This document shows positions 1 through 48,210 of a DNA stretch of 48,210 nt, one piece after another (the stretch's first letter is position 1; every line of letters begins with the position of its first letter). The notes beneath the pieces were generated by a model, which was given only the letters and a program-made list of their open reading frames with translations, made no database searches and was not told where the DNA came from. The stretch is from positions 1 through 48,210 of the forward strand of contig JAGXNQ010000003.1 in the NCBI GenBank assembly GCA_019894955.1, in the 5' to 3' direction. The DNA is from Promethearchaeota archaeon (lineage in GTDB: Archaea > Asgardarchaeota > Lokiarchaeia > Sigyniarchaeales > SOKP01). Both the position numbers and the translations under genes were made by a program.

Positions 1-533
1 GGCTCAGATTCCCCTGTCAAACTACTTTCATTCACTTCTAAGTTGGATGATTGTATTATGCGAGCATCTGCTGGGATTCTATCACCTTGCTTTAGAACCA
101 ATAGATCTCCAATAACTACTTCTTTTGTAGGTATCTCCAATTTTTGACCACCTCGTATGACGGTTGTAGTTGGTGCGGTCATTTCGCGCAGAGCGTTAAG
201 CTTTTTAGTAGCTCTATATTGTTGAACAATTGCTACAATGCAATTTAATGCTACTATCCCGAGTGTTAATAAAATAAATGTTAAATTGCCCTCATTACCT
301 AAAATTGCTGCTAAAAACAAAATAAGAGCTCCAGCTAAATAAATGACAATTAACCAATTAAACAAGGGTGCTAAATAGATTTTAATAAATCCCTTTGATG
401 CTTTAGGGATTTCATTATATCCATGTTTCAGAATTCTATTCTGAGCTTCTTCCCGAGGTAATCCATTAGTCGAATTAGTTGTAAACTTATCATAAATTTG
501 ATTTAATTCTTGAGTGTAATATGTTTCAGTCAT
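1..533 (-). CDS. P-type cation-transporting ATPase, N-terminal fragment (gene runs off window start)
   Basis: Not in the ORF track because it is truncated. My minus-strand translation from ATG (533-531) gives MTETYYTQELNQIYDKF..NGLPREEAQNRILKHGYNEIPKASKGF..TTVIRGGQKLEIPTKEVVIGDLLVLKQGDRIPADARII..SSLTGESEP. It is colinear with the N-terminus and TGES actuator motif of the adjacent ATPase at 693-3572. Confidence 0.8.
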   Translation of the reverse strand, partial: MTETYYTQELNQIYDKFTTNSTNGLPREEAQNRILKHGYNEIPKASKGFIKIYLAPLFNWLIVIYLAGALILFLAAILGNEGNLTFILLTLGIVALNCIVAIVQQYRATKKLNALREMTAPTTTVIRGGQKLEIPTKEVVIGDLLVLKQGDRIPADARIIQSSNLEVNESSLTGESE

Positions 534-692
534 TTGAAATTCTCCCGTAACACACTAAATAAAATTAATTAAAACTTTGTAACGTAATAATAATAAATAG
601 TCTATAACAGTAATTATTTTTAATTTATTTCTTTTTCATTTAAAAAAATACTTATTTCAAATTATGAAATCAAAAAAGAAAAGTTCAAAAAA

Positions 693-3572
693 TTAAAATA
701 TCATATTTTTAGATCTTGCTACCTTCTTGAAAATTTCAATTCCAACTATTCCTGGTAAAGCAAATAAAATACACACCAACCAATCTAATCCACTAAGAAA
801 TAAGAAATTGATTTGAAAATCTAAACCCCAAATATCATTTACATATGTATTTACAGCATAAGAAAAATTGATATGCAATATGTGGATTCCGAGAGTAAAA
901 GTACATATTAAAAATAAAGATACATTGAATTCCTCTTTTATGCTTTTTACAATCGATTTATTAGGTCTCCTAAAACTCCATATAAACGTTGTTTCGACAA
1001 TGTAAATTGTAGTAATTAACATCGTCCTTGCCTTTTGATTTAATAAATCTTGGGGAGTTGATCCAGGTGGAAGATAACTTAAGATTGGATTATAATTCCA
1101 TTCATTTAGTGGAAATAATCCTCCTAACGTAAATTGAAGTACGAAAACTAAACCCATTCCAATTAAAAAAGCCTGCAGGACTAACATGATCCACATGTTT
1201 CGATTTAATAATTGTTGTTCATCTCTAGGTGGTTCCAACATTACATCTTTAGGATGTGAGTCAATAACGAGTGCTATGGAAGGAAGGGAATGAACAATTA
1301 CATAGATATAAACATGTTGCCATTCTGAAGCAAATAGATTAAATGTGGGAATGAATTCATAAGTAAGAAAAACTGCAGCTTCCATGAGGTTTAGGCAGAT
1401 AAAAAAGAAGATGATATTTCTAATTTTAGCAAATAATCCTCGCCCTATTCTAACTCCTTTTTCTATAGATGTAAAATCATCATCTGAAATAACAAGATCT
1501 GCAATTTCTTTTGAAACATCAGTCCCCGTGATTCCCATAGCAATTCCAGCATCTGCTAATTTTAAAGCTAGAATATCATTAATTCCATCGCCAGTCATGG
1601 CAACAACGTGTTTTTTTTTCCCATTTTGTCCTTGATATCTTTCAACAATAACTTCTTTATCAGTTGGAGCGACTCTAGCAAAAACTGTGACTTTTTCAAA
1701 GTCTTCATCGGAAAGATTTCGAATCTCTGATCCTTCCACTACCAAATCCCCTTTTTTATATATTCTACTTTGAGCTGCTATGGTTTGAGCAGTTTTAGGA
1801 TGATCTCCAGTAATCATTATCACATTAATTCCACCAGCTTCACATTTAGAGACAGATTCTTGAACACCTGGTCTAACAGGATCAAGAATTGAAAAAAATC
1901 CTAAAAATATTAAATCAGATTCTATCCTTTCTCTGATAAGGTCATTTTCTTTGTTGATAGGTTTGTAAGCAATGGCAAGAGTTCTATAACCTTGGTTTGC
2001 TCGTATACTTATTAAACTCTGAATCTCTTTTTGAGTTCGTTCTGAAATTGGCTTTAATGCTCCATTTAGCTCAACTTGAGCTGATAATTCCAAAATTTTT
2101 TCAGGAGCTCCTTTAGTAAATACAAGATATTCACCTTTTTTGTCTTTTAGTTCACACACAGTTGACATTCTTTTCAATTCAGAAGTGAATGAAAATTCTT
2201 TAATAACATCATATTTATTTTTTACATCATAAGTTATGAAATCCGCTTTTTCTGCTAAAACTAATAAAGCAGATTCAGTTGGTGAACCATTAGCTCTTCG
2301 TACAGCAATTTCTTTTTGATCTCTCATTCGTACTTTTACATCTTCATAGATTAGTTTTGCGGTATTGTTTATTATGCTTGAATCTATTAATTTTTGAAAT
2401 GTTGGATTCTCTTTTAGATCAATTTCTTCTCCTTCTAATAGAATTTTTCCATTGGATTCATATCCCGATCCCGTTACATCATATTCTAATTCATTTAACC
2501 AGAACTTATTTACACACATCTCATTTCGAGTAATTGTACCTGTTTTATCAGAACATATTATAGAAACACGACCTAAGGATTCTATTGCAGCTAGATTTTT
2601 AACAATAACACCGCTTTGGGCCATGTTCAAAACACCAGTTACTAATACCAAGGTGGATAATAGAGGTAGGTTAATCGGCATTACATTCATTGATCGTAAA
2701 ATTGAACTGACCAAAGCTTCACTAATAAAATGCCCATAAAAATTACCTTCGAGCGATAAAATGATAAATTTATAGATTATTAAAATTATCAAAATTAAAA
2801 TAAGAAGACTACTCAAAATATAACCCAATCTATTTAATTTCCTAGTTAAGGGTATGTCTTCGATACTTCCCATTTCATTAAGTTGAGTTGATATCTTTCC
2901 GATTTCAGTATTAGTACCAGTTCCATAAATAATGATTTTTCCCCGCCCCGTATTCACATAAGTACCCATAAAAACGACATTAGATTGTTTCTGGATTGGG
3001 AGAAAAATCTTTTCAAGAATATCTTCTTTTTTTTCTACAGCTTCTGATTCCCCTGTGAGTGGTGCTTCATCTACTGACAAGTTAACAGTTTCTATTACTC
3101 TTCCATCAGCAGGAATTTTATCACCTTGTTTAAGTAATACAATATCACCGGGGACTATTTCTTTAGTAGGAATTTCATATTGTATACCGTCTCGCAAGAC
3201 TGTTGTTTTTAATGCAGCAATTTTGCGTAAAGAATCTAACGCCTTTTGTGCTCTAAACTGCTGAATTATTACTGTTATTGAATTAACAATGACGATGGCA
3301 AATGTAAATAAAGCAGATCCATATTCTCCAAGTAAAATTACAAAAATTCCAGTAAATATTAGAATGACTATTAAAATATTGAAAATTGGTGCTAAATAAA
3401 TTTTCCAAAGAGATTTCTTTATTTTTGGTAATTCATTAAAACCATGCTTTAAATATCTTTCATCTAATTTTGAAGAACTTAATCCTATATTGAGATTGGT
3501 TTCAAACTCAGATGCTAGTTCTTCAGCTGTCAATGCATGATACATTTTGTGTGAAGAAATTGATTCACTCAT
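693..3572 (-). CDS. P-type cation-transporting ATPase (type II/III-like)
   Basis: Motifs seen: TGES, phosphorylation site CSDKTGTIT, hinge TGDGINDILALKLADAGIAMG, and a Cation_ATPase_N-like LTAEELASEF..GLSSSKLDERYLKHGFNELP. The TM4 motif reads MPINLPLL rather than PEGL. The ORF extends to 3626, but the ATG at 3572 (MSESISS..) fits the family N-terminus better. Confidence 0.9.
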   Translation of the reverse strand: MSESISSHKMYHALTAEELASEFETNLNIGLSSSKLDERYLKHGFNELPKIKKSLWKIYLAPIFNILIVILIFTGIFVILLGEYGSALFTFAIVIVNSITVIIQQFRAQKALDSLRKIAALKTTVLRDGIQYEIPTKEIVPGDIVLLKQGDKIPADGRVIETVNLSVDEAPLTGESEAVEKKEDILEKIFLPIQKQSNVVFMGTYVNTGRGKIIIYGTGTNTEIGKISTQLNEMGSIEDIPLTRKLNRLGYILSSLLILILIILIIYKFIILSLEGNFYGHFISEALVSSILRSMNVMPINLPLLSTLVLVTGVLNMAQSGVIVKNLAAIESLGRVSIICSDKTGTITRNEMCVNKFWLNELEYDVTGSGYESNGKILLEGEEIDLKENPTFQKLIDSSIINNTAKLIYEDVKVRMRDQKEIAVRRANGSPTESALLVLAEKADFITYDVKNKYDVIKEFSFTSELKRMSTVCELKDKKGEYLVFTKGAPEKILELSAQVELNGALKPISERTQKEIQSLISIRANQGYRTLAIAYKPINKENDLIRERIESDLIFLGFFSILDPVRPGVQESVSKCEAGGINVIMITGDHPKTAQTIAAQSRIYKKGDLVVEGSEIRNLSDEDFEKVTVFARVAPTDKEVIVERYQGQNGKKKHVVAMTGDGINDILALKLADAGIAMGITGTDVSKEIADLVISDDDFTSIEKGVRIGRGLFAKIRNIIFFFICLNLMEAAVFLTYEFIPTFNLFASEWQHVYIYVIVHSLPSIALVIDSHPKDVMLEPPRDEQQLLNRNMWIMLVLQAFLIGMGLVFVLQFTLGGLFPLNEWNYNPILSYLPPGSTPQDLLNQKARTMLITTIYIVETTFIWSFRRPNKSIVKSIKEEFNVSLFLICTFTLGIHILHINFSYAVNTYVNDIWGLDFQINFLFLSGLDWLVCILFALPGIVGIEIFKKVARSKNMIF

Positions 3573-3669
3573 CTTAATCTCAAGTATAATATAACTATTA
3601 AAAAGTAATAATAAATTAGCATTCAAAGCTTAAAAATTGTATAATAATAATAAGATGTATAAATATTAA

Positions 3670-4638
3670 TTATATTGTTAATTCTTGGGGATCTCCTAAG
3701 ACGTCTTTTAAATTATGAAATTTCTTCCTAATTGTTGTGCTTGAAAATTTACTTGTTTGTTCAATTAAACTTTGAGTGAAAATTTTCGGGTTTTCAAGAG
3801 TCTGCCCGATGTAATAGATGAGTCCAGCAGCAAAAGCCTTATAATTCAAATTTTGGAGGAAAGAATAAGTTATCCGTTTGAGTAATTTATTAGCTAACAA
3901 CTGCATGTCAATTTTTAATCTTTCAAACTCATTTTTATTTTGAAAATGATCTTTAATCAGCTCGTAAGGAATATTATTAATATCTTTTTGAAAGAGAATC
4001 ATTATCTTCGCTTTAATGTCTATTTCTAATTCTTTTGGTGTCTTGAGTTTCTTTTTATCAAGCCTTACTTCCGTTCTTAATACTTTCTCCATTGCATTCG
4101 CCAACATTTTTTTGTTGACCTTATGCCCTAATTCACGAGAAACTCTTATATATTCTTCAATTCTTATGTTTGTTACATCTTTTATTTCCATCCACACGAT
4201 AGCAAGAAAAATTATTATCATGTTCTGATAAGTTTCTCTGTGATACTTGTTGTATCTAAGATAATTATCTTTTATTGTCATATACTTGGTATTATCTATA
4301 GTTAAGCCTATTCCATAACTTTTAAATAATGCGATAGTTTTTTTTTGTTCTGTAAAGCTAGTATGGTAATCTCTATACCATATGTCTAAAGTTTTAAGTT
4401 TTTCATATTTCTGTTTTATAGCGGGATCTTGTATTGCTTTTGAATTACTAACACGTATTTTTCTTTCATAATCTGCTTGACTATCTGAATAGTATCCTGA
4501 AGATGAAGAAGTGTCAAATTCTAATCCCTCATCAACAATCAAACCACAATCTTTACATACAATAAATGGGCCGTCTTGTATTAGATTCTGATGAGTGCAT
4601 ATTGACGAATCAGTGTCGTGTTGATTTTCTCGAGTCAA
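3670..4638 (-). CDS. Divergent TFB/TFIIB-like paralogue (zinc ribbon + two cyclin-like repeats)
   Basis: N-terminal ribbon C-T-H..(15)..CKDCG. The C-terminal segment YKAFAAGLIYYIGQTLENPKIFTQSLIEQTSKFSSTTIRKKF parallels PKGLAAACIYIAAKDGCIRKTQSNVADVAKITEVTLRSRAKQI of the canonical TFB at 5395-6330. The start is TTG; there is no in-frame ATG upstream of the ribbon. Confidence 0.65.
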   Translation of the reverse strand: MTRENQHDTDSSICTHQNLIQDGPFIVCKDCGLIVDEGLEFDTSSSSGYYSDSQADYERKIRVSNSKAIQDPAIKQKYEKLKTLDIWYRDYHTSFTEQKKTIALFKSYGIGLTIDNTKYMTIKDNYLRYNKYHRETYQNMIIIFLAIVWMEIKDVTNIRIEEYIRVSRELGHKVNKKMLANAMEKVLRTEVRLDKKKLKTPKELEIDIKAKIMILFQKDINNIPYELIKDHFQNKNEFERLKIDMQLLANKLLKRITYSFLQNLNYKAFAAGLIYYIGQTLENPKIFTQSLIEQTSKFSSTTIRKKFHNLKDVLGDPQELTI

Positions 4639-4780
4639 TTATCGCAAATCCTTTTTTTTAATTTAATGACAATATTAAATTGTGTTGATTTTTTTTAAAA
4701 AATGATAAATATACATTTAAATTTTTATAAAACGTCCACCAATATTAATTAATAATTCTTGATAAACTTTTAATTTTAAA

Positions 4781-5356
4781 GTGAACGAAACGATGGAACG
4801 AGAAATCATAATAAAATGGTTAAAACTTTTCAGTATTGGATATATTATTATTTTTATCATAGAATTACTGAATCTAATTCTTTTTAGCAATGTTATAATC
4901 ATTTCAATTGATAGTGAACAGATGACGATCTCTCATTTAATATTTAACTCCGGTTATTCAAGTTTACAACTTGCGGTAATTTGGATTTTTTATGGGATAA
5001 CTTCCAGTTGTTTCATAATTTTAGGAGTAGCACTCTTTAGAATCGCACGACAGGATAAGCGAGAAAATCAAATTCTAACTAAAACACTTTTAATAACAGG
5101 TATGTTCATGATAATCGCGAGCTTTTTCAGACTTGAATTAATCTATCTAATCAACAAGGAACCTATAGATACAGGAGGGTTTTCTGCTACATTTATGAAT
5201 GTGATCTATAATCAATCAATCACCAACATAATAGGTGCCTTGATGTGGTTAATTTTTACAATTATAACACTTACTGTATTGATTTCGGCATTAATAATTA
5301 GCGCCATAGGATTACAGTGGGGAATTGTTCAATTTCAGCAAACAAAACCTGAATAA
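4781..5356 (+). CDS. Integral membrane protein, unknown function
   Basis: Several hydrophobic helices are evident (IGYIIIFIIELLNLILF, LQLAVIWIFYGITSSCFIILGVALF, LLITGMFMIIASFF, IIGALMWLIFTIITLTVLISALIISAIGL). GTG start at 4781, with an alternative ATG at 4793. Confidence 0.5.
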   Translation: MNETMEREIIIKWLKLFSIGYIIIFIIELLNLILFSNVIIISIDSEQMTISHLIFNSGYSSLQLAVIWIFYGITSSCFIILGVALFRIARQDKRENQILTKTLLITGMFMIIASFFRLELIYLINKEPIDTGGFSATFMNVIYNQSITNIIGALMWLIFTIITLTVLISALIISAIGLQWGIVQFQQTKPE

Positions 5357-5394
5357 ATCTTCACATTTTATTAATTTAAGAGAAAAAAAGAAAG

Positions 5395-6330
5395 TTACAA
5401 TAATGATAAAATTGTTTTAATTTGTTTTGCCCTACTTCTCAATGTGACTTCTGTTATCTTGGCCACATCGGCTACGTTTGATTGAGTTTTTCGAATACAA
5501 CCATCTTTAGCAGCGATATAAATACACGCTGCTGCCAAGCCTTTAGGATCTTTACCAGTACGTTTTAAACCATTTTGAGATGCCTTTCGAAGCATATCTA
5601 TTGCTATTTTTTGTATTTTCATTGGTAGGTCTAGTTCATTTCCGAAACGGAAGACTAAGCTTTCAGCGGTGATAGGTTGATACCTTAATCCTAACTGTGG
5701 TAACACTTCTCGGATTATCATTGCGAGACTACGGTGCACTGTTCGACGAGGTGTCATAGAAGCTTCACAAACCTCATCAAGTAATCGTGGAAAGTCGTGA
5801 ACTCTAATTGCAGCATATAATGATCCTGCAATAAAACCGTTAATGGATCTACCCATTGTTAGCTTTTTCTTGGCAACAATGCTATAGATTTTCCAGGCTG
5901 TCTCACTAATATATTCTGGAATGTTAAGTTTTGAGGTTAGCATTTTGAGTTTAGGTTTTGCTTCCCAGAAGTTCCGTTCAATGCTAGAAATTAATGAATT
6001 CTGAATTTTCGATAATCGCGAAAAGAGTGCCTGTTCCTTTGGACCAATTGATTTACCTTTAGAATCCGTTTTAGTACTTGGAAGCATTGTTCGTGGACCA
6101 AAGTCCCTCCATCTTGGTTCAGTGCGCCTTCTTGTTTGAATTTCTTCTATAGTATAAGCTCTACGTTCATTTCCAACAAAAGTTCTTTCCGAGATTATTC
6201 CACAGTTTAGACAAACGTTATTACCACCTCGTTCTTCAATAGCTGGATGATCACAACAATCATTTGTAGTAGGTGAATTCCCTTCATTAGGGTTTTTATT
6301 TTTGATGAGCTCTCGGTAGCTATTGTTCAT
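5395..6330 (-). CDS. tfb: Transcription initiation factor IIB (TFB)
   Basis: Zinc ribbon CCDHPAIEERGGNNVCLNCG, followed by a B-reader/linker (ERTFVGNERRAYT..RTEPRWRDFGPRT) and two cyclin repeats (RSINGFIAGSLYAAIRVHDFPRLLDEV; PKGLAAACIYIAAKDG). Confidence 0.9.
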   Translation of the reverse strand: MNNSYRELIKNKNPNEGNSPTTNDCCDHPAIEERGGNNVCLNCGIISERTFVGNERRAYTIEEIQTRRRTEPRWRDFGPRTMLPSTKTDSKGKSIGPKEQALFSRLSKIQNSLISSIERNFWEAKPKLKMLTSKLNIPEYISETAWKIYSIVAKKKLTMGRSINGFIAGSLYAAIRVHDFPRLLDEVCEASMTPRRTVHRSLAMIIREVLPQLGLRYQPITAESLVFRFGNELDLPMKIQKIAIDMLRKASQNGLKRTGKDPKGLAAACIYIAAKDGCIRKTQSNVADVAKITEVTLRSRAKQIKTILSLL

Positions 6331-6609
6331 GATATTTCACTTTGATTATAAATTCACAAATAATGAATTAAAGAGGATAAAATTGGCATTTTAAATTAAA
6401 AATAGTCATTATTATTTCTTTAATAACTGCTGTAAAGAATTAATTGATTAATCAGCTATTTAAATGTTTTCATGAAAATTTGAAAATTTAAAATTTTTTT
6501 ACACTTTTATCCCACTCTTTTCCCTTTAATATGATAAATTGTTCACAATTTTGTGATATTTGGAAAAAAATATTAGTTATTCTTCAAATTCATATTTAAT
6601 ATCTTAGAG

Positions 6610-7137
6610 GTGAAAAATGACTTGGAATTTTATGAAGTAGTGAAAAAGCGTAGGAGTTATCGAATGTTTAAAAAGGATATACCCGAGAAGGATAAAATAG
6701 AAAGAATTTTGGATGCTGCTCGGTTAGCTCCTACTTGGGCAAATATGCAAGGAATGCATTATATAGTTGTGAAAGATCCTGAAAAAGTTAAATCAGTTTG
6801 GAATGCGGTTGGACAGAGGCAAAAATTCGCAGAAGCTCCGATATTTATTGTTGGCGCGATTAAAGAAAAAGGATCAGGAACAAATGGAAATGGAGAAAAA
6901 TATTATCCTGTAGATTTTGGTATATGTTTTGAACATCTTTTATTAGCCGCTACTGCGGAAGGATTAGGGACTTGTTGGATAGGTTGGTTTAATGAAGAAA
7001 AAATAAAAGAAGTATTAGAGATTCCTAAAGCTTACCGTGTATTAGGTCTTACACCATTAGGTTATCCATTAAAACAAAAAGAATCAGTACAAGAACGTAA
7101 TTCTCTTGAACAAATTGTTCATTATGATCGTTTTTAA
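6610..7137 (+). CDS. Nitroreductase family protein
   Basis: KRRSYRMFKKDIPEKDKIERILDAARLAPTWANMQGMHYIVV plus GLGTCWIGWF are typical of the nitroreductase/NADH oxidase fold. GTG start. Confidence 0.8.
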   Translation: MKNDLEFYEVVKKRRSYRMFKKDIPEKDKIERILDAARLAPTWANMQGMHYIVVKDPEKVKSVWNAVGQRQKFAEAPIFIVGAIKEKGSGTNGNGEKYYPVDFGICFEHLLLAATAEGLGTCWIGWFNEEKIKEVLEIPKAYRVLGLTPLGYPLKQKESVQERNSLEQIVHYDRF

Positions 7138-7208
7138 TACATAATTCTATTTTTTCTATTTTTGGTTTAAGACGAAAATCTAAAATAATTGCAAATAATA
7201 ATATATTT

Positions 7209-8939
7209 ATGAAAATCATTCGAATTGATGTTAATAATAAATCAATCACTCATGATTTAATCACAAAGGATTCAAAATACTATTTACTAGGTGCTCGCGG
7301 TTTAACTTCTCAAATTGTTTTTGATGAAGTAGATCCACTAAGCGATCCTTTAGGTCCAAAAAATAAACTTATTATAGCTAATGGTATCCTAGCAGGAAGT
7401 CCTTTTGCAAATTCAGGGAGAACTTCAGTTGGAGCTAAAAGTCCATTAACAAATGGAATCAAAGAGGCAAATGTGGGAGGTAGAGCTGCAATGATGCTAG
7501 CAAGGCATGGGATTAGGGCACTCATTTTTGAAAATACTTCAGACGACCTATATATCTTACTCATCAATGATAAAGAAACTAAATTAATTGAAGCAAATGA
7601 GTACAAAGGTCTTGGTAATTATGAACTTCATTCAAAATTATATGAGCGATATGATAAGACCATAGGAATTTATTCAATAGGACCTGCTGGGGAACACTTG
7701 ATGAAATCTGCTACTGTTGCCGCAAACGATCTTGAAGGATATCCTAGCAGACATGCAGCTAGAGGTGGATTAGGTGCTGTTATGGGGTCAAAGGGTATAA
7801 AGGCAATTGTGATTATTCCCCCTAAAGAATCAAAAGCGCCAATGCACGATCTTAAAAGATTTAGAGAAACTTCTACACCTTTCGCTAAGAACCTAGTTAA
7901 AACTAAAGATACTTTCTCTACGTTTGGAACATCGATGGGGATGAAAGCGATGAGTAATTTTGGTGGTATTCCTACCAAAAATTTTTTAATGGGATCATTT
8001 AATGATATTGATAAAATTTCAGGAGAAAGACTTCATGAACTTGTGGTAAAAAGAGGAGGAAAAAAGCGTTTAGCTTGTTCTCCAACTTGTGTGATTAAAT
8101 GTTCAAATTTAATTGTTGATGAAAAAGGAAATCATATTACATCCAGTTTAGAATATGAAACAATGTGCTTAAACGGAACTAATTTAATGATTAACGATCT
8201 TGACAGTTTAGCATACATAGATCATTTTTGCGATGATACGGGGATAGATACAATTGAGTATGGGGGGACTTGTGGTGTAGCAATGGAATGTGGTAAAATA
8301 AATTGGGGAGATGCTCAAAAAGTCATAAAAATTTTGGATAAAGAGATAAGAATTAATACCGAAACAGGTAAATTATATGGAAATGGTGTAAAACATATAG
8401 GTGATCAACTCCAAGCCAAAAGAATTCCTGAAATTAAGGGTCAAGGTTTATCTGCCTATGATCCAAGAGTTATGAAAGCTATGGGTGTAACTTATGCTAC
8501 AACTCCGATGGGTGCTGATCATACAAGTGGTGCTGCAATTGTTGGGAGAATTCCAAGACAAGGTATCGATTACGGGGAATATACTGACATTGAACATAAA
8601 TTAGATTTATCATTCGAACTACAAGTTTATACAACCGTTATGGATGCAATGGGCATATGTTATTTTGTTGGACCTAATTATGAAAATATGGCCATACTTG
8701 CTGATGTTATTAATGCCATGTATGATTTACAATTAACAAGGAAGGATATCATTAATATCGGGATAAATATTTTAAAAACTGAAATTGGATTTAATAAAAA
8801 TGCAGGTATTACTCAAGACAATAATGATGTGCCAGAATTCTTTAAAACTGAAGCTTCACAACCAATGAATTTAAAATTTTCATTTACCAAAGATGATCTA
8901 AAAAACTTCTGGGATAGGTTAAATGACTATGTTTTTTAA
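7209..8939 (+). CDS. aor: Aldehyde:ferredoxin oxidoreductase family (tungstopterin enzyme)
   Basis: AOR_N-like MKIIRIDVNNKSI..GARGLTSQI..PLGPKNKLIIANGILAGSP.ANSGRTSVGAKSPLT. The Fe-S motif C-SPT-C-VIK-C is present, and the C-terminal region carries GADH. Confidence 0.85.
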   Translation: MKIIRIDVNNKSITHDLITKDSKYYLLGARGLTSQIVFDEVDPLSDPLGPKNKLIIANGILAGSPFANSGRTSVGAKSPLTNGIKEANVGGRAAMMLARHGIRALIFENTSDDLYILLINDKETKLIEANEYKGLGNYELHSKLYERYDKTIGIYSIGPAGEHLMKSATVAANDLEGYPSRHAARGGLGAVMGSKGIKAIVIIPPKESKAPMHDLKRFRETSTPFAKNLVKTKDTFSTFGTSMGMKAMSNFGGIPTKNFLMGSFNDIDKISGERLHELVVKRGGKKRLACSPTCVIKCSNLIVDEKGNHITSSLEYETMCLNGTNLMINDLDSLAYIDHFCDDTGIDTIEYGGTCGVAMECGKINWGDAQKVIKILDKEIRINTETGKLYGNGVKHIGDQLQAKRIPEIKGQGLSAYDPRVMKAMGVTYATTPMGADHTSGAAIVGRIPRQGIDYGEYTDIEHKLDLSFELQVYTTVMDAMGICYFVGPNYENMAILADVINAMYDLQLTRKDIINIGINILKTEIGFNKNAGITQDNNDVPEFFKTEASQPMNLKFSFTKDDLKNFWDRLNDYVF

Positions 8940-8948
8940 TATTTCTAA

Positions 8949-9497
8949 TTAGAGATATTTCAAATATCCCTTTCTTTTCATTATATATTCTATTATTAAA
9001 ATCAGCGCTATATTAATCAGAACTACTTGTACAAATATAAATCTCATTATGAGATAATTCTCAAGCAATAATATATTGAATTGCAAAGCTAAATTTATCA
9101 AATAATATGCGATACATAGAAAACAAAAAAGTTTTTTTTTTATTTTATTTATTGAAAGAGCATATTTCCAACTTAAAAATCCAATTAAATTATTCAAAAT
9201 GAAGAGAGAATAAATATTTAGCTCGCCAACATTGGTTATCATTACATAAAGTTCAGCTGAAGCAATCCCTAAGATATAAACAGATATAAAAATTCGTGAA
9301 TGATTTCTAAAATAATCCACTTCAAGGCTTAATCCAATAATTAGGAGGAAAAGAATGGCAGTTAAGGTTAAGAGAATTATATAAAATATTGGATCATGGA
9401 CGATTATTAAATCTAATAGGAAAACAATTAAAAGAGCAATTAATAAGATTAAAGAACTAGTAAATCGTGCTAGCATTAATCCTTTAGCTTTAATCAT
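8949..9497 (-). CDS. Integral membrane protein, unknown function
   Basis: 182 aa, hydrophobic almost throughout, with about 5-6 predicted helices. No motif recognised. Confidence 0.5.
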   Translation of the reverse strand: MIKAKGLMLARFTSSLILLIALLIVFLLDLIIVHDPIFYIILLTLTAILFLLIIGLSLEVDYFRNHSRIFISVYILGIASAELYVMITNVGELNIYSLFILNNLIGFLSWKYALSINKIKKKLFCFLCIAYYLINLALQFNILLLENYLIMRFIFVQVVLINIALILIIEYIMKRKGYLKYL

Positions 9498-9582
9498 AAA
9501 TGAAAACCAAGTTCAAAAAAAATCAAATAAATTATAATTATATATAATGAAAGAAACACATTTTTAACTAAATGTAATATGA

Positions 9583-10962
9583 GTGTTAGTTATGCAAAAT
9601 GACTTGATATTAGGAAAGCTAGAAGAGATAATTGAACCCAGTTTTGTATCTAATAGAATGGAAGATCTGTATATCTATTCCCAAGATCCTGGAGCATCTC
9701 TCCCCCGCAAAGTTGATTATGTAGTCATGCCTGAAACAGTAGAACAAGTTCAAGAAGTAGTTAAATTAGCAAATAAAGAAAAAATCCCTATTATTCCGAT
9801 GGGTGGAGGATTAACGCTGAGTGGACTAGTAATCCCTTTGAAAGGAGGAATTGTCATGGATATGAAACGCATGAATAAAATAATTGATATCAATTCACAA
9901 AACCGTTATGCTCTTATTGAAGCGGGGGTTACCTCTGGACAGTTATTAGCCTATTTAAATAAAAATCACCCTGATTTACAACCTCCGATTCCTGATGCTC
10001 CCCCCTCAGTTACAATAGCCGGAAATGCATTAATCCATGGTTCTGGGTATCTCTCTCAAAAATATGGAGATCATGGTGCCATGATAAATGGATTAGAAGT
10101 TATACTTCCTGATGGTGAAGTCTATAAATTTGGATCTTGTGCTATTTCTGATTATTGGTTTACAAGAGGTCCTATTCCTGATTTAATAGGATTATTCATT
10201 AGTTCCTTTGGTACGATGGGAATTGTTACAAAACTCTCTATTAAATTGTTTCCAAAACCTAAAATGAGAGATATTGTTTTCGGGTTATGCAAAGATCCAA
10301 ATAATCTACCCGAATTAATAACAAAAATCACCCATAGAGAAGTAGCTGAAGATATATTGCTTGGTATTCAAGACAAACCAGACTGGATGAAAGGTTATAC
10401 TTTTATAATCGTATATATCACGGGTGAATCTGAAGAAGAACTAAATAATAAAACTAAAATTCTTAAGGCATTGTATCGAAAAGCAAATTCAAGATACATG
10501 AAAGTTCCAAAACATATTGAAGATGTTTTTCTTGAAAAACCTCAATTTGCAGCTAAAGCGGCAGATTTTAGAAAAGGCGGCGGATTTGAATATGTTGGAG
10601 CTTTTATACCCCTTCAATTAATTCCAAAATTGATTCAAATTGGTACAGATATTTCATTGAAACACGGAATTGTTCCTACTCTGGGGGCTAGACTTATAGG
10701 ACAAGGACATTCTGCGATGTTTTTTATTTCTTATTCTTTCAATCGAGCAGATCCTAAAGACATGGAAAATGCAAGAGATGCTTTACATGAGACGAATAAA
10801 GCAGTTCTTGAAGTTGGTGGCATTCCATGGAAAGCAGAGATTGAAGGACAACAATTAATATTGGAAAAGATGGATCCTAATTATAAAAAATTATTAAAAG
10901 CCATTAAAAATTTAATCGATCCAAATGGAATCATGAATCCAGGTAATTGGGAGGTGAAATAA
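9583..10962 (+). CDS. FAD-linked oxidase (GlcD / D-lactate dehydrogenase-like)
   Basis: FAD_binding_4-like VVMPETVEQVQEVVKLANKEKIPIIPMGGGLTLSG and a C-terminal LIDPNGIMNPG. GTG at 9583, alternative ATG at 9592. Confidence 0.85.
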   Translation: MLVMQNDLILGKLEEIIEPSFVSNRMEDLYIYSQDPGASLPRKVDYVVMPETVEQVQEVVKLANKEKIPIIPMGGGLTLSGLVIPLKGGIVMDMKRMNKIIDINSQNRYALIEAGVTSGQLLAYLNKNHPDLQPPIPDAPPSVTIAGNALIHGSGYLSQKYGDHGAMINGLEVILPDGEVYKFGSCAISDYWFTRGPIPDLIGLFISSFGTMGIVTKLSIKLFPKPKMRDIVFGLCKDPNNLPELITKITHREVAEDILLGIQDKPDWMKGYTFIIVYITGESEEELNNKTKILKALYRKANSRYMKVPKHIEDVFLEKPQFAAKAADFRKGGGFEYVGAFIPLQLIPKLIQIGTDISLKHGIVPTLGARLIGQGHSAMFFISYSFNRADPKDMENARDALHETNKAVLEVGGIPWKAEIEGQQLILEKMDPNYKKLLKAIKNLIDPNGIMNPGNWEVK

Positions 10963-12134
10963 TCATTTCCGCAAATTTAGAAAAAGATTGGAAAGATATT
11001 GTTCATAGATGCTTTAGATGTGGTTATTGTAAATTTACCGCAGACTATTCTGATTTTAACTGTCCCAGTTATAAAAAATATAGATTCGAAACATTCAGTA
11101 CAGGGGGGAGAATGTGGACAATTTATGGTTTAATTAGTGGAGAAATTCCTTGGAATGATCAAGTAGCTAATGTAATATATGCATGCTCAACCTGTGGTAA
11201 TTGCATGGAGCACTGTAAGTTTGATAAATTTAAAGATTTCCTTGTAGATTTTATAGAGGCAGCACGTGAAGAAGCTTATAATCAAGGATATTGTCCAAAT
11301 AAACAAAAAGCTTTGCTTGAACGTATTGAGAATCTTGAAATGTATAATCCTTATGGAGAAAAAAATTCAGAAAACGATGCTTTAAAAAAGGAATATGATT
11401 TACCTGATGAAGCAGAATGGGTTTATTTCATTGGATGTACATCGAATTATAGACAAAAAGAATTACGAGATGCAACCTTAAGATTTCTCAAAAAAGCGAA
11501 CATAAATTTTACACTTATTGATGAGCATTGTTGTTGCAGCCCTATTTTGAGAACTGGGCAAACTAAGAATGTCAAGGAATTTGTTAACTATAATTTGATG
11601 AAAATTAGAGAGACTGGCGCTTCAAAAGTGATTACATCTTGTGCTGGATGTTATAGAACTATGAAATCTGATTGGACTAAATATGATAACTCAACTGATA
11701 TTGAAATTTTACATACAATTGAACTTATTGATGGTCTTATAAAAGAAGGAAAATTAAATTTTAAATCAGAATTAAATCAAAAGGTTACGTATCATGATCC
11801 CTGTCATCTTGGACGACATATGAAAATATATGAAGTTCCACGAAATATTTTAAAAAATATACCTGGGATTGATTTAGTTGAAATGGAAAGAAATCGTGGA
11901 AATTCATGGTGTTGTGGGGCCGGAGGTGGTGTGAAAATCGGTTATCCAGAATGGAGTTTAGAAATCTCTAAAGAACGACTTGAAGAAGCTAAAAATACTA
12001 ATGCATCACTAATCGCTTCAGCGTGTCCCTTCTGTCGTACGAACCTAAATGACGCTAATCGAGAGTTTGAAATGAATTTTGAAATTTTGGACATAATCGA
12101 AATTATCGACAATTTAGACTATGAAATAAACTAG
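10947..12134 (+). CDS. Fe-S oxidoreductase with two 4Fe-4S motifs and CCG domains (GlcF/HdrD-like)
   Basis: CFRCGYCKFTADYSDFNCP and CSTCGNCMEHC clusters. CCG-type segments are SCAGCYRT..DPCHLGRH and SWCCGAGGG..ACPFCRTNL. It overlaps the upstream FAD oxidase by 16 nt. The only canonical start is TTG; no in-frame ATG precedes the first Cys cluster. Confidence 0.8.
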   Translation: MGGEIIISANLEKDWKDIVHRCFRCGYCKFTADYSDFNCPSYKKYRFETFSTGGRMWTIYGLISGEIPWNDQVANVIYACSTCGNCMEHCKFDKFKDFLVDFIEAAREEAYNQGYCPNKQKALLERIENLEMYNPYGEKNSENDALKKEYDLPDEAEWVYFIGCTSNYRQKELRDATLRFLKKANINFTLIDEHCCCSPILRTGQTKNVKEFVNYNLMKIRETGASKVITSCAGCYRTMKSDWTKYDNSTDIEILHTIELIDGLIKEGKLNFKSELNQKVTYHDPCHLGRHMKIYEVPRNILKNIPGIDLVEMERNRGNSWCCGAGGGVKIGYPEWSLEISKERLEEAKNTNASLIASACPFCRTNLNDANREFEMNFEILDIIEIIDNLDYEIN

Positions 12135-12291
12135 TTTTTATTAAATCAAATTGTAGTCTTGACGTGCTTTTTTATTGTATTTTTTCATATTTTGGAATAT
12201 GATATTTCGAATTCAAATTCAAAGTAATTAACTTTTTTTCTCTTCTTAATTTTTTACTTATAAAATACTGTATCAATAATTAGGTGGTTTA

Positions 12292-13164
12292 ATGCGACTT
12301 GGAGCCCATATGAAGGTAGATGGTGGAAAATTCAAAGCTTTAGAACGAGGAAAGCAAATTAATTGTGAAGCTATTCAATTATTTATCAGAAATGTACGTT
12401 CTTGGAATTCCGGACCAATAACTCAAAAAGAAATTGATAAATTTATAGAAATAAGAAATGAAGTCAAAATTTGGCCAATTTTATCTCACGACAGCTATTT
12501 GATTAATTTAGCGAGTATAGATCCTGAAAAACTTGAAAAGTCCTATAATGCATTGTTAGATGATTTACAAAAATCCTCCATGTTAGGAATTGAATATGAA
12601 AATATTCACCCAGGAGTCATACCTAAACGAGATAAAGATAACGTTATCAAGGAAGAAGCCCTAACACAAATTGCGAATCAATTAAACAAATTGATGATTG
12701 CTACAGAAAAATCAAATACCATTGTTTTATTAGAAACAACAGCCGGTCAAGGAGAAGGTTTGGGTCATAAATTCCATCATCTGAAATCTATTATTGATAA
12801 AATTGAAAATAAAAAAAGAATTGGTGTTTGTTTTGATACAGCACACTCTTTTGCAGCAGGATATGATTTTAGGACAAAAAAGACGTATAATGAGATGTGG
12901 GATAACTTCGATGATATTATTGGATTAAAATATCTTTTTGCATTTCACTTGAATGATTCACTTAATGATTTAGGTTCTAGAACTGATCGTCATGCACATA
13001 TAGGGCAAGGAAAAATTGGTAAAGAAGCATTCGGTTTCTTAGTTAATGATGAACGCTTTAAAGATCATCCCGGAATTTTGGAGACTCCAAAAGAGGATGA
13101 TATGAAAGAAGACGTCATGAATTTGTCTACTCTTAGATTATTGATAAAAAAAAAAGATAATTAA
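12292..13164 (+). CDS. nfo: Endonuclease IV (AP endonuclease family 2)
   Basis: LGAH..., AIQLFIRNVRSW, IHPG, LLETTAGQG, CFDTAH, FHLNDS and DRHAHIGQGKIG form the typical Nfo metal-ligand pattern. An SD-like GGTGG lies 5 nt upstream of the ATG. Confidence 0.85.
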   Translation: MRLGAHMKVDGGKFKALERGKQINCEAIQLFIRNVRSWNSGPITQKEIDKFIEIRNEVKIWPILSHDSYLINLASIDPEKLEKSYNALLDDLQKSSMLGIEYENIHPGVIPKRDKDNVIKEEALTQIANQLNKLMIATEKSNTIVLLETTAGQGEGLGHKFHHLKSIIDKIENKKRIGVCFDTAHSFAAGYDFRTKKTYNEMWDNFDDIIGLKYLFAFHLNDSLNDLGSRTDRHAHIGQGKIGKEAFGFLVNDERFKDHPGILETPKEDDMKEDVMNLSTLRLLIKKKDN

Positions 13165-13186
13165 AATCCCTAAATGCGATTTAAGG

Positions 13187-13600
13187 TTAATCTATAACTT
13201 CAAACCAGATGGGAGTTTTATCATTAGCTCTTCCATTATAATTAACTGTGATTTCTTCTCCTTCTTGAATATCTTTAATAGCAGAAAATTCCATTGTATT
13301 ATTATTGTAGTCAAATAAATATTTTGCATTCGGTTTGAAAGAATGATTAATGAATTGAGATATACTAAGGGTTATAGCATTTTTAAATCCTGGTTTTTTA
13401 GAATCTCCCCATATGTAACAATAATCATACAAAACTGTCTTCCTTATTTTATTATAATCATTATCTGGAATTAAAATTACATTTGCTACATCAATAACAG
13501 TCTTCTTTTTTATGATTTTCTTTGCAAATGCTCCTTTTCCCTTTTTTTCTGAGATATACTTTACATCAATATATTCATTCATATTATTCACATATCGCAT
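13187..13600 (-). CDS. Minimal SET-domain protein (putative lysine methyltransferase)
   Basis: NHSFKPN (cf. NHSCxPN) and EGEEITVNYN (cf. GEELtxdY) in a 137-aa protein. Its ATG directly abuts the TAA of the upstream gene (TAAATG). Confidence 0.7.
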   Translation of the reverse strand: MRYVNNMNEYIDVKYISEKKGKGAFAKKIIKKKTVIDVANVILIPDNDYNKIRKTVLYDYCYIWGDSKKPGFKNAITLSISQFINHSFKPNAKYLFDYNNNTMEFSAIKDIQEGEEITVNYNGRANDKTPIWFEVID

Positions 13601-14197
13601 TTATTCAATTGAAGCATGATGATTATCAATGATTTCTTCTGATACACTTAATTCTTCCATCAAAATTCCCCCAATGGAATCCAATATTGCTAAAGTAGAG
13701 ATATCAAATAAGGATGTGTAAGGAGCAAGGGTTTTTTCATAGATAGCTTTTTCTTTACTTTTTCCTTCAATTTTAATGACTAAATCACTAATTTTTGCAA
13801 TACTACTTATCTGATTTCCAGTAAATAATATAATTTTTCCTCCAATTTCTTTTGCTTTATTAGCTATTGCTCTTGGTGATGTTGTTTCTCCACTTCCACT
13901 AATCAAAATGAGCAAATCTCTTTCAGTATACCGATGAGTCACAGCATCCGATATAAAACAAGATTTTATTCCGAGATGCATCAAACGTTGGGCAAAGCAT
14001 CGTCCTATAAAGCCGGATCGTCCTGCACCATAAATAAAAATCATCGCATTATTGTTATATATCTGAAGAATTTCTTTAATAATCTGTATAACAATATTTG
14101 AATTAAGAGATTTTGAATTAAGATTGATCTTTCCTTCAATTTCAGATAATGTATTTTTAAATCTTTCAACAATTTGTTCTTTCTTCAATATTTTCAC
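13601..14197 (-). CDS. hxlB: 6-phospho-3-hexuloisomerase (SIS domain)
   Basis: IFIYGAGRSGFIGRCFAQRLMHLGIKSCF and LLILISGSGETT closely match the archaeal PHI signature (GRSGyIGRCFAmRLMHLG). GTG start. Confidence 0.8.
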   Translation of the reverse strand: MKILKKEQIVERFKNTLSEIEGKINLNSKSLNSNIVIQIIKEILQIYNNNAMIFIYGAGRSGFIGRCFAQRLMHLGIKSCFISDAVTHRYTERDLLILISGSGETTSPRAIANKAKEIGGKIILFTGNQISSIAKISDLVIKIEGKSKEKAIYEKTLAPYTSLFDISTLAILDSIGGILMEELSVSEEIIDNHHASIE

Positions 14198-14220
14198 ATT
14201 CCTTTCTCTAGTTAAAAATT

Positions 14221-15465
14221 CTATTCAGGATGAACACACTTTCTCCATTGGTCTACAGTCTCTTTGGGACCTAATCCGATTATTAAATCACCTTCTTCGA
14301 AGACAAAATCTGATTTAAAACTGTATATCCATTTTTCGTGACGTTTTAAAGCTATAATATGAAATCCTCGCTTATATTTTTGATTTTGAAGTTCTTTATA
14401 AGTTTTATTTTTAAAAAATGAATCTTCGGACATGGTTTCCCTTACAACTATTTCTGATGTTTCTTTAATGGCTTTTTGGAAAATTGGATGTGATTCAAAT
14501 CCTTTTAAAATATTCTCAGCAATGTGTGCTGCTGCATCAGCAATTAATTCGCAAGAAAATACTATCCGCATTATACCCGTTAAGGTACGGGGAGTTTCAA
14601 CCAAATGTGCAAAATCTAAGAGGTCTTTTTCAAAAATGATATTAAGCCCATCCATTAAAGCCTCCATTTCAAGGACGTCATCAGCTACTTCATAACTATT
14701 AAAAAATAGGGCTGCTAGAGCTAATTCAATCATGGTTTCAGATATATCAGTTATTAAGATATAATCTCTTTTAAGTGCTTGAATTTCATTATAAATTTCG
14801 GGGTTACTAAGATCGAATTCAGATTCTTCTTGATTCTTATCAAAATTAAAGGTTATTTCTCCTAAATCACCCGCTAAACTCTTTAATGCTTTTATAGGCT
14901 CCAATTCACCTTTTATTATTAAAAAATCTCCCTTTTGTATCATTTCGTTCTTTTGGAATAACCAATTATCACCCCTTTTTATTGCAATAAGATCTACACC
15001 ATGTTTAGATCTAAAATGAATATCTTGACGTGTGAATCCAATAAATTCACAATTTTCATTCACAGAAACCTTTACGATGGGTTCAGGTACTTCTTCCCAA
15101 AAGAGCTGAGTAAAATCAGAGATATCGCTATTGATATATACCACTCGAGCAATATCAGCTAAAGCATCAGAGATTTTATCTATTGAATATCCCATAACTA
15201 TTAATGGCTCTAAGGATTTTGCTTCTTTAAATCCACCTGCTTGAGTTTGAATGATCTGTAAATTTAAAAGAAAAGTAAGCTCATGTATTCTTTTTTCAAT
15301 TTTAGAGGTTTCATTCGCAATTTCTTTGATTCCGAATTTAATAGCAGTATAGGCTAAATCTATCATTGTATCAATGTTTTCTTTCATTTCTCTGAGAATA
15401 TTTTTTATCGAAAGTGGTTTGTATTGAAATTTTTTTCTTTTACTCTGAATTTTGTTTTTCTGCAT
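14221..15465 (-). CDS. PhoU-like / tandem TrkA-C (RCK_C) domain regulatory protein
   Basis: Two TrkA-C-like segments (DLIAIKRGDNWLFQKNEMIQKGDFLIIKGE; HIIALKRHEKWIYSFKSDFVFEEGDLIIGLG), each preceded by a helical PhoU-like region. The ATG at 15465 sits 5 nt after an AGGTGA SD. The ORF extends to a GTG at 15474. Confidence 0.7.
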   Translation of the reverse strand: MQKNKIQSKRKKFQYKPLSIKNILREMKENIDTMIDLAYTAIKFGIKEIANETSKIEKRIHELTFLLNLQIIQTQAGGFKEAKSLEPLIVMGYSIDKISDALADIARVVYINSDISDFTQLFWEEVPEPIVKVSVNENCEFIGFTRQDIHFRSKHGVDLIAIKRGDNWLFQKNEMIQKGDFLIIKGELEPIKALKSLAGDLGEITFNFDKNQEESEFDLSNPEIYNEIQALKRDYILITDISETMIELALAALFFNSYEVADDVLEMEALMDGLNIIFEKDLLDFAHLVETPRTLTGIMRIVFSCELIADAAAHIAENILKGFESHPIFQKAIKETSEIVVRETMSEDSFFKNKTYKELQNQKYKRGFHIIALKRHEKWIYSFKSDFVFEEGDLIIGLGPKETVDQWRKCVHPE

Positions 15466-15489
15466 TTTGATCACCTAACTTAATACAAT

Positions 15490-16041
15490 TTAAGTAAATA
15501 AATAAATGAAAAATATAAGTATAAGAGGAGTTAAAAAATCTAATAAAGATGTTGTTAATGGGATTAAAAAATTATTTGGATCCTTCCCTCTCCTGAATAA
15601 AAATATGGAACTTGTAAATAAGAGTATGAAAATCATAACGAAAAGGATTAACAATGTTAACATGATGACTGTTATTATTAATAATGGATTTATAATTTGA
15701 ATACCAGTAGCAATTCCTACAGCATATCCAATAATAATTAAAGCAATAAGGCTTAATAATATAGTTATCAGTAAACCGTAAAAGTCATTTCTCAAGACAT
15801 TAGATTTCTGAATTTTTGGAGGTAGATTACCTAAATACAAATGAGAAGATAATCGAGAGGTTAGAACTGTTGATATATCTCCAATTAAAGAATTTAATGA
15901 TGGAAGAATTAATAAAATTATAGGAAAACTATATAGAATCTGTTGGTTAATTGAAAGGAAGGTTCCTGATATTAAACCCATAATCGAGGATATTATTACT
16001 ATGACAACTGATTCCTTGATTATTTTCTTGAAGTAATCCAT
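15490..16041 (-). CDS. MgtE-type divalent cation transporter membrane domain (half-size)
   Basis: About 5 TM helices and a GKDPNNFLIPLTTSLLDFLT motif, characteristic of the MgtE/SLC41 membrane domain. Its ATG abuts the TAA of the upstream paralogue. Confidence 0.75.
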   Translation of the reverse strand: MDYFKKIIKESVVIVIISSIMGLISGTFLSINQQILYSFPIILLILPSLNSLIGDISTVLTSRLSSHLYLGNLPPKIQKSNVLRNDFYGLLITILLSLIALIIIGYAVGIATGIQIINPLLIITVIMLTLLILFVMIFILLFTSSIFLFRRGKDPNNFLIPLTTSLLDFLTPLILIFFIYLFT

Positions 16042-16596
16042 TTAAGGAACCCCCAACATTATGATTGTCAGATAGAAGCATAAAACAGTGAAGAAATCAT
16101 CTATAGCGGTCATTATCGGATTTACAACATTGTTCGGATCAAGACCTCTTCTAAAAACTATTATATTTAGTACTGTGGAAAATGGTATTGATATTGAAAG
16201 TGTCAATAAAATGGAGATAATTGGAATTAATATTAATATTCCGTTAGTAATAATAAATACTCTTACTAAAAAATAATTTAATAGGATCCCGAAGAGACCA
16301 ATTAGAAAAGCTATTAGGATCGAAAGTGTATAAGTAGCTAAAATATTCTCCAATAAAGATTTTTTGTTAAATTCTCCAATTATAATATCCCTTGATGTAC
16401 GAGCAATATATGGACCACTTATATTACCTCTTATCGATAGCAATGCTGGAACCAATAGAATTAAGATAAGAAAACTTTCGAACGGCACGATTAAGATAGT
16501 TAATATTATACCAGCGAGAATATCTCCAATAATTGAGATGATTTCTGACGGAAAGACTTCTTTAACAATTTTCCATTTTGTATCTTGCCAATCCAT
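16042..16596 (-). CDS. MgtE-type divalent cation transporter membrane domain (half-size), paralogue
   Basis: GLDPNNVVNPIMTAIDDFFT motif and about 5 TM helices. It is a paralogue of 15490-16041. Confidence 0.75.
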   Translation of the reverse strand: MDWQDTKWKIVKEVFPSEIISIIGDILAGIILTILIVPFESFLILILLVPALLSIRGNISGPYIARTSRDIIIGEFNKKSLLENILATYTLSILIAFLIGLFGILLNYFLVRVFIITNGILILIPIISILLTLSISIPFSTVLNIIVFRRGLDPNNVVNPIMTAIDDFFTVLCFYLTIIMLGVP

Positions 16597-16929
16597 ATGT
16601 CATCCTCATCATTTTTTGAAGATTCGGAATTACTATTCTCAGACATCCTTATAATTTTTAATAATCATTAAAACTATATAAATTTTTTTTATCCAACATT
16701 ATTATATTATATATTTCTATTTATCTTTAATTAGATTTCCCAAATACTCAATTGAATGTAATTATTTTAAAATCTCTTACATTAAATTAGGTATACCTAA
16801 AAGTTATATAAAAAAAATGAAGTATTTAAAATCTATATTTCTTTTGTTTTACTACTACAAGAGCAAATACATGATAAAAATAGAAAACAAATAAAAAATA
16901 AATAAAAAGATTTTAAAATAACTTTAATG

Positions 16930-17691
16930 CTAGAATTTAGAACCACATTCAGCACAAAAATTACCTTGTTGAGAAACACGCGATCCACACATGGGGCAGA
17001 AATTGGTGGATTCTGCCTGTTTTAAGATTATGGTAGAAGTTGATGCAACGTTTGGAGTATTATTCATCATTATTATTTCAGATTCCTGAGGTATTTCTCT
17101 CATCATATCTGCCATTCTAGCTACTTGAAAGTAACCAACAATTTGCAGTATAAAACCGACGAATACTGTAATACCAACAAAAAATAAAGCGTATAATAAT
17201 GCTCCAGTAGCAAGATTATCAGTACCTTTAATTACATCTCTGAATAAGATTCTTGAAAACTTATTTTGATTTTCCTCAAAAAAGATTTTCAATTCCTTCC
17301 AAGCTTTCATTTCTATTACAAAAGCAGAAATGACTAAAATGAGAGCTAAGGCTAGTAAAAATGCACCAATAATAATTGTAATAACGATATTTTCTATGGG
17401 TATAAAGAAACCGATAGCTAGGAAAATTCCGCCTGGTATTACACTGAAAATTGCAATAAATAGTCTAGTTATTGAAGATATCATTTTTGAACGATATTTC
17501 TCCAGTAGATCACTATTAAGTGTTAGATTAATATATTTAATGTTATTTAAAGCTGCAAATTTGAAGACAAGAACCAAGATCATTGCTATAACTCCTATAC
17601 CCGGTATCATGGAAACAAGGAGAAAAATCGCTACCAATTGCATGTTCTTTCCAAAATCTCTAAATGCCTCTAAAATAGAATTATTCCACAT
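16930..17691 (-). CDS. Membrane protein with C-terminal zinc ribbon
   Basis: Four to five TM helices, then CPMCGSRVSQQGNFCAECGSKF (CxxC..CxxC) at the C-terminus. Ends in TAG. Confidence 0.6.
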   Translation of the reverse strand: MWNNSILEAFRDFGKNMQLVAIFLLVSMIPGIGVIAMILVLVFKFAALNNIKYINLTLNSDLLEKYRSKMISSITRLFIAIFSVIPGGIFLAIGFFIPIENIVITIIIGAFLLALALILVISAFVIEMKAWKELKIFFEENQNKFSRILFRDVIKGTDNLATGALLYALFFVGITVFVGFILQIVGYFQVARMADMMREIPQESEIIMMNNTPNVASTSTIILKQAESTNFCPMCGSRVSQQGNFCAECGSKF

Positions 17692-17846
17692 TTTTTTTAA
17701 TTACCATTCAAATTAATTTATTGTTAATTATCTAAGAGAAAGTAGATATATTATGATAATGGAGTCCAATTTTTGTAGAAGAAATAACTCTTTATTTTCT
17801 ATAAACTAAAAGGGTGAATAAAAAAGAAAGTAAAAAAAAGATAAAA

Positions 17847-18146
17847 TTACGAGCTAATGAGTTGGAATAGTATCGAGGCGTGAGGTATAAAGAATTGGTC
17901 GCCTTTCTTAATAACCACAGTGTGGAAATATTCAGCGAGTCCAAGAAATCCTCTAATAACCGACTCATCTTCTTCAAATTTGAAGATTAGCTTAGCAATA
18001 GCAGCATTTGTATTAAAATTGACTTTATCATATACACGTTCGTCAATCAGGGGGATCTTGAGCTCATTTACGATTTCATAAACACGTTTTTCACAGGACT
18101 AACTAAGTGTTAGTAGACCTATTATGAAGAGCTCTCTCTTTGGCAT
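17847..18146 (-). pseudogene. Small ORF (about 99 codons) interrupted by an in-frame TAG at codon 16
   Basis: My translation: ATG(18146) MPKRELFIIGLLTLS-TAG(18101-18099)-SCEKRVYEIVNELKIPLIDERVYDKVNFNTNAAIAKLIFKFEEDESVIRGFLGLAEYFHTVVIKKGDQFFIPHASILFQLISS-TAA(17849-17847). For the first ~64 codons after the TAG the frame has no ATG, GTG or TTG (first is GTG in ..HTVV..), so the downstream part has no start near its 5' end. Confidence 0.4.
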
Positions 18147-18453
18147 ATTTTCTTAATCACCTAATAATAATGTTCTTTTAAAATTTAAGTATCTAAATAT
18201 AATAATAATAATATATTGCTGTCTTTTATAATTGTTGTCTTTTATGATGACAACCTACTTTAAGGTTCAAAATGCGATAGAATCGATCTTTCATTAAAAA
18301 GATAGATGATCGGAATTGCTCTTGTACTGTGATTAAAGGATTAAAACATGCAAAAAATATAATCTTATAAATGAAAATTTATATAATACCATTAAGATTA
18401 TAATTTATATAATAAACTACTTATAAGTACTTAAAACCTTAGAGGATTGAATC

Positions 18454-19173
18454 TTGGTTCCTAAAGAACAAAAAAAGGTAGAACGCGTCATCAATTTCAT
18501 GAAAAAGGGATTACAATCATTATCGGATGATCTTGAAGACACTGTAAAGGGGTTAAATGATTTCATTCAATCATTGAATAAAGCTTTAAAAGATTTAAAG
18601 GAAGTTGAAGTTGCACCACAGGCTCACACAGTTAGCACTTCCTCTAAAAAGGTAATTGGAACAGCACCGGTTCAGGCAAAAACCGCAGCTGCAAGCACAC
18701 TATTTAATTTATTAAGCGGTGGTGCATCACCAGTTCCTTCCGCTCCTACTACAGCTCCGAGTTTGCCTGCGGTCCCTACTGTGGCAGCGGCTGGTCCGCC
18801 TAAAGCAGGTGGACCTCCAAAAAGACCACTGGGTGGAAGTGGTCCGCCTAAAGCTCCCGCGGTGTCAGCTGGACCCCCTAAAGCTCCTGTTGCAAAATCT
18901 GGACCTCCAGCACGATCTAATTTACCTCCTGCTCCAAAATTACCTCCAACCCCTGGAAGTGGTCCGCCAGTAGCTCCTGGTGGAACAACAGTTCAAACAC
19001 CTTCATTTGCGAAAAGACCTGGTCCACCCGCCGCTCCTGCAGCTGCACCCTCTGGACCTCCTGGTAGAGCTAATACTCCAGCAGCCCCTCAAGCAGGCGG
19101 CGGATTAAGTTCCCTTCGAGACGAGATGTTGGAAGAGTTAAATAGATTAAAGAAGATCATGCGTGGAGAATAA
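18454..19173 (+). CDS. Proline/alanine/glycine-rich low-complexity protein with helical N- and C-termini
   Basis: The helical N-terminus (LQSLSDDLEDTVKGLNDFIQSLNKALKDLKE) is followed by about 130 aa of GPPKAP-like repeats (8 GPP units). The C-terminus is an amphipathic helix, LSSLRDEMLEELNRLKKIMRGE. TTG start at 18454, preceded by GAGG; alternative ATG at 18499. Confidence 0.7.
   Translation: MVPKEQKKVERVINFMKKGLQSLSDDLEDTVKGLNDFIQSLNKALKDLKEVEVAPQAHTVSTSSKKVIGTAPVQAKTAAASTLFNLLSGGASPVPSAPTTAPSLPAVPTVAAAGPPKAGGPPKRPLGGSGPPKAPAVSAGPPKAPVAKSGPPARSNLPPAPKLPPTPGSGPPVAPGGTTVQTPSFAKRPGPPAAPAAAPSGPPGRANTPAAPQAGGGLSSLRDEMLEELNRLKKIMRGE
18793..19062 (+). repeat. Imperfect in-frame tandem repeats encoding GPP(K/V/A)AP units; local G+C-rich island
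   Basis: The recurring DNA unit ggtccgcctaaagc / ggacc(c/t)cc(t/a)aaagc occurs in frame. The line 18781-18840 counts by hand to 36/60 G+C, against 7/60 for 18361-18420. Confidence 0.7.
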
Positions 19174-19263
19174 ATTCTCAGATTTCTTTTTAAGTTGATT
19201 TTTCTATTTTTATATTTCTGTTAAATATAAATCTTTATTATCTTAGATTAAAATTATTATTTC

Positions 19264-20010
19264 ATGAACGATCATCAACACTTAATTAGTGATATTGATG
19301 TTCCTATTGTGATTCCAAAAAGAATAATGGTTTTCGCTGGGCACCCAGATGACGAAATAATTTCTTGTGGAGGAACACTTCTTAAATATCAAGAATTAGG
19401 ATCAAAAATAATAGTTGTAGTTTCTACTAGTGGTTTAGGAGGGTATGCAAAAGAATCACAGAAAAGTGAGATTATGAAACAGCGACATGAAGAATTAATT
19501 CAAGTAAAGAAAGCATTAAAGTGTGAAATTATAGAACTAAATTTCGAAAATATGGAGATTACACGGCAAAAAATATCCACACTTACAAATTTGATCAGGG
19601 ATCATCAACCTCAAGTTATTTTAATACCCCATTTTTCAGATTTTCATAGAGTTCATAGAAATCTTTCATTAATTACGCGTGAAGCCATATATCATTGCTC
19701 TTCTGGAAAAGCATATGGAGGTCATGAAAAAAAATGGATGCCCTTTGGAGTTTATTACTATGAATCGCCATCATGTAAGTTTCAATATGTTGATGGATCT
19801 GTATTCATAATTGTGAACATAGAAAATTATTGGGATCGTAAAAAAACCATTTTTAATGAAGTTTATGCTTCACAAAAAGAGGTATTAGGACGTATACTTG
19901 ATTGGGCAAAGGATACAGCAATTTTACGTGGAAATGAAATAAATTCCTCGTTTGGTGAGGCCTATATACCTGAAACGACATATACACCTTTAAAATTACT
20001 TTTAGTATAA
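19264..20010 (+). CDS. PIG-L / LmbE family N-acetylglucosaminyl deacetylase
   Basis: VFAGHPDDEIISCGGTLLKY (the AHPDDE signature) plus downstream HxDH-like HFSDFHRVH. Confidence 0.8.
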   Translation: MNDHQHLISDIDVPIVIPKRIMVFAGHPDDEIISCGGTLLKYQELGSKIIVVVSTSGLGGYAKESQKSEIMKQRHEELIQVKKALKCEIIELNFENMEITRQKISTLTNLIRDHQPQVILIPHFSDFHRVHRNLSLITREAIYHCSSGKAYGGHEKKWMPFGVYYYESPSCKFQYVDGSVFIIVNIENYWDRKKTIFNEVYASQKEVLGRILDWAKDTAILRGNEINSSFGEAYIPETTYTPLKLLLV

Positions 20011-20070
20011 AAATAAATATGGGATAAGATTGATTATTATATACAACTTGGCTTATACTACAGAAAAATA

Positions 20071-21183
20071 ATGGGAAATCTAACAGTAGTTTTAGATATT
20101 GGTCAATTTTCATCAAAGGTCGGTTTTGCTGGAGAAGATTTTCCGTCCCAAGTATTTTTTACAATAGTTGGTAAGCCAAAATATCAACAAATTGATTTTG
20201 ATTATGGTAAATCTAAAGATGAGTTTTACGTTGGTGATGAGATCCAATCCTTGGGATTATACAAGATTAAATACCCAATTGAAAAGGGTATAATTCAAGA
20301 TTGGGTTTCTTTTGAAAAAATCATGGACTATATTTTTTATAACCTCCGCGTAGATCCAAGTTTAGTAAACGTTTTATTTGCGGTACATCCCTTGTTTCCC
20401 CGTAAAGATTTAATCAGATTGTTCCAATTATTTTTAGAACAGTATCAGTGTAATGCATTTTATCCCGTTCTTGATTCCATGTTAACACTCTATGCTGGGG
20501 GATTTCAAACTGGTTTAGTTATAGAAATCGGAGATAGCATAACTCGAATTGTACCTATTTATGAAGGATATAAGCTTGATCATGCAATTCGTATTTTGGA
20601 CATTGGAGGTAGGACACTAACGAGATACATGGAAAAAATTCTGGGAGAAATCGGTTTTTCAGCAGATTCCTCAATTAGAAGAGAATTGGTCAGAGCTCTT
20701 AAAGAAAAAGCTTGTTTTGTATCTTTAGATTATAAAGAAGATCTTAAGAGGATTGAACAATATGAAAAGTCTTATTCTTTACCAGATGGTTCAACAATAA
20801 GATTAGATAAAGAAAGATTTCAAGTTCCTGAACTTTTATTTGATCCTTCAATCGAATTAGAAGAAGATCCATTACCTCAAGCAATTTTAGATGTAATTGA
20901 GAATTGCGATTTAGATATCAGACCAGAGTTATTAAATAATATTTTTCTATCAGGAGGATCTTCGATGTTTCCTAACATTAAATCGAGAATTTATCAAGAA
21001 TTAGAACTAGAACTGGCTAGAAGGAAGAAAAAAAATCAATCAATAAAAATAATAGCCCCTAGTGAACGTACATTCTCTGTATGGGTAGGAGGATCAATTC
21101 TAGCACTGATTCCAGAATTTTCGAAAAATTGGATTACTCGAACTCAATATTTTAATGAAGGTATTCCTGACAATCTTTTATGA
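20071..21183 (+). CDS. Actin-family protein (divergent actin / Arp-like)
   Basis: Actin motifs are colinear. Phosphate-1 is VVLDIGQFSSKVGFAGEDFP. Next come YVGDEIQS..IKYPIEKGIIQDW. Phosphate-2 is GLVIEIGDSITRIVPIYEGY and connect-1 is ILDIGGRTLTRYM. SYSLPDGSTI follows. The adenosine motif is IFLSGGSSMFPNIKSRI, then SVWVGGSILA. Confidence 0.9.
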   Translation: MGNLTVVLDIGQFSSKVGFAGEDFPSQVFFTIVGKPKYQQIDFDYGKSKDEFYVGDEIQSLGLYKIKYPIEKGIIQDWVSFEKIMDYIFYNLRVDPSLVNVLFAVHPLFPRKDLIRLFQLFLEQYQCNAFYPVLDSMLTLYAGGFQTGLVIEIGDSITRIVPIYEGYKLDHAIRILDIGGRTLTRYMEKILGEIGFSADSSIRRELVRALKEKACFVSLDYKEDLKRIEQYEKSYSLPDGSTIRLDKERFQVPELLFDPSIELEEDPLPQAILDVIENCDLDIRPELLNNIFLSGGSSMFPNIKSRIYQELELELARRKKKNQSIKIIAPSERTFSVWVGGSILALIPEFSKNWITRTQYFNEGIPDNLL

Positions 21184-21289
21184 AGATATTTTAAAATACT
21201 ATTATATGCATATTACAAGCGTATTACATTTCATTAAAAATATTATTCCGATATTATATCTTAACAATAATTATCTTTAGTCTAAAATC

Positions 21290-21652
21290 ATGGAAAATTT
21301 AAACGAACGTTTTGAACAATCTAAATTATTGAAAAAATACTATAAGCCGGATTTCTCCCAATTATTTAATAAAATTAAAGATATCAAAGCCCCAGTGAAA
21401 AGAGAAATATTAATGGGGCTTCTAGACGGAAATTGGCATTCAGAATTAGATTTGATCAGATTAGCTAAAAAAAAACAGCAGTATATGGGAGCTGTCACCC
21501 TCGGAACGATGGTTATTTCGTTAAATAACTCATTAAAAAATGATTATGTTGACCGAAAAATAATTGATGATAAAATGTATTATAAAATATCTGATAATTA
21601 TGTAGGACTAACGAGAGCAGCATATAACAAGTTTAAATATAATGTGGATTAA
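21290..21652 (+). CDS. Small putative winged-helix protein
   Basis: 120 aa. REILMGLLDGNWHSELDLIRLAKKKQQYMGAVTLGTMVISLNNSLKNDYVDRKIIDDKMYYKISD resembles an ArsR-like wHTH. Weak call. Confidence 0.45.
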   Translation: MENLNERFEQSKLLKKYYKPDFSQLFNKIKDIKAPVKREILMGLLDGNWHSELDLIRLAKKKQQYMGAVTLGTMVISLNNSLKNDYVDRKIIDDKMYYKISDNYVGLTRAAYNKFKYNVD

Positions 21653-21657
21653 ATTAT

Positions 21658-22131
21658 TTATTCTTCTTTTTTTAAGGAACTTTTAGCCATAAAGTTAAGT
21701 ATTAAAATTAAAGCCAAAAGATAATACCCACCACCAATATTGATAAATATTGCCATTAGATTAGTAAGATTAGTTATTATAAGCTGTATGGCATAGATTA
21801 TCATCAGAATAGATATTAGTGAAATATTGATATTATATAATTTCAAAGAATTATTTTTAGTTGATTTTTTTGGTGAAGCAAATATAGAACTTAAACTAAT
21901 AAATACTAAAATTAACCAGAAAGCCAAGGTTATCAAATTTTCTGGAAAAGATAATGAAACTATACTATAACTTTCCCCATTGCCTAAAACGATACCCCAT
22001 AAATAAAATTCTGTTGTATTAAATTTATAAATGTTTAATGAGAATATTAAATTTTGATATATAGGTATTTTTGCGATTAAAGCTAACATAAATCCTAAAA
22101 TACCTCCTATTATTCCAGACTTTCTTGCCAT
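21658..22131 (-). CDS. Integral membrane protein, unknown function
   Basis: 157 aa with about 4 hydrophobic helices. No motif recognised. Confidence 0.5.
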   Translation of the reverse strand: MARKSGIIGGILGFMLALIAKIPIYQNLIFSLNIYKFNTTEFYLWGIVLGNGESYSIVSLSFPENLITLAFWLILVFISLSSIFASPKKSTKNNSLKLYNINISLISILMIIYAIQLIITNLTNLMAIFINIGGGYYLLALILILNFMAKSSLKKEE

Positions 22132-22150
22132 TTTTTATATTTACCTCAAT

Positions 22151-22279
22151 TTATTGGATGTTTAATACGAGAAATAATCCTAGTGAGCCACTAGAGCCAA
22201 AAATAATTCCTAAAGGAATAAATTGAAAAAATAATAAGATTAAAGTAAGTATACCTGATAAAAATGCAAATTTGTTCAT
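22151..22279 (-). CDS. Possible 42-aa hydrophobic peptide
   Basis: My translation is MNKFAFLSGILTLILLFFQFIPLGIIFGSSGSLGLFLVLNIQ. It lies just upstream of, and on the same strand as, the membrane protein at 21658-22131. It is below the ORF-track length cutoff. Confidence 0.25.
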   Translation of the reverse strand: MNKFAFLSGILTLILLFFQFIPLGIIFGSSGSLGLFLVLNIQ

Positions 22280-22336
22280 ATTTCATCAATACTGTATTAT
22301 CTGTTTAGATTAAATATTGGTATAATAATTTTAATG

Positions 22337-24508
22337 TTATCTTTTTAGGCATTTATTATCAGAAATTTTATATAATTCACAACTTGAACAAAATCCTTTT
22401 CCATTTCTTTCTGATAATCCTTCATTCCAACATGCTGGACAGAAATAATAGTTATATGGCTTATTATTTTTCCTTAAATACACTTTAAATATATTAAAAT
22501 TACAAATTGAGCAGGTAGAATTTAATAAAGTTAATCTCCCCTTTTTAGGAAGTGATAAATACTTCTTACAATTATCATCTGAACAAACCAAAAATCTCTT
22601 TTGCTTCAAGTTAATAAACTTCATCGGGACACTGCTGCAAGAAGGACAAAATGATGATGTTTGTTTAATGGTATTTTCTGTAGTAGATTTTAGATTATAG
22701 TTTTTAACTTTATAATTCTCAAGTACTTTAACAATATTTGTTTCATTTTCAACAAATTTATCAAATAGTTCTAAGAATTCCATTTTTACTTCAGAGATGA
22801 TTTCTTCCATACTTCTCACACCATCTTGGATTTCTTCCAATTTAATTTCTACATTTTTTGTAAATTCCGGTTTAAGGAATGGAAGCCAGATTTTAATTAA
22901 AATTTCAATTAGGAATGTTCCTAATTCAGTTATTTCATATTTACCTCTTATTCTGCTTATCAATTTACGAGTATTTAAGATTTTGATGATCTGAGGTCTT
23001 GTTGATTTTGTTCCTAGATGATTCTTTTCCATTAATTTAAGTAATGAAGGATCAGAATAATGGGGAGGAGGTTTAGTTTTTTTTTCATTAAAAGTAATCT
23101 CTTTAATAGAAATTTTGTTACCTGTTATTTTTATCTCATTATCATAATGTGGTTTTAAGAATGGTGCAATTTCAAAAAATCCTTCATTCACTAACGATAC
23201 AATTTTAGAATGAAAAGGTTCATCTTTAATTTCTAATTTTAAATCTTGTCGAGATTCTGTTGCATTTTCTCCAAATAATGCTAGGTAATGTCTTGTTAAT
23301 ATATCGTAGACCTTCCTTTGCAGGTCATTTTCAAACTTTGAAGAGAAAAGTTCTACACTCTCAAGAGGTGTAATCGGAGGATGATCTCCTTCATCTTTCT
23401 TTCCCACCGTTGGTTTAAATCTTTTAGCATTAAACAATTTAGATGTATAATTACCATATTGAGAATGAGGAATAATTTTATTCAAAATTTTTAGATGATC
23501 AAAATTATTCTTATAAGTATCACTATCAGTTCTAGGGTACGATATGAGCTTATTTAAATAAAGTGAACTCATTGTGTTTAAGGCAATATTAGCTGGGATT
23601 TTCAAGTTTTTAGTAAGCAATATTAAAGCTTTTGATGTATTCAGAGGAGATGGAGGTGTTTTTACATCGACTTTCTTCTTTTGATCAATAATAAAGGCAA
23701 TTTTTTCGTTTTTAATTTTTTGATAAATTCCGAGAGCTTTTTTCTCCAATTCTTTAATGAAGGGATTAGATGAATGAAATGCTTTAAATGTTCCATCATC
23801 ATGGTTTAAAACTGATTCAATAGTAAAATATGGTTCAGGGACAAAATTTTTAATTTCTTTCTCACGTAAATATATTAAATATAATGAACTGGTTTGAACA
23901 CGACCAATCGAAGTAAATTTTACTCCGAATTTGGTTAATAATGATTTTAGCGTGATCGATACTTTTCTTGTTGCAGAAAATCCTATAACAGCATCTATTA
24001 TAGCTCGAGCTTCTCCTCTCTCAGCCCAACTATATTTAGGTGGAATAAGATGATTAAATTTGTTAATAATTTCGGTTTCCTGAAGTGAACTCAGCCACAT
24101 TTGAGATACTTTAATGTGGGGTTTAACACGTTTTATAAATGGAAGTCCATCTAATAATCCAATATTACATCCTTCAATATCTGCATCTGTACCAATAATA
24201 CAATGATCAGATATTTTTGCATATTCTTTCAAGGCACTTATGTGAGCACTGGTATATCTTATAGGATATTTTTTAATCGCTTTAGGGTTAGTTATTATAT
24301 CTCTTGGATCTGAACCGGTCCAACTCTTAAATTCTTCGGTATTTTTGTACTCTAATATATGACCTCTTAGGGGTATAACATACAGATTTCTAGAAGGTAC
24401 CTGATAAATTTTTAAATATTTACCTTTGTCAATAATTTTAACAGACCCAAGTGCTTCTGCAATGGCTTGGGCTGCTTTATTTTTTTCAGAGATAATTATT
24501 GTTGACAT
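22337..24508 (-). CDS. topA: Type IA DNA topoisomerase (Toprim + catalytic Tyr domain + C-terminal zinc ribbons)
   Basis: Toprim segments IIISEKNKAAQAIAEALG and GTDADIEG. The active-site region is LISYPRTDSDTY. The C-terminal Cys-rich ribbons are CPSCSS..CSDDNC, CSICNF..CPAC and CSSC. Confidence 0.9.
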   Translation of the reverse strand: MSTIIISEKNKAAQAIAEALGSVKIIDKGKYLKIYQVPSRNLYVIPLRGHILEYKNTEEFKSWTGSDPRDIITNPKAIKKYPIRYTSAHISALKEYAKISDHCIIGTDADIEGCNIGLLDGLPFIKRVKPHIKVSQMWLSSLQETEIINKFNHLIPPKYSWAERGEARAIIDAVIGFSATRKVSITLKSLLTKFGVKFTSIGRVQTSSLYLIYLREKEIKNFVPEPYFTIESVLNHDDGTFKAFHSSNPFIKELEKKALGIYQKIKNEKIAFIIDQKKKVDVKTPPSPLNTSKALILLTKNLKIPANIALNTMSSLYLNKLISYPRTDSDTYKNNFDHLKILNKIIPHSQYGNYTSKLFNAKRFKPTVGKKDEGDHPPITPLESVELFSSKFENDLQRKVYDILTRHYLALFGENATESRQDLKLEIKDEPFHSKIVSLVNEGFFEIAPFLKPHYDNEIKITGNKISIKEITFNEKKTKPPPHYSDPSLLKLMEKNHLGTKSTRPQIIKILNTRKLISRIRGKYEITELGTFLIEILIKIWLPFLKPEFTKNVEIKLEEIQDGVRSMEEIISEVKMEFLELFDKFVENETNIVKVLENYKVKNYNLKSTTENTIKQTSSFCPSCSSVPMKFINLKQKRFLVCSDDNCKKYLSLPKKGRLTLLNSTCSICNFNIFKVYLRKNNKPYNYYFCPACWNEGLSERNGKGFCSSCELYKISDNKCLKR

Positions 24509-24622
24509 TTATTCGGATTTTCTACAATCTAATAAGAATAATTTCTTTTATTTAGAATATAAATAAAAACTCAGCTTAAAATTTCTATTTATTAAGTATT
24601 AATAAAGAAACAAAAAGTTAAT

Positions 24623-27418
24623 TTAGATTGGAATTATGAAAATGAATTCACAACCTTTATCTAATCCTTGAGATATTACCCAAATTTTTCCTCTATGAGC
24701 TTCTATTATCCCTTTTGCAATATATAGCCCTAATCCACTCCCTTTCTCGAATGTTGAAAACGTTTCAGCATCTTGGTCCATTGTAACAAATTTTCCGAAT
24801 AATTTGCTAATTTCAGTTTCTGTCAATCCTTTTCCATAATCCTTGATTTTAAATAGTATTTCAGCATCTTGTTGACTTGCTGAGATTTCAATTTTGTCAT
24901 TTTCCTTCGAAAATTTGATAGCATTTGATAATATGTTTAAAAATACCTGAGATATTCGAAATCGATCAACATTTAATTCGAGGTTTATATCGACTTCATT
25001 AATTAATTCTAAATTTTTAATGACGATCTGAAAATGAAGCTCATTGATGATTTCAGATAAAAGTTGATAGATATTTTGAATTGTTTTATCTAATATCATT
25101 TTCTTAGCATCGATTTTCATTACATCTAAAAGTTTATTTATATAATCCTCTAATCTTCTAACATTGTTTAGTACACGTTCTAAATCATCCTTTATTTCAA
25201 TTTTTAGATTTTCTTCTCGCAATAAAATTAAATCTACATATCCACCAACAGAAATTAATGGAGTTTTAAGTTCATGAGCTGCTATGCTAATGAAATCAGT
25301 TTTTAATTTGTCTAATTCCTTTAGTTCAAGATTTTGTTCTCTTAATTTTCTTTCTGACTCTTTTAATTTTTCTTCAGCGATTTTTTTTTCAGTCACATCT
25401 TGCACTATAATTTGGATTACATTTTCGGGGCCAATTTTTACTCTTGATAATTCAGAATGCACCCAAGCAGGAGTTCCATCTTTTTTATTTATCTCTGTAA
25501 TATTTATTGTTATTGTTGGATCCTTTTTCTTGAATATTAAATCGTTAATGTGTTTTATAGCAGAAATGGTATCTTCGGGATATATATTTAAGAGGTTTAG
25601 ATAATTCTGACCAATTAAATCCTTTTTAGTATAGCCAAACAATATGGATATTGTAGAATTTATATCTAAAATAATCCCATGATTATCAATTACAACAATT
25701 CCATAAGGTGAACTTTCATATAAATGTCGATATTTCTCTTCAGAGTCTCCTAATTCTTTTGTTCGCGATATCACGATTTGTTCTAACTCTCGGTTTAAAT
25801 TTATTAATGCTTCTTCAGATTGTTTGCGTTTACTGATATTTCGACATATGACGATTCCTTTAAGGAAGCCATCAACATCTTTAAATAAATTTCCTTTAGC
25901 TTCAATCCAAATCCATCTTCCTTCCTTATGTTTAATTCTTAATTCCAGTGTTTCTTTGCCTGATGTAAAACCGGCAATTAAAGAATTATTAGACGATTCA
26001 TAATCATCAGGATGAACTAAATCTAAGACTGATCTATTAATTAATTCTGTGCTGGTGTATCCTAATGTTTCGAAACAAGGTTGATCATTAATATATTCAA
26101 TTTGAGCTTTTTTATTCACAATAACAATGAGATCATAGGCATTCTCTGATATGAGTCTGTATTTTTCTTCAGACTGCTTGAGATCTTGTTCCAACTTATA
26201 TTTTTCAGTTACATCTTGACAAATACCAAAAAATCCAATAATATCATCTGACGAATCAGATAGTAAATTAACAGAAAATTCATTAATAAAATCTTGACCA
26301 TTCTTCTTAATTGACCTATATATTAGATGCCGTTTGCCTTTTTTAGTTTTATACACGTCATTGAAATCAGAAAATAACTTTAATTTATCATTCGGATGAC
26401 TGATTCTATTATAATTTTGTCCAATAATCTCTTCTTTAGAATATCCCAGTATTTTACAAAGAGCAGAATTCCAGAAGGTAAAATTCCCCTTTAAGTCCAT
26501 CTCAAAATAGCCTTCAGAGATGTTTTCTAAAATACTACGATATCGTTTTTCAGATTCTTTAATTCGTTTCTCTGCTTCAAATCTTATACTAATATTATTA
26601 TATGTCGAGAGAATCCCGATTACATTATTTTCTAGATCGTGTAAAGGAATTCGATTTACTTCATACCAAACTTTCTCTCCTTCATCAAATGACCAAAATT
26701 CAATGGATCTTTCACTTTGATTATATTTAATGACTCTTTCTTCACTTTCTTTAATATGTGTAAAATTACTTCTTGGCCATATCAGATCTAGATCTTCTTT
26801 ACCAATAAGAGTATTATGATCTTCTAGTTTATTGATAATTGCATAATTGGTATTACAACCTAAATATTTTAAATTCATATCTTTCCAATATATAAGTTGA
26901 GGAATGTTATCAATTACGAGATCTAACATTTCTCTTGTCTTTTGAAAATCACTTTTGATATTTTTTGATTGTAATAGATTCCAATATCTAATTTCAGGTA
27001 AATTCTGTGTTACATCTTTAAGTCGATCATGACGATTAATCCATTTTTCTTCAGCTTCTTTAAATTTACTAATATCTCTACATGTTAACAAAATCATTTC
27101 TTCATTAGAGTTATTTAAGAATTTTTTACCCTTCAATTCATAATATTTGTAATCAGATTTGCATAGAATTCTTACCTGCTCAATTATAATATCCCCAAAA
27201 AACGCTTTTTTAAGAAATTTGGATGCTTTTTTTAAATCTTGATAATAAATAAAGTCAGTAAATTTTTTTGAGAGAGCCGAATATCCTAAATTCTTTGAAT
27301 GATAATTTTCATTGATATATTCACATATATATTCTCTATTTAAGATGTATAACAATTCATCAATGTTTTCTGATAAAATACGGTCAATATTATAATTATT
27401 ATTTGATTTAATTGCCAA
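24623..27418 (-). CDS. Multi-PAS sensor histidine kinase
   Basis: Four or more PAS/PAC-like repeats (e.g. SEEKYR..ENA.D.I, GIV.....I..RK..E). H-box SIAAHELKTPL, N-box LNILSNAIKFS, G-boxes KDYGKGL and GSGLGLYIAKGI. TTG start; no in-frame ATG near the N-terminus. Confidence 0.85.
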   Translation of the reverse strand: MAIKSNNNYNIDRILSENIDELLYILNREYICEYINENYHSKNLGYSALSKKFTDFIYYQDLKKASKFLKKAFFGDIIIEQVRILCKSDYKYYELKGKKFLNNSNEEMILLTCRDISKFKEAEEKWINRHDRLKDVTQNLPEIRYWNLLQSKNIKSDFQKTREMLDLVIDNIPQLIYWKDMNLKYLGCNTNYAIINKLEDHNTLIGKEDLDLIWPRSNFTHIKESEERVIKYNQSERSIEFWSFDEGEKVWYEVNRIPLHDLENNVIGILSTYNNISIRFEAEKRIKESEKRYRSILENISEGYFEMDLKGNFTFWNSALCKILGYSKEEIIGQNYNRISHPNDKLKLFSDFNDVYKTKKGKRHLIYRSIKKNGQDFINEFSVNLLSDSSDDIIGFFGICQDVTEKYKLEQDLKQSEEKYRLISENAYDLIVIVNKKAQIEYINDQPCFETLGYTSTELINRSVLDLVHPDDYESSNNSLIAGFTSGKETLELRIKHKEGRWIWIEAKGNLFKDVDGFLKGIVICRNISKRKQSEEALINLNRELEQIVISRTKELGDSEEKYRHLYESSPYGIVVIDNHGIILDINSTISILFGYTKKDLIGQNYLNLLNIYPEDTISAIKHINDLIFKKKDPTITINITEINKKDGTPAWVHSELSRVKIGPENVIQIIVQDVTEKKIAEEKLKESERKLREQNLELKELDKLKTDFISIAAHELKTPLISVGGYVDLILLREENLKIEIKDDLERVLNNVRRLEDYINKLLDVMKIDAKKMILDKTIQNIYQLLSEIINELHFQIVIKNLELINEVDINLELNVDRFRISQVFLNILSNAIKFSKENDKIEISASQQDAEILFKIKDYGKGLTETEISKLFGKFVTMDQDAETFSTFEKGSGLGLYIAKGIIEAHRGKIWVISQGLDKGCEFIFIIPI

Positions 27419-27505
27419 TTAATTTCACCTTACTTAATTTCTATTACAATTAAATAATTATTCTAAAACAATTTATAATTTCTTTAGGATTATTGAGAAA
27501 TAGAA

Positions 27506-28114
27506 ATGTCGATTATAAATCCAACTTTTGAAATTGATAAGAAAGGACGCGTTATTTGCCAGAGACATACAAATTATCCATTTTTTGTAATGCCTGGTAA
27601 AGTTAATCAACAAGAAATTCAAATGGAAAAGGAATTGACATGTATTACATGTAATCACTATAAAAATGATGATTGTTTTTTTCCTAAAACTGAAATTGAT
27701 AAAATAGAAATTGATCGAATAGGATTGACAGCTTTTAATTGTAAATTATGTGGAAGTCAGATTGATAGAATGCTAACAATTATCCAAAAATTATATTTAA
27801 AAGAAAAATTTAGCATTGAAATACCTTTAGTTTGTTGTATATGCTATGAATCACTTAAAAACAAGAATTTTATAGAATATCACGAGAAAAGATTGTACCT
27901 TGCTTATTTCTTGAACGTATCCATAATAATTGGATTTATATTATCTTTGGTGATGATGAGATCTCCAACCAGTATTATAAGTGGAATAATTTATGCAACA
28001 TCAATAATATCTCTCAAAGGAATACTAAAAAAAGCATTTAGGATAAATTTATCAGTGAGGGATATACGCAGTGGGAAGAAATATTTTGATGAATTTTACA
28101 AAGATTCAATTTAA
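27506..28114 (+). CDS. Cys-rich N-terminal domain + membrane anchor protein, unknown function
   Basis: CxxC pairs (CITCNH, CKLCGS, CCICYE) are followed by two hydrophobic helices (YLAYFLNVSIIIGFILSLVMM; IISGIIYATSIISL). Confidence 0.5.
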   Translation: MSIINPTFEIDKKGRVICQRHTNYPFFVMPGKVNQQEIQMEKELTCITCNHYKNDDCFFPKTEIDKIEIDRIGLTAFNCKLCGSQIDRMLTIIQKLYLKEKFSIEIPLVCCICYESLKNKNFIEYHEKRLYLAYFLNVSIIIGFILSLVMMRSPTSIISGIIYATSIISLKGILKKAFRINLSVRDIRSGKKYFDEFYKDSI

Positions 28115-28136
28115 TTTATCCGGTTATTTTAAAAAA

Positions 28137-28622
28137 CTAGTATCTTGAATTAAATATCTCTTCAGTAGTTTTTTTACGTGTTGCTTCATTTATTATTTCA
28201 TTCCATCGTGGTTCAATTTCATTAAAAGCTTTTTCAGTCAATTGCCTAATTTCTTCGAAATTGGAAGTCAAAAATTTACTCAAGTGTGGTAAAGCACGCT
28301 TATCTTTAATTCTCATTAAGCTTTCAATGATGAATAAAACTGTCCTTCTATCAAATTCATTTTTTGTTGTTTCATTATTTAATTTTTCAATTATTCTTAA
28401 AGTGGCTTTTCCATTGCCTATTCTTCCTAGTGCCTCAATAATTCTAATTATAACAGAATTATCCCTTTCTGATTTTAATGCCCTACACAAAAGATTTACT
28501 GCCCGACCATCTCTTAAAAACCCTAATTGTTTTGCTGCTTCTACGCGACTTTCCCATTCTTTCGCATGAAATAGCTGTTTTATTAGCGCATTAAAATTTT
28601 CATTTACAACAATCCAATCCAT
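28137..28622 (-). CDS. HEAT-repeat (PBS-lyase type) protein
   Basis: Repeats of the form WESRVEAAKQLGFLRDGRAVNLLCRAL / NSVIIRIIEALGRIGNGKATLRIIEKL / DKRALPHLSKFL. ATG at 28622; the ORF extends to a TTG at 28628. Confidence 0.65.
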   Translation of the reverse strand: MDWIVVNENFNALIKQLFHAKEWESRVEAAKQLGFLRDGRAVNLLCRALKSERDNSVIIRIIEALGRIGNGKATLRIIEKLNNETTKNEFDRRTVLFIIESLMRIKDKRALPHLSKFLTSNFEEIRQLTEKAFNEIEPRWNEIINEATRKKTTEEIFNSRY

Positions 28623-28696
28623 TATCAATTTAGTATGAGAAAGATTTCATTATAATCTAATCTTTATAAAATATAAAAAATAAGTTAAGAATGAGA

Positions 28697-30019
28697 CTAT
28701 TTATTTAAAAGCGAATTCATATGATCAATTCTTTTTTGGAGTAACTTTAGAGTACCAATATCTTTTCGATGAAATAATTGACCTTCCACACATTTAACAC
28801 CCTCCTCAGCAATTTGTTCTGCCTTCTGCAAATCTTCCGCAATACCTAAGATTCCCATTGCTCTTGAAGTGGTAGTGTAAATATTATTATCTTCACGATA
28901 TACTGATGCGTAATAGTATTTTGCACCAATATTATTAAGGCTCTTCTTATCAATTTTGATTTGTTGATCCTTTTTAGGATTAGTAGGATATCCTTCTGGA
29001 GCTAAATATTTACATACTGTTGCTTGTTTTTTAAAGCTAATAGTTTGAGAGAGGTTACCATCAATAATTGCCCAACATATATCTACAAAATTTGAGTTGA
29101 GTAGGGGTAGAACATTCATAGCCTCAGGATCTCCTAACCTAGAATTATATTCTATTAATTTTAATTCTTTTGCTGTTTTCATAAAACCTCCATACAAAAA
29201 TCCTTTATAGTTTACTCCAGTTTCCGCTTTCACAGCATTTATTGTTTTTTTTATGACTTCAAGTGCCAATTTTACATCATTTTTGGTTATGAAAGGCATT
29301 AAGTGATCTTCCATTGAATAAGAACCCATTCCTCCAGTATTTGGGCCGGTATCATCTTCATATGCTCTTTTATGGTCCTGAACAAGTGGAGTACCGATTA
29401 CATTCTTTCCATCAACAAATGTTTGGAGTGTGAATTCCTCACCATAACATTTTTCTTCTATAATGAATGGGCTCTTTCCCGATACAATTTCTTGGCAATA
29501 TTCTAAAATATCTTTACGTGAAAAGAGATGCTCCCCAAAAACTTTTACACCTTTTCCCCCAGTGAGACCATCAGGTTTTACGACGATATTTTCATTCCCT
29601 ACAACATCGAGATAAGATTCAACACCCTCTATTGAGCGAAACATTTTACTCTGGATATTAGAACTAATTTTATATTTATCCAACAAATATCGTGTAAAAA
29701 TTTTTGACCCTTCAAGTTGAGCAGCTTCAATACTAGGACCAATACAAGGGATATCATGTTTTTGTATTGCATCAACGATACCTATTACAAGTGGGGCTTC
29801 TGGACCAATCACAACAAAGTCAATTCGTTTTTCCTTACAAAAATCAACAATTTCTTTAAAATCTGTCTCTGAATGGATCTTTATTCTTCCTTCAGATAAA
29901 TCTTCTAATCCTGCATTCTTAAAACTCATAAAAGAATGTAATTTTGCTCCCGAGTTAACCAAAGATTCTCCAATTACATGTTCTCTAGCACCATGACCGA
30001 CGATTAATATATTTTGCAT
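28697..30019 (-). CDS. purD: Phosphoribosylamine-glycine ligase
   Basis: ILIVGHGAREHVIGESL, FVVIGPEAPLV, the ATP-grasp VVKPDGLTGGKGVKV, GPNTGGMGSY and LIEYNSRLGDPE. Confidence 0.9.
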   Translation of the reverse strand: MQNILIVGHGAREHVIGESLVNSGAKLHSFMSFKNAGLEDLSEGRIKIHSETDFKEIVDFCKEKRIDFVVIGPEAPLVIGIVDAIQKHDIPCIGPSIEAAQLEGSKIFTRYLLDKYKISSNIQSKMFRSIEGVESYLDVVGNENIVVKPDGLTGGKGVKVFGEHLFSRKDILEYCQEIVSGKSPFIIEEKCYGEEFTLQTFVDGKNVIGTPLVQDHKRAYEDDTGPNTGGMGSYSMEDHLMPFITKNDVKLALEVIKKTINAVKAETGVNYKGFLYGGFMKTAKELKLIEYNSRLGDPEAMNVLPLLNSNFVDICWAIIDGNLSQTISFKKQATVCKYLAPEGYPTNPKKDQQIKIDKKSLNNIGAKYYYASVYREDNNIYTTTSRAMGILGIAEDLQKAEQIAEEGVKCVEGQLFHRKDIGTLKLLQKRIDHMNSLLNK

Positions 30020-30362
30020 TAAATTTCAACCTAATTATAAAATTTTATGTTAAATATGAATTAATTTGTGATTATAAAATTTTAACCTAACTACTATATA
30101 TATAACTATATATTAAGATCCCAATCTTTTTAAAATCAGAAGAACGCTTTTGAATTTATAATTTCAATTAAGAATCTGATATGATATTGTTTAAATTTGA
30201 GAAGTGGCTTTGATTTTATTAATAAAGAGAAGCCTTTGATGTGTGATAAAAGAGGGTTATATTCAAAGTGAGTATCTATACCTTTCATGCCAACTAAACT
30301 AATATATTTAATATAAGATTTTACGAAATTAAATTAAAAATATTTAAATTATATTTATAAAA

Positions 30363-31505
30363 ATGTCAGATGAATTATATAATAAAGCCGGAAATATAAT
30401 TATAAAAGCAGGAATGCTCCCTTTTCCAGTTACGGATACACTCATAGAACTATTAAAAATATTATACACAGAAGAAGAACTTGAGTTTATCATTAAAACT
30501 TTTAAAAGGAAAAAATCTCAGACTGTGGATGAATTAGAAAAAAGTAGTAAAATGGGCAAAGAAGATATCATAGGGATAATCGAACCTTTAACCGATAAAG
30601 GTGCTGTCTTCAAATCTGTTAGTTCAAGTGGACTCGTTATATATAGATTATTACCTTTAATCTTTATTGGAATATTTGAATATTTTTTAATGAAAAAAAT
30701 TCAATATAGTGAAGAAGAAAAGATAGTAGCAGTTTTATTTGAGAAATTATTTGAAGAAATTAAAGAAGTCGTGCAAGATAAATATGAGATGTTCATACCT
30801 GCTTTTTCTGCAGTACCTCCAATAGATAGAACAGTACCAATTTTAAAAACTAACGTGGGAGAAGATATAAAAATAGAAATTAACCAAGAGCTAGATTCAC
30901 CTGAAGAAAAAATCCTCCCAAAACAAGATGTAACTGAAATAATAAAGAGTTTTGAAGATATTGCTGTAGGACATTGCTTTTGTAGACAGCATCAAGATTT
31001 ATTAGGACATTCTTGTGAATATGATGCTCCTAGAGAAGTCTGTTTTACATTAGGCAAATCTGCCAGATTTACGTCTGAACATGGTTTTGCTCGAATGATA
31101 TCTCAAGAGGAGGCTTTAAAATTGATTGAAGATTCAGCAGAAGCAGGTCTTGTTCATAAAGTTTATCATCCCCAAGGAAACGTTTCTAAGGATGAAACTA
31201 GTATATGCAATTGTTGTAAAGATTGTTGTGGAACATTTACTCTTTGGAAACGTGGTACAATGCCAATGATTAATTGGAGTAATTATTTATCTAATATAGA
31301 TCATGATTCATGTATCGGATGTGGGACGTGCGTCGAAAGATGCCCAACAGATGCAATAATACTAAATGATGAAGGAAAAGCTGAAAGAAATCCTGATATT
31401 TGTATTGGATGTGGAGTTTGTGCACACTTTTGCCCCGAAAATGCGATATCATTATTAGAGGGAATAAGAAAGGTCTTTGTTCCCCCTCCTAAGCTTAAGC
31501 AATGA
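30363..31505 (+). CDS. 4Fe-4S dicluster domain protein with additional Cys-rich region
   Basis: CIGCGTCVERCP and CIGCGVCAHFCP ferredoxin motifs, preceded by CNCCKDCCG and HCFCRQH. The N-terminal half is of unknown function. Confidence 0.75.
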   Translation: MSDELYNKAGNIIIKAGMLPFPVTDTLIELLKILYTEEELEFIIKTFKRKKSQTVDELEKSSKMGKEDIIGIIEPLTDKGAVFKSVSSSGLVIYRLLPLIFIGIFEYFLMKKIQYSEEEKIVAVLFEKLFEEIKEVVQDKYEMFIPAFSAVPPIDRTVPILKTNVGEDIKIEINQELDSPEEKILPKQDVTEIIKSFEDIAVGHCFCRQHQDLLGHSCEYDAPREVCFTLGKSARFTSEHGFARMISQEEALKLIEDSAEAGLVHKVYHPQGNVSKDETSICNCCKDCCGTFTLWKRGTMPMINWSNYLSNIDHDSCIGCGTCVERCPTDAIILNDEGKAERNPDICIGCGVCAHFCPENAISLLEGIRKVFVPPPKLKQ

Positions 31506-31636
31506 ATTATTATGTATCATATATATATAATATTATTTTTTCTTTTTTTAGAGATAGAATTAAGCTAAAGTAGAAAATAAATATCACATTTTTAAAAATG
31601 TATATAGCTAATAATTTTCAAAGCTAGTGAATTTTA

Positions 31637-32233
31637 TTATAGTTGGATTTTTTGCTTAAATGAGTTAATTATATTTGATAACTCGTCCAAACGAGCATTG
31701 AAATCTTGAGGTTGTAAATTTTTAATTTTTTCAAATTTCTTAATAATGTCCTTAAATTCTTCAATCCAAATCCTCATTAAGGCTTCAGATTCTTGACCCT
31801 TAATTTTATTGCTTATTTCCTTATTTATAACTGATTTTATCGTGTCTAAGAGTTTAGCTTCATTTACAGTATAGGAAATTTTTAAAATATCCTGCTTGTT
31901 CTTAATAGTGTCAATGTCACCAAGTACATTTGATTTATGTTTGTAAAATTCTTCATTAAATTTCTTAATCATATCCATGATGATTTCTTCTTGAACCTTG
32001 ATTGTCTCTTCAATTGTATCTTGAGTTGTGTGAATCATTTTCTTGATTTCTACTGTCTCTCGTGTGATCTCATCTTCATTTTTCTTAGCTCGATATTCTA
32101 ATTTTTCGTTTACATCCTTTATCTCAATTTCGAGTTTTTTTTTCATTTCAACATTCTCTTCTGCAAGTTTATTCACCTGATCCACTAATTTTTGGAATGT
32201 TTTTAGGTTCAATTCTTCTATCTTTTTTGGCAT
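31637..32233 (-). CDS. Coiled-coil protein, unknown function
   Basis: 198 aa, rich in K, E and I, with heptad-like periodicity throughout. Its ATG overlaps the TGA of the upstream GTPase by 1 nt (TGATG). Confidence 0.6.
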   Translation of the reverse strand: MPKKIEELNLKTFQKLVDQVNKLAEENVEMKKKLEIEIKDVNEKLEYRAKKNEDEITRETVEIKKMIHTTQDTIEETIKVQEEIIMDMIKKFNEEFYKHKSNVLGDIDTIKNKQDILKISYTVNEAKLLDTIKSVINKEISNKIKGQESEALMRIWIEEFKDIIKKFEKIKNLQPQDFNARLDELSNIINSFKQKIQL

Positions 32234-33240
32234 CAGGTTTCACCTCTTTTGTTTCCATTTGAATCATTTTCAAGTTCTGGAGCAGGAAATTTACTTTCCA
32301 AGTTAAGAACTATGTTTAATTTCAATTCGAAATCGTCTTTTAGAGCTTCTAAATCAGAAGAACTTTCTTCAATCTTTTTCAAGAGTTGATCAATAGGAGT
32401 TCCCTTTATGCTAAGAATTAAATCTTTTACAAATATAAAATTCTCATAAAAAGCTTTAATCACATCAGTTTTTATCTTTTCTAATTGCAATTTATTATCT
32501 ACTGAAAGTACCGGAGTTTCGAAGGCTTTGTTATCATCAATTTCTTCTGTTACAACTTTTTTCCGAATTTTAGGGGTAATTTTCTTATGTATTGTACTGG
32601 AATCCATTGAATCTATATTAATTAATGTTCTTGTGAGTTCTTCTTCCCTCTTATCTATTAAATCTAAGAATGAAGGGATTATATCCTTGAATTTAGAAGT
32701 AAAACCTTCTGATTCAAGAGTTTTCAGAAATTTAAAGATCATTAATTCAAATGCTTCAATAACATTATCTTGTGTTTTAGCAGAAGTGAATATCAAAGGA
32801 TATTCATCCAGATTATTTTGATTCAGATTATTCAATAGACTTCCAAAAGATTCTGGTTTAACTAAATCAGATTTGTTCCCTAAATAAATTACCAAACAAT
32901 CAGGAGACTTCTCTTTAATATATTTTAGATATACTTTTTGAAGTTCAATAGTACTTTCTTTAGGATTAGATAAATCAAACACTAAAAAAGCTGCATCAAT
33001 ATTAGCAAAGAAGGATGGATTTAAAGGATTAAAAGATTTCTGTCCCCCTATATCCCATATATTAACTCGAATATGTTCATCTTCTAATTTATATTCTTTT
33101 CTTGTAATATTACTTCCTATGGTTGGAATATATATATTAGGGAATGTTTTACCAGAATATAAGTTGACGATTGAAGTCTTTCCAACTCCCCCTTCTCCTA
33201 ACACAGCGAGTTTAAGATTAATTTCATTGATAGATCTCAT
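32233..33240 (-). CDS. Rab/Ras-like small GTPase with about 170-aa C-terminal extension
   Basis: G1 GEGGVGKT, G2 PTIG, G3 WDIGGQ, G4 GNKSDL, G5 TSAK. There is no C-terminal Cys/CAAX. ATG at 33240; the ORF extends to a TTG at 33249. Confidence 0.85.
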   Translation of the reverse strand: MRSINEINLKLAVLGEGGVGKTSIVNLYSGKTFPNIYIPTIGSNITRKEYKLEDEHIRVNIWDIGGQKSFNPLNPSFFANIDAAFLVFDLSNPKESTIELQKVYLKYIKEKSPDCLVIYLGNKSDLVKPESFGSLLNNLNQNNLDEYPLIFTSAKTQDNVIEAFELMIFKFLKTLESEGFTSKFKDIIPSFLDLIDKREEELTRTLINIDSMDSSTIHKKITPKIRKKVVTEEIDDNKAFETPVLSVDNKLQLEKIKTDVIKAFYENFIFVKDLILSIKGTPIDQLLKKIEESSSDLEALKDDFELKLNIVLNLESKFPAPELENDSNGNKRGET

Positions 33241-33384
33241 TGAATCCAAAGTATCATTATCGATTTAATTTATTAGATTATAATAGGAGGTTTATTTAAA
33301 TATACACTTAGACAAAGTGTTATTCAAAATCTTTACCACCAAGTTTTTTCTAAATATATAATATACTTTTTAATGTGGGTGAAA

Positions 33385-33972
33385 TTAAGCTATATTTTTT
33401 TGATTAGAAAATTTTTTATGAGCATAAATAATGCGTTGAATAGCTGTAACATTCGATCCAATAGCTAGAAGTATCATGGTCCACCAGATAGCGTAGGGAA
33501 ACCATATTTGAAGAATAGTGCCTATTAATAGTATCGGAACCCTATCAGTACGTTCCAATAAGCCAACACCATATAGATTTTCGGTTCCTAGAGCTTCGAT
33601 TCTCGCTCTCGTATAAGATGTAAGAAAACCTCCTAATAGTGCAACCATCCCTATTTCAAATGAAGTATATGAACCTATGATCGTTCCAATCAAAATAAAA
33701 AAATCACCAATTCTATCCAATGTAGAATCTAAGAACGCACCATAAATTGTAGGTCCTTGAAGTCTTGCAACTGTCCCGTCAAGTTGATCAAAAAATTCTA
33801 CAATAAATAAGAAGATTATAATATAAGGTAATGATCGGAAATAAAATCCTATAAATGTCGCTATAGCTGATAACATGCCAAGAACTGTAAATACATTAGC
33901 AGGAATTTTTTTAAGTTTACGAGCTAATGGCAATAATAGTTTTTCAGAATACTTTTTCACTTGTAAGAGCAT
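33385..33972 (-). CDS. CDP-alcohol phosphatidyltransferase family protein
   Basis: DQLDGTVARLQGPTIYGAFLDSTLDRIGD (the D..DG..AR...G...D...D motif) in a 195-aa polytopic membrane protein. Confidence 0.85.
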   Translation of the reverse strand: MLLQVKKYSEKLLLPLARKLKKIPANVFTVLGMLSAIATFIGFYFRSLPYIIIFLFIVEFFDQLDGTVARLQGPTIYGAFLDSTLDRIGDFFILIGTIIGSYTSFEIGMVALLGGFLTSYTRARIEALGTENLYGVGLLERTDRVPILLIGTILQIWFPYAIWWTMILLAIGSNVTAIQRIIYAHKKFSNQKNIA

Positions 33973-34080
33973 TATAATTATAAAATAAACTAATTTTATT
34001 CATTGTTAATAGTCTCTTTTAAGCTTAGGTAAAAATAAAGTCTTTCTAATCTATGTTATAAAAAATAAAAAAAAAGAAAT

Positions 34081-35580
34081 TTAAATTCCATAGATCGGAT
34101 AGAATTTTTCCTCAATATATTTCAAGAAATATTCTGGATTTAGATCTTCGCCAGTTATTCGGTTAATGAGGTCATTTGCTTTGTATATGCTGCCGTGTTG
34201 ATGCACATTTTCTCTAAGATAAGCAAGCAAATTAGAAAATTCACCTTTTGCATATTCTTCTGGTAAAGAAGGTCTCTTTTTAATTGCATCACTATAGATT
34301 TGCGAAGCATATAAACTCCCCAAGAAGTAAGTTGGAAAGTATCCAATTAAACCCCAACCCCAATGAATGTCTTGTAATACTCCTTCAGCATCATCATGTG
34401 GGGTTAACCCTAAAAGTTCTTCGAATTTTGAATTCCATACTTCGTCTAATTCATTTACTTGAATTTTCCCTTCAATCAAATCTTTTTCTATTTCAAATCT
34501 CAGAATTACATGTAATCCATAGGTAACTTCATCAGCATTTACTCTAATGTAAGAAGGTTTTACCACATTAACTGCTCCATAAAAATCTTCCAAGGGATAG
34601 TCTTTCAAGTTTTCTGGGAAATACTTTTGAAAACTTGGATACCAATATTGCCAAAATTCCTTACTTCGTCCTACGATATTCTCCCACATTCTTGATTGAC
34701 TTTCATGAATACCCATTGAACAGCCATCAGCTAATATCGTATCATGGATATCTTTCTTAAATCCCATATCATATAGCGCGTGTCCACATTCATGAATTGT
34801 TCCAAATATACATTCATTGAGGAAATTTTCTGTTGTTCTTGTTGTAATTCTAGTATCTACTGAGGAAAGAGAGCTTGTGAATGGATGTGTTGATCTATCT
34901 TGTCGACCATGCGTGAGATCAAAATTAAGCTTTTTAATCATCTCAACACTTAGATTGAATTGATCATCCTCATCATATTTTTTCCTTAAAATTGCTTGTA
35001 TAGGTTTACTTGAGGAGGAGTCCAACTTTTTAACAAAATTAATTAATTTCGGTTTTATTTTATTAAAAATATTAGCAATCCAATCGTAAGTTGCACCTGG
35101 TTCAAATAAATCAATTAAAGTTGAATATAAGTCAGGGTGAGTACCCAATTTTTCAGCACGTTCTATTTGTAAAGCAACATTTTTTTCTAATAACGGTACA
35201 AATTCAGAACCTTTTAGTCTTTTCTGTTCCCGTGCTTTTTTCCAAGCTTCAACTGCTTTAGATCCTGTTTCAGTAATATCCATTACTAACTTTTCCGGTA
35301 ATTTTGTGGCTAGTAAGTGTTCTCTTTCTGACTCTCTGATCAATGCTGATTCCGTATCACTCAGATTATCAACCTTTTTTGCATTTTGAATCAATTCACC
35401 TACCTTTGAGGAAGTTACTCTTTGATGAATTAATTTTTGTACTAAGGATAACTGTTTAGATCTTCCAGATACTGAACCACTTGGCATATATGTTTCCTGA
35501 TCCCAACTTAAAAGTGAACCCACATAACTTAATCTTTTAATTTCTATAAAATATTCTTTTAAATCGTCAATTGCTGTCAT
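34081..35580 (-). CDS. M32 carboxypeptidase (Taq-type metallocarboxypeptidase)
   Basis: HECGHALY (HExxH), STHPF, HESQSRMWEN, IRVNADEVTYGLHVILRFEIE and LQDIHW. Confidence 0.9.
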   Translation of the reverse strand: MTAIDDLKEYFIEIKRLSYVGSLLSWDQETYMPSGSVSGRSKQLSLVQKLIHQRVTSSKVGELIQNAKKVDNLSDTESALIRESEREHLLATKLPEKLVMDITETGSKAVEAWKKAREQKRLKGSEFVPLLEKNVALQIERAEKLGTHPDLYSTLIDLFEPGATYDWIANIFNKIKPKLINFVKKLDSSSSKPIQAILRKKYDEDDQFNLSVEMIKKLNFDLTHGRQDRSTHPFTSSLSSVDTRITTRTTENFLNECIFGTIHECGHALYDMGFKKDIHDTILADGCSMGIHESQSRMWENIVGRSKEFWQYWYPSFQKYFPENLKDYPLEDFYGAVNVVKPSYIRVNADEVTYGLHVILRFEIEKDLIEGKIQVNELDEVWNSKFEELLGLTPHDDAEGVLQDIHWGWGLIGYFPTYFLGSLYASQIYSDAIKKRPSLPEEYAKGEFSNLLAYLRENVHQHGSIYKANDLINRITGEDLNPEYFLKYIEEKFYPIYGI

Positions 35581-35776
35581 AATATTTACTCTTTTAAAAT
35601 TGATAGAAGTTAAGCATTTTTAGTGTTAAGAGAAAAAAAAAGTTTGTCATTTGCTAGTATTAAGTTCAATAACCTTTGAAGGATTTGGAAATTTATAAGG
35701 TATTTAACTTCAATCTATCTTTATTAGAAATTTATATATTGATACTTTTAACAAATTTTTAGATATCAATTTCCAT

Positions 35777-37228
35777 CTATTTAATGATTATTGGTCTTTT
35801 ATCTTGCCAAGGAGATATATCTTCGAAAGCCTTTGAAACTTGAAGTACAGTTAATTCATCAAATCTCTTTCCTATAATTTGCATTCCAATAGGTAAACCA
35901 TCACTAGACCAACCACAAGGAATAGAAGCTGCGGGATGACCACTCATATTAAATGGGTAGGTAAAAGGTGTCCAACCTAAATCAGTCATATTTTTTCCAT
36001 TTATTATTATTCCTGTTTTCCTAGTTTCTTCCTCAATCATAAGTGATTTACCTAATTCAAAAGCGGGACATGCTATCGTAGGAGTTATTAGGATATCAAT
36101 TTTTTTAAATGCTCGACAAATATCTGCATAAACCATCTCTCGTTGAACTTCTGCAATCTTTAATTCTTTTGCAGAAAAAGATAATCCATGATTAATTATT
36201 TCTATCAAATCAGGTTCCATTTTATCTTTCCATTCTTTTAAATAGGGTTTTAATATATAACCGAATCCTGTGCTCCAAAGAGATAAAAATAAAGATTCGG
36301 GGTTTCTCAGCATAATTTTACTTTTCTCTATAGACCAGCCGAATTCTTCAAATTTTTGAAGCCCATTCATCACAGACGTTTCAACTTCAGGATCAAGAGC
36401 TTCTGCAAATCCTAAATCTAAAGAATAACCTATCTTTAATTTATTTAAAGTATCGTTTAACTTTTCTAAATAGCTAAAATTTGGTTTTGGTACAGAATAT
36501 CGATCAGAATCATCTTGACCTGCGATAACATCTAGGACTAAAGCTGCATCTTTAACATATCTCACAAGTGGACCTTTATGAGCGAAAGTCCCTAGATATC
36601 CCATCAACTTCATCGAATTCTGAGGAACTCGACCATAAGTTGATTTGAGACCAAAAATACCACAAAAGCAACATGGTATCCTTATAGACCCACCCCCATC
36701 TGATCCCATAGCTATTGGGCCTAAACCTGAAGCAACAGCACCAGCAGCACCCCCACTTGACCCTCCAGGAGTTCTTTCTAAATTCCATGGATTTTTAGTT
36801 ACTCCGAATATTAAATTATCTGTTTCTCCTTTATATCCAAAAGCAGGGGTATTAGTTTTACCTAAGATGACAACACCAGCATTTCTTAACCGTCTAACAA
36901 CAGCTTCATCATGCCGTGGTATGTTATTCTCAAACATCTTACTACCATAAGTTGTTCGGATTCCTTTGGTATCTGTTTCATCTTTAATCGAAACGGGTAT
37001 CCCGTGCAATAACCCCATTTTTTCTCTTTTGTTAACTGCTTCATCTGCTTTTTTTGCCATCTCTCGTGCTAATTCCAGCGTTGGAGTACAATAAGCGTTA
37101 ATAATCGGGTTTATTTTTTCAATTCTTTCTATGATTGCTTCTGTAATTTCTTGAGATGTTAACTCCTGTGTTTTAATTTTTTCTGCCATTTCGCAAGCAG
37201 ACATAAAACAAATTTCATCCCTCTTCAT
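35777..37228 (-). CDS. Amidase (amidase-signature family)
   Basis: GIPVSIKDETDTKG and GGSSGGAAGAVASG signature, then GSDGGGSIRIP. Confidence 0.9.
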   Translation of the reverse strand: MKRDEICFMSACEMAEKIKTQELTSQEITEAIIERIEKINPIINAYCTPTLELAREMAKKADEAVNKREKMGLLHGIPVSIKDETDTKGIRTTYGSKMFENNIPRHDEAVVRRLRNAGVVILGKTNTPAFGYKGETDNLIFGVTKNPWNLERTPGGSSGGAAGAVASGLGPIAMGSDGGGSIRIPCCFCGIFGLKSTYGRVPQNSMKLMGYLGTFAHKGPLVRYVKDAALVLDVIAGQDDSDRYSVPKPNFSYLEKLNDTLNKLKIGYSLDLGFAEALDPEVETSVMNGLQKFEEFGWSIEKSKIMLRNPESLFLSLWSTGFGYILKPYLKEWKDKMEPDLIEIINHGLSFSAKELKIAEVQREMVYADICRAFKKIDILITPTIACPAFELGKSLMIEEETRKTGIIINGKNMTDLGWTPFTYPFNMSGHPAASIPCGWSSDGLPIGMQIIGKRFDELTVLQVSKAFEDISPWQDKRPIIIK

Positions 37229-37536
37229 ATTTTCAGATAATAATGTTATCTAATTTAAATTTTTTGAATTTTTTGTCAACAATCTTTAGTTTTTTAAATT
37301 ATAATCTATTGTTTATGTTCATGCTTATATGACATTTAAGGAATTTCAATATTACATTAATTCCATTAGAAATAGTATAATTGAGAAAATTGGTCAATTA
37401 GAAAATAAATGTTAGATTCATTTTTCTTTTTTTTATAAAATCTTACAAGATCGATAAGTTAAATATATTTTCGAAAAAGAAACAATTCTTATATAAAAAA
37501 ATTATTTATAAGATTAATAATAAGAGAAATAAAAGG

Positions 37537-37809
37537 ATGATAGAAATAATTATCAGTGTTATTAGCGCTTTTTTCTTAATAAGTTTACATTTTTATCTGA
37601 CCAGAAAAATAAAAAATCATACTACCATTCTGTTGATTTCAATGAGCTTGCTTGTAATATTGCTATTATTCAATTTATTTATCATTAGCCCTATCATTAA
37701 TTTTATCATTACATTTACAATATTTACGATTCTCCTTCTTTTAATTTTTGAAGTAATTAAAACATCACGTGCATTATCTCTATTTCAAGAAGAAAAAATC
37801 AAGGAATAA
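37537..37809 (+). CDS. Small membrane protein
   Basis: 90 aa with three hydrophobic helices. It ends 24 nt upstream of the next membrane-protein gene on the same strand. Confidence 0.4.
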   Translation: MIEIIISVISAFFLISLHFYLTRKIKNHTTILLISMSLLVILLLFNLFIISPIINFIITFTIFTILLLLIFEVIKTSRALSLFQEEKIKE

Positions 37810-37833
37810 TTATCATAAAAAAGAGAGTTAACT

Positions 37834-39285
37834 ATGCTAGCAATATTATTATTACTCGAGATGATAATCCTTTTAGTAACTGGTATTTCTATCGTTTTCC
37901 TAAACCAACAAATTAAGAGAATAAAAATCATATTTTGGACAATATTTTCTACACTCATTATCAATACCTTTTCATTGTTGATGATATTATTTATGAATAT
38001 ACAAAATTATGAGTTTTATTTAATTATTGATGGAAATACCCTATTTATCGCAGAATTCATACTATTAGGTGGTATATTTTACGCCATACTTTCCAAAAAT
38101 AATTCAGTAAATCCAATTCATGATGGAATTTCACTACTAATTTTAGCAGGAATTATTGGCTTTGTCTCGTCTTCGCACTTATTAATTCTATGTTCATGGT
38201 TTGCATTTATACTTGTTTTGTTAGGTGTTAATCTCTTTTATGGGGAAGTAGCTATCGATTTCAAAAATGTTGGCCCCTATTTTTTAACTATTGGAATTAG
38301 CCTGACTGCTCTCTATATATTTGGTATCATTATTTTCCTCGATACTGGAACAATCAATATCATTGAAATTATAAATATTGGTGTATCTAATGAATTTAAT
38401 TTTATTTATCTCATTCTAATTATAATAGGATTTGGCTTACCATTTGGAATTTTCCCTATTTGTGGTATTCATTTAAAAAAACTATTCCAAGATGGATCCT
38501 ATTTTAATTTATCATTTTACTTACTGATAAATTATTCAATAATCTTCAATCTATTTAGATCGTTTCAATTTTTTAAAAATTTGTCATTAGGATTTGGATT
38601 ATTTGTCACCATCATTTCACTTCTGGGTATAATTATTCTTTCCTATATTATATTAAAACTCTTATTCTATTCTTATGAAGAAAAAATGCTCTCTCTTAAA
38701 ATAATAATGGGGTACTCAATAACTGGCGATTTTAATAATTTCTTAATGTTATTCTCAGTATCATTATTAATCCCTAATTATATGAAAGAAACGTATCTGA
38801 ATGGTCTTTTTTTAGTTTTTTCTTTATTCATATTAGTTAAATTGCTGATTATTACTAATTTATATCCCATGATCTTAACGCAAGAAGATGATCATATAAA
38901 AAAAGAGAAAGGGAAAAGATATTCAAAATTCTTAAGATGTTTATTATATTTTTCAGGAGCAAAAATCGCATTTCCTTTAAGTTTTTATTCATCTTGGCTT
39001 TTGGTAGTAGTATTGAATAGTCCAGAAGTGCAATCCAATTCGGCTTTTATTTTTCTCATCATGCTAATCATAATTTTACATTTAATTTATAACACGATTT
39101 CTCTTTTAACTATATCAACTATTAACATCGAAACTCATAATGAAGAAATTCTTAATACAAGGAAAGAGTTAGAATTATTTGATATTAGTTTTGAAAGTAA
39201 AATTGTGATTTTTTTTATATATTGTATATGTATTCTAATCAATGTTTTATTTTTCTTAAATCTCTTTTCTTATATTCTTCTTTAA
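37834..39285 (+). CDS. Polytopic integral membrane protein (12 or more helices), unknown function
   Basis: 483 aa, hydrophobic almost throughout. I could verify no diagnostic transporter motif. Confidence 0.6.
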   Translation: MLAILLLLEMIILLVTGISIVFLNQQIKRIKIIFWTIFSTLIINTFSLLMILFMNIQNYEFYLIIDGNTLFIAEFILLGGIFYAILSKNNSVNPIHDGISLLILAGIIGFVSSSHLLILCSWFAFILVLLGVNLFYGEVAIDFKNVGPYFLTIGISLTALYIFGIIIFLDTGTINIIEIINIGVSNEFNFIYLILIIIGFGLPFGIFPICGIHLKKLFQDGSYFNLSFYLLINYSIIFNLFRSFQFFKNLSLGFGLFVTIISLLGIIILSYIILKLLFYSYEEKMLSLKIIMGYSITGDFNNFLMLFSVSLLIPNYMKETYLNGLFLVFSLFILVKLLIITNLYPMILTQEDDHIKKEKGKRYSKFLRCLLYFSGAKIAFPLSFYSSWLLVVVLNSPEVQSNSAFIFLIMLIIILHLIYNTISLLTISTINIETHNEEILNTRKELELFDISFESKIVIFFIYCICILINVLFFLNLFSYILL

Positions 39286-39294
39286 AATAAGAAA

Positions 39295-40848
39295 TTAAAT
39301 CTTAAGCTCGTTTTCTACAAATACTGTAGCTACCATTTCAAGGTCTTCATTTGTGATAGAACGAGATAATGCTGTTTGTAAATCGGTGAGTAATTGTTTA
39401 CATAAATTGATGCTTAACGAACTTCCTTTTTGTTCAATTAATTTTTGCAACTCTAATGGATAATCAATTTTGCCAATTGCTTCGTCATCTTTAGATTTTT
39501 CAATAATGAAATTAGTATACTCTTTTGGCTTATCTGGTTTAAATTCCTTCTCTTTTGGTTTGATTTTGATTTTAATATCATCAGGAGTTAAATATTGAGA
39601 TATCTTTTCCTTATCTTCTTTTGTAAATAGAGTGAGATCTTCGATTTTTGATGTTTCTGAACTGATAATATTTTCTCGTTTGGGGGGTGGGGTGATTTGA
39701 GGTGTAATAGAATTTGATTTATTTCTTAATTGACTGGTAGGTAAACTTTTTACCATGGGCTTCTCAGAAAATTCGATTTTTCCTGGTACTTTAAACTTCC
39801 GCTTGCTTTCACGAATTTTCCTTAATTTATTTTGTTCTTCTATTTTGGATTGTATTTCTACTACTTTATTCTTAAATGTTTGAATATAGTCCAGATCTTG
39901 ATAATGACTTGAAATTTTAATCAATTCTTTATATTTTACTATTGATAAAACAAAATTTCCTTCAAGCTCTAATCTTTCTGCTTGATTCATCATTTCTGGG
40001 AAATCTTTAGGTAGAGTTTCTTTAAGATTAAGTGATTTAGATATAATCGAATTAATTCGTTGTTTCACCTCTTGATCAACTAATGATAATTCAAAAAAAT
40101 CATCCATATCTAACTCATTTTTAATTAATTTCAAGTCAGAATCTTCAACTAGATCTCGTTTATTACCAATAATTACCAATTTGGATAGCTTTCCTTCTTG
40201 CTTTTGCAGGGTTTTAAAATGATCTATCACTCTTATGTGGTAATTTGAAAGATCAAACAAGAGTATTATGAGATCTGATCCACTAATAAATTTGGACCAT
40301 AGAAGTGAGAAATTATCTTTAAGTTGAAAATCCCACATATCAAAATTTAGATTTTCAATACTATAGTTTGATGAAACAGCAAAATTCATTATTTCTTTAG
40401 TTTCTCCCTTTTTAAGAAGATAAAATAGTTCAGTTTTTCCTGCATTTGTTGGACCAATGATAACTAATTTAGAATGTAGTTCATGTTGTAGGGGTTTCAA
40501 GTATTCTACAAAATTTTCTTTTTGAGATGTAGATTCCAAAATCTCATTTGGTAACTGAAATAGTTCATCGAATTTCTCGATAGTTTTGAGTATTATTGGT
40601 TCCATCCTATTAAGTTGATCTACGAGATCAGTTACAAACATGAACAATACGTTCTTACTGGAACGGTGGAATATTTGATAATTAGTAACAGAACGCTGAA
40701 ATGTTTTTCCAGGCATTGGCAAATCTAAATGAGATTGTATGATTTTTGTTACATTTGTTAATTCCTCGTCCCCAAGACCCATTGCATAAGAATGATTAAA
40801 AATACAAGCATTCTTATGAAAAATATGAATTTGTCTTAACATGATCAT
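39295..40848 (-). CDS. Longin-like N-terminal domain + Arf-like small GTPase domain (degenerate switch II) + long C-terminal extension
   Basis: The N-terminus IHIFHKNACIFNHSY..NYQIFHRSSKNVLFMFVTDLVDQLNRMEPIILKTIEKFDELF follows the sigma-adaptin/longin pattern (cf. NFKIIYRRYAGLYFCICVD..AYLEAIHNFVEVLNEYF). GTPase motifs are the P-loop GPTNAGKT and NKxD GNKRDL. The Arf-type [13 protein letters not shown] reads WDFQLKDNFSLLW here. ATGs at 40848 and 40842; GTG at 40851. Confidence 0.75.
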   Translation of the reverse strand: MIMLRQIHIFHKNACIFNHSYAMGLGDEELTNVTKIIQSHLDLPMPGKTFQRSVTNYQIFHRSSKNVLFMFVTDLVDQLNRMEPIILKTIEKFDELFQLPNEILESTSQKENFVEYLKPLQHELHSKLVIIGPTNAGKTELFYLLKKGETKEIMNFAVSSNYSIENLNFDMWDFQLKDNFSLLWSKFISGSDLIILLFDLSNYHIRVIDHFKTLQKQEGKLSKLVIIGNKRDLVEDSDLKLIKNELDMDDFFELSLVDQEVKQRINSIISKSLNLKETLPKDFPEMMNQAERLELEGNFVLSIVKYKELIKISSHYQDLDYIQTFKNKVVEIQSKIEEQNKLRKIRESKRKFKVPGKIEFSEKPMVKSLPTSQLRNKSNSITPQITPPPKRENIISSETSKIEDLTLFTKEDKEKISQYLTPDDIKIKIKPKEKEFKPDKPKEYTNFIIEKSKDDEAIGKIDYPLELQKLIEQKGSSLSINLCKQLLTDLQTALSRSITNEDLEMVATVFVENELKI

Positions 40849-41070
40849 CACTTATATGTTAATCAAGGGATATCAATATTCTTTATAATCATATAAAAAA
40901 CTCTTATTAATATATGTTAATATCATATGAACCTAAAAGTTTTAGCATCAATTTAGGTGACTGCAGAAATCAAATATGAACTATTAATTAAATGAAATGA
41001 AAGATTTTTTTTACCTTGAAATGTTTATAGAATTAAATTCTTGTAACATTAAAATTTACTGATCAATTTA

Positions 41071-42006
41071 ATGCCTTTAACAGCACATCACTTAAGGAAC
41101 TTATTAAAAGAAACACAGTTAGATAAGGAAATTGATGAGCTCACTGAATTAATGGTCAAAAGAATAAACCAACTTTGTTTTGAAGATTGCCAGATTGATC
41201 GAATTGCTTGCACGCTCCAACCAAAATGTAGACAAAGATGGCTCTTAAAATTAAGGTTACTAAACAAATTATCATTAGAAGATCAACCTAAATTTTGCTA
41301 TAGTGTTCATAAGAATATTCTTTTTCGCGACAAAAACAACAAAACAGTTGTCTATAAGCCAACTGATGCCTATTTATACACGATTGATTTTTTAGATGTT
41401 TTTTTCCATGGGGATTATCGAAAATTAAATCTCTATTTCTCAAAAAAACAGTATAAAAATTGTATTAAAATATTTAAAGATCGAATCAATAATAGAGGCG
41501 ACCATTTTCAATATCTATTAACAAATAAAGAAAATTTTATGATATTCAAATTTGATGAAAAAATTCACGTAATGTTTCTTAATGAAAACTATGTATTATC
41601 TAATGCTAATAGAGATAATATTACAAATGTAGAACTACTAAAAGGAATATGTGAATTATTTGCTATGCTCCACTTTCCAGAATTCAAATTAAAATTAGAT
41701 ACTGATAATAGAATTGAAATTAAAAGCATAATTCCTGTAGATATTTTATTAAAAGTGATATCCAAACCACCCGAAACAAAAGATAACAAAATTGATGAGT
41801 ATTTCTGGAATATTTTTTCAACTGACCTTGATGCTTTAAGTCAACATTGTAAAGAAATCAAATTATATATGAATAAACAAAATGATTTAGTTATAAAAAT
41901 ATACCTTGATGTGAATTCTACACATCTAATAAGATATAGAGATTTGCGATTAATTTTTAATATAATTTATCGGATTTATAATGATTATTACATAATTTGG
42001 GCATAA
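41071..42006 (+). CDS. Hypothetical protein (311 aa), no recognisable family
   Basis: Long ORF with ordinary composition. It is divergent from the longin-GTPase gene and lies 26 nt upstream of the HEAT/coiled-coil gene, so they probably form an operon. Confidence 0.55.
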   Translation: MPLTAHHLRNLLKETQLDKEIDELTELMVKRINQLCFEDCQIDRIACTLQPKCRQRWLLKLRLLNKLSLEDQPKFCYSVHKNILFRDKNNKTVVYKPTDAYLYTIDFLDVFFHGDYRKLNLYFSKKQYKNCIKIFKDRINNRGDHFQYLLTNKENFMIFKFDEKIHVMFLNENYVLSNANRDNITNVELLKGICELFAMLHFPEFKLKLDTDNRIEIKSIIPVDILLKVISKPPETKDNKIDEYFWNIFSTDLDALSQHCKEIKLYMNKQNDLVIKIYLDVNSTHLIRYRDLRLIFNIIYRIYNDYYIIWA

Positions 42007-42032
42007 ATAATAAAAAGAAGAGATAGATCACA

Positions 42033-43280
42033 ATGAGTGAAGATAAAGATAAAGAAAAAGACCCAGAATTAACTAAAATTAAAGATTTCATCCACGACAA
42101 AAGATTTGATGATGTTGTTCAAATTATAGCATTGTATTTAGCTGATTCTACAGATGAAAATTACCTAGATCGATTAGAAAATTTAATCGAAACATTGCTA
42201 ACTCTACATGGAGGTAGAACAGTTTTAAGATTTTTAATTGAGCAACTTGTTATTGATTTACCATCATTATTAGAAAATTTATCGAAAAGAGACTCCGTCC
42301 TAAGATATTCATTCCTACTTTTATTAAAACCCTTTTGTGAAAATGAATGTGATTTATTCATGCCCTTCATAGAAGATCTTATAAATTCAGAAGATCCTAA
42401 TATTCGTGAGGCCGCATTACAGTTGGTTATTTTTATGGCAGGAGGAGATAAAGGGATCGACGATGAATCAATTATCAACTCAATTTCAACTAAATTAACT
42501 GATGAAAAGGAATTTATTATTGAAAAAGGAATTCAAACACTTAAAGCAATAGGGAAATCTTACCCTTCCTTAGTTAGAAGAGTTCTAACTAATATAGTAA
42601 AAGAAAATGCAGAGAATGAAGAATTAAAACAAGCCGCTGATTTGGTCATAAAAGCAATAGTTACAGTAGATCAGATTGAAGAAATTGTTGAAGACGAACT
42701 TACAGAATCAGAGATCATTGAAAAAGAAGAAGATGAGATTAACGACAAAGAAATCGAATTAAAGAAAAAGGAAATTGAACTAAAGAAAAAGAAACTAGAA
42801 CTTGAAGAAAAACTAATGGATGAAAAAGAAAAAAGTTTAAAATTTAAAGAAGAAATTATTGATCGAGAAGTTGAGATTACCCCTGACCATGAAGATTTAC
42901 CAAAAAAATTAAAAAAACAAATCAAGAAAGATGAAAATGAGTTATTTGATAAAGAAATTGAACTTAAAAAGAAAGGCATTGAGATAAAAAAGAAGAAACT
43001 TGAAATTGAATTAAAAGAAAAAGAATTTGAAGAAATATCTATTCAAGAAAGAGAAAAGACACTCAAAATTAAAGAACAACTATTGGAAAAAGAATCTGAA
43101 CTATCTCATGTAGAGCTTGAACTACAACAGAAAAAAATTGAAGAAAAGGAGAAAAAACTTAGAAAAACAGAAGTAGAACATGCTGAAGAGATTTTTAAAG
43201 AATTAGAAAAATCTCAAGAAGAAAAACAAGAATCAAATAAAGAAGAGGATAATAATAATCACAAAGAATTACATGAATAA
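42033..43280 (+). CDS. HEAT/ARM-like helical-repeat N-domain + E/K-rich coiled-coil C-domain
   Basis: HEAT-like units (SEDPNIREAALQLVIFMAGGD; EKGIQTLKAIGKSYPSLVRRVL; VLRYSFLLLLKPFCE) in residues about 20-215. From about residue 220 onward there is a charged coiled coil with an internal duplication. Confidence 0.65.
   Translation: MSEDKDKEKDPELTKIKDFIHDKRFDDVVQIIALYLADSTDENYLDRLENLIETLLTLHGGRTVLRFLIEQLVIDLPSLLENLSKRDSVLRYSFLLLLKPFCENECDLFMPFIEDLINSEDPNIREAALQLVIFMAGGDKGIDDESIINSISTKLTDEKEFIIEKGIQTLKAIGKSYPSLVRRVLTNIVKENAENEELKQAADLVIKAIVTVDQIEEIVEDELTESEIIEKEEDEINDKEIELKKKEIELKKKKLELEEKLMDEKEKSLKFKEEIIDREVEITPDHEDLPKKLKKQIKKDENELFDKEIELKKKGIEIKKKKLEIELKEKEFEEISIQEREKTLKIKEQLLEKESELSHVELELQQKKIEEKEKKLRKTEVEHAEEIFKELEKSQEEKQESNKEEDNNNHKELHE
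42744..43010 (+). repeat. Internal in-frame duplication within the coiled-coil region (units start 42744 and 42948, 204 nt apart)
   Basis: DKEIELKKKEIELKKKKLELEEK..EKSLKFKEEI compared with DKEIELKKKGIEIKKKKLEIELKEK..EKTLKIKEQL. The similarity is also visible at DNA level (gacaaagaaatcgaattaaagaaaaagg / gataaagaaattgaacttaaaaagaaagg). Confidence 0.6.
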
Positions 43281-43281
43281 A

Positions 43282-44328
43282 TCAAACTGAATCATCTTCC
43301 TCATCCAATTCATCAAAATCGATGCTTGATTGAGCCTTATTTTCTGATATTGGAGCAGCATGTAACCTTCTTACTAGTTTTCTTACACTCTCCAATCGCA
43401 TGCTATCTTGTGGTAATCCTAACTGTACTTTTTTTGCAAGCTTATATGCTAACTCTATATATTGTAAATCTTCTAAAAACTCTACAATTTGTATCTTATA
43501 ATCAGTATCGTCTACTCCTTCTCCATATTCCATCAGTTTTTCCTTTAATAGTATATCAATTTTATCAGATCTTTCAACGTATTTTAGATTTTTCACTAAT
43601 TGCTTAAAGCTATTCATTATGTTATACATTTCTGATTTTGGATAATCATCAATATTTTTAAGTACATAGAAAATATATAACTCTGCTTTTTCATAACGTT
43701 GCATTATAATTGATATTTCTACGAGATCTAGAAGAGCTAATTCATAGAGAAACTTTGATTCAATCCTTGGAATAATCATTTCAAAAATCCAATCTAACAA
43801 ATTAATCTGTTCATACTGCTTTATTATATCAATTAGAAATCGTTCCACAGTATAATAAAGTTTAGAGTTTTCAGTTTTAGTAGAAGAGAGAAACGATACT
43901 AAAACATATTTAATTCTACCCATTGCATCTTCAATATTAATCGGTTTCTCGCCGAACTTGTAAAATGCAGATTCCAAAATAGGTTTCACTTTATCTTGAT
44001 TCTTAAAATCGTAAATGAAGTATTCACCCCAATTAGGAGATCGTGCAGTAGCTGATTTCATCTTTTTTCCCTCTTTTGGGAGTCTTTCTGTTTTTGGTTT
44101 CGCTGCCTTTAACTTTTCTGATAGATCTGTTGCTTCTTCTTCTGATATTACTTCTAAAATTATTTTATCTTGTTTTGTAGTAATTGATAAACGAAAAAAT
44201 GTATCTTGATCTTCTTCAAATAATAGATCTCTAAGATCTTTAGGAAAGGTAATACCTGTTTTAGTTTTCTTTAAAACACATTCATAAATAAGATCTTGAT
44301 CTTCCTCATCTATTTTTTTTTCTAACAT
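43282..44328 (-). CDS. Hypothetical protein: AbrB/SpoVT-like N-terminus, all-helical body, acidic C-terminal tail
   Basis: KKTKTGITFPKDLRDLLFEEDQDTFFRLSITTKQDKIILEVI resembles a swapped-hairpin AbrB domain. The body is helical and the C-terminus is SIDFDELDEEDDSV. Its stop is 1 nt from the stop of the convergent gene 42033-43280. Confidence 0.55.
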   Translation of the reverse strand: MLEKKIDEEDQDLIYECVLKKTKTGITFPKDLRDLLFEEDQDTFFRLSITTKQDKIILEVISEEEATDLSEKLKAAKPKTERLPKEGKKMKSATARSPNWGEYFIYDFKNQDKVKPILESAFYKFGEKPINIEDAMGRIKYVLVSFLSSTKTENSKLYYTVERFLIDIIKQYEQINLLDWIFEMIIPRIESKFLYELALLDLVEISIIMQRYEKAELYIFYVLKNIDDYPKSEMYNIMNSFKQLVKNLKYVERSDKIDILLKEKLMEYGEGVDDTDYKIQIVEFLEDLQYIELAYKLAKKVQLGLPQDSMRLESVRKLVRRLHAAPISENKAQSSIDFDELDEEDDSV

Positions 44329-44392
44329 TTTTCTTTATAGAAAATCGTTAATTGGGTTTTTAGAACTTACTATATGTTATATGGACTATATA

Positions 44393-44986
44393 TTATCCTG
44401 TTATATGGACTAATTCTACTCCACGTACATCAAAATTTTTATCAATAAAACATAGAACAACATGACCCTCATGTACGTAAACGATGGGAACTGGATATGA
44501 TTCTGCATTATTGATGAAACTTCTCTTTACAATTAGTGGTTTAGTAACATTACAAACCATGCAAGGAATATTAACAACTTTGATTAAATCTCTTTCTTCA
44601 AAATTGTCTAATAATTCTTCAATCTCAATTTCAAATTTATTAAAAATACCAGGAGAGAAATTGTCATATGATAATATATAATCTACGGCATATTTTTTAT
44701 TGAATTCGACTGATACTTCCTCAATAATAGCTTCTAATAATTGGAATTGCATTTCAATATTCGAACCTGCGGAATAAATAATATTTCCCTTACGTATATG
44801 CACAATTTTTAGGTTACCTTTATTCATGTGAAAAAAAATATCACTCATTGGATTCTGTTTGCTTACGTTTAAATCTAAAATGAAACTTTTATATGATCCC
44901 TTAGGTTTGTATTCAAATAACGTAAATTCTTCATTACTGATATTAATGAATTCTAAGTTATTCAATATATTCTTAATATTTAGCAT
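44393..44986 (-). CDS. Hypothetical protein with longin/roadblock-like N-domain and small Cys/His-containing C-domain
   Basis: NLKIVHIRKGNIIYSAGSNIEMQFQLLEAIIEEVSVEFNKKY matches the strand-strand-helix pattern of longin/roadblock folds. The C-terminal part is VNIPCMVCNVTKPLIV..PIVYVHEGHVVLCFIDKNFDVRGVELV. ATG at 44986; TTG at 44995. Confidence 0.5.
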   Translation of the reverse strand: MLNIKNILNNLEFINISNEEFTLFEYKPKGSYKSFILDLNVSKQNPMSDIFFHMNKGNLKIVHIRKGNIIYSAGSNIEMQFQLLEAIIEEVSVEFNKKYAVDYILSYDNFSPGIFNKFEIEIEELLDNFEERDLIKVVNIPCMVCNVTKPLIVKRSFINNAESYPVPIVYVHEGHVVLCFIDKNFDVRGVELVHITG

Positions 44987-45140
44987 ATGAATCAATATTT
45001 TATGTCTAGGATAATATTGAGGGTCTTATGGTTATATAAAACGCTTAATCAAATATAAAGAACTTGAATATTTATATATGCATAAATTAGATAAATTAGA
45101 TGATGACCAACCGATAATTTAAAAAGGAGAAAGTTATAGA

Positions 45141-45992
45141 ATGAATAAGACGAATATTCAAGAAGAATTGAATAAATTCCAAGAAACTCATATTGCACCT
45201 AAATTCAGAAATTTAACGTTTACAATCATTTTATCACAACCGGAGCACGCAAGTAATATAGGTTCAATTGCTCGGATAATGAAAAATTTCGATTTCAAAA
45301 ACTTGGTTATTTTTAACCCAATCGAAAAAAAAGAAAATATCCTATGCCGAAAAACTGAAGGCTTTGCAATGCATGGTAAAGATGTATTATATAATTCTAC
45401 CATAATCCCCAATATGAAACAAGAAAATCACGTTCAAGAATTATCAGATTACTTACAGAAATTTGATTTAGTTTTTGGAACCACTGCAAAAGGAAGCAAT
45501 TATCAAAACATTAAACGTTTACCAATCTTTCTTCATGAATTAAACTTGCCCCTATCGAAAAAACCATTAAATTTAGCAGTATTATTTGGAAAGGAATCTA
45601 GTGGATTGACAAATGAAGAGATCCAACTATCAGATATTGTAATCCGGATTCCTGCAGGAAGTGTATACCCAACTCTAAATATTTCTCAAGCTTGTGGAAT
45701 TATTTGTTATGAAATTTTCAAACAAACTCACACGATTAATATCGGCCGAGGAATAAAACCTGTTTTATTAGCGGATAAAATAAATCGAAAAGTACTCTAT
45801 GACATGGTTTCAAACATCATCTCATATCTTAAAATTCGAACTCACAAGAAAGATAATGTATTGCTCTCTTTCAAGAATGTATTCGAACGAAGCTTAATTT
45901 CAAAAAAAGAATTAAGCCTTATCATGGGTGTCTTTTCCAAAATTAACTTGATCCTAAGTAATGCCAATAAATTCGATGATTTAAAGTTTTAA
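45141..45992 (+). CDS. SpoU/TrmJ-type SPOUT RNA 2'-O-methyltransferase
   Basis: TIILSQPEHASNIGSIARIMKNFDF, AVLFGKESSGLTNEEIQLSDIVIRIP and LNISQACGIICYEI. An AGGAG SD lies 12 nt upstream. Confidence 0.8.
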   Translation: MNKTNIQEELNKFQETHIAPKFRNLTFTIILSQPEHASNIGSIARIMKNFDFKNLVIFNPIEKKENILCRKTEGFAMHGKDVLYNSTIIPNMKQENHVQELSDYLQKFDLVFGTTAKGSNYQNIKRLPIFLHELNLPLSKKPLNLAVLFGKESSGLTNEEIQLSDIVIRIPAGSVYPTLNISQACGIICYEIFKQTHTINIGRGIKPVLLADKINRKVLYDMVSNIISYLKIRTHKKDNVLLSFKNVFERSLISKKELSLIMGVFSKINLILSNANKFDDLKF

Positions 45993-46204
45993 TAATCGTT
46001 GGTTTTATATTGTCTCGGTTTTCTTCTATGCAATACGATGAGCCTTTCTGGAGTATTATTAAGTATACGCCTGATAACTTTTGCGAGAGCGTTTGGATTT
46101 TCATAACCCATGGCAACAGACCATTCCCTTGCCGTAGCAAGGCCTAATTCTTTTAATTTCTCTAAACAAATTTCTTCATAAGTCCTCATTAATTTTTGCG
46201 TCAA
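45989..46204 (-). CDS. Small putative HTH protein
   Basis: About 66-71 aa. ICLEKLKELGLATAREWSVAMGYENPNALAKVIRRIL resembles a helix-turn-helix. Start is either TTG at 46204 or ATG at 46189. Its stop overlaps the stop of the convergent methyltransferase gene. Confidence 0.45.
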   Translation of the reverse strand: MTQKLMRTYEEICLEKLKELGLATAREWSVAMGYENPNALAKVIRRILNNTPERLIVLHRRKPRQYKTNDY

Positions 46205-46254
46205 ATATCACCAAGGTTTTGTATTAAAAATTATAACATTGAGGCTCTATAAAA

Positions 46255-46341
46255 ATGGGCATGTCAGTATATTGTTTTTGATTACACATATTTAAAAATC
46301 TTATACTGCATTCATGTATTCGTGGGAAGGTGATGGGCATG
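46255..46341. promoter_or_regulatory. Two copies of ATGGGCATG (46255-46263, 46333-46341) in the spacer between divergent small HTH genes; possible operator sites
   Basis: This exact 9-mer direct repeat is relatively G+C-rich in an AT-rich spacer. The second copy sits in the palindromic context GGGCATGCATG. Confidence 0.25.
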
Positions 46342-46421
46342 CATGAAACTCCATTAAATGGGAAACTCTTACAGGGCTAATTCAAAATTAAGGAAAATCA
46401 AAAAAATAATAAAAAAAATCA

Positions 46422-46727
46422 GTGAAAAATTATTTTGAAACTAATAAGGAAAGAGATCTCGATGATGAAGAAGAAGGCAGTCTAGTAAAAGAGATATTGC
46501 AAAATTTACCTACAACCTCGAAAGATTACCTATATAGACGTATAGGAGATCTAGAAGATAGAGGATGCATTAAAGACATGACTCCCGATAACCGAGAAAA
46601 ACACCTGGTGATTACCAATACGGGAGAAGATGAATTGATCAGTATCATCAAAACCTTTTTTCCAAGAAAAGAACAGCAAACAATCGCATTGAGGATGTTT
46701 TCAGAGCCTATATATGTACCAAAATAA
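46422..46727 (+). CDS. Small winged-helix (MarR-like) protein
   Basis: VKEILQNLPTTSKDYLYRRIGDLEDRGCIKDMTPDNREKHLVITNTGEDEL follows the recognition helix + wing pattern. GTG start. Confidence 0.5.
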   Translation: MKNYFETNKERDLDDEEEGSLVKEILQNLPTTSKDYLYRRIGDLEDRGCIKDMTPDNREKHLVITNTGEDELISIIKTFFPRKEQQTIALRMFSEPIYVPK

Positions 46728-46877
46728 TTTAGGTCTATTCCCCTAATTTAATGGTTTTAAATTTTGCGTGAAATTTACATGTAATTTATTTAAAATTCCT
46801 TTAAATCTCCATGATCTTTTTTATCTCTTTTAAATTTATATATCGAAAAGAAATAATAGTAATGAATACAAAAATCA

Positions 46878-47004
46878 TGATCCTTCCATAACACTACCCT
46901 GGATTTTTGTCTTTTGGTAGTGCTGATTAGCACTCTTATTTCGCCCTCCTCCCCCTTAATATTTTCCGACCTCATCGTTAGGTCTCGGTGGTGTGGAAGG
47001 ATCG
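46878..47004 (+). ncRNA. Candidate structured RNA or palindromic (MITE-like) element
   Basis: 46878-46887 pairs with 46995-47004 (10 bp). A 3-nt bulge follows, then 46891-46898 pairs with 46987-46994 (8 bp). Two pairs are G.U only on the + strand and would be A/C mismatches on the - strand. There is an internal perfect hairpin AGTGCT-GATT-AGCACT (46919-46934) and a CCCTCCTCCCCC tract. TTTATATAT lies at 46835-46843 upstream and CCTTTT directly follows the stem. The element is a G+C-rich island in an AT-rich spacer. Confidence 0.3.
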
Positions 47005-47458
47005 CCTTTTCCTTAAAACTAAAATGTATTATTAAAACTTGGTATAAATTCACAAAAAATAATTTTTTTTTTTAAAGATTAGAATTATTCATCGTAAAAC
47101 TTAAAATTTACATAGTAATCATTCGAAATTATATCCGGTCCATCTTATATATCGTAAATCCATGATTGAGATCCATAATTATAAGTTTTTGTGAAACTAT
47201 CAATATCTATTGACCACGATAATACAATTTGATAATCTCCTTCTTTGTTCGTATTAAAAATTGGAGACTTTCGGTTATGACATTCGGTCTTTAGTTGTAC
47301 TATTGATGGTAGTTATTATTGTCCTTTGATATTTATCTTCGATCTCATTGACCGAAAAAAAGGAAGTAAGCGTGAATAAATTAAGAGGTAAACTTAATTT
47401 AAATCAAAATAATTATTTTATTTTTTTGGTAATGCTAAATAGATAGAATCAAGGAGGT

Positions 47459-48210
47459 TTACTTTATTATGGCATCTTTAATATATTTCTTCAACAATTC
47501 TTCTGGTATCTGTTCAACGGATATAAAAAAACCTTCAGGGTGTGAATAGATCACTTTCTCATAATCAGAAATTCTGGTAAAATCTACTCTTGGATCATTT
47601 TCAAACCTCTTTATTGCTATGCTTCCCTTAACCCTTTTATTTGGATAAACTGCAATTCCTCCCCTTAAATCAGGCCATTTTTCTCTCATCTTATCTTTTA
47701 TAATACGTACCAACGTGCTAGAATGACCAAGAATATCTGGGCATAATACTGTTTGAACTCCCTCAATTATCTCGAATTCTATTTTCTTATTCACTTCCTC
47801 CAGTGTAGTGGTATATTCATCAATTAATTCAAAGAAATGATTCCCGATAATTTCCATGAGTGAGAAAAGAAGATGTCCTTTCTTAATTACCCTCTGTTCT
47901 CTAAAATGATCGAGTATCGTCCTTTGAACGAATGAATCTAACACACCCATGATGGTATATGAAATTTCTAATTGCTTTATCACTTCCAATGGTCCAGAAG
48001 CATCCTTTATCACAACGTATTTAAGCCATCTGTGAACTTCATTAGCGATTGACCAAGCACCCCAATGTTTTAGCAATAATGAAAGAGTACATTCTTCACC
48101 CATTCCCTTTTGATGGTGATCAAAACATTTCTTAGCGGGATCATGAATTTCCCCTACATCAAGCTTCCAGATATTCGGATCCTTGACTTCTGAAGGATCC
48201 GGTTCTTTCC
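47459..48210 (-). CDS. DHHQ-motif metal-dependent hydrolase (MYG1/UPF0160-like), C-terminal part; N-terminus lies beyond window end
   Basis: The frame stays open upstream of the tracked ATG to the window edge: KEPDPSEVKDPNIWKLDVGEIHDPAKKCFDHHQKGMGEEC. LDVGEIHDP..FDHHQ resembles MYG1 VDVGGEYDP..YDHHQ, and the C-terminal VIYSHPEGFF resembles FVHASGF. Confidence 0.55.
   Translation of the reverse strand, partial: KEPDPSEVKDPNIWKLDVGEIHDPAKKCFDHHQKGMGEECTLSLLLKHWGAWSIANEVHRWLKYVVIKDASGPLEVIKQLEISYTIMGVLDSFVQRTILDHFREQRVIKKGHLLFSLMEIIGNHFFELIDEYTTTLEEVNKKIEFEIIEGVQTVLCPDILGHSSTLVRIIKDKMREKWPDLRGGIAVYPNKRVKGSIAIKRFENDPRVDFTRISDYEKVIYSHPEGFFISVEQIPEELLKKYIKDAIIK

Follow-up and report, generated by a model that had tools for sequence, protein, structure and literature searches.

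The window, a 48,210-nt stretch of Promethearchaeota archaeon DNA analysed at its full length, contains at 18454..19173 (+) a gene for a proline-rich protein that we call PRO. This gene is flanked by a small divergent gene, designated sp86, which was missed in the original prediction made for this DNA, and by three genes on the same strand as PRO, one of which belongs to the actin family. The features are given below in coordinates of the window, with frequencies referring to 80 species-level loci or orthologues.

17847..18146, minus strand: sp86 gene, ∼86 aa without its insert, divergent and directly upstream of PRO
18442..18446, plus strand: GAGGA, Shine-Dalgarno-like, 7 nt 5' of the PRO TTG, read from the sequence
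18454..19173, plus strand: PRO coding sequence, 239 aa, 23.9 kDa, pI 10.2, TTG start
18463..18606, plus strand: long N-terminal helix of PRO, residues 4-51, AF2 pLDDT ∼81-94, canonical heptad coiled coil
18628..18651, plus strand: TVSTSSKK motif, residues 59-66, found as TVS[ST]SSK in 69/80 orthologues
18673..18720, plus strand: short helix AKTAAASTLFNLLSG, residues 74-89, consensus AAxxLxxLLxG, identity 0.89
18721..19095, plus strand: Pro/Ala/Gly core, residues 90-214, pLDDT <65 and disordered, net charge +11, corresponding to the G+C island
18922..18948, plus strand: LPPAPKLPP motif, residues 157-165, in 74/80 orthologues, identity 0.91
19000..19020, plus strand: PSFAKRP motif, residues 183-189, found as P[STA]F[AVT]KR in 66/80 orthologues, columns invariant or nearly so
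19096..19170, plus strand: C-terminal module GGGLSSLRDEMLEELNRLKKIMRGE, residues 215-239, with an AF2 amphipathic helix at 218-236, pLDDT >90
19174..19263, plus strand: spacer separating PRO from the PIG-L gene, AT- and T-rich, with T runs past the stop codon, from the sequence
19264..20010, plus strand: PIG-L/LmbE-type deacetylase gene, Pfam PIG-L 1.8e-22, in 52/80 loci, an optional insert
20071..21183, plus strand: actin-family gene, 370 aa, pI 5.0, Pfam Actin 4e-89, 3' of PRO in 76/80 loci
21290..21652, plus strand: 120-aa gene following the actin-family gene, in 75/80 loci, unknown family

The predicted 239-aa open reading frame at 18454-19173 (+) was borne out, and PRO is a genuine gene that evolves under purifying selection. 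Translation is assigned to the TTG at 18454 rather than to an ATG at 18499 because residues 1-15 are conserved at the protein level across orthologues, some of which start with GTG or TTG. The G+C island remarked upon in the original prediction was also recovered, with the same count of 36/60 in 18781-18840; 200-nt G+C reaches 0.5 or more only in 18595-19181 within the 48-kb window, for which the mean is 0.297. This island is compositional, being due to Pro/Ala/Gly codons, as G+C in the core is 0.73 and 0.82 at codon positions 1 and 2, respectively, with a GC3 of 0.18 compared to 0.19-0.20 in the neighbouring genes. Horizontal transfer as the source of the island is ruled out by this native GC3, and recent DNA slippage as the source of the repeats is ruled out by the lack of any tandem repeat at the DNA level in the core. 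T runs following the stop codon suggest that PRO may form its own transcription unit. The PIG-L gene is missing in 28/80 loci and several loci have other genes inserted 3' of PRO.

The PRO family, comprising >200 protein clusters from 114 species-level genomes with full-length homologues that are 45-85% identical, is restricted to Asgard archaea, unannotated and strongly conserved, and is near-universal among the Lokiarchaeia-type genomes sampled. Searches of Pfam and NCBIfam with PRO gave no family match, and the whole protein, its termini and the family profile returned generic coiled-coil matches only from Pfam, NCBIfam and PDB. Class labels of the metagenome-assembled genomes (Thor, Odin, Hod, Hermod) were left out of the analysis because loci that are near-identical in gene order and in identity to the window differ in label, for example L037 and L058. 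Conserved residues cluster in five short elements, with a variable proline-rich spacer between them, mean pairwise identity being 0.95 in the C-terminal module, 0.91 in LPPAPKLPP, 0.89 in the short helix and 0.83 in the N-terminal helix, compared with 0.51-0.55 in the spacer.

The N-terminus, anticipated to be helical, is modelled by AF2 as a single helix spanning residues 4-51, in which 12 of 14 a/d positions over 7 heptads are hydrophobic, and designed antiparallel coiled coils (8qae, E = 2.5e-8) are among the hits of the family profile. Residues 4-51 form a canonical heptad coiled coil, which presumably serves as an oligomerisation or anchoring module. Oligomerisation is read from the heptad pattern by itself because the helices do not pack together in the AF2 model of PRO (pTM 0.21). 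Following the coiled coil, the TVSTSSKK columns are invariant in alignment A1, and the AAxxLxxLLxG motif of the short helix, modelled by AF2 at residues 74-87 with low confidence, is retained in distant relatives.

The proline-rich core contains 38 P, 26 A and 16 G per 125 residues and carries all eight of the GPP hexamers listed in the original prediction, at residues 114, 120, 130, 140, 150, 170, 190 and 201. Their number exceeds the 1.44 ± 1.08 expected, eight being reached in 0 of 20,000 composition-preserving shuffles of the core. Across the 80 orthologues, the spacer contains 7-19 K+R residues and 1-12 GPP units, with no D or E in 51 and at most one in 70. It is a polycationic, acid-free segment in which the number of GPPK(A/R)P-type units varies. 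As predicted, no run exceeds two prolines in the window PRO, in which PPP is absent; PPP occurs in 9/80 orthologues and PPPP in 2/80, and some distant relatives have LPPPPKLPP in place of LPPAPKLPP. Profilin-binding poly-L-proline runs of the Ena/VASP and formin FH1 type (at least 5 Pro) are therefore not found in the window PRO.

The C-terminal helix is as predicted, LSSLRDEMLEELNRLKKIMRGE, and the module that contains it is presumed to be the main partner-binding site of PRO. The 25-mer GGGL[SG]SLRDEML[ED]ELNRLKKIMRG[ED] is found in 74/80 PRO orthologues and has no occurrence among 733 background ORFs outside PRO. The helix motif is a portable module, and Asgard proteins of longin-domain and Ras type other than PRO carry 2-3 copies of it in tandem. 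In one small Asgard family, two or three copies accompany a zinc module (CxxC...CCxC) and a longin domain, the latter matching VAMP7, Ykt6 and Sec22 in Foldseek (E ∼1e-4, target-normalised TM-score 0.56-0.69); the motif is also present in a Ras/Roc-domain protein, and in P0154 the tandem copies are split by a PPPPP-containing linker. The RxxMLxxL part of this helix fits the WH2 helix pattern. The WH2 profile (PF02205) matches neither full PRO nor its C-terminal peptides at E <= 10, and the PDB yielded no actin-binding peptide. The original prediction had itself cautioned that the LKKI helix lacks the usual WH2 spacing, correctly so: the strict WH2 pattern is absent, LKKI occurs 3 residues early, and AF2 places it inside the single continuous helix 218-236 with no Gly-containing break. 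A permissive ELM-type WH2 regular expression matches PRO 218-235 but also 347/733 background ORFs (47%; 2.3 per 1000 aa).

The actin-family gene was correctly recognised at 20071-21183 in the original prediction. It follows PRO on the same strand in 76/80 loci and is directly adjacent in about 28; the linkage persists in a diverged clade, in which the actin-family gene is 59-63% identical to the window copy. The window protein shares 45% identity with eukaryotic actin and likewise with HC1 actin. As Lokiactin is reported to have 58% identity to actin, the window gene is probably an ARP-like paralogue and not Lokiactin. The linkage between PRO and actin is not specific, because the ∼15-kb block around PRO is syntenic as a whole, with topoisomerase, histidine kinase and MgtE genes being about as syntenic. 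In three distant PRO lineages (P0137, P0136 and P0143/P0163) there is no adjacent actin gene. A gelsolin gene lies 3 kb from one distant relative, and two distant lineages carry a gene for a tRNA-splicing endonuclease no more than a few kb from PRO. The 120-aa gene at 21290..21652 has no match in Pfam, PDB or NCBIfam. Thus, of the expectation that orthologues would be conserved and linked to cytoskeletal genes, conservation and the actin linkage held in the main family, whereas specificity of the linkage and its extension to the distant lineages did not. In the part of the Lokiactin co-immunoprecipitation and proteome tables available to us (bioRxiv 10.1101/2025.11.30.690169), a 41.9-kDa Lokiarchaeum ossiferum protein carrying the tag expected for the ARP UYP44711.1 (GNAMCCOK_01004) is abundant and not enriched (log2 ratio -0.02), and the tags expected for PRO (01001, 01002) are not among the rows listed there. 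The tags in these tables are private and come without sequences, the protein assignment being an expectation by tag.

A conserved 270-nt block upstream of PRO was considered as a non-coding RNA and rejected, as it has no Rfam match and a clear codon periodicity; it corresponds to sp86, in which conservation shows a 3-base periodicity of 0.81/0.47/0.90. sp86 is found in 71/80 loci, mostly 76-98% identical to the window copy, and adjoins PRO in three arrangements: divergent, sp86 followed by PRO, and PRO followed by sp86. It is the most constant gene neighbour of PRO and probably a direct partner. Searches of Pfam and PDB, including profile searches, recognised no family or fold for sp86, and its linkage is therefore not yet informative on function. 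An SH3-like proline-binding domain was considered for sp86 and received no support in the Pfam or PDB profile searches. The YbeY metal-site motif is HGxLHLxGYDH; a segment of sp86 resembles the YbeY metal site weakly (E = 0.43, not significant), two of the three metal-binding histidines of the YbeY type being missing.

The explanation that we prefer, with roughly even confidence, is that PRO may be a cytoplasmic, largely disordered, multivalent scaffold or adaptor specific to Asgard archaea. In such a protein, the coiled coil would serve PRO for oligomerisation or for anchoring in a complex, several copies of LPPAPKLPP, PSFAKRP and the C-terminal helix would project on the extended proline-rich spacer, and these motifs together with the helix would capture an extremely conserved partner, in the manner of adaptors built from a disordered linker and a terminal peptide. 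A comparable layout is seen in the FtsZ C-terminal tail, the ribosomal stalk proteins P1/L12 and the SSB tail, in which partners are captured by an invariant peptide at the end of a flexible spacer, itself variable in length and preceded by an oligomeric N-terminal module. Their sequences are unrelated to PRO, which additionally has fixed motifs inside the chain and a proline-rich spacer of polycationic character. The leading candidate for the client of PRO, proposed tentatively, would be the actin-family cytoskeleton, either the acidic ARP-like neighbour or Lokiactin. A role in actin biology appears plausible, the grounds being gene neighbourhood and resemblance only; the charges would be suited to pairing (pI 10.2 for PRO vs 5.0 for the actin-family protein), and no sequence homology of PRO to known actin regulators was detected in profile and database searches. 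The idea of an actin regulator or linker is partly supported.

The closest resemblances are to Ena/VASP and the WH2 proteins. PRO and Ena/VASP are both basic overall, both have a coiled coil, presumed to oligomerise in PRO, and a tract rich in Gly and Pro at the centre, and in both short amphipathic helices are conserved, with Gly runs and basic residues on either side. GGGLSSLRDEMLEELNRLKK of PRO resembles GGGGLMEEMNAMLARRRK, the F-actin-binding segment of VASP, and we regard this likeness as a lead only. In contrast to Ena/VASP, the order is reversed in PRO, the heptad coiled coil (residues 4-51) being N-terminal rather than C-terminal; PRO also lacks GPPPPP runs and is about half the size. 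Pfam detects no EVH1 domain in PRO, the N-terminus being a single coiled-coil helix, and no formin FH2 domain, PRO ending 25 residues past the Pro-rich region. Homology to Ena/VASP is undetectable by HMMER in Pfam, PDB and 1.84 billion representative proteins. As in the WH2 proteins (WASP/WAVE/WIP and thymosin beta-4; PF02205), a Pro-rich tract precedes an amphipathic helix having an R-x-x-hydrophobic-hydrophobic-x-x-hydrophobic pattern and LKK[IV], and WAVE likewise has a long N-terminal helix, which assembles into a bundle. PRO differs in lacking the Gly break, a profile match and an acidic or Trp tail.

Whether these likenesses amount to a dedicated actin assembly factor, functionally Ena/VASP- or WASP/WAVE-like, is doubtful. 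In such a factor, the coiled coil would cluster chains, the GPPK repeats and LPPAPKLPP would recruit profilin-actin or bind F-actin electrostatically, and the C-terminal helix would dock, like a WH2 or C helix, in the barbed-end cleft of Lokiactin or of the ARP-like neighbour. The position of PRO upstream of the actin-family gene, on the same strand in 76/80 loci and in the diverged clade, is consistent with this, as is an architecture that joins a helix for oligomerisation to a Pro-rich tract and to an amphipathic helix at the terminus that ends in LKKI; in the latter, R222-x-x-M-L-x-x-L reproduces the WH2 helix pattern RxxLLxxI. The tandem helices and PPPPP-containing linker of P0154 recall tandem-WH2 proteins, the nearly invariant helix would suit a partner conserved like actin, and a basic PRO is paired with an acidic actin. 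Against this, the helix has neither a WH2 profile match nor the strict WH2 pattern, its LKKI is part of one uninterrupted predicted helix and comes 3 residues sooner than in WH2, and the loose expression, matching 47% of background ORFs, is uninformative. Likewise, PPP is absent from the window PRO and found in just 9/80 orthologues, the distant lineages have lost the actin linkage, the neighbour is probably not Lokiactin, and Loki profilins are reported not to bind VASP polyproline (PMC8410842). A more ambitious version, in which PRO would be an archaeal actin assembly factor, a minimal Ena/VASP or WASP analogue supplying actin or profilin-actin through the proline-rich repeats of a coiled-coil oligomer and engaging Lokiactin or the ARP-like neighbour by its C-terminal helix, with that helix reused in Asgard Ras and longin proteins coupling membrane traffic to actin, is unlikely. 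The same Ras/Roc and longin proteins, the latter bearing the helix two or three times beside a domain matching VAMP7, Ykt6 and Sec22, would suit an adaptor in the Asgard membrane-trafficking and small-GTPase network, with the helix as a shared ligand or homotypic association helix. We consider this quite unlikely, as the longin family numbers just 13 clusters, some of them from other Asgard lineages, AF2 leaves the helices unpacked on the longin domain, and no trafficking genes adjoin PRO.

There is a small chance that PRO and sp86 act together in RNA-related or other housekeeping functions, in which nucleic acid or ribosomes would be bound by the basic disordered region and sp86 would be the folded partner. 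Of the neighbours, sp86 alone has been retained through three rearrangements, the pI of PRO and its acid-free spacer would suit such binding, and both the endonuclease genes near PRO in two distant lineages and the weak sp86-YbeY resemblance point in this direction; the YbeY likeness is not significant and lacks two of the three histidines, however, profile searches found no RNA-binding domain, and the endonuclease proximity may be residual synteny. The tail of IST1 has a long Pro-rich linker, a proline motif and then a terminal helix, which recruits a hub domain, and the tail of PRO resembles this arrangement. A ligand of the ESCRT Vps4 MIT domain, with the C-terminal helix as MIM1 and LPPAPKLPP as MIM2, is nevertheless very improbable: PRO differs from IST1 and ESCRT-III proteins in lacking the ESCRT-III core, no ESCRT genes lie nearby, and the helix, suggested earlier to be of MIT-interacting type, matches neither the strict nor a loosened form of the MIM1 consensus (D/E)xxLxxRLxxL(K/R). 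Asgard Vps4 does recognise MIM1- and MIM2-like motifs (PMC7240154). The low-complexity Pro/Ala/Gly-rich composition could also suggest an extracellular or surface protein, the alternative raised in the original prediction, or a spurious ORF, and the probability of either is practically negligible. No signal peptide or membrane segment is present in 81 PRO-family sequences, the maximal Kyte-Doolittle 19-residue score being 0.75 in the window PRO, in which the N-terminus is charged, and not exceeding 1.27 in any of the 80 orthologues. A membrane helix is found in just one fused variant (P0123), the terminal helices are 83-95% identical, and GC3 is native.

A dynamic actin cytoskeleton is present in Asgard archaea. 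To our knowledge, the Asgard actin regulators known are profilins and gelsolins only, and we know of neither an Asgard nucleation or elongation factor nor a natural proline-rich ligand for the profilins of Asgard archaea. PRO, which is highly conserved and unannotated and has the layout of eukaryotic multivalent adaptors, provides a concrete candidate, and if the actin-assembly reading is true, it would be the first Asgard filament nucleation or elongation factor besides profilin and gelsolin. Even without an actin role, PRO defines a portable Asgard interaction helix common to longin and Ras-type proteins and, with sp86, a conserved gene pair of unknown function. Within the sp86 mRNA, a candidate bulge-helix-bulge-like mini-intron was observed, which, if spliced, would be a rare case of archaeal pre-mRNA splicing outside crenarchaeal cbf5.

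The ORF at 18454-19173 (+) encodes a 239-aa proline-rich protein (PRO), as originally predicted, and initiates at a TTG codon with GAGGA located 7 nt 5' of it. This upstream start is favoured over the ATG at 18499 because orthologues, some of them starting with GTG or TTG, conserve residues 1-15 at the protein level. Eight GPP hexamers are indeed present, at residues 114, 120, 130, 140, 150, 170, 190 and 201, PPP is absent from the window protein, and a count of eight was reached in 0/20,000 composition-preserving shuffles of the PRO core (1.44 +/- 1.08 GPP per shuffle). The reported G+C content of 36/60 at 18781-18840 was reproduced, with 200-nt G+C of at least 0.5 observed at 18595-19181 and nowhere else in the window. 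This island results from the amino-acid composition of PRO, as G+C in the core is 0.73 and 0.82 at codon positions 1 and 2, respectively, and GC3 is 0.18, as in neighbouring genes. No tandem repeat was found in PRO at the DNA level. PRO is a real gene and, given its GC3, a native one.

In an AF2 model of PRO, an N-terminal helix spans residues 4-51 (pLDDT 81-94) and a C-terminal one residues 218-236 (pLDDT above 90), a further helix at 74-87 is predicted with low confidence, and the remainder is disordered. No helix is packed onto another (pTM 0.21). The N-terminal helix comprises seven heptads, with hydrophobic residues at 12 of the 14 a/d positions, and a search with the family profile hits designed antiparallel coiled coils (E = 2.5e-8).

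Region-wise conservation of PRO (mean pairwise identity over 81 sequences)
Residues 16-50, N-terminal helix: 0.83
Residues 75-89, short helix: 0.89
Residues 90-155 and 166-214, proline-rich spacer: 0.51-0.55
Residues 156-165, LPPAPKLPP: 0.91
Residues 215-239, C-terminal module: 0.95

Across orthologues the spacer ranges from 94 to 158 residues with 1-12 GPP units and 7-19 Lys+Arg, and is acid-free in 51/80; the pI of PRO is 10.2. None of the 81 sequences contains a hydrophobic segment fit for a signal peptide or membrane anchor, so that the surface-protein alternative raised originally, which secretion signals in orthologues would have marked, is not borne out. In outline, PRO has a coiled-coil head and, at the other end, a portable tail helix that hardly varies; the spacer joining them is basic and proline-rich and carries fixed motifs.

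Homologues of PRO form >200 clusters at 90% identity, every one unnamed or 'hypothetical' and lacking a Pfam domain, and the architecture is unchanged in distant full-length relatives (30-48% identity). PRO is encoded in 114 GTDB species-representative genomes, nearly all titled as Asgard ('Promethearchaeota') or unclassified-archaeon MAGs, with L013 alone labelled a bacterial MAG. Searched with the family profile, 1.84 billion representative proteins yielded only 48 matches, consisting of PRO homologues or fragments and a few tail-helix proteins, those labelled or located being Asgard; no relative from a named family of eukaryotes or bacteria turned up among them. Pfam, NCBIfam and PDB searches returned coiled-coil noise only, and a literature search found no publication on the family. 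The PRO family is Asgard-specific. NCBI class labels (Thor, Hod, Odin, Hermod, Promethearchaeia) conflict among MAG loci near-identical in gene order and in match identities to the window (L037 and L058; L011, L018, L022, L027 and L072), and are therefore unusable for stating the spread of the family across Asgard classes. One member, P0123 (549 aa), combines an N-terminal membrane helix with a C-terminal TIR domain (PF13676, 6e-18), an apparent fusion that is possibly a miscalled gene.

Gene order was compared in 80 species-level loci, in which PRO, an optional PIG-L gene, the actin-family gene and a 120-aa gene follow each other on one strand.

Neighbours of PRO
20071-21183 (+), actin-family gene, in 76/80 loci
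21290-21652 (+), 120-aa gene after the actin-family gene, in 75/80 loci
Opposite strand, topoisomerase IA, in 71/80 loci
Opposite strand, PAS histidine kinase, in 62/80 loci
19264-20010 (+), PIG-L/LmbE-type deacetylase, 3' of PRO and 5' of the actin-family gene, in 52/80 loci
Upstream of PRO, MgtE (MgtEa copy), in 31/80 loci

The linkage to actin on which the original prediction rested is frequent, but unrelated flanking genes are about equally syntenic. The actin-family gene lies immediately 3' of PRO in about 28 loci, several genomes carry other inserted genes in the interval, such as the 1312-aa gene of L089, and the arrangement is kept in one clade in which identity of the actin-family gene to the window copy drops to 59-63%. 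In three more distant lineages no actin-family gene occurs within 1.4-6 kb; a gelsolin gene is located 3 kb away in one of these. In two distant lineages, P0137 (L081, L091, L093, L168) and P0136 (L084, L140), PRO has a tRNA-splicing endonuclease gene at a distance of 1-6 kb, which may reflect residual synteny; the order in one of them is EndA(-), PhoU_div(-), PRO(+), sp86(+), 202-aa gene. The 120-aa gene has no family match and only weak MarR/FabT-like similarity (E = 0.02); its product may be a small winged-helix protein.

The actin-family neighbour is 72-95% conserved across related genomes and shares 45% identity with both eukaryotic actin and HC1 actin (PDB 9wc4), compared with 58% reported between muscle actin and Lokiactin (PMC12050087). 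As L. ossiferum encodes Lokiactin and three ARPs (PMC9834061), the neighbour is probably an ARP-like paralogue and not Lokiactin; PRO adjoins this gene in one large clade. Supplementary Table 2 of bioRxiv 10.1101/2025.11.30.690169 contains GNAMCCOK_01004 (41.9 kDa), the tag expected for L. ossiferum ARP UYP44711.1 from a tag-to-accession match by offsets. In data from the same preprint, this protein is about as abundant as Lokiactin in the proteome (mean log2 21.46 vs 21.69) and was not enriched in Lokiactin co-immunoprecipitation (log2 -0.02).

Within the 'intergenic' DNA 5' of PRO, a block showing 73-81% conservation with codon periodicity corresponds to sp86 (17847-18146, -), a gene of about 86 aa divergent from PRO and missed by the ORF listing. 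Its product, MPKRELFIKRVYEIVNELKIPLIDERVYDKV...FKFEEDESVIRGFLGLAEYFHTVVIKK.D.F.IPH.SILF, had no match in Pfam or PDB searches, and its resemblance to the YbeY metal-site segment is non-significant (E = 0.43), with two of three histidines lost. sp86 occurs in 71/80 species loci, where it is mostly 76-98% identical to its window counterpart, and a total of 127 loci carry it. Its arrangement with PRO is divergent in the main clade, tandem with sp86 first in L135, L146 and L150, and tandem with PRO first in the P0137 lineage, which has no actin-family gene nearby. Wherever the flank suffices sp86 adjoins PRO, except in L147, L104 and P0136- and P0143-type lineages. Evidence for association with PRO is stronger for sp86 than for actin.

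The tail helix is portable, as the distribution of its motif shows. Outside PRO, no ORF of the window or the 80 related loci carries [LI]R.EM..EL..L[KR].IM.G, and a small Asgard family, which comprises 13 clusters labelled Hodarchaeota, Sigynarchaeota and Promethearchaeia, has 2-3 copies of it in tandem (P0154, P0157, P0159, P0162, P0165, P0200-P0203; L087 6001-7065, L088 957-2006). In these proteins the helices precede a CxxC...CCxC zinc-type module and a domain assigned by Foldseek to the longin fold (VAMP7, Ykt6, Sec22; E about 1e-4). P0154 has a Ras/Roc GTPase domain, and its two tail-helix copies are separated by a PPPPP-containing linker.

We infer that PRO is an oligomeric multivalent adaptor, the tail helix of which would catch a very conserved partner. 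Among candidate clients the actin-family cytoskeleton ranks first, although only tentatively, and PRO is unlikely to be a true actin assembly factor. No WH2 profile match was found in PRO and the strict WH2 pattern is absent, in agreement with the original reservation about spacing; a permissive regular expression matches PRO but likewise 47% of background ORFs. R-x-x-M-L-x-x-L in the tail fits the WH2 helix, whereas LKKI is positioned three residues early, inside one continuous helix in the AF2 model. The caution regarding poly-L-proline also stands, such tracts being missing from window PRO and rare in orthologues; VASP polyproline is reportedly not bound by Loki profilins and bound weakly by Heimdall and Thor profilins (PMC8410842).

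Rival roles for the proposed adaptor are less likely. The tail-helix copies in longin and GTPase proteins suggest that PRO could be tied to these, and the constancy of sp86 is consistent with an sp86-centred housekeeping role, with the lineages in which sp86 is not adjacent as exceptions. An ESCRT/MIT ligand, suggested originally from the form of the tail, is disfavoured as the MIM1 consensus is not matched.

In 15/127 loci an insert of 30 or 33 nt, containing an in-frame stop, breaks the sp86 frame after codons M-x-K-R-E-L-F-I at one shared codon boundary (window, L001, L009, L032, L033, L050, L063, L065, L099, L102, L117, L148, L156, L157, L161). In the window it is as follows.

18090-18122 (-), sp86 insert, in-frame stop TAG at 18099-18101

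The inserts form three sequence families, all of which fit a central helix of 4 bp (UCAU paired with GUGA or GUGG) between AAU and AAA bulges, together with an intron hairpin in which compensatory changes distinguish the families. An extra exon1-exon2 helix is present in two of the three families; the window family lacks the outer exon-exon helix. Symmetric cuts 3' of the first nucleotide in each bulge would restore exactly F-I-K-R-V. The insert thus fits a candidate bulge-helix-bulge pre-mRNA mini-intron in Asgard archaea, such introns in archaeal mRNA being so far known for crenarchaeal cbf5 (PMC2738675). Another 30-nt stop-containing insert is located at a different sp86 codon in L006, at about 6290-6530 (-) (IPL|LN*IGVISAE|IDERVY).

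What the first reader, a model, noticed from the sequence alone, without database searches (positions are those of the whole stretch)
39295..40848. Arf-like GTPase domain with intact P-loop and NKxD but substituted switch II (DVGGQ -> DFQLK)
Seen in sequence: FDMWDFQLKDNFSLLWSKFISGSDLIILLFDLS aligns residue for residue with Arf [33 protein letters not shown]. The invariant DxxG glycine and the catalytic Gln are replaced by Leu and Lys. GPTNAGKT (G1) and GNKRDL (G4) are retained. Established knowledge: the DxxG glycine contacts the gamma-phosphate and the Gln is needed for hydrolysis in Arf/Ras-type GTPases. Inference: this protein probably binds nucleotide but hydrolyses poorly or not at all. 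It may be a pseudo-GTPase or a permanently on scaffold, fused in cis to a longin domain that could act as its own partner. It also carries a C-terminal extension of about 270 aa, which contains a TPPPK stretch.
Basis: partly seen in the sequence, partly recalled or inferred. Interest (0 to 1): 0.65.

Follow-up and report, generated by a model that had tools for sequence, protein, structure and literature searches.

The report
Switch-dead longin-fused GTPase of Lokiarchaeia
This Asgard-archaeal gene encodes a longin domain fused to a GTPase-like domain that keeps its nucleotide-binding motifs but has lost, in every orthologue, the residues that sense and hydrolyse GTP, so it probably works as a nucleotide-holding scaffold rather than an on/off switch.

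Summary
The ORF at 39295-40851 (-) encodes a 518-aa protein with four regions: a sigma-adaptin-like longin domain, an Arf-profile G domain, a helical region followed by a disordered Pro/Lys linker, and a small C-terminal helical domain.

G1 (GPTNAGKT), G4 (NKRD) and G5 are intact. Switch II reads WDFQLKD where relatives read WDFAGQE, and no DxxG occurs anywhere in the protein. The switch I threonine is also gone (VPTITG becomes IMNF-A).

This is not decay or a sequencing error. Across 131 orthologues, LKDNFSLLWSKF is the most conserved 12-residue stretch of the whole protein.

The gene is single-copy in 119 of 135 genomes of its own family. Sister families carry more eroded versions, with G4 becoming [TS]Hxx and one lineage losing the P-loop as well. 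Canonical longin-GTPase paralogues are the sister clade.

The gene stays linked to three or four uncharacterised genes, one of them a HEAT/coiled-coil protein, even at about 30% identity.

Best reading: a conserved pseudoGTPase variant of the published Asgard longin-GTPase fusions. It probably binds guanine nucleotide but cannot switch, and acts as a scaffold. No biochemistry has been done.

The parts
39295..40851 (-). Whole CDS, 518 aa plus stop. The listed start is GTG at 40851; the probable real start is ATG at 40842 (MLRQIH...).
40498..40842 (-). N-terminal longin domain, residues 4-118, with topology beta-beta-alpha-beta-beta-beta-alpha-alpha. Closest matches are AP-complex sigma subunits and the VAMP7 longin domain.
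   Evidence: AF2 model of this domain has pLDDT 93. Foldseek against PDB hits AP2/AP1 sigma, VAMP7, mu2-N, zeta-COP and Bet5/Trs23 at TM 0.6-0.7. The profile against PDB gives AP2 sigma E=0.0017 and VAMP7 E=0.005. Pfam Clat_adaptor_s matches 4 of 34 members and Fuz_longin_1 matches 2 of 34.
40027..40476 (-). G domain (small-GTPase fold), residues 126-275.
   Evidence: Pfam Arf E=8.2e-12. PDB phmmer finds Arl5/Arf1. The AF2 full-length model searched with Foldseek hits Arf/Rab/Rho structures.
40432..40455 (-). G1 / P-loop GPTNAGKT, retained. Weighted conservation in 131 orthologues: G133, P134 and G138 at 1.0, K139 at 0.95, T140 at 0.88.
40369..40401 (-). Switch I remnant TKEIMNFAVSS. The conserved Thr of canonical paralogues (VPTITG) is replaced by IMNF-A with a one-residue deletion. 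I154, F157 and A158 are nearly invariant.
40288..40335 (-). Substituted switch II / helix alpha2, WDFQLKDNFSLLWSKF. D174 (Walker B Asp) is kept. L177 replaces the DxxG Gly and K178 replaces the catalytic Gln. Residues 177-188 are the most conserved 12-residue window of the protein.
40153..40164 (-). G4 NKRD, retained (N230 at 0.95, K231 at 1.0, D233 at 0.92).
40081..40089 (-). G5-equivalent LSL. S256 (0.97) aligns with Arf1 Ala160.
39796..40002 (-). Three-helix region, residues 284-352, with the conserved motif A..E.EGN...AI.KYKELI.I. The hairpin is TPR/MIT-like and is followed by a long helix.
   Evidence: pLDDT 85-93. Weak hits to OGT TPR (E=0.003), Sulfolobus Vps4 MIT 2w2u (E=0.012) and calpain-7 MIT. 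Pfam MIT matches 3 of 26 members. hhalign against Asgard Vps4 MIT gives probability 47%, which is inconclusive.
39466..39795 (-). Variable Pro/Lys-rich linker, predicted disordered, residues 353-462. Short conserved islands: KF.(V/I)PGKI.F, VK.LP and EDLTLF.
   Evidence: pLDDT 30-45. Conservation 0.38. Alignment.
39298..39465 (-). Conserved C-terminal three-helix domain, residues 463-518 (LQ.LIE.KGSSLS..LC..L...L...L.R.LT.ED...AA..F). No known family.
41071..42006 (+). Linked gene 1, divergently transcribed: a 311-aa orphan protein with invariant Cys residues (C36, C40, C53, C76).
   Evidence: Synteny kept in the window's own family and in the sister family. Alignment A5. No PDB or Pfam hit.
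42033..43280 (+). Linked gene 2: a 415-aa protein with a PBS-type HEAT solenoid and an E/K-rich coiled coil.
43282..44328 (-). Linked gene 3: a 348-aa orphan protein. In the sister family it sits directly upstream of the GTPase gene and is co-directional with it.
44393..44995 (-). Linked gene 4: a 200-aa orphan with an invariant CxxC...HxGH...C set. Linkage was seen only within the window's own family.

Best explanation
The gene encodes the family-f1 orthologue of a single-copy protein specific to one order of Lokiarchaeia. Its architecture is a sigma-adaptin-like longin domain, a G domain, a helical region with a flexible linker, and a small C-terminal helical domain.

The G domain is a pseudoGTPase that still binds nucleotide. 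It keeps the phosphate-binding P-loop, the Walker-B Asp, the guanine-specificity motif NKxD and G5. It has lost both universal gamma-phosphate sensors (the switch I Thr and the switch II DxxG Gly) and the catalytic Gln.

It therefore most likely holds a guanine nucleotide as a structural cofactor. It cannot perform the canonical GTP/GDP 'loaded-spring' conformational switch or efficient hydrolysis. The frozen switch II/alpha2 surface, the best-conserved part of the protein, serves as a fixed protein-protein interface. That interface could bind the longin domain of the same protein, or the products of the three or four genes that stay linked to it: a 311-aa Cys-rich orphan, a HEAT/coiled-coil protein, a 348-aa orphan and a 200-aa orphan.

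Shown: motif states, their conservation, their derived origin, the folds, the taxonomic distribution and the synteny. Inferred: nucleotide binding, lack of hydrolysis, the scaffold role and the identity of the partners.
For: Register and substitutions. There is no DxxG anywhere in the protein.

Loss of the switch I Thr: canonical paralogues read VPTITG, while this clade reads IMNF-A.

Purifying selection: over 131 orthologues, residues 177-188 are the most conserved 12-residue window (0.886). P-loop G133, P134 and G138 score 1.0, K231 scores 1.0, N230 scores 0.95 and D233 scores 0.92.

Derived state: the tree gives (this family + the more eroded sister form) as a clade with SH-aLRT 98, sister to canonical longin-GTPases (WDFAGQE, NKQD), rooted on single-domain GTPases.

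Graded erosion in orthologues of sister families:
- G4 becomes [TS]Hxx.
- One closed genome has the P-loop destroyed (GPNYTDRQ) and the Walker-B D changed to N, yet keeps the SPLW switch II helix.
- This series shows that the conserved function does not need hydrolysis.

Arf-profile scores fall in step with the erosion: 67-74 bits in canonical paralogues, 45 bits here and, for three of the four scored, 19-26 bits in the eroded form.

Distribution: single copy in 119 of 135 genomes of its own family and 12 genomes of sister families, and none in the other genomes sampled, most of them from other orders.

Folds.

Linkage: orf311, HEAT415 and orf348 stay linked to the gene at about 30% identity although the gene order is rearranged, while linkage to the housekeeping neighbours (SpoU methylase, M32 peptidase) is lost.

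Precedent: the AAGAB pseudoGTPase binds the sigma (longin) subunits of AP1/AP2 as a pure interaction module (PMC12490416; PDB 9ddt_B is among the fold hits).
Against: No biochemistry was done, so nucleotide binding and lack of hydrolysis are predictions from motifs.

K178 (72% conserved) or a residue supplied in trans could support a non-canonical hydrolysis mechanism.

Two cluster representatives have GRT instead of GKT in the P-loop, and sister lineages lose G4 and G1. Nucleotide binding may therefore already be dispensable, which would make even this lineage functionally nucleotide-free.

The AF2 confidence for switch II is only moderate (pLDDT 65-77), and I could not inspect coordinates. 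No contact between switch II and the longin domain or any partner has been shown.

Synteny suggests functional linkage but does not prove a physical complex. The neighbouring proteins have no recognisable families.

The tree included the motif columns themselves.
Confidence: 0.6

Rival explanations
1. It is a non-canonical but active GTPase. Hydrolysis and switching persist through other residues, for example Lys178 or Asp179 in cis, the invariant N-terminal Arg of the longin domain (MLRQ), or a finger from a linked gene product. This would resemble HAS-GTPases or dimerisation-activated GTPases.
For: G1, G4, G5 and the Walker-B Asp are strongly conserved, as would be expected if nucleotide chemistry still mattered. 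An Arg at position 3 of the longin domain is nearly invariant across the canonical and substituted clades. Longin domains with Arg fingers act as GAPs in eukaryotes (PMC12290439).
Against: As far as I know (established knowledge, not tested here), known non-canonical GTPases keep the switch I Thr and the DxxG Gly; both are absent here. K178 is only 72% conserved, being replaced by D, N, Q or H in orthologues. Orthologues in sister families lose G4 and even the P-loop while keeping the rest of the protein and its gene neighbourhood. The MLRQ Arg is equally conserved in lineages with a destroyed P-loop, so it is not there for catalysis.
Confidence: 0.13
2. It is locked permanently 'on' in the GTP-bound form, like Rnd or RhoH proteins. 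It would bind GTP, never hydrolyse it, and present an active-like switch conformation to effectors.
For: The catalytic Gln is lost while G1 and G4 are retained. That is the pattern seen in constitutively GTP-bound atypical GTPases (established knowledge).
Against: The canonical active conformation is held by the switch I Thr and the backbone NH of the switch II Gly contacting the gamma-phosphate (established knowledge). Both are replaced here, and Rnd and RhoH keep them. The lost Thr is also a Mg2+ ligand in the GTP state. The best fold matches of the model include several GDP-form Arf structures. That is weak evidence.
Confidence: 0.1
3. It is already a nucleotide-free pseudoGTPase in this lineage. 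On this reading the intact P-loop and NKxD are kept for structural reasons only.
For: The orthologous group tolerates loss of G4 and G1 in sister lineages. There are GRT P-loop variants inside the family. AAGAB shows that a G fold can work without nucleotide (PMC12490416).
Against: G133, P134, G138 and K231 are invariant, and K139, N230 and D233 are at or above 0.92 across 131 orthologues that have diverged to 35-40% identity. That is hard to explain without ligand binding.
Confidence: 0.12
4. It is an artefact: a sequencing or assembly error, a decaying pseudogene, or a misaligned motif with the real DxxG elsewhere.
For: None was found. The only decayed copy seen is in another genome: the G256 match is interrupted by stop codons.
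Against: The frame is open over 518 codons. The motif is identical or near-identical in 131 orthologues from independent assemblies. There is no D..G anywhere in the protein. The register agrees between HMMER and MAFFT.
Confidence: 0.01

Closest known systems
Longin-fused 'Arf-like' small GTPases of Lokiarchaeia. Klinger et al. 2016, as summarised in Dey et al. 2016 (PMC4917890), report five longin domains fused to Arf-like GTPases. Tran et al. 2024 (PMC10933270) report longin-GTPase architectures among the 74 GTPases of strain MK-D1.
   Same: Same architecture (N-terminal longin plus a G domain that scores best against Arf) and same taxon. Canonical members of this group are the sister clade of the present family.
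   Different: This clade has lost the G2 Thr, the G3 Gly and the Gln. It has its own C-terminal helical/linker/three-helix extension. It is single-copy and sits in a conserved gene cluster. No paper in the searchable library combines 'pseudoGTPase' with 'Asgard'.
AAGAB pseudoGTPase domain bound to AP1/AP2 sigma subunits (Wang et al. 2025, PMC12490416; PDB 9ddt).
   Same: A G-fold domain without catalytic function works as a protein-interaction module together with a sigma-type longin domain. AP sigma subunits are the best sequence and structure matches of the longin domain here.
   Different: AAGAB binds no nucleotide (class i). It is a separate polypeptide from sigma, and it uses the face opposite the switches. 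No sequence homology to AAGAB was shown here. In this protein the nucleotide-binding motifs are intact and the two domains are fused.
Atypical nucleotide-binding Ras-superfamily proteins with non-canonical G2/G3, such as the RGK proteins Gem/Rad/Rem, and Rnd/RhoH. This comparison rests on my own knowledge; the papers listed were not read in detail.
   Same: G1 and G4 are kept while the switch and catalytic residues are replaced. The expected behaviour is nucleotide binding without a classical switch.
   Different: These are eukaryotic, unrelated lineages without a longin fusion. Rnd and RhoH keep the Thr and the DxxG Gly, which this protein lacks.
GTPase-plus-longin/roadblock platforms: Rag/Gtr-Ragulator, MglA-MglB and SRbeta-SRalpha (SRX).
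   Same: A small G domain is functionally paired with a longin/roadblock-fold domain. There is weak partial similarity to SRPRB (E=7.5e-4, below the cut-off).
   Different: In those systems the GTPase is a working switch and the longin/roadblock module is a partner, a GEF/GAP, or a C-terminal dimerisation domain. Here the longin domain is N-terminal and in cis, and the G domain has no sensors. The query has no Gtr1_RagA hit.
Eukaryotic Arf family and Asgard ArfR proteins (Vargova et al., bioRxiv 10.1101/2024.02.28.582541).
   Same: Best Pfam profile match is Arf. The WD...LW framework of the interswitch/switch II region is shared.
   Different: There is no N-terminal amphipathic helix and no WDxGGQ. 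Arf1 groups with the outgroup in my tree. The earlier 'Arf-like' (ArfL) group of Asgard GTPases is stated by Vargova et al. not to be directly related to Arf.

Membership tests
Small GTPase fold (Ras superfamily G domain) | Significant profile match and a predicted G fold | tested here: met
   Pfam Arf E=8.2e-12, Roc 1.1e-8 and Ras 2.9e-7. There are 124 PDB GTPase sequences at E<0.01. Foldseek of the AF2 model hits Arf/Rab/Rho structures.
Small GTPase fold (Ras superfamily G domain) | All five G motifs in canonical form (G1 GxxxxGK[ST], G2 Thr, G3 DxxG, G4 [NT]KxD, G5 SA-like) | tested here: not met
   G1, G4 and G5 are present. The G2 Thr and the G3 Gly are absent, and there is no DxxG in the protein.
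Arf family sensu stricto (Arf/Arl/Sar/ArfR) | N-terminal amphipathic helix immediately before the G domain | tested here: not met
   The N-terminus is a 115-residue longin domain.
Arf family sensu stricto (Arf/Arl/Sar/ArfR) | WDxGGQ switch II with catalytic Gln, and the interswitch toggle | tested here: not met
   The motif is WDFQLKD. The toggle cannot be tested in silico.
Arf family sensu stricto (Arf/Arl/Sar/ArfR) | Phylogenetic placement with Arf/ArfR | tested here: inconclusive
   In one search, Arf1 and an Arf-like single-domain protein fall in the outgroup, away from the longin-GTPase clades. No ArfR or ArfL reference sequences were available to include.
Asgard longin-GTPase fusions | N-terminal longin fold | tested here: met
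   pLDDT 93. Foldseek hits AP sigma, VAMP7, mu-N, zeta-COP and TRAPP longins. Profile E=0.0017 to AP2 sigma.
Asgard longin-GTPase fusions | Fused G domain, with homology over both domains to canonical longin-GTPases | tested here: met
   Canonical relatives (WDFAGQ, NKQD) align from residue 1 to about 375 at 23-28% identity with E values of 1e-22 to 1e-8. They form the sister clade.
Asgard longin-GTPase fusions | Restricted to Asgard archaea / Lokiarchaeia | tested here: met
   131 of 400 genomes of the phylum carry it, all in one order. Source names are Lokiarchaeota/Promethearchaeota MAGs.
PseudoGTPases | G fold with evolutionarily fixed loss of residues required for catalysis or switching | tested here: met
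PseudoGTPases | Experimentally absent GTP hydrolysis, and a defined nucleotide-binding status | not testable with these tools
   Needs purified protein. The motifs predict binding without hydrolysis.
Rag/Gtr GTPases | Gtr1_RagA-type G domain plus a C-terminal roadblock dimerisation domain | tested here: not met
   The query has no Gtr1_RagA hit. The C-terminal part is helical or disordered, not roadblock.
MIT domain (ESCRT-III-binding three-helix bundle), considered for residues 284-352 | Significant profile match to MIT over three helices | tested here: inconclusive
   The PDB profile gives Sulfolobus Vps4 MIT E=0.012 and calpain-7 MIT E=0.036, but OGT TPR scores E=0.003. Pfam MIT matches 3 of 26 members at E about 0.03. 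A Pfam MIT search of the own genome does not find this protein. hhalign against Asgard Vps4 MITs gives probability 47% over 29 columns.
AP-complex sigma subunits (Clat_adaptor_s), considered for the longin domain | Match above the family threshold, and membership of an adaptor tetramer | tested here: inconclusive
   Sigma subunits are the best hits by sequence and by structure. Only 4 of 34 members reach Pfam E<=1, with a best E of 6.3e-5. No adaptin-type large subunit was detected: the neighbouring HEAT protein matches only generic PBS-HEAT/alphaRep repeats.

The most novel reading that the evidence does not exclude
The conserved module may be an archaeal analogue, or distant forerunner, of the eukaryotic adaptor/coat 'hemicomplex' or of its AAGAB-type assembly chaperone. 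The module consists of a sigma-adaptin-like longin domain fused to a switch-dead Arf-like domain, a HEAT-solenoid/coiled-coil protein, and two or three orphan proteins. On this reading, a longin domain held by a solenoid is coupled to a G-fold domain that has been converted from a recruiting switch into a permanent structural subunit. The graded series canonical > sensors lost > G4 lost > P-loop lost would then record the birth of a pseudoenzyme subunit inside a complex.
Probability: 0.08. Interest if true: 0.85.

Novelty: new variant of a known kind. Interest (0 to 1): 0.5.

Why it matters
Asgard archaea carry very large families of small GTPases, and these are usually read as evidence for eukaryote-like switching and trafficking. 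This case shows that one conserved, single-copy member of the published longin-GTPase fusions is not a switch at all. It has been kept for a long time as a pseudoGTPase.

Its orthologues show successive stages of motif loss while the protein, its switch II surface and its gene neighbourhood are preserved. That has three consequences:
- It cautions against counting every Asgard G domain as a working switch.
- It provides a natural series for studying how a GTPase becomes a structural subunit.
- It provides a small, testable set of candidate partners, with orthologues in closed genomes of the same order that may belong to cultured strains.

It does not by itself reveal a new kind of system.

Tried and rejected
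MIT-domain identity of residues 284-352. I suspected this from the A..EGN..AI.KY pattern. Hits were weak and mixed TPR and MIT. The Pfam MIT search of the genome misses the protein. hhalign against Asgard Vps4 MITs gives 47%. I left it as 'TPR/MIT-like, inconclusive'.

C-terminal three-helix domain. No PDB or Pfam family was found.

Neighbouring proteins. orf311, orf348 and orf200 gave no credible PDB or Pfam match. The Drt3a hit at E=0.02 lies in a low-complexity Lys-rich stretch and was ignored.

HEAT neighbour as an adaptin-like large subunit. It hits only generic alphaRep/PBS-HEAT repeats, so I found no specific support.

Rag-like or SRbeta-like identity. There is no Gtr1_RagA hit, and SRPRB is partial and below the cut-off.

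Sequencing error or pseudogene. Rejected.

Tools and limits:
- Model coordinates are not exposed, so I could not check whether switch II contacts the longin domain, or what fills the gamma-phosphate site.
- One locus translation (L021) contained a stop and was dropped from alignment A7.
Full report
What is there. The window is AT-rich (26-36% G+C). The ORF at 39295-40851 on the minus strand encodes 518 residues from a GTG. All relatives begin MLRQ, so the real start is probably the ATG at 40842. Pfam places an Arf-type G domain at residues 119-273 (E=8.2e-12, 45.4 bits against a cut-off of 22.3), with weaker Roc and Ras matches. NCBIfam gives only the generic small_GTP domain, below its cut-off.

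The register. phmmer against all PDB sequences finds 124 small GTPases, with Arl5 and Arf1 best. It aligns FDMWDFQLKDNFSLLWSKFISGSDLIILLFD with (S)[31 protein letters not shown] without a gap. A MAFFT alignment with Arf1 and 80 relatives gives the same register. There is no D..G anywhere in the protein. GPTNAGKT and NKRD are present at the stated places, with coordinates checked.

The switch I threonine is gone too. Canonical paralogues read (H)VPTITG at this position, while this protein and all its orthologues read IMNF-A with a one-residue deletion. The two HMMER alignments put either Ile154 or Ala158 at the Thr position, and never a Thr or Ser.

It is not decay. The search for homologous proteins returned 303 proteins. 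The best 120 listed are nearly all full-length (most 485-521 aa) at 46-82% identity, from Lokiarchaeota/Promethearchaeota MAGs. In a 32-sequence alignment, W173, D174, F175, D179, N180, F181, S182 and W185 are invariant, and L177 and K178 are at 90% or above. Over 131 orthologues with sequence weighting, LKDNFSLLWSKF (177-188) is the most conserved 12-residue window of the entire protein (0.886). The next are DLIILLFDLSNY and the P-loop strand. P-loop G133, P134 and G138 and G4 K231 are invariant. K139, N230 and D233 are at or above 0.92, and T140 is at 0.88. Position 176 (Q) is variable, and K178 is only 72% conserved (D, N, Q or H also occur). The fixed elements are therefore a bulky hydrophobic residue in place of the Gly, followed by the DNFS.LW helix.

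Where it came from. An exhaustive HMMER search of 1.84 billion cluster representatives shows three shells:
- Shell 1, the orthologues: WDFQLKDNFS, IMNF-A and NKxD.
- Shell 2, 28-35% identity and 570-800 aa: WDF(V/I)ExDDFSPLW, the same IMNF-A, and G4 degraded to [TS]Hxx.
- Shell 3, about 25% identity and aligned from residue 1 through the longin and G domains: fully canonical GFSGVGKT / VPTITG / WDFAGQE / NKQD.

Arf-profile scores fall in the same order: 67-74 bits, then 45 bits, then 19-26 bits for three of the four shell-2 proteins scored. A maximum-likelihood tree rooted on single-domain GTPases recovers shells 1 and 2 as one clade (SH-aLRT 98), sister to shell 3 (98). A member that keeps NKQD sits at the base of the substituted clade. 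The simplest history is one loss of the Thr, Gly and Gln in a canonical longin-GTPase, followed by later erosion of G4. The caveats are that this was a quick tree and that the motif columns were not removed.

Distribution. In 400 genomes of the phylum, 131 have a match at E<=1e-30, almost always exactly one. These comprise 119 of 135 genomes of the window's own family (shell 1) and 12 genomes of sister families of the same order (shell 2). The other 269 sampled genomes have none, and most of them belong to other orders. Shell 2 is therefore the orthologue in sister families, not a paralogue. Three of those genomes are closed. Their proteins read WDFVESDDYS/LTHKN and WDFIARDDFS/LTHAD. In the third, the P-loop itself is destroyed (GPNYTDRQ) and the Walker-B Asp is Asn, while the SPLW helix remains. 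The orthologous group thus shows a graded series from nucleotide-competent to fully dead. This argues that its conserved job needs neither hydrolysis nor, in the end, nucleotide. In the window's own family, however, G1 and G4 are clearly still under selection.

The other domains. The full-length AF2 model (pLDDT 73.6) gives these regions:
- residues 5-118: beta-beta-alpha-beta-beta-beta-alpha-alpha
- residues 126-275: a G fold
- residues 284-352: three confident helices
- residues 353-462: a disordered segment
- residues 464-516: a three-helix bundle

Foldseek of the whole model returns only GTPases.

Longin domain. The N-terminal domain modelled alone reaches pLDDT 93. It matches AP2/AP1 sigma, the VAMP7 longin domain, mu2-N, zeta-COP, Bet5/Trs23 and LAMTORs at TM 0.6-0.7. 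Its sequence profile hits AP2 sigma (E=0.0017, in register over 82 residues) and VAMP7. A few members hit Pfam Clat_adaptor_s, Fuz_longin_1, Longin and SRP-alpha_N. The longin assignment is therefore confirmed. One of the fold hits is the AAGAB pseudoGTPase:AP1-sigma3 complex, a eukaryotic case in which a dead G domain works with a sigma-type longin as a pure binding module (PMC12490416).

Helical region and C-terminal domain. The helical region has a TPR/MIT-like hairpin, but MIT identity is inconclusive. The C-terminal domain has no known family. The conserved islands there are KF.(V/I)PGKI.F, VK.LP and EDLTLF.

Context. In three orthologous loci at 46-53% identity, the gene lies in the same seven-gene arrangement as in the window: SpoU methylase, a 200-aa gene, a 348-aa gene, HEAT-415, a 311-aa gene, the GTPase gene (divergent) and M32 peptidase. 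In the sister family, at about 30% identity, the housekeeping neighbours are gone and the order is shuffled. Even so, homologues of orf348, orf311 and HEAT-415 are still adjacent, and orf348 is now directly upstream and co-directional. That pattern points to functional linkage rather than mere shared ancestry of gene order. The partners are orphans at sequence level. The HEAT protein matches only generic PBS-HEAT repeats.

Mechanism. In all classical G proteins, the main-chain NH groups of the switch I Thr and the switch II Gly hold the gamma-phosphate, and their release after hydrolysis is the switch. The Thr also ligates Mg2+ in the GTP state, and the Gln positions the attacking water. This is established knowledge. 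All three are replaced here, while the P-loop, the Walker-B Asp, NKxD and G5 remain. I therefore conclude the following:
- With about 0.6 confidence for the whole statement, the domain binds a guanine nucleotide as a structural ligand but neither switches nor hydrolyses.
- Its highly conserved, now rigid switch II/alpha2 face is a permanent interaction surface within a complex formed with the linked gene products and/or its own longin domain.
- A GTP-locked 'on' state, a cryptic non-canonical GTPase and an already nucleotide-free protein are the live rivals. An artefact is excluded.

Relation to the literature. Longin domains fused to Arf-like GTPases in Lokiarchaeum, and longin-GTPase architectures in MK-D1, are published (PMC4917890; PMC10933270). 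Vargova et al. state that the older 'Arf-like' (ArfL) group is not directly related to eukaryotic Arfs. No paper in the searchable library pairs 'pseudoGTPase' with 'Asgard'. Earlier notes of this scan describe what appears to be the sister-family orthologue (DFIAR/THAD) and its conserved cluster. I found the same motifs independently in locus L019. I class the finding as a new variant of a known kind: interesting to specialists in Asgard cell biology and pseudoenzymes, but not a new type of system.

Noticed in passing
window 41071-42006 (+): The divergently transcribed 311-aa orphan has invariant Cys residues (C36, C40, C53, C76, and C47 at 90% or above) across orthologues down to 24% identity. 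This may be a metal or Fe-S site. It has no PDB or Pfam match.
   Followed up: partly
window 44393-44995 (-): The 200-aa orphan has an invariant C145-x2-C148 ... H175-x-G-H178 ... C182 set, which looks like a zinc site. It is linked to the cluster only within the window's own family. No PDB match.
   Followed up: partly
window 43282-44328 (-): The 348-aa orphan has an invariant N-terminal KKTKTG(I/V)TFPK.LR motif, like an AbrB/SpoVT hairpin. In the sister family this gene sits immediately upstream of the GTPase gene on the same strand.
   Followed up: partly
window 31637-33972 (-): A second conserved trio lies nearby: a 338-aa Arf/Gtr1_RagA-type GTPase (32233-33249), a 198-aa coiled-coil ORF whose start overlaps its stop (31637-32233), and a CDP-alcohol phosphatidyltransferase (33385-33972). 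The three are syntenic in L001 and L004, and the GTPase and coiled-coil genes also in L023.
   Followed up: no
window 35777-39285: Two membrane-protein genes (37537-37809 and 37834-39285) and an amidase gene (35777-37228) lie between the GTPase gene and the M32 peptidase gene. In more distant orthologous loci those two genes are adjacent. At least the 483-aa membrane-protein gene is found only in the window's close relatives (L005-L009), with weak homologues in L011, L015 and L021; the amidase gave no hit in any fetched locus.
   Followed up: partly
window 40834-40842 (-), residues 4-6 (MLR): The N-terminal MLR(Q) of the longin domain, including the Arg, is nearly invariant across canonical, substituted and fully dead relatives. 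Eukaryotic GAP longins carry an Arg finger in the beta1-beta2 region, but the conservation here does not depend on a working active site.
   Followed up: no
L017:9975-12239 (closed 4.36-Mb genome G135): In this lineage the orthologue has lost the P-loop (GPNYTDRQ), the Walker-B Asp (LWNF) and G4 (LTHAH). It is still a 754-aa open frame next to the orf348 homologue.
   Followed up: partly
G256:C10:25004-26499 (not fetched): The orthologue in this same-genus genome is interrupted by several in-frame stops (4 TAG and 1 TAA, then 1 TGA and 1 TAA). This is either a real pseudogene or an assembly problem.
   Followed up: no
window 39466-39795 (-), linker: Short conserved islands lie in an otherwise variable disordered linker: KF.(V/I)PGKI.F (residues 352-361), VK.LP (367-371) and EDLTLF (404-409). 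They look like short linear binding motifs.
   Followed up: no
source names: Public records name orthologues inconsistently ('ADP-ribosylation factor-like protein', 'Rab family GTPase', 'GTPase SAR1 family protein', 'hypothetical'). One record is attributed to a 'Candidatus Nanopelagicaceae bacterium' MAG, which is probably a mis-binned contig.
   Followed up: no
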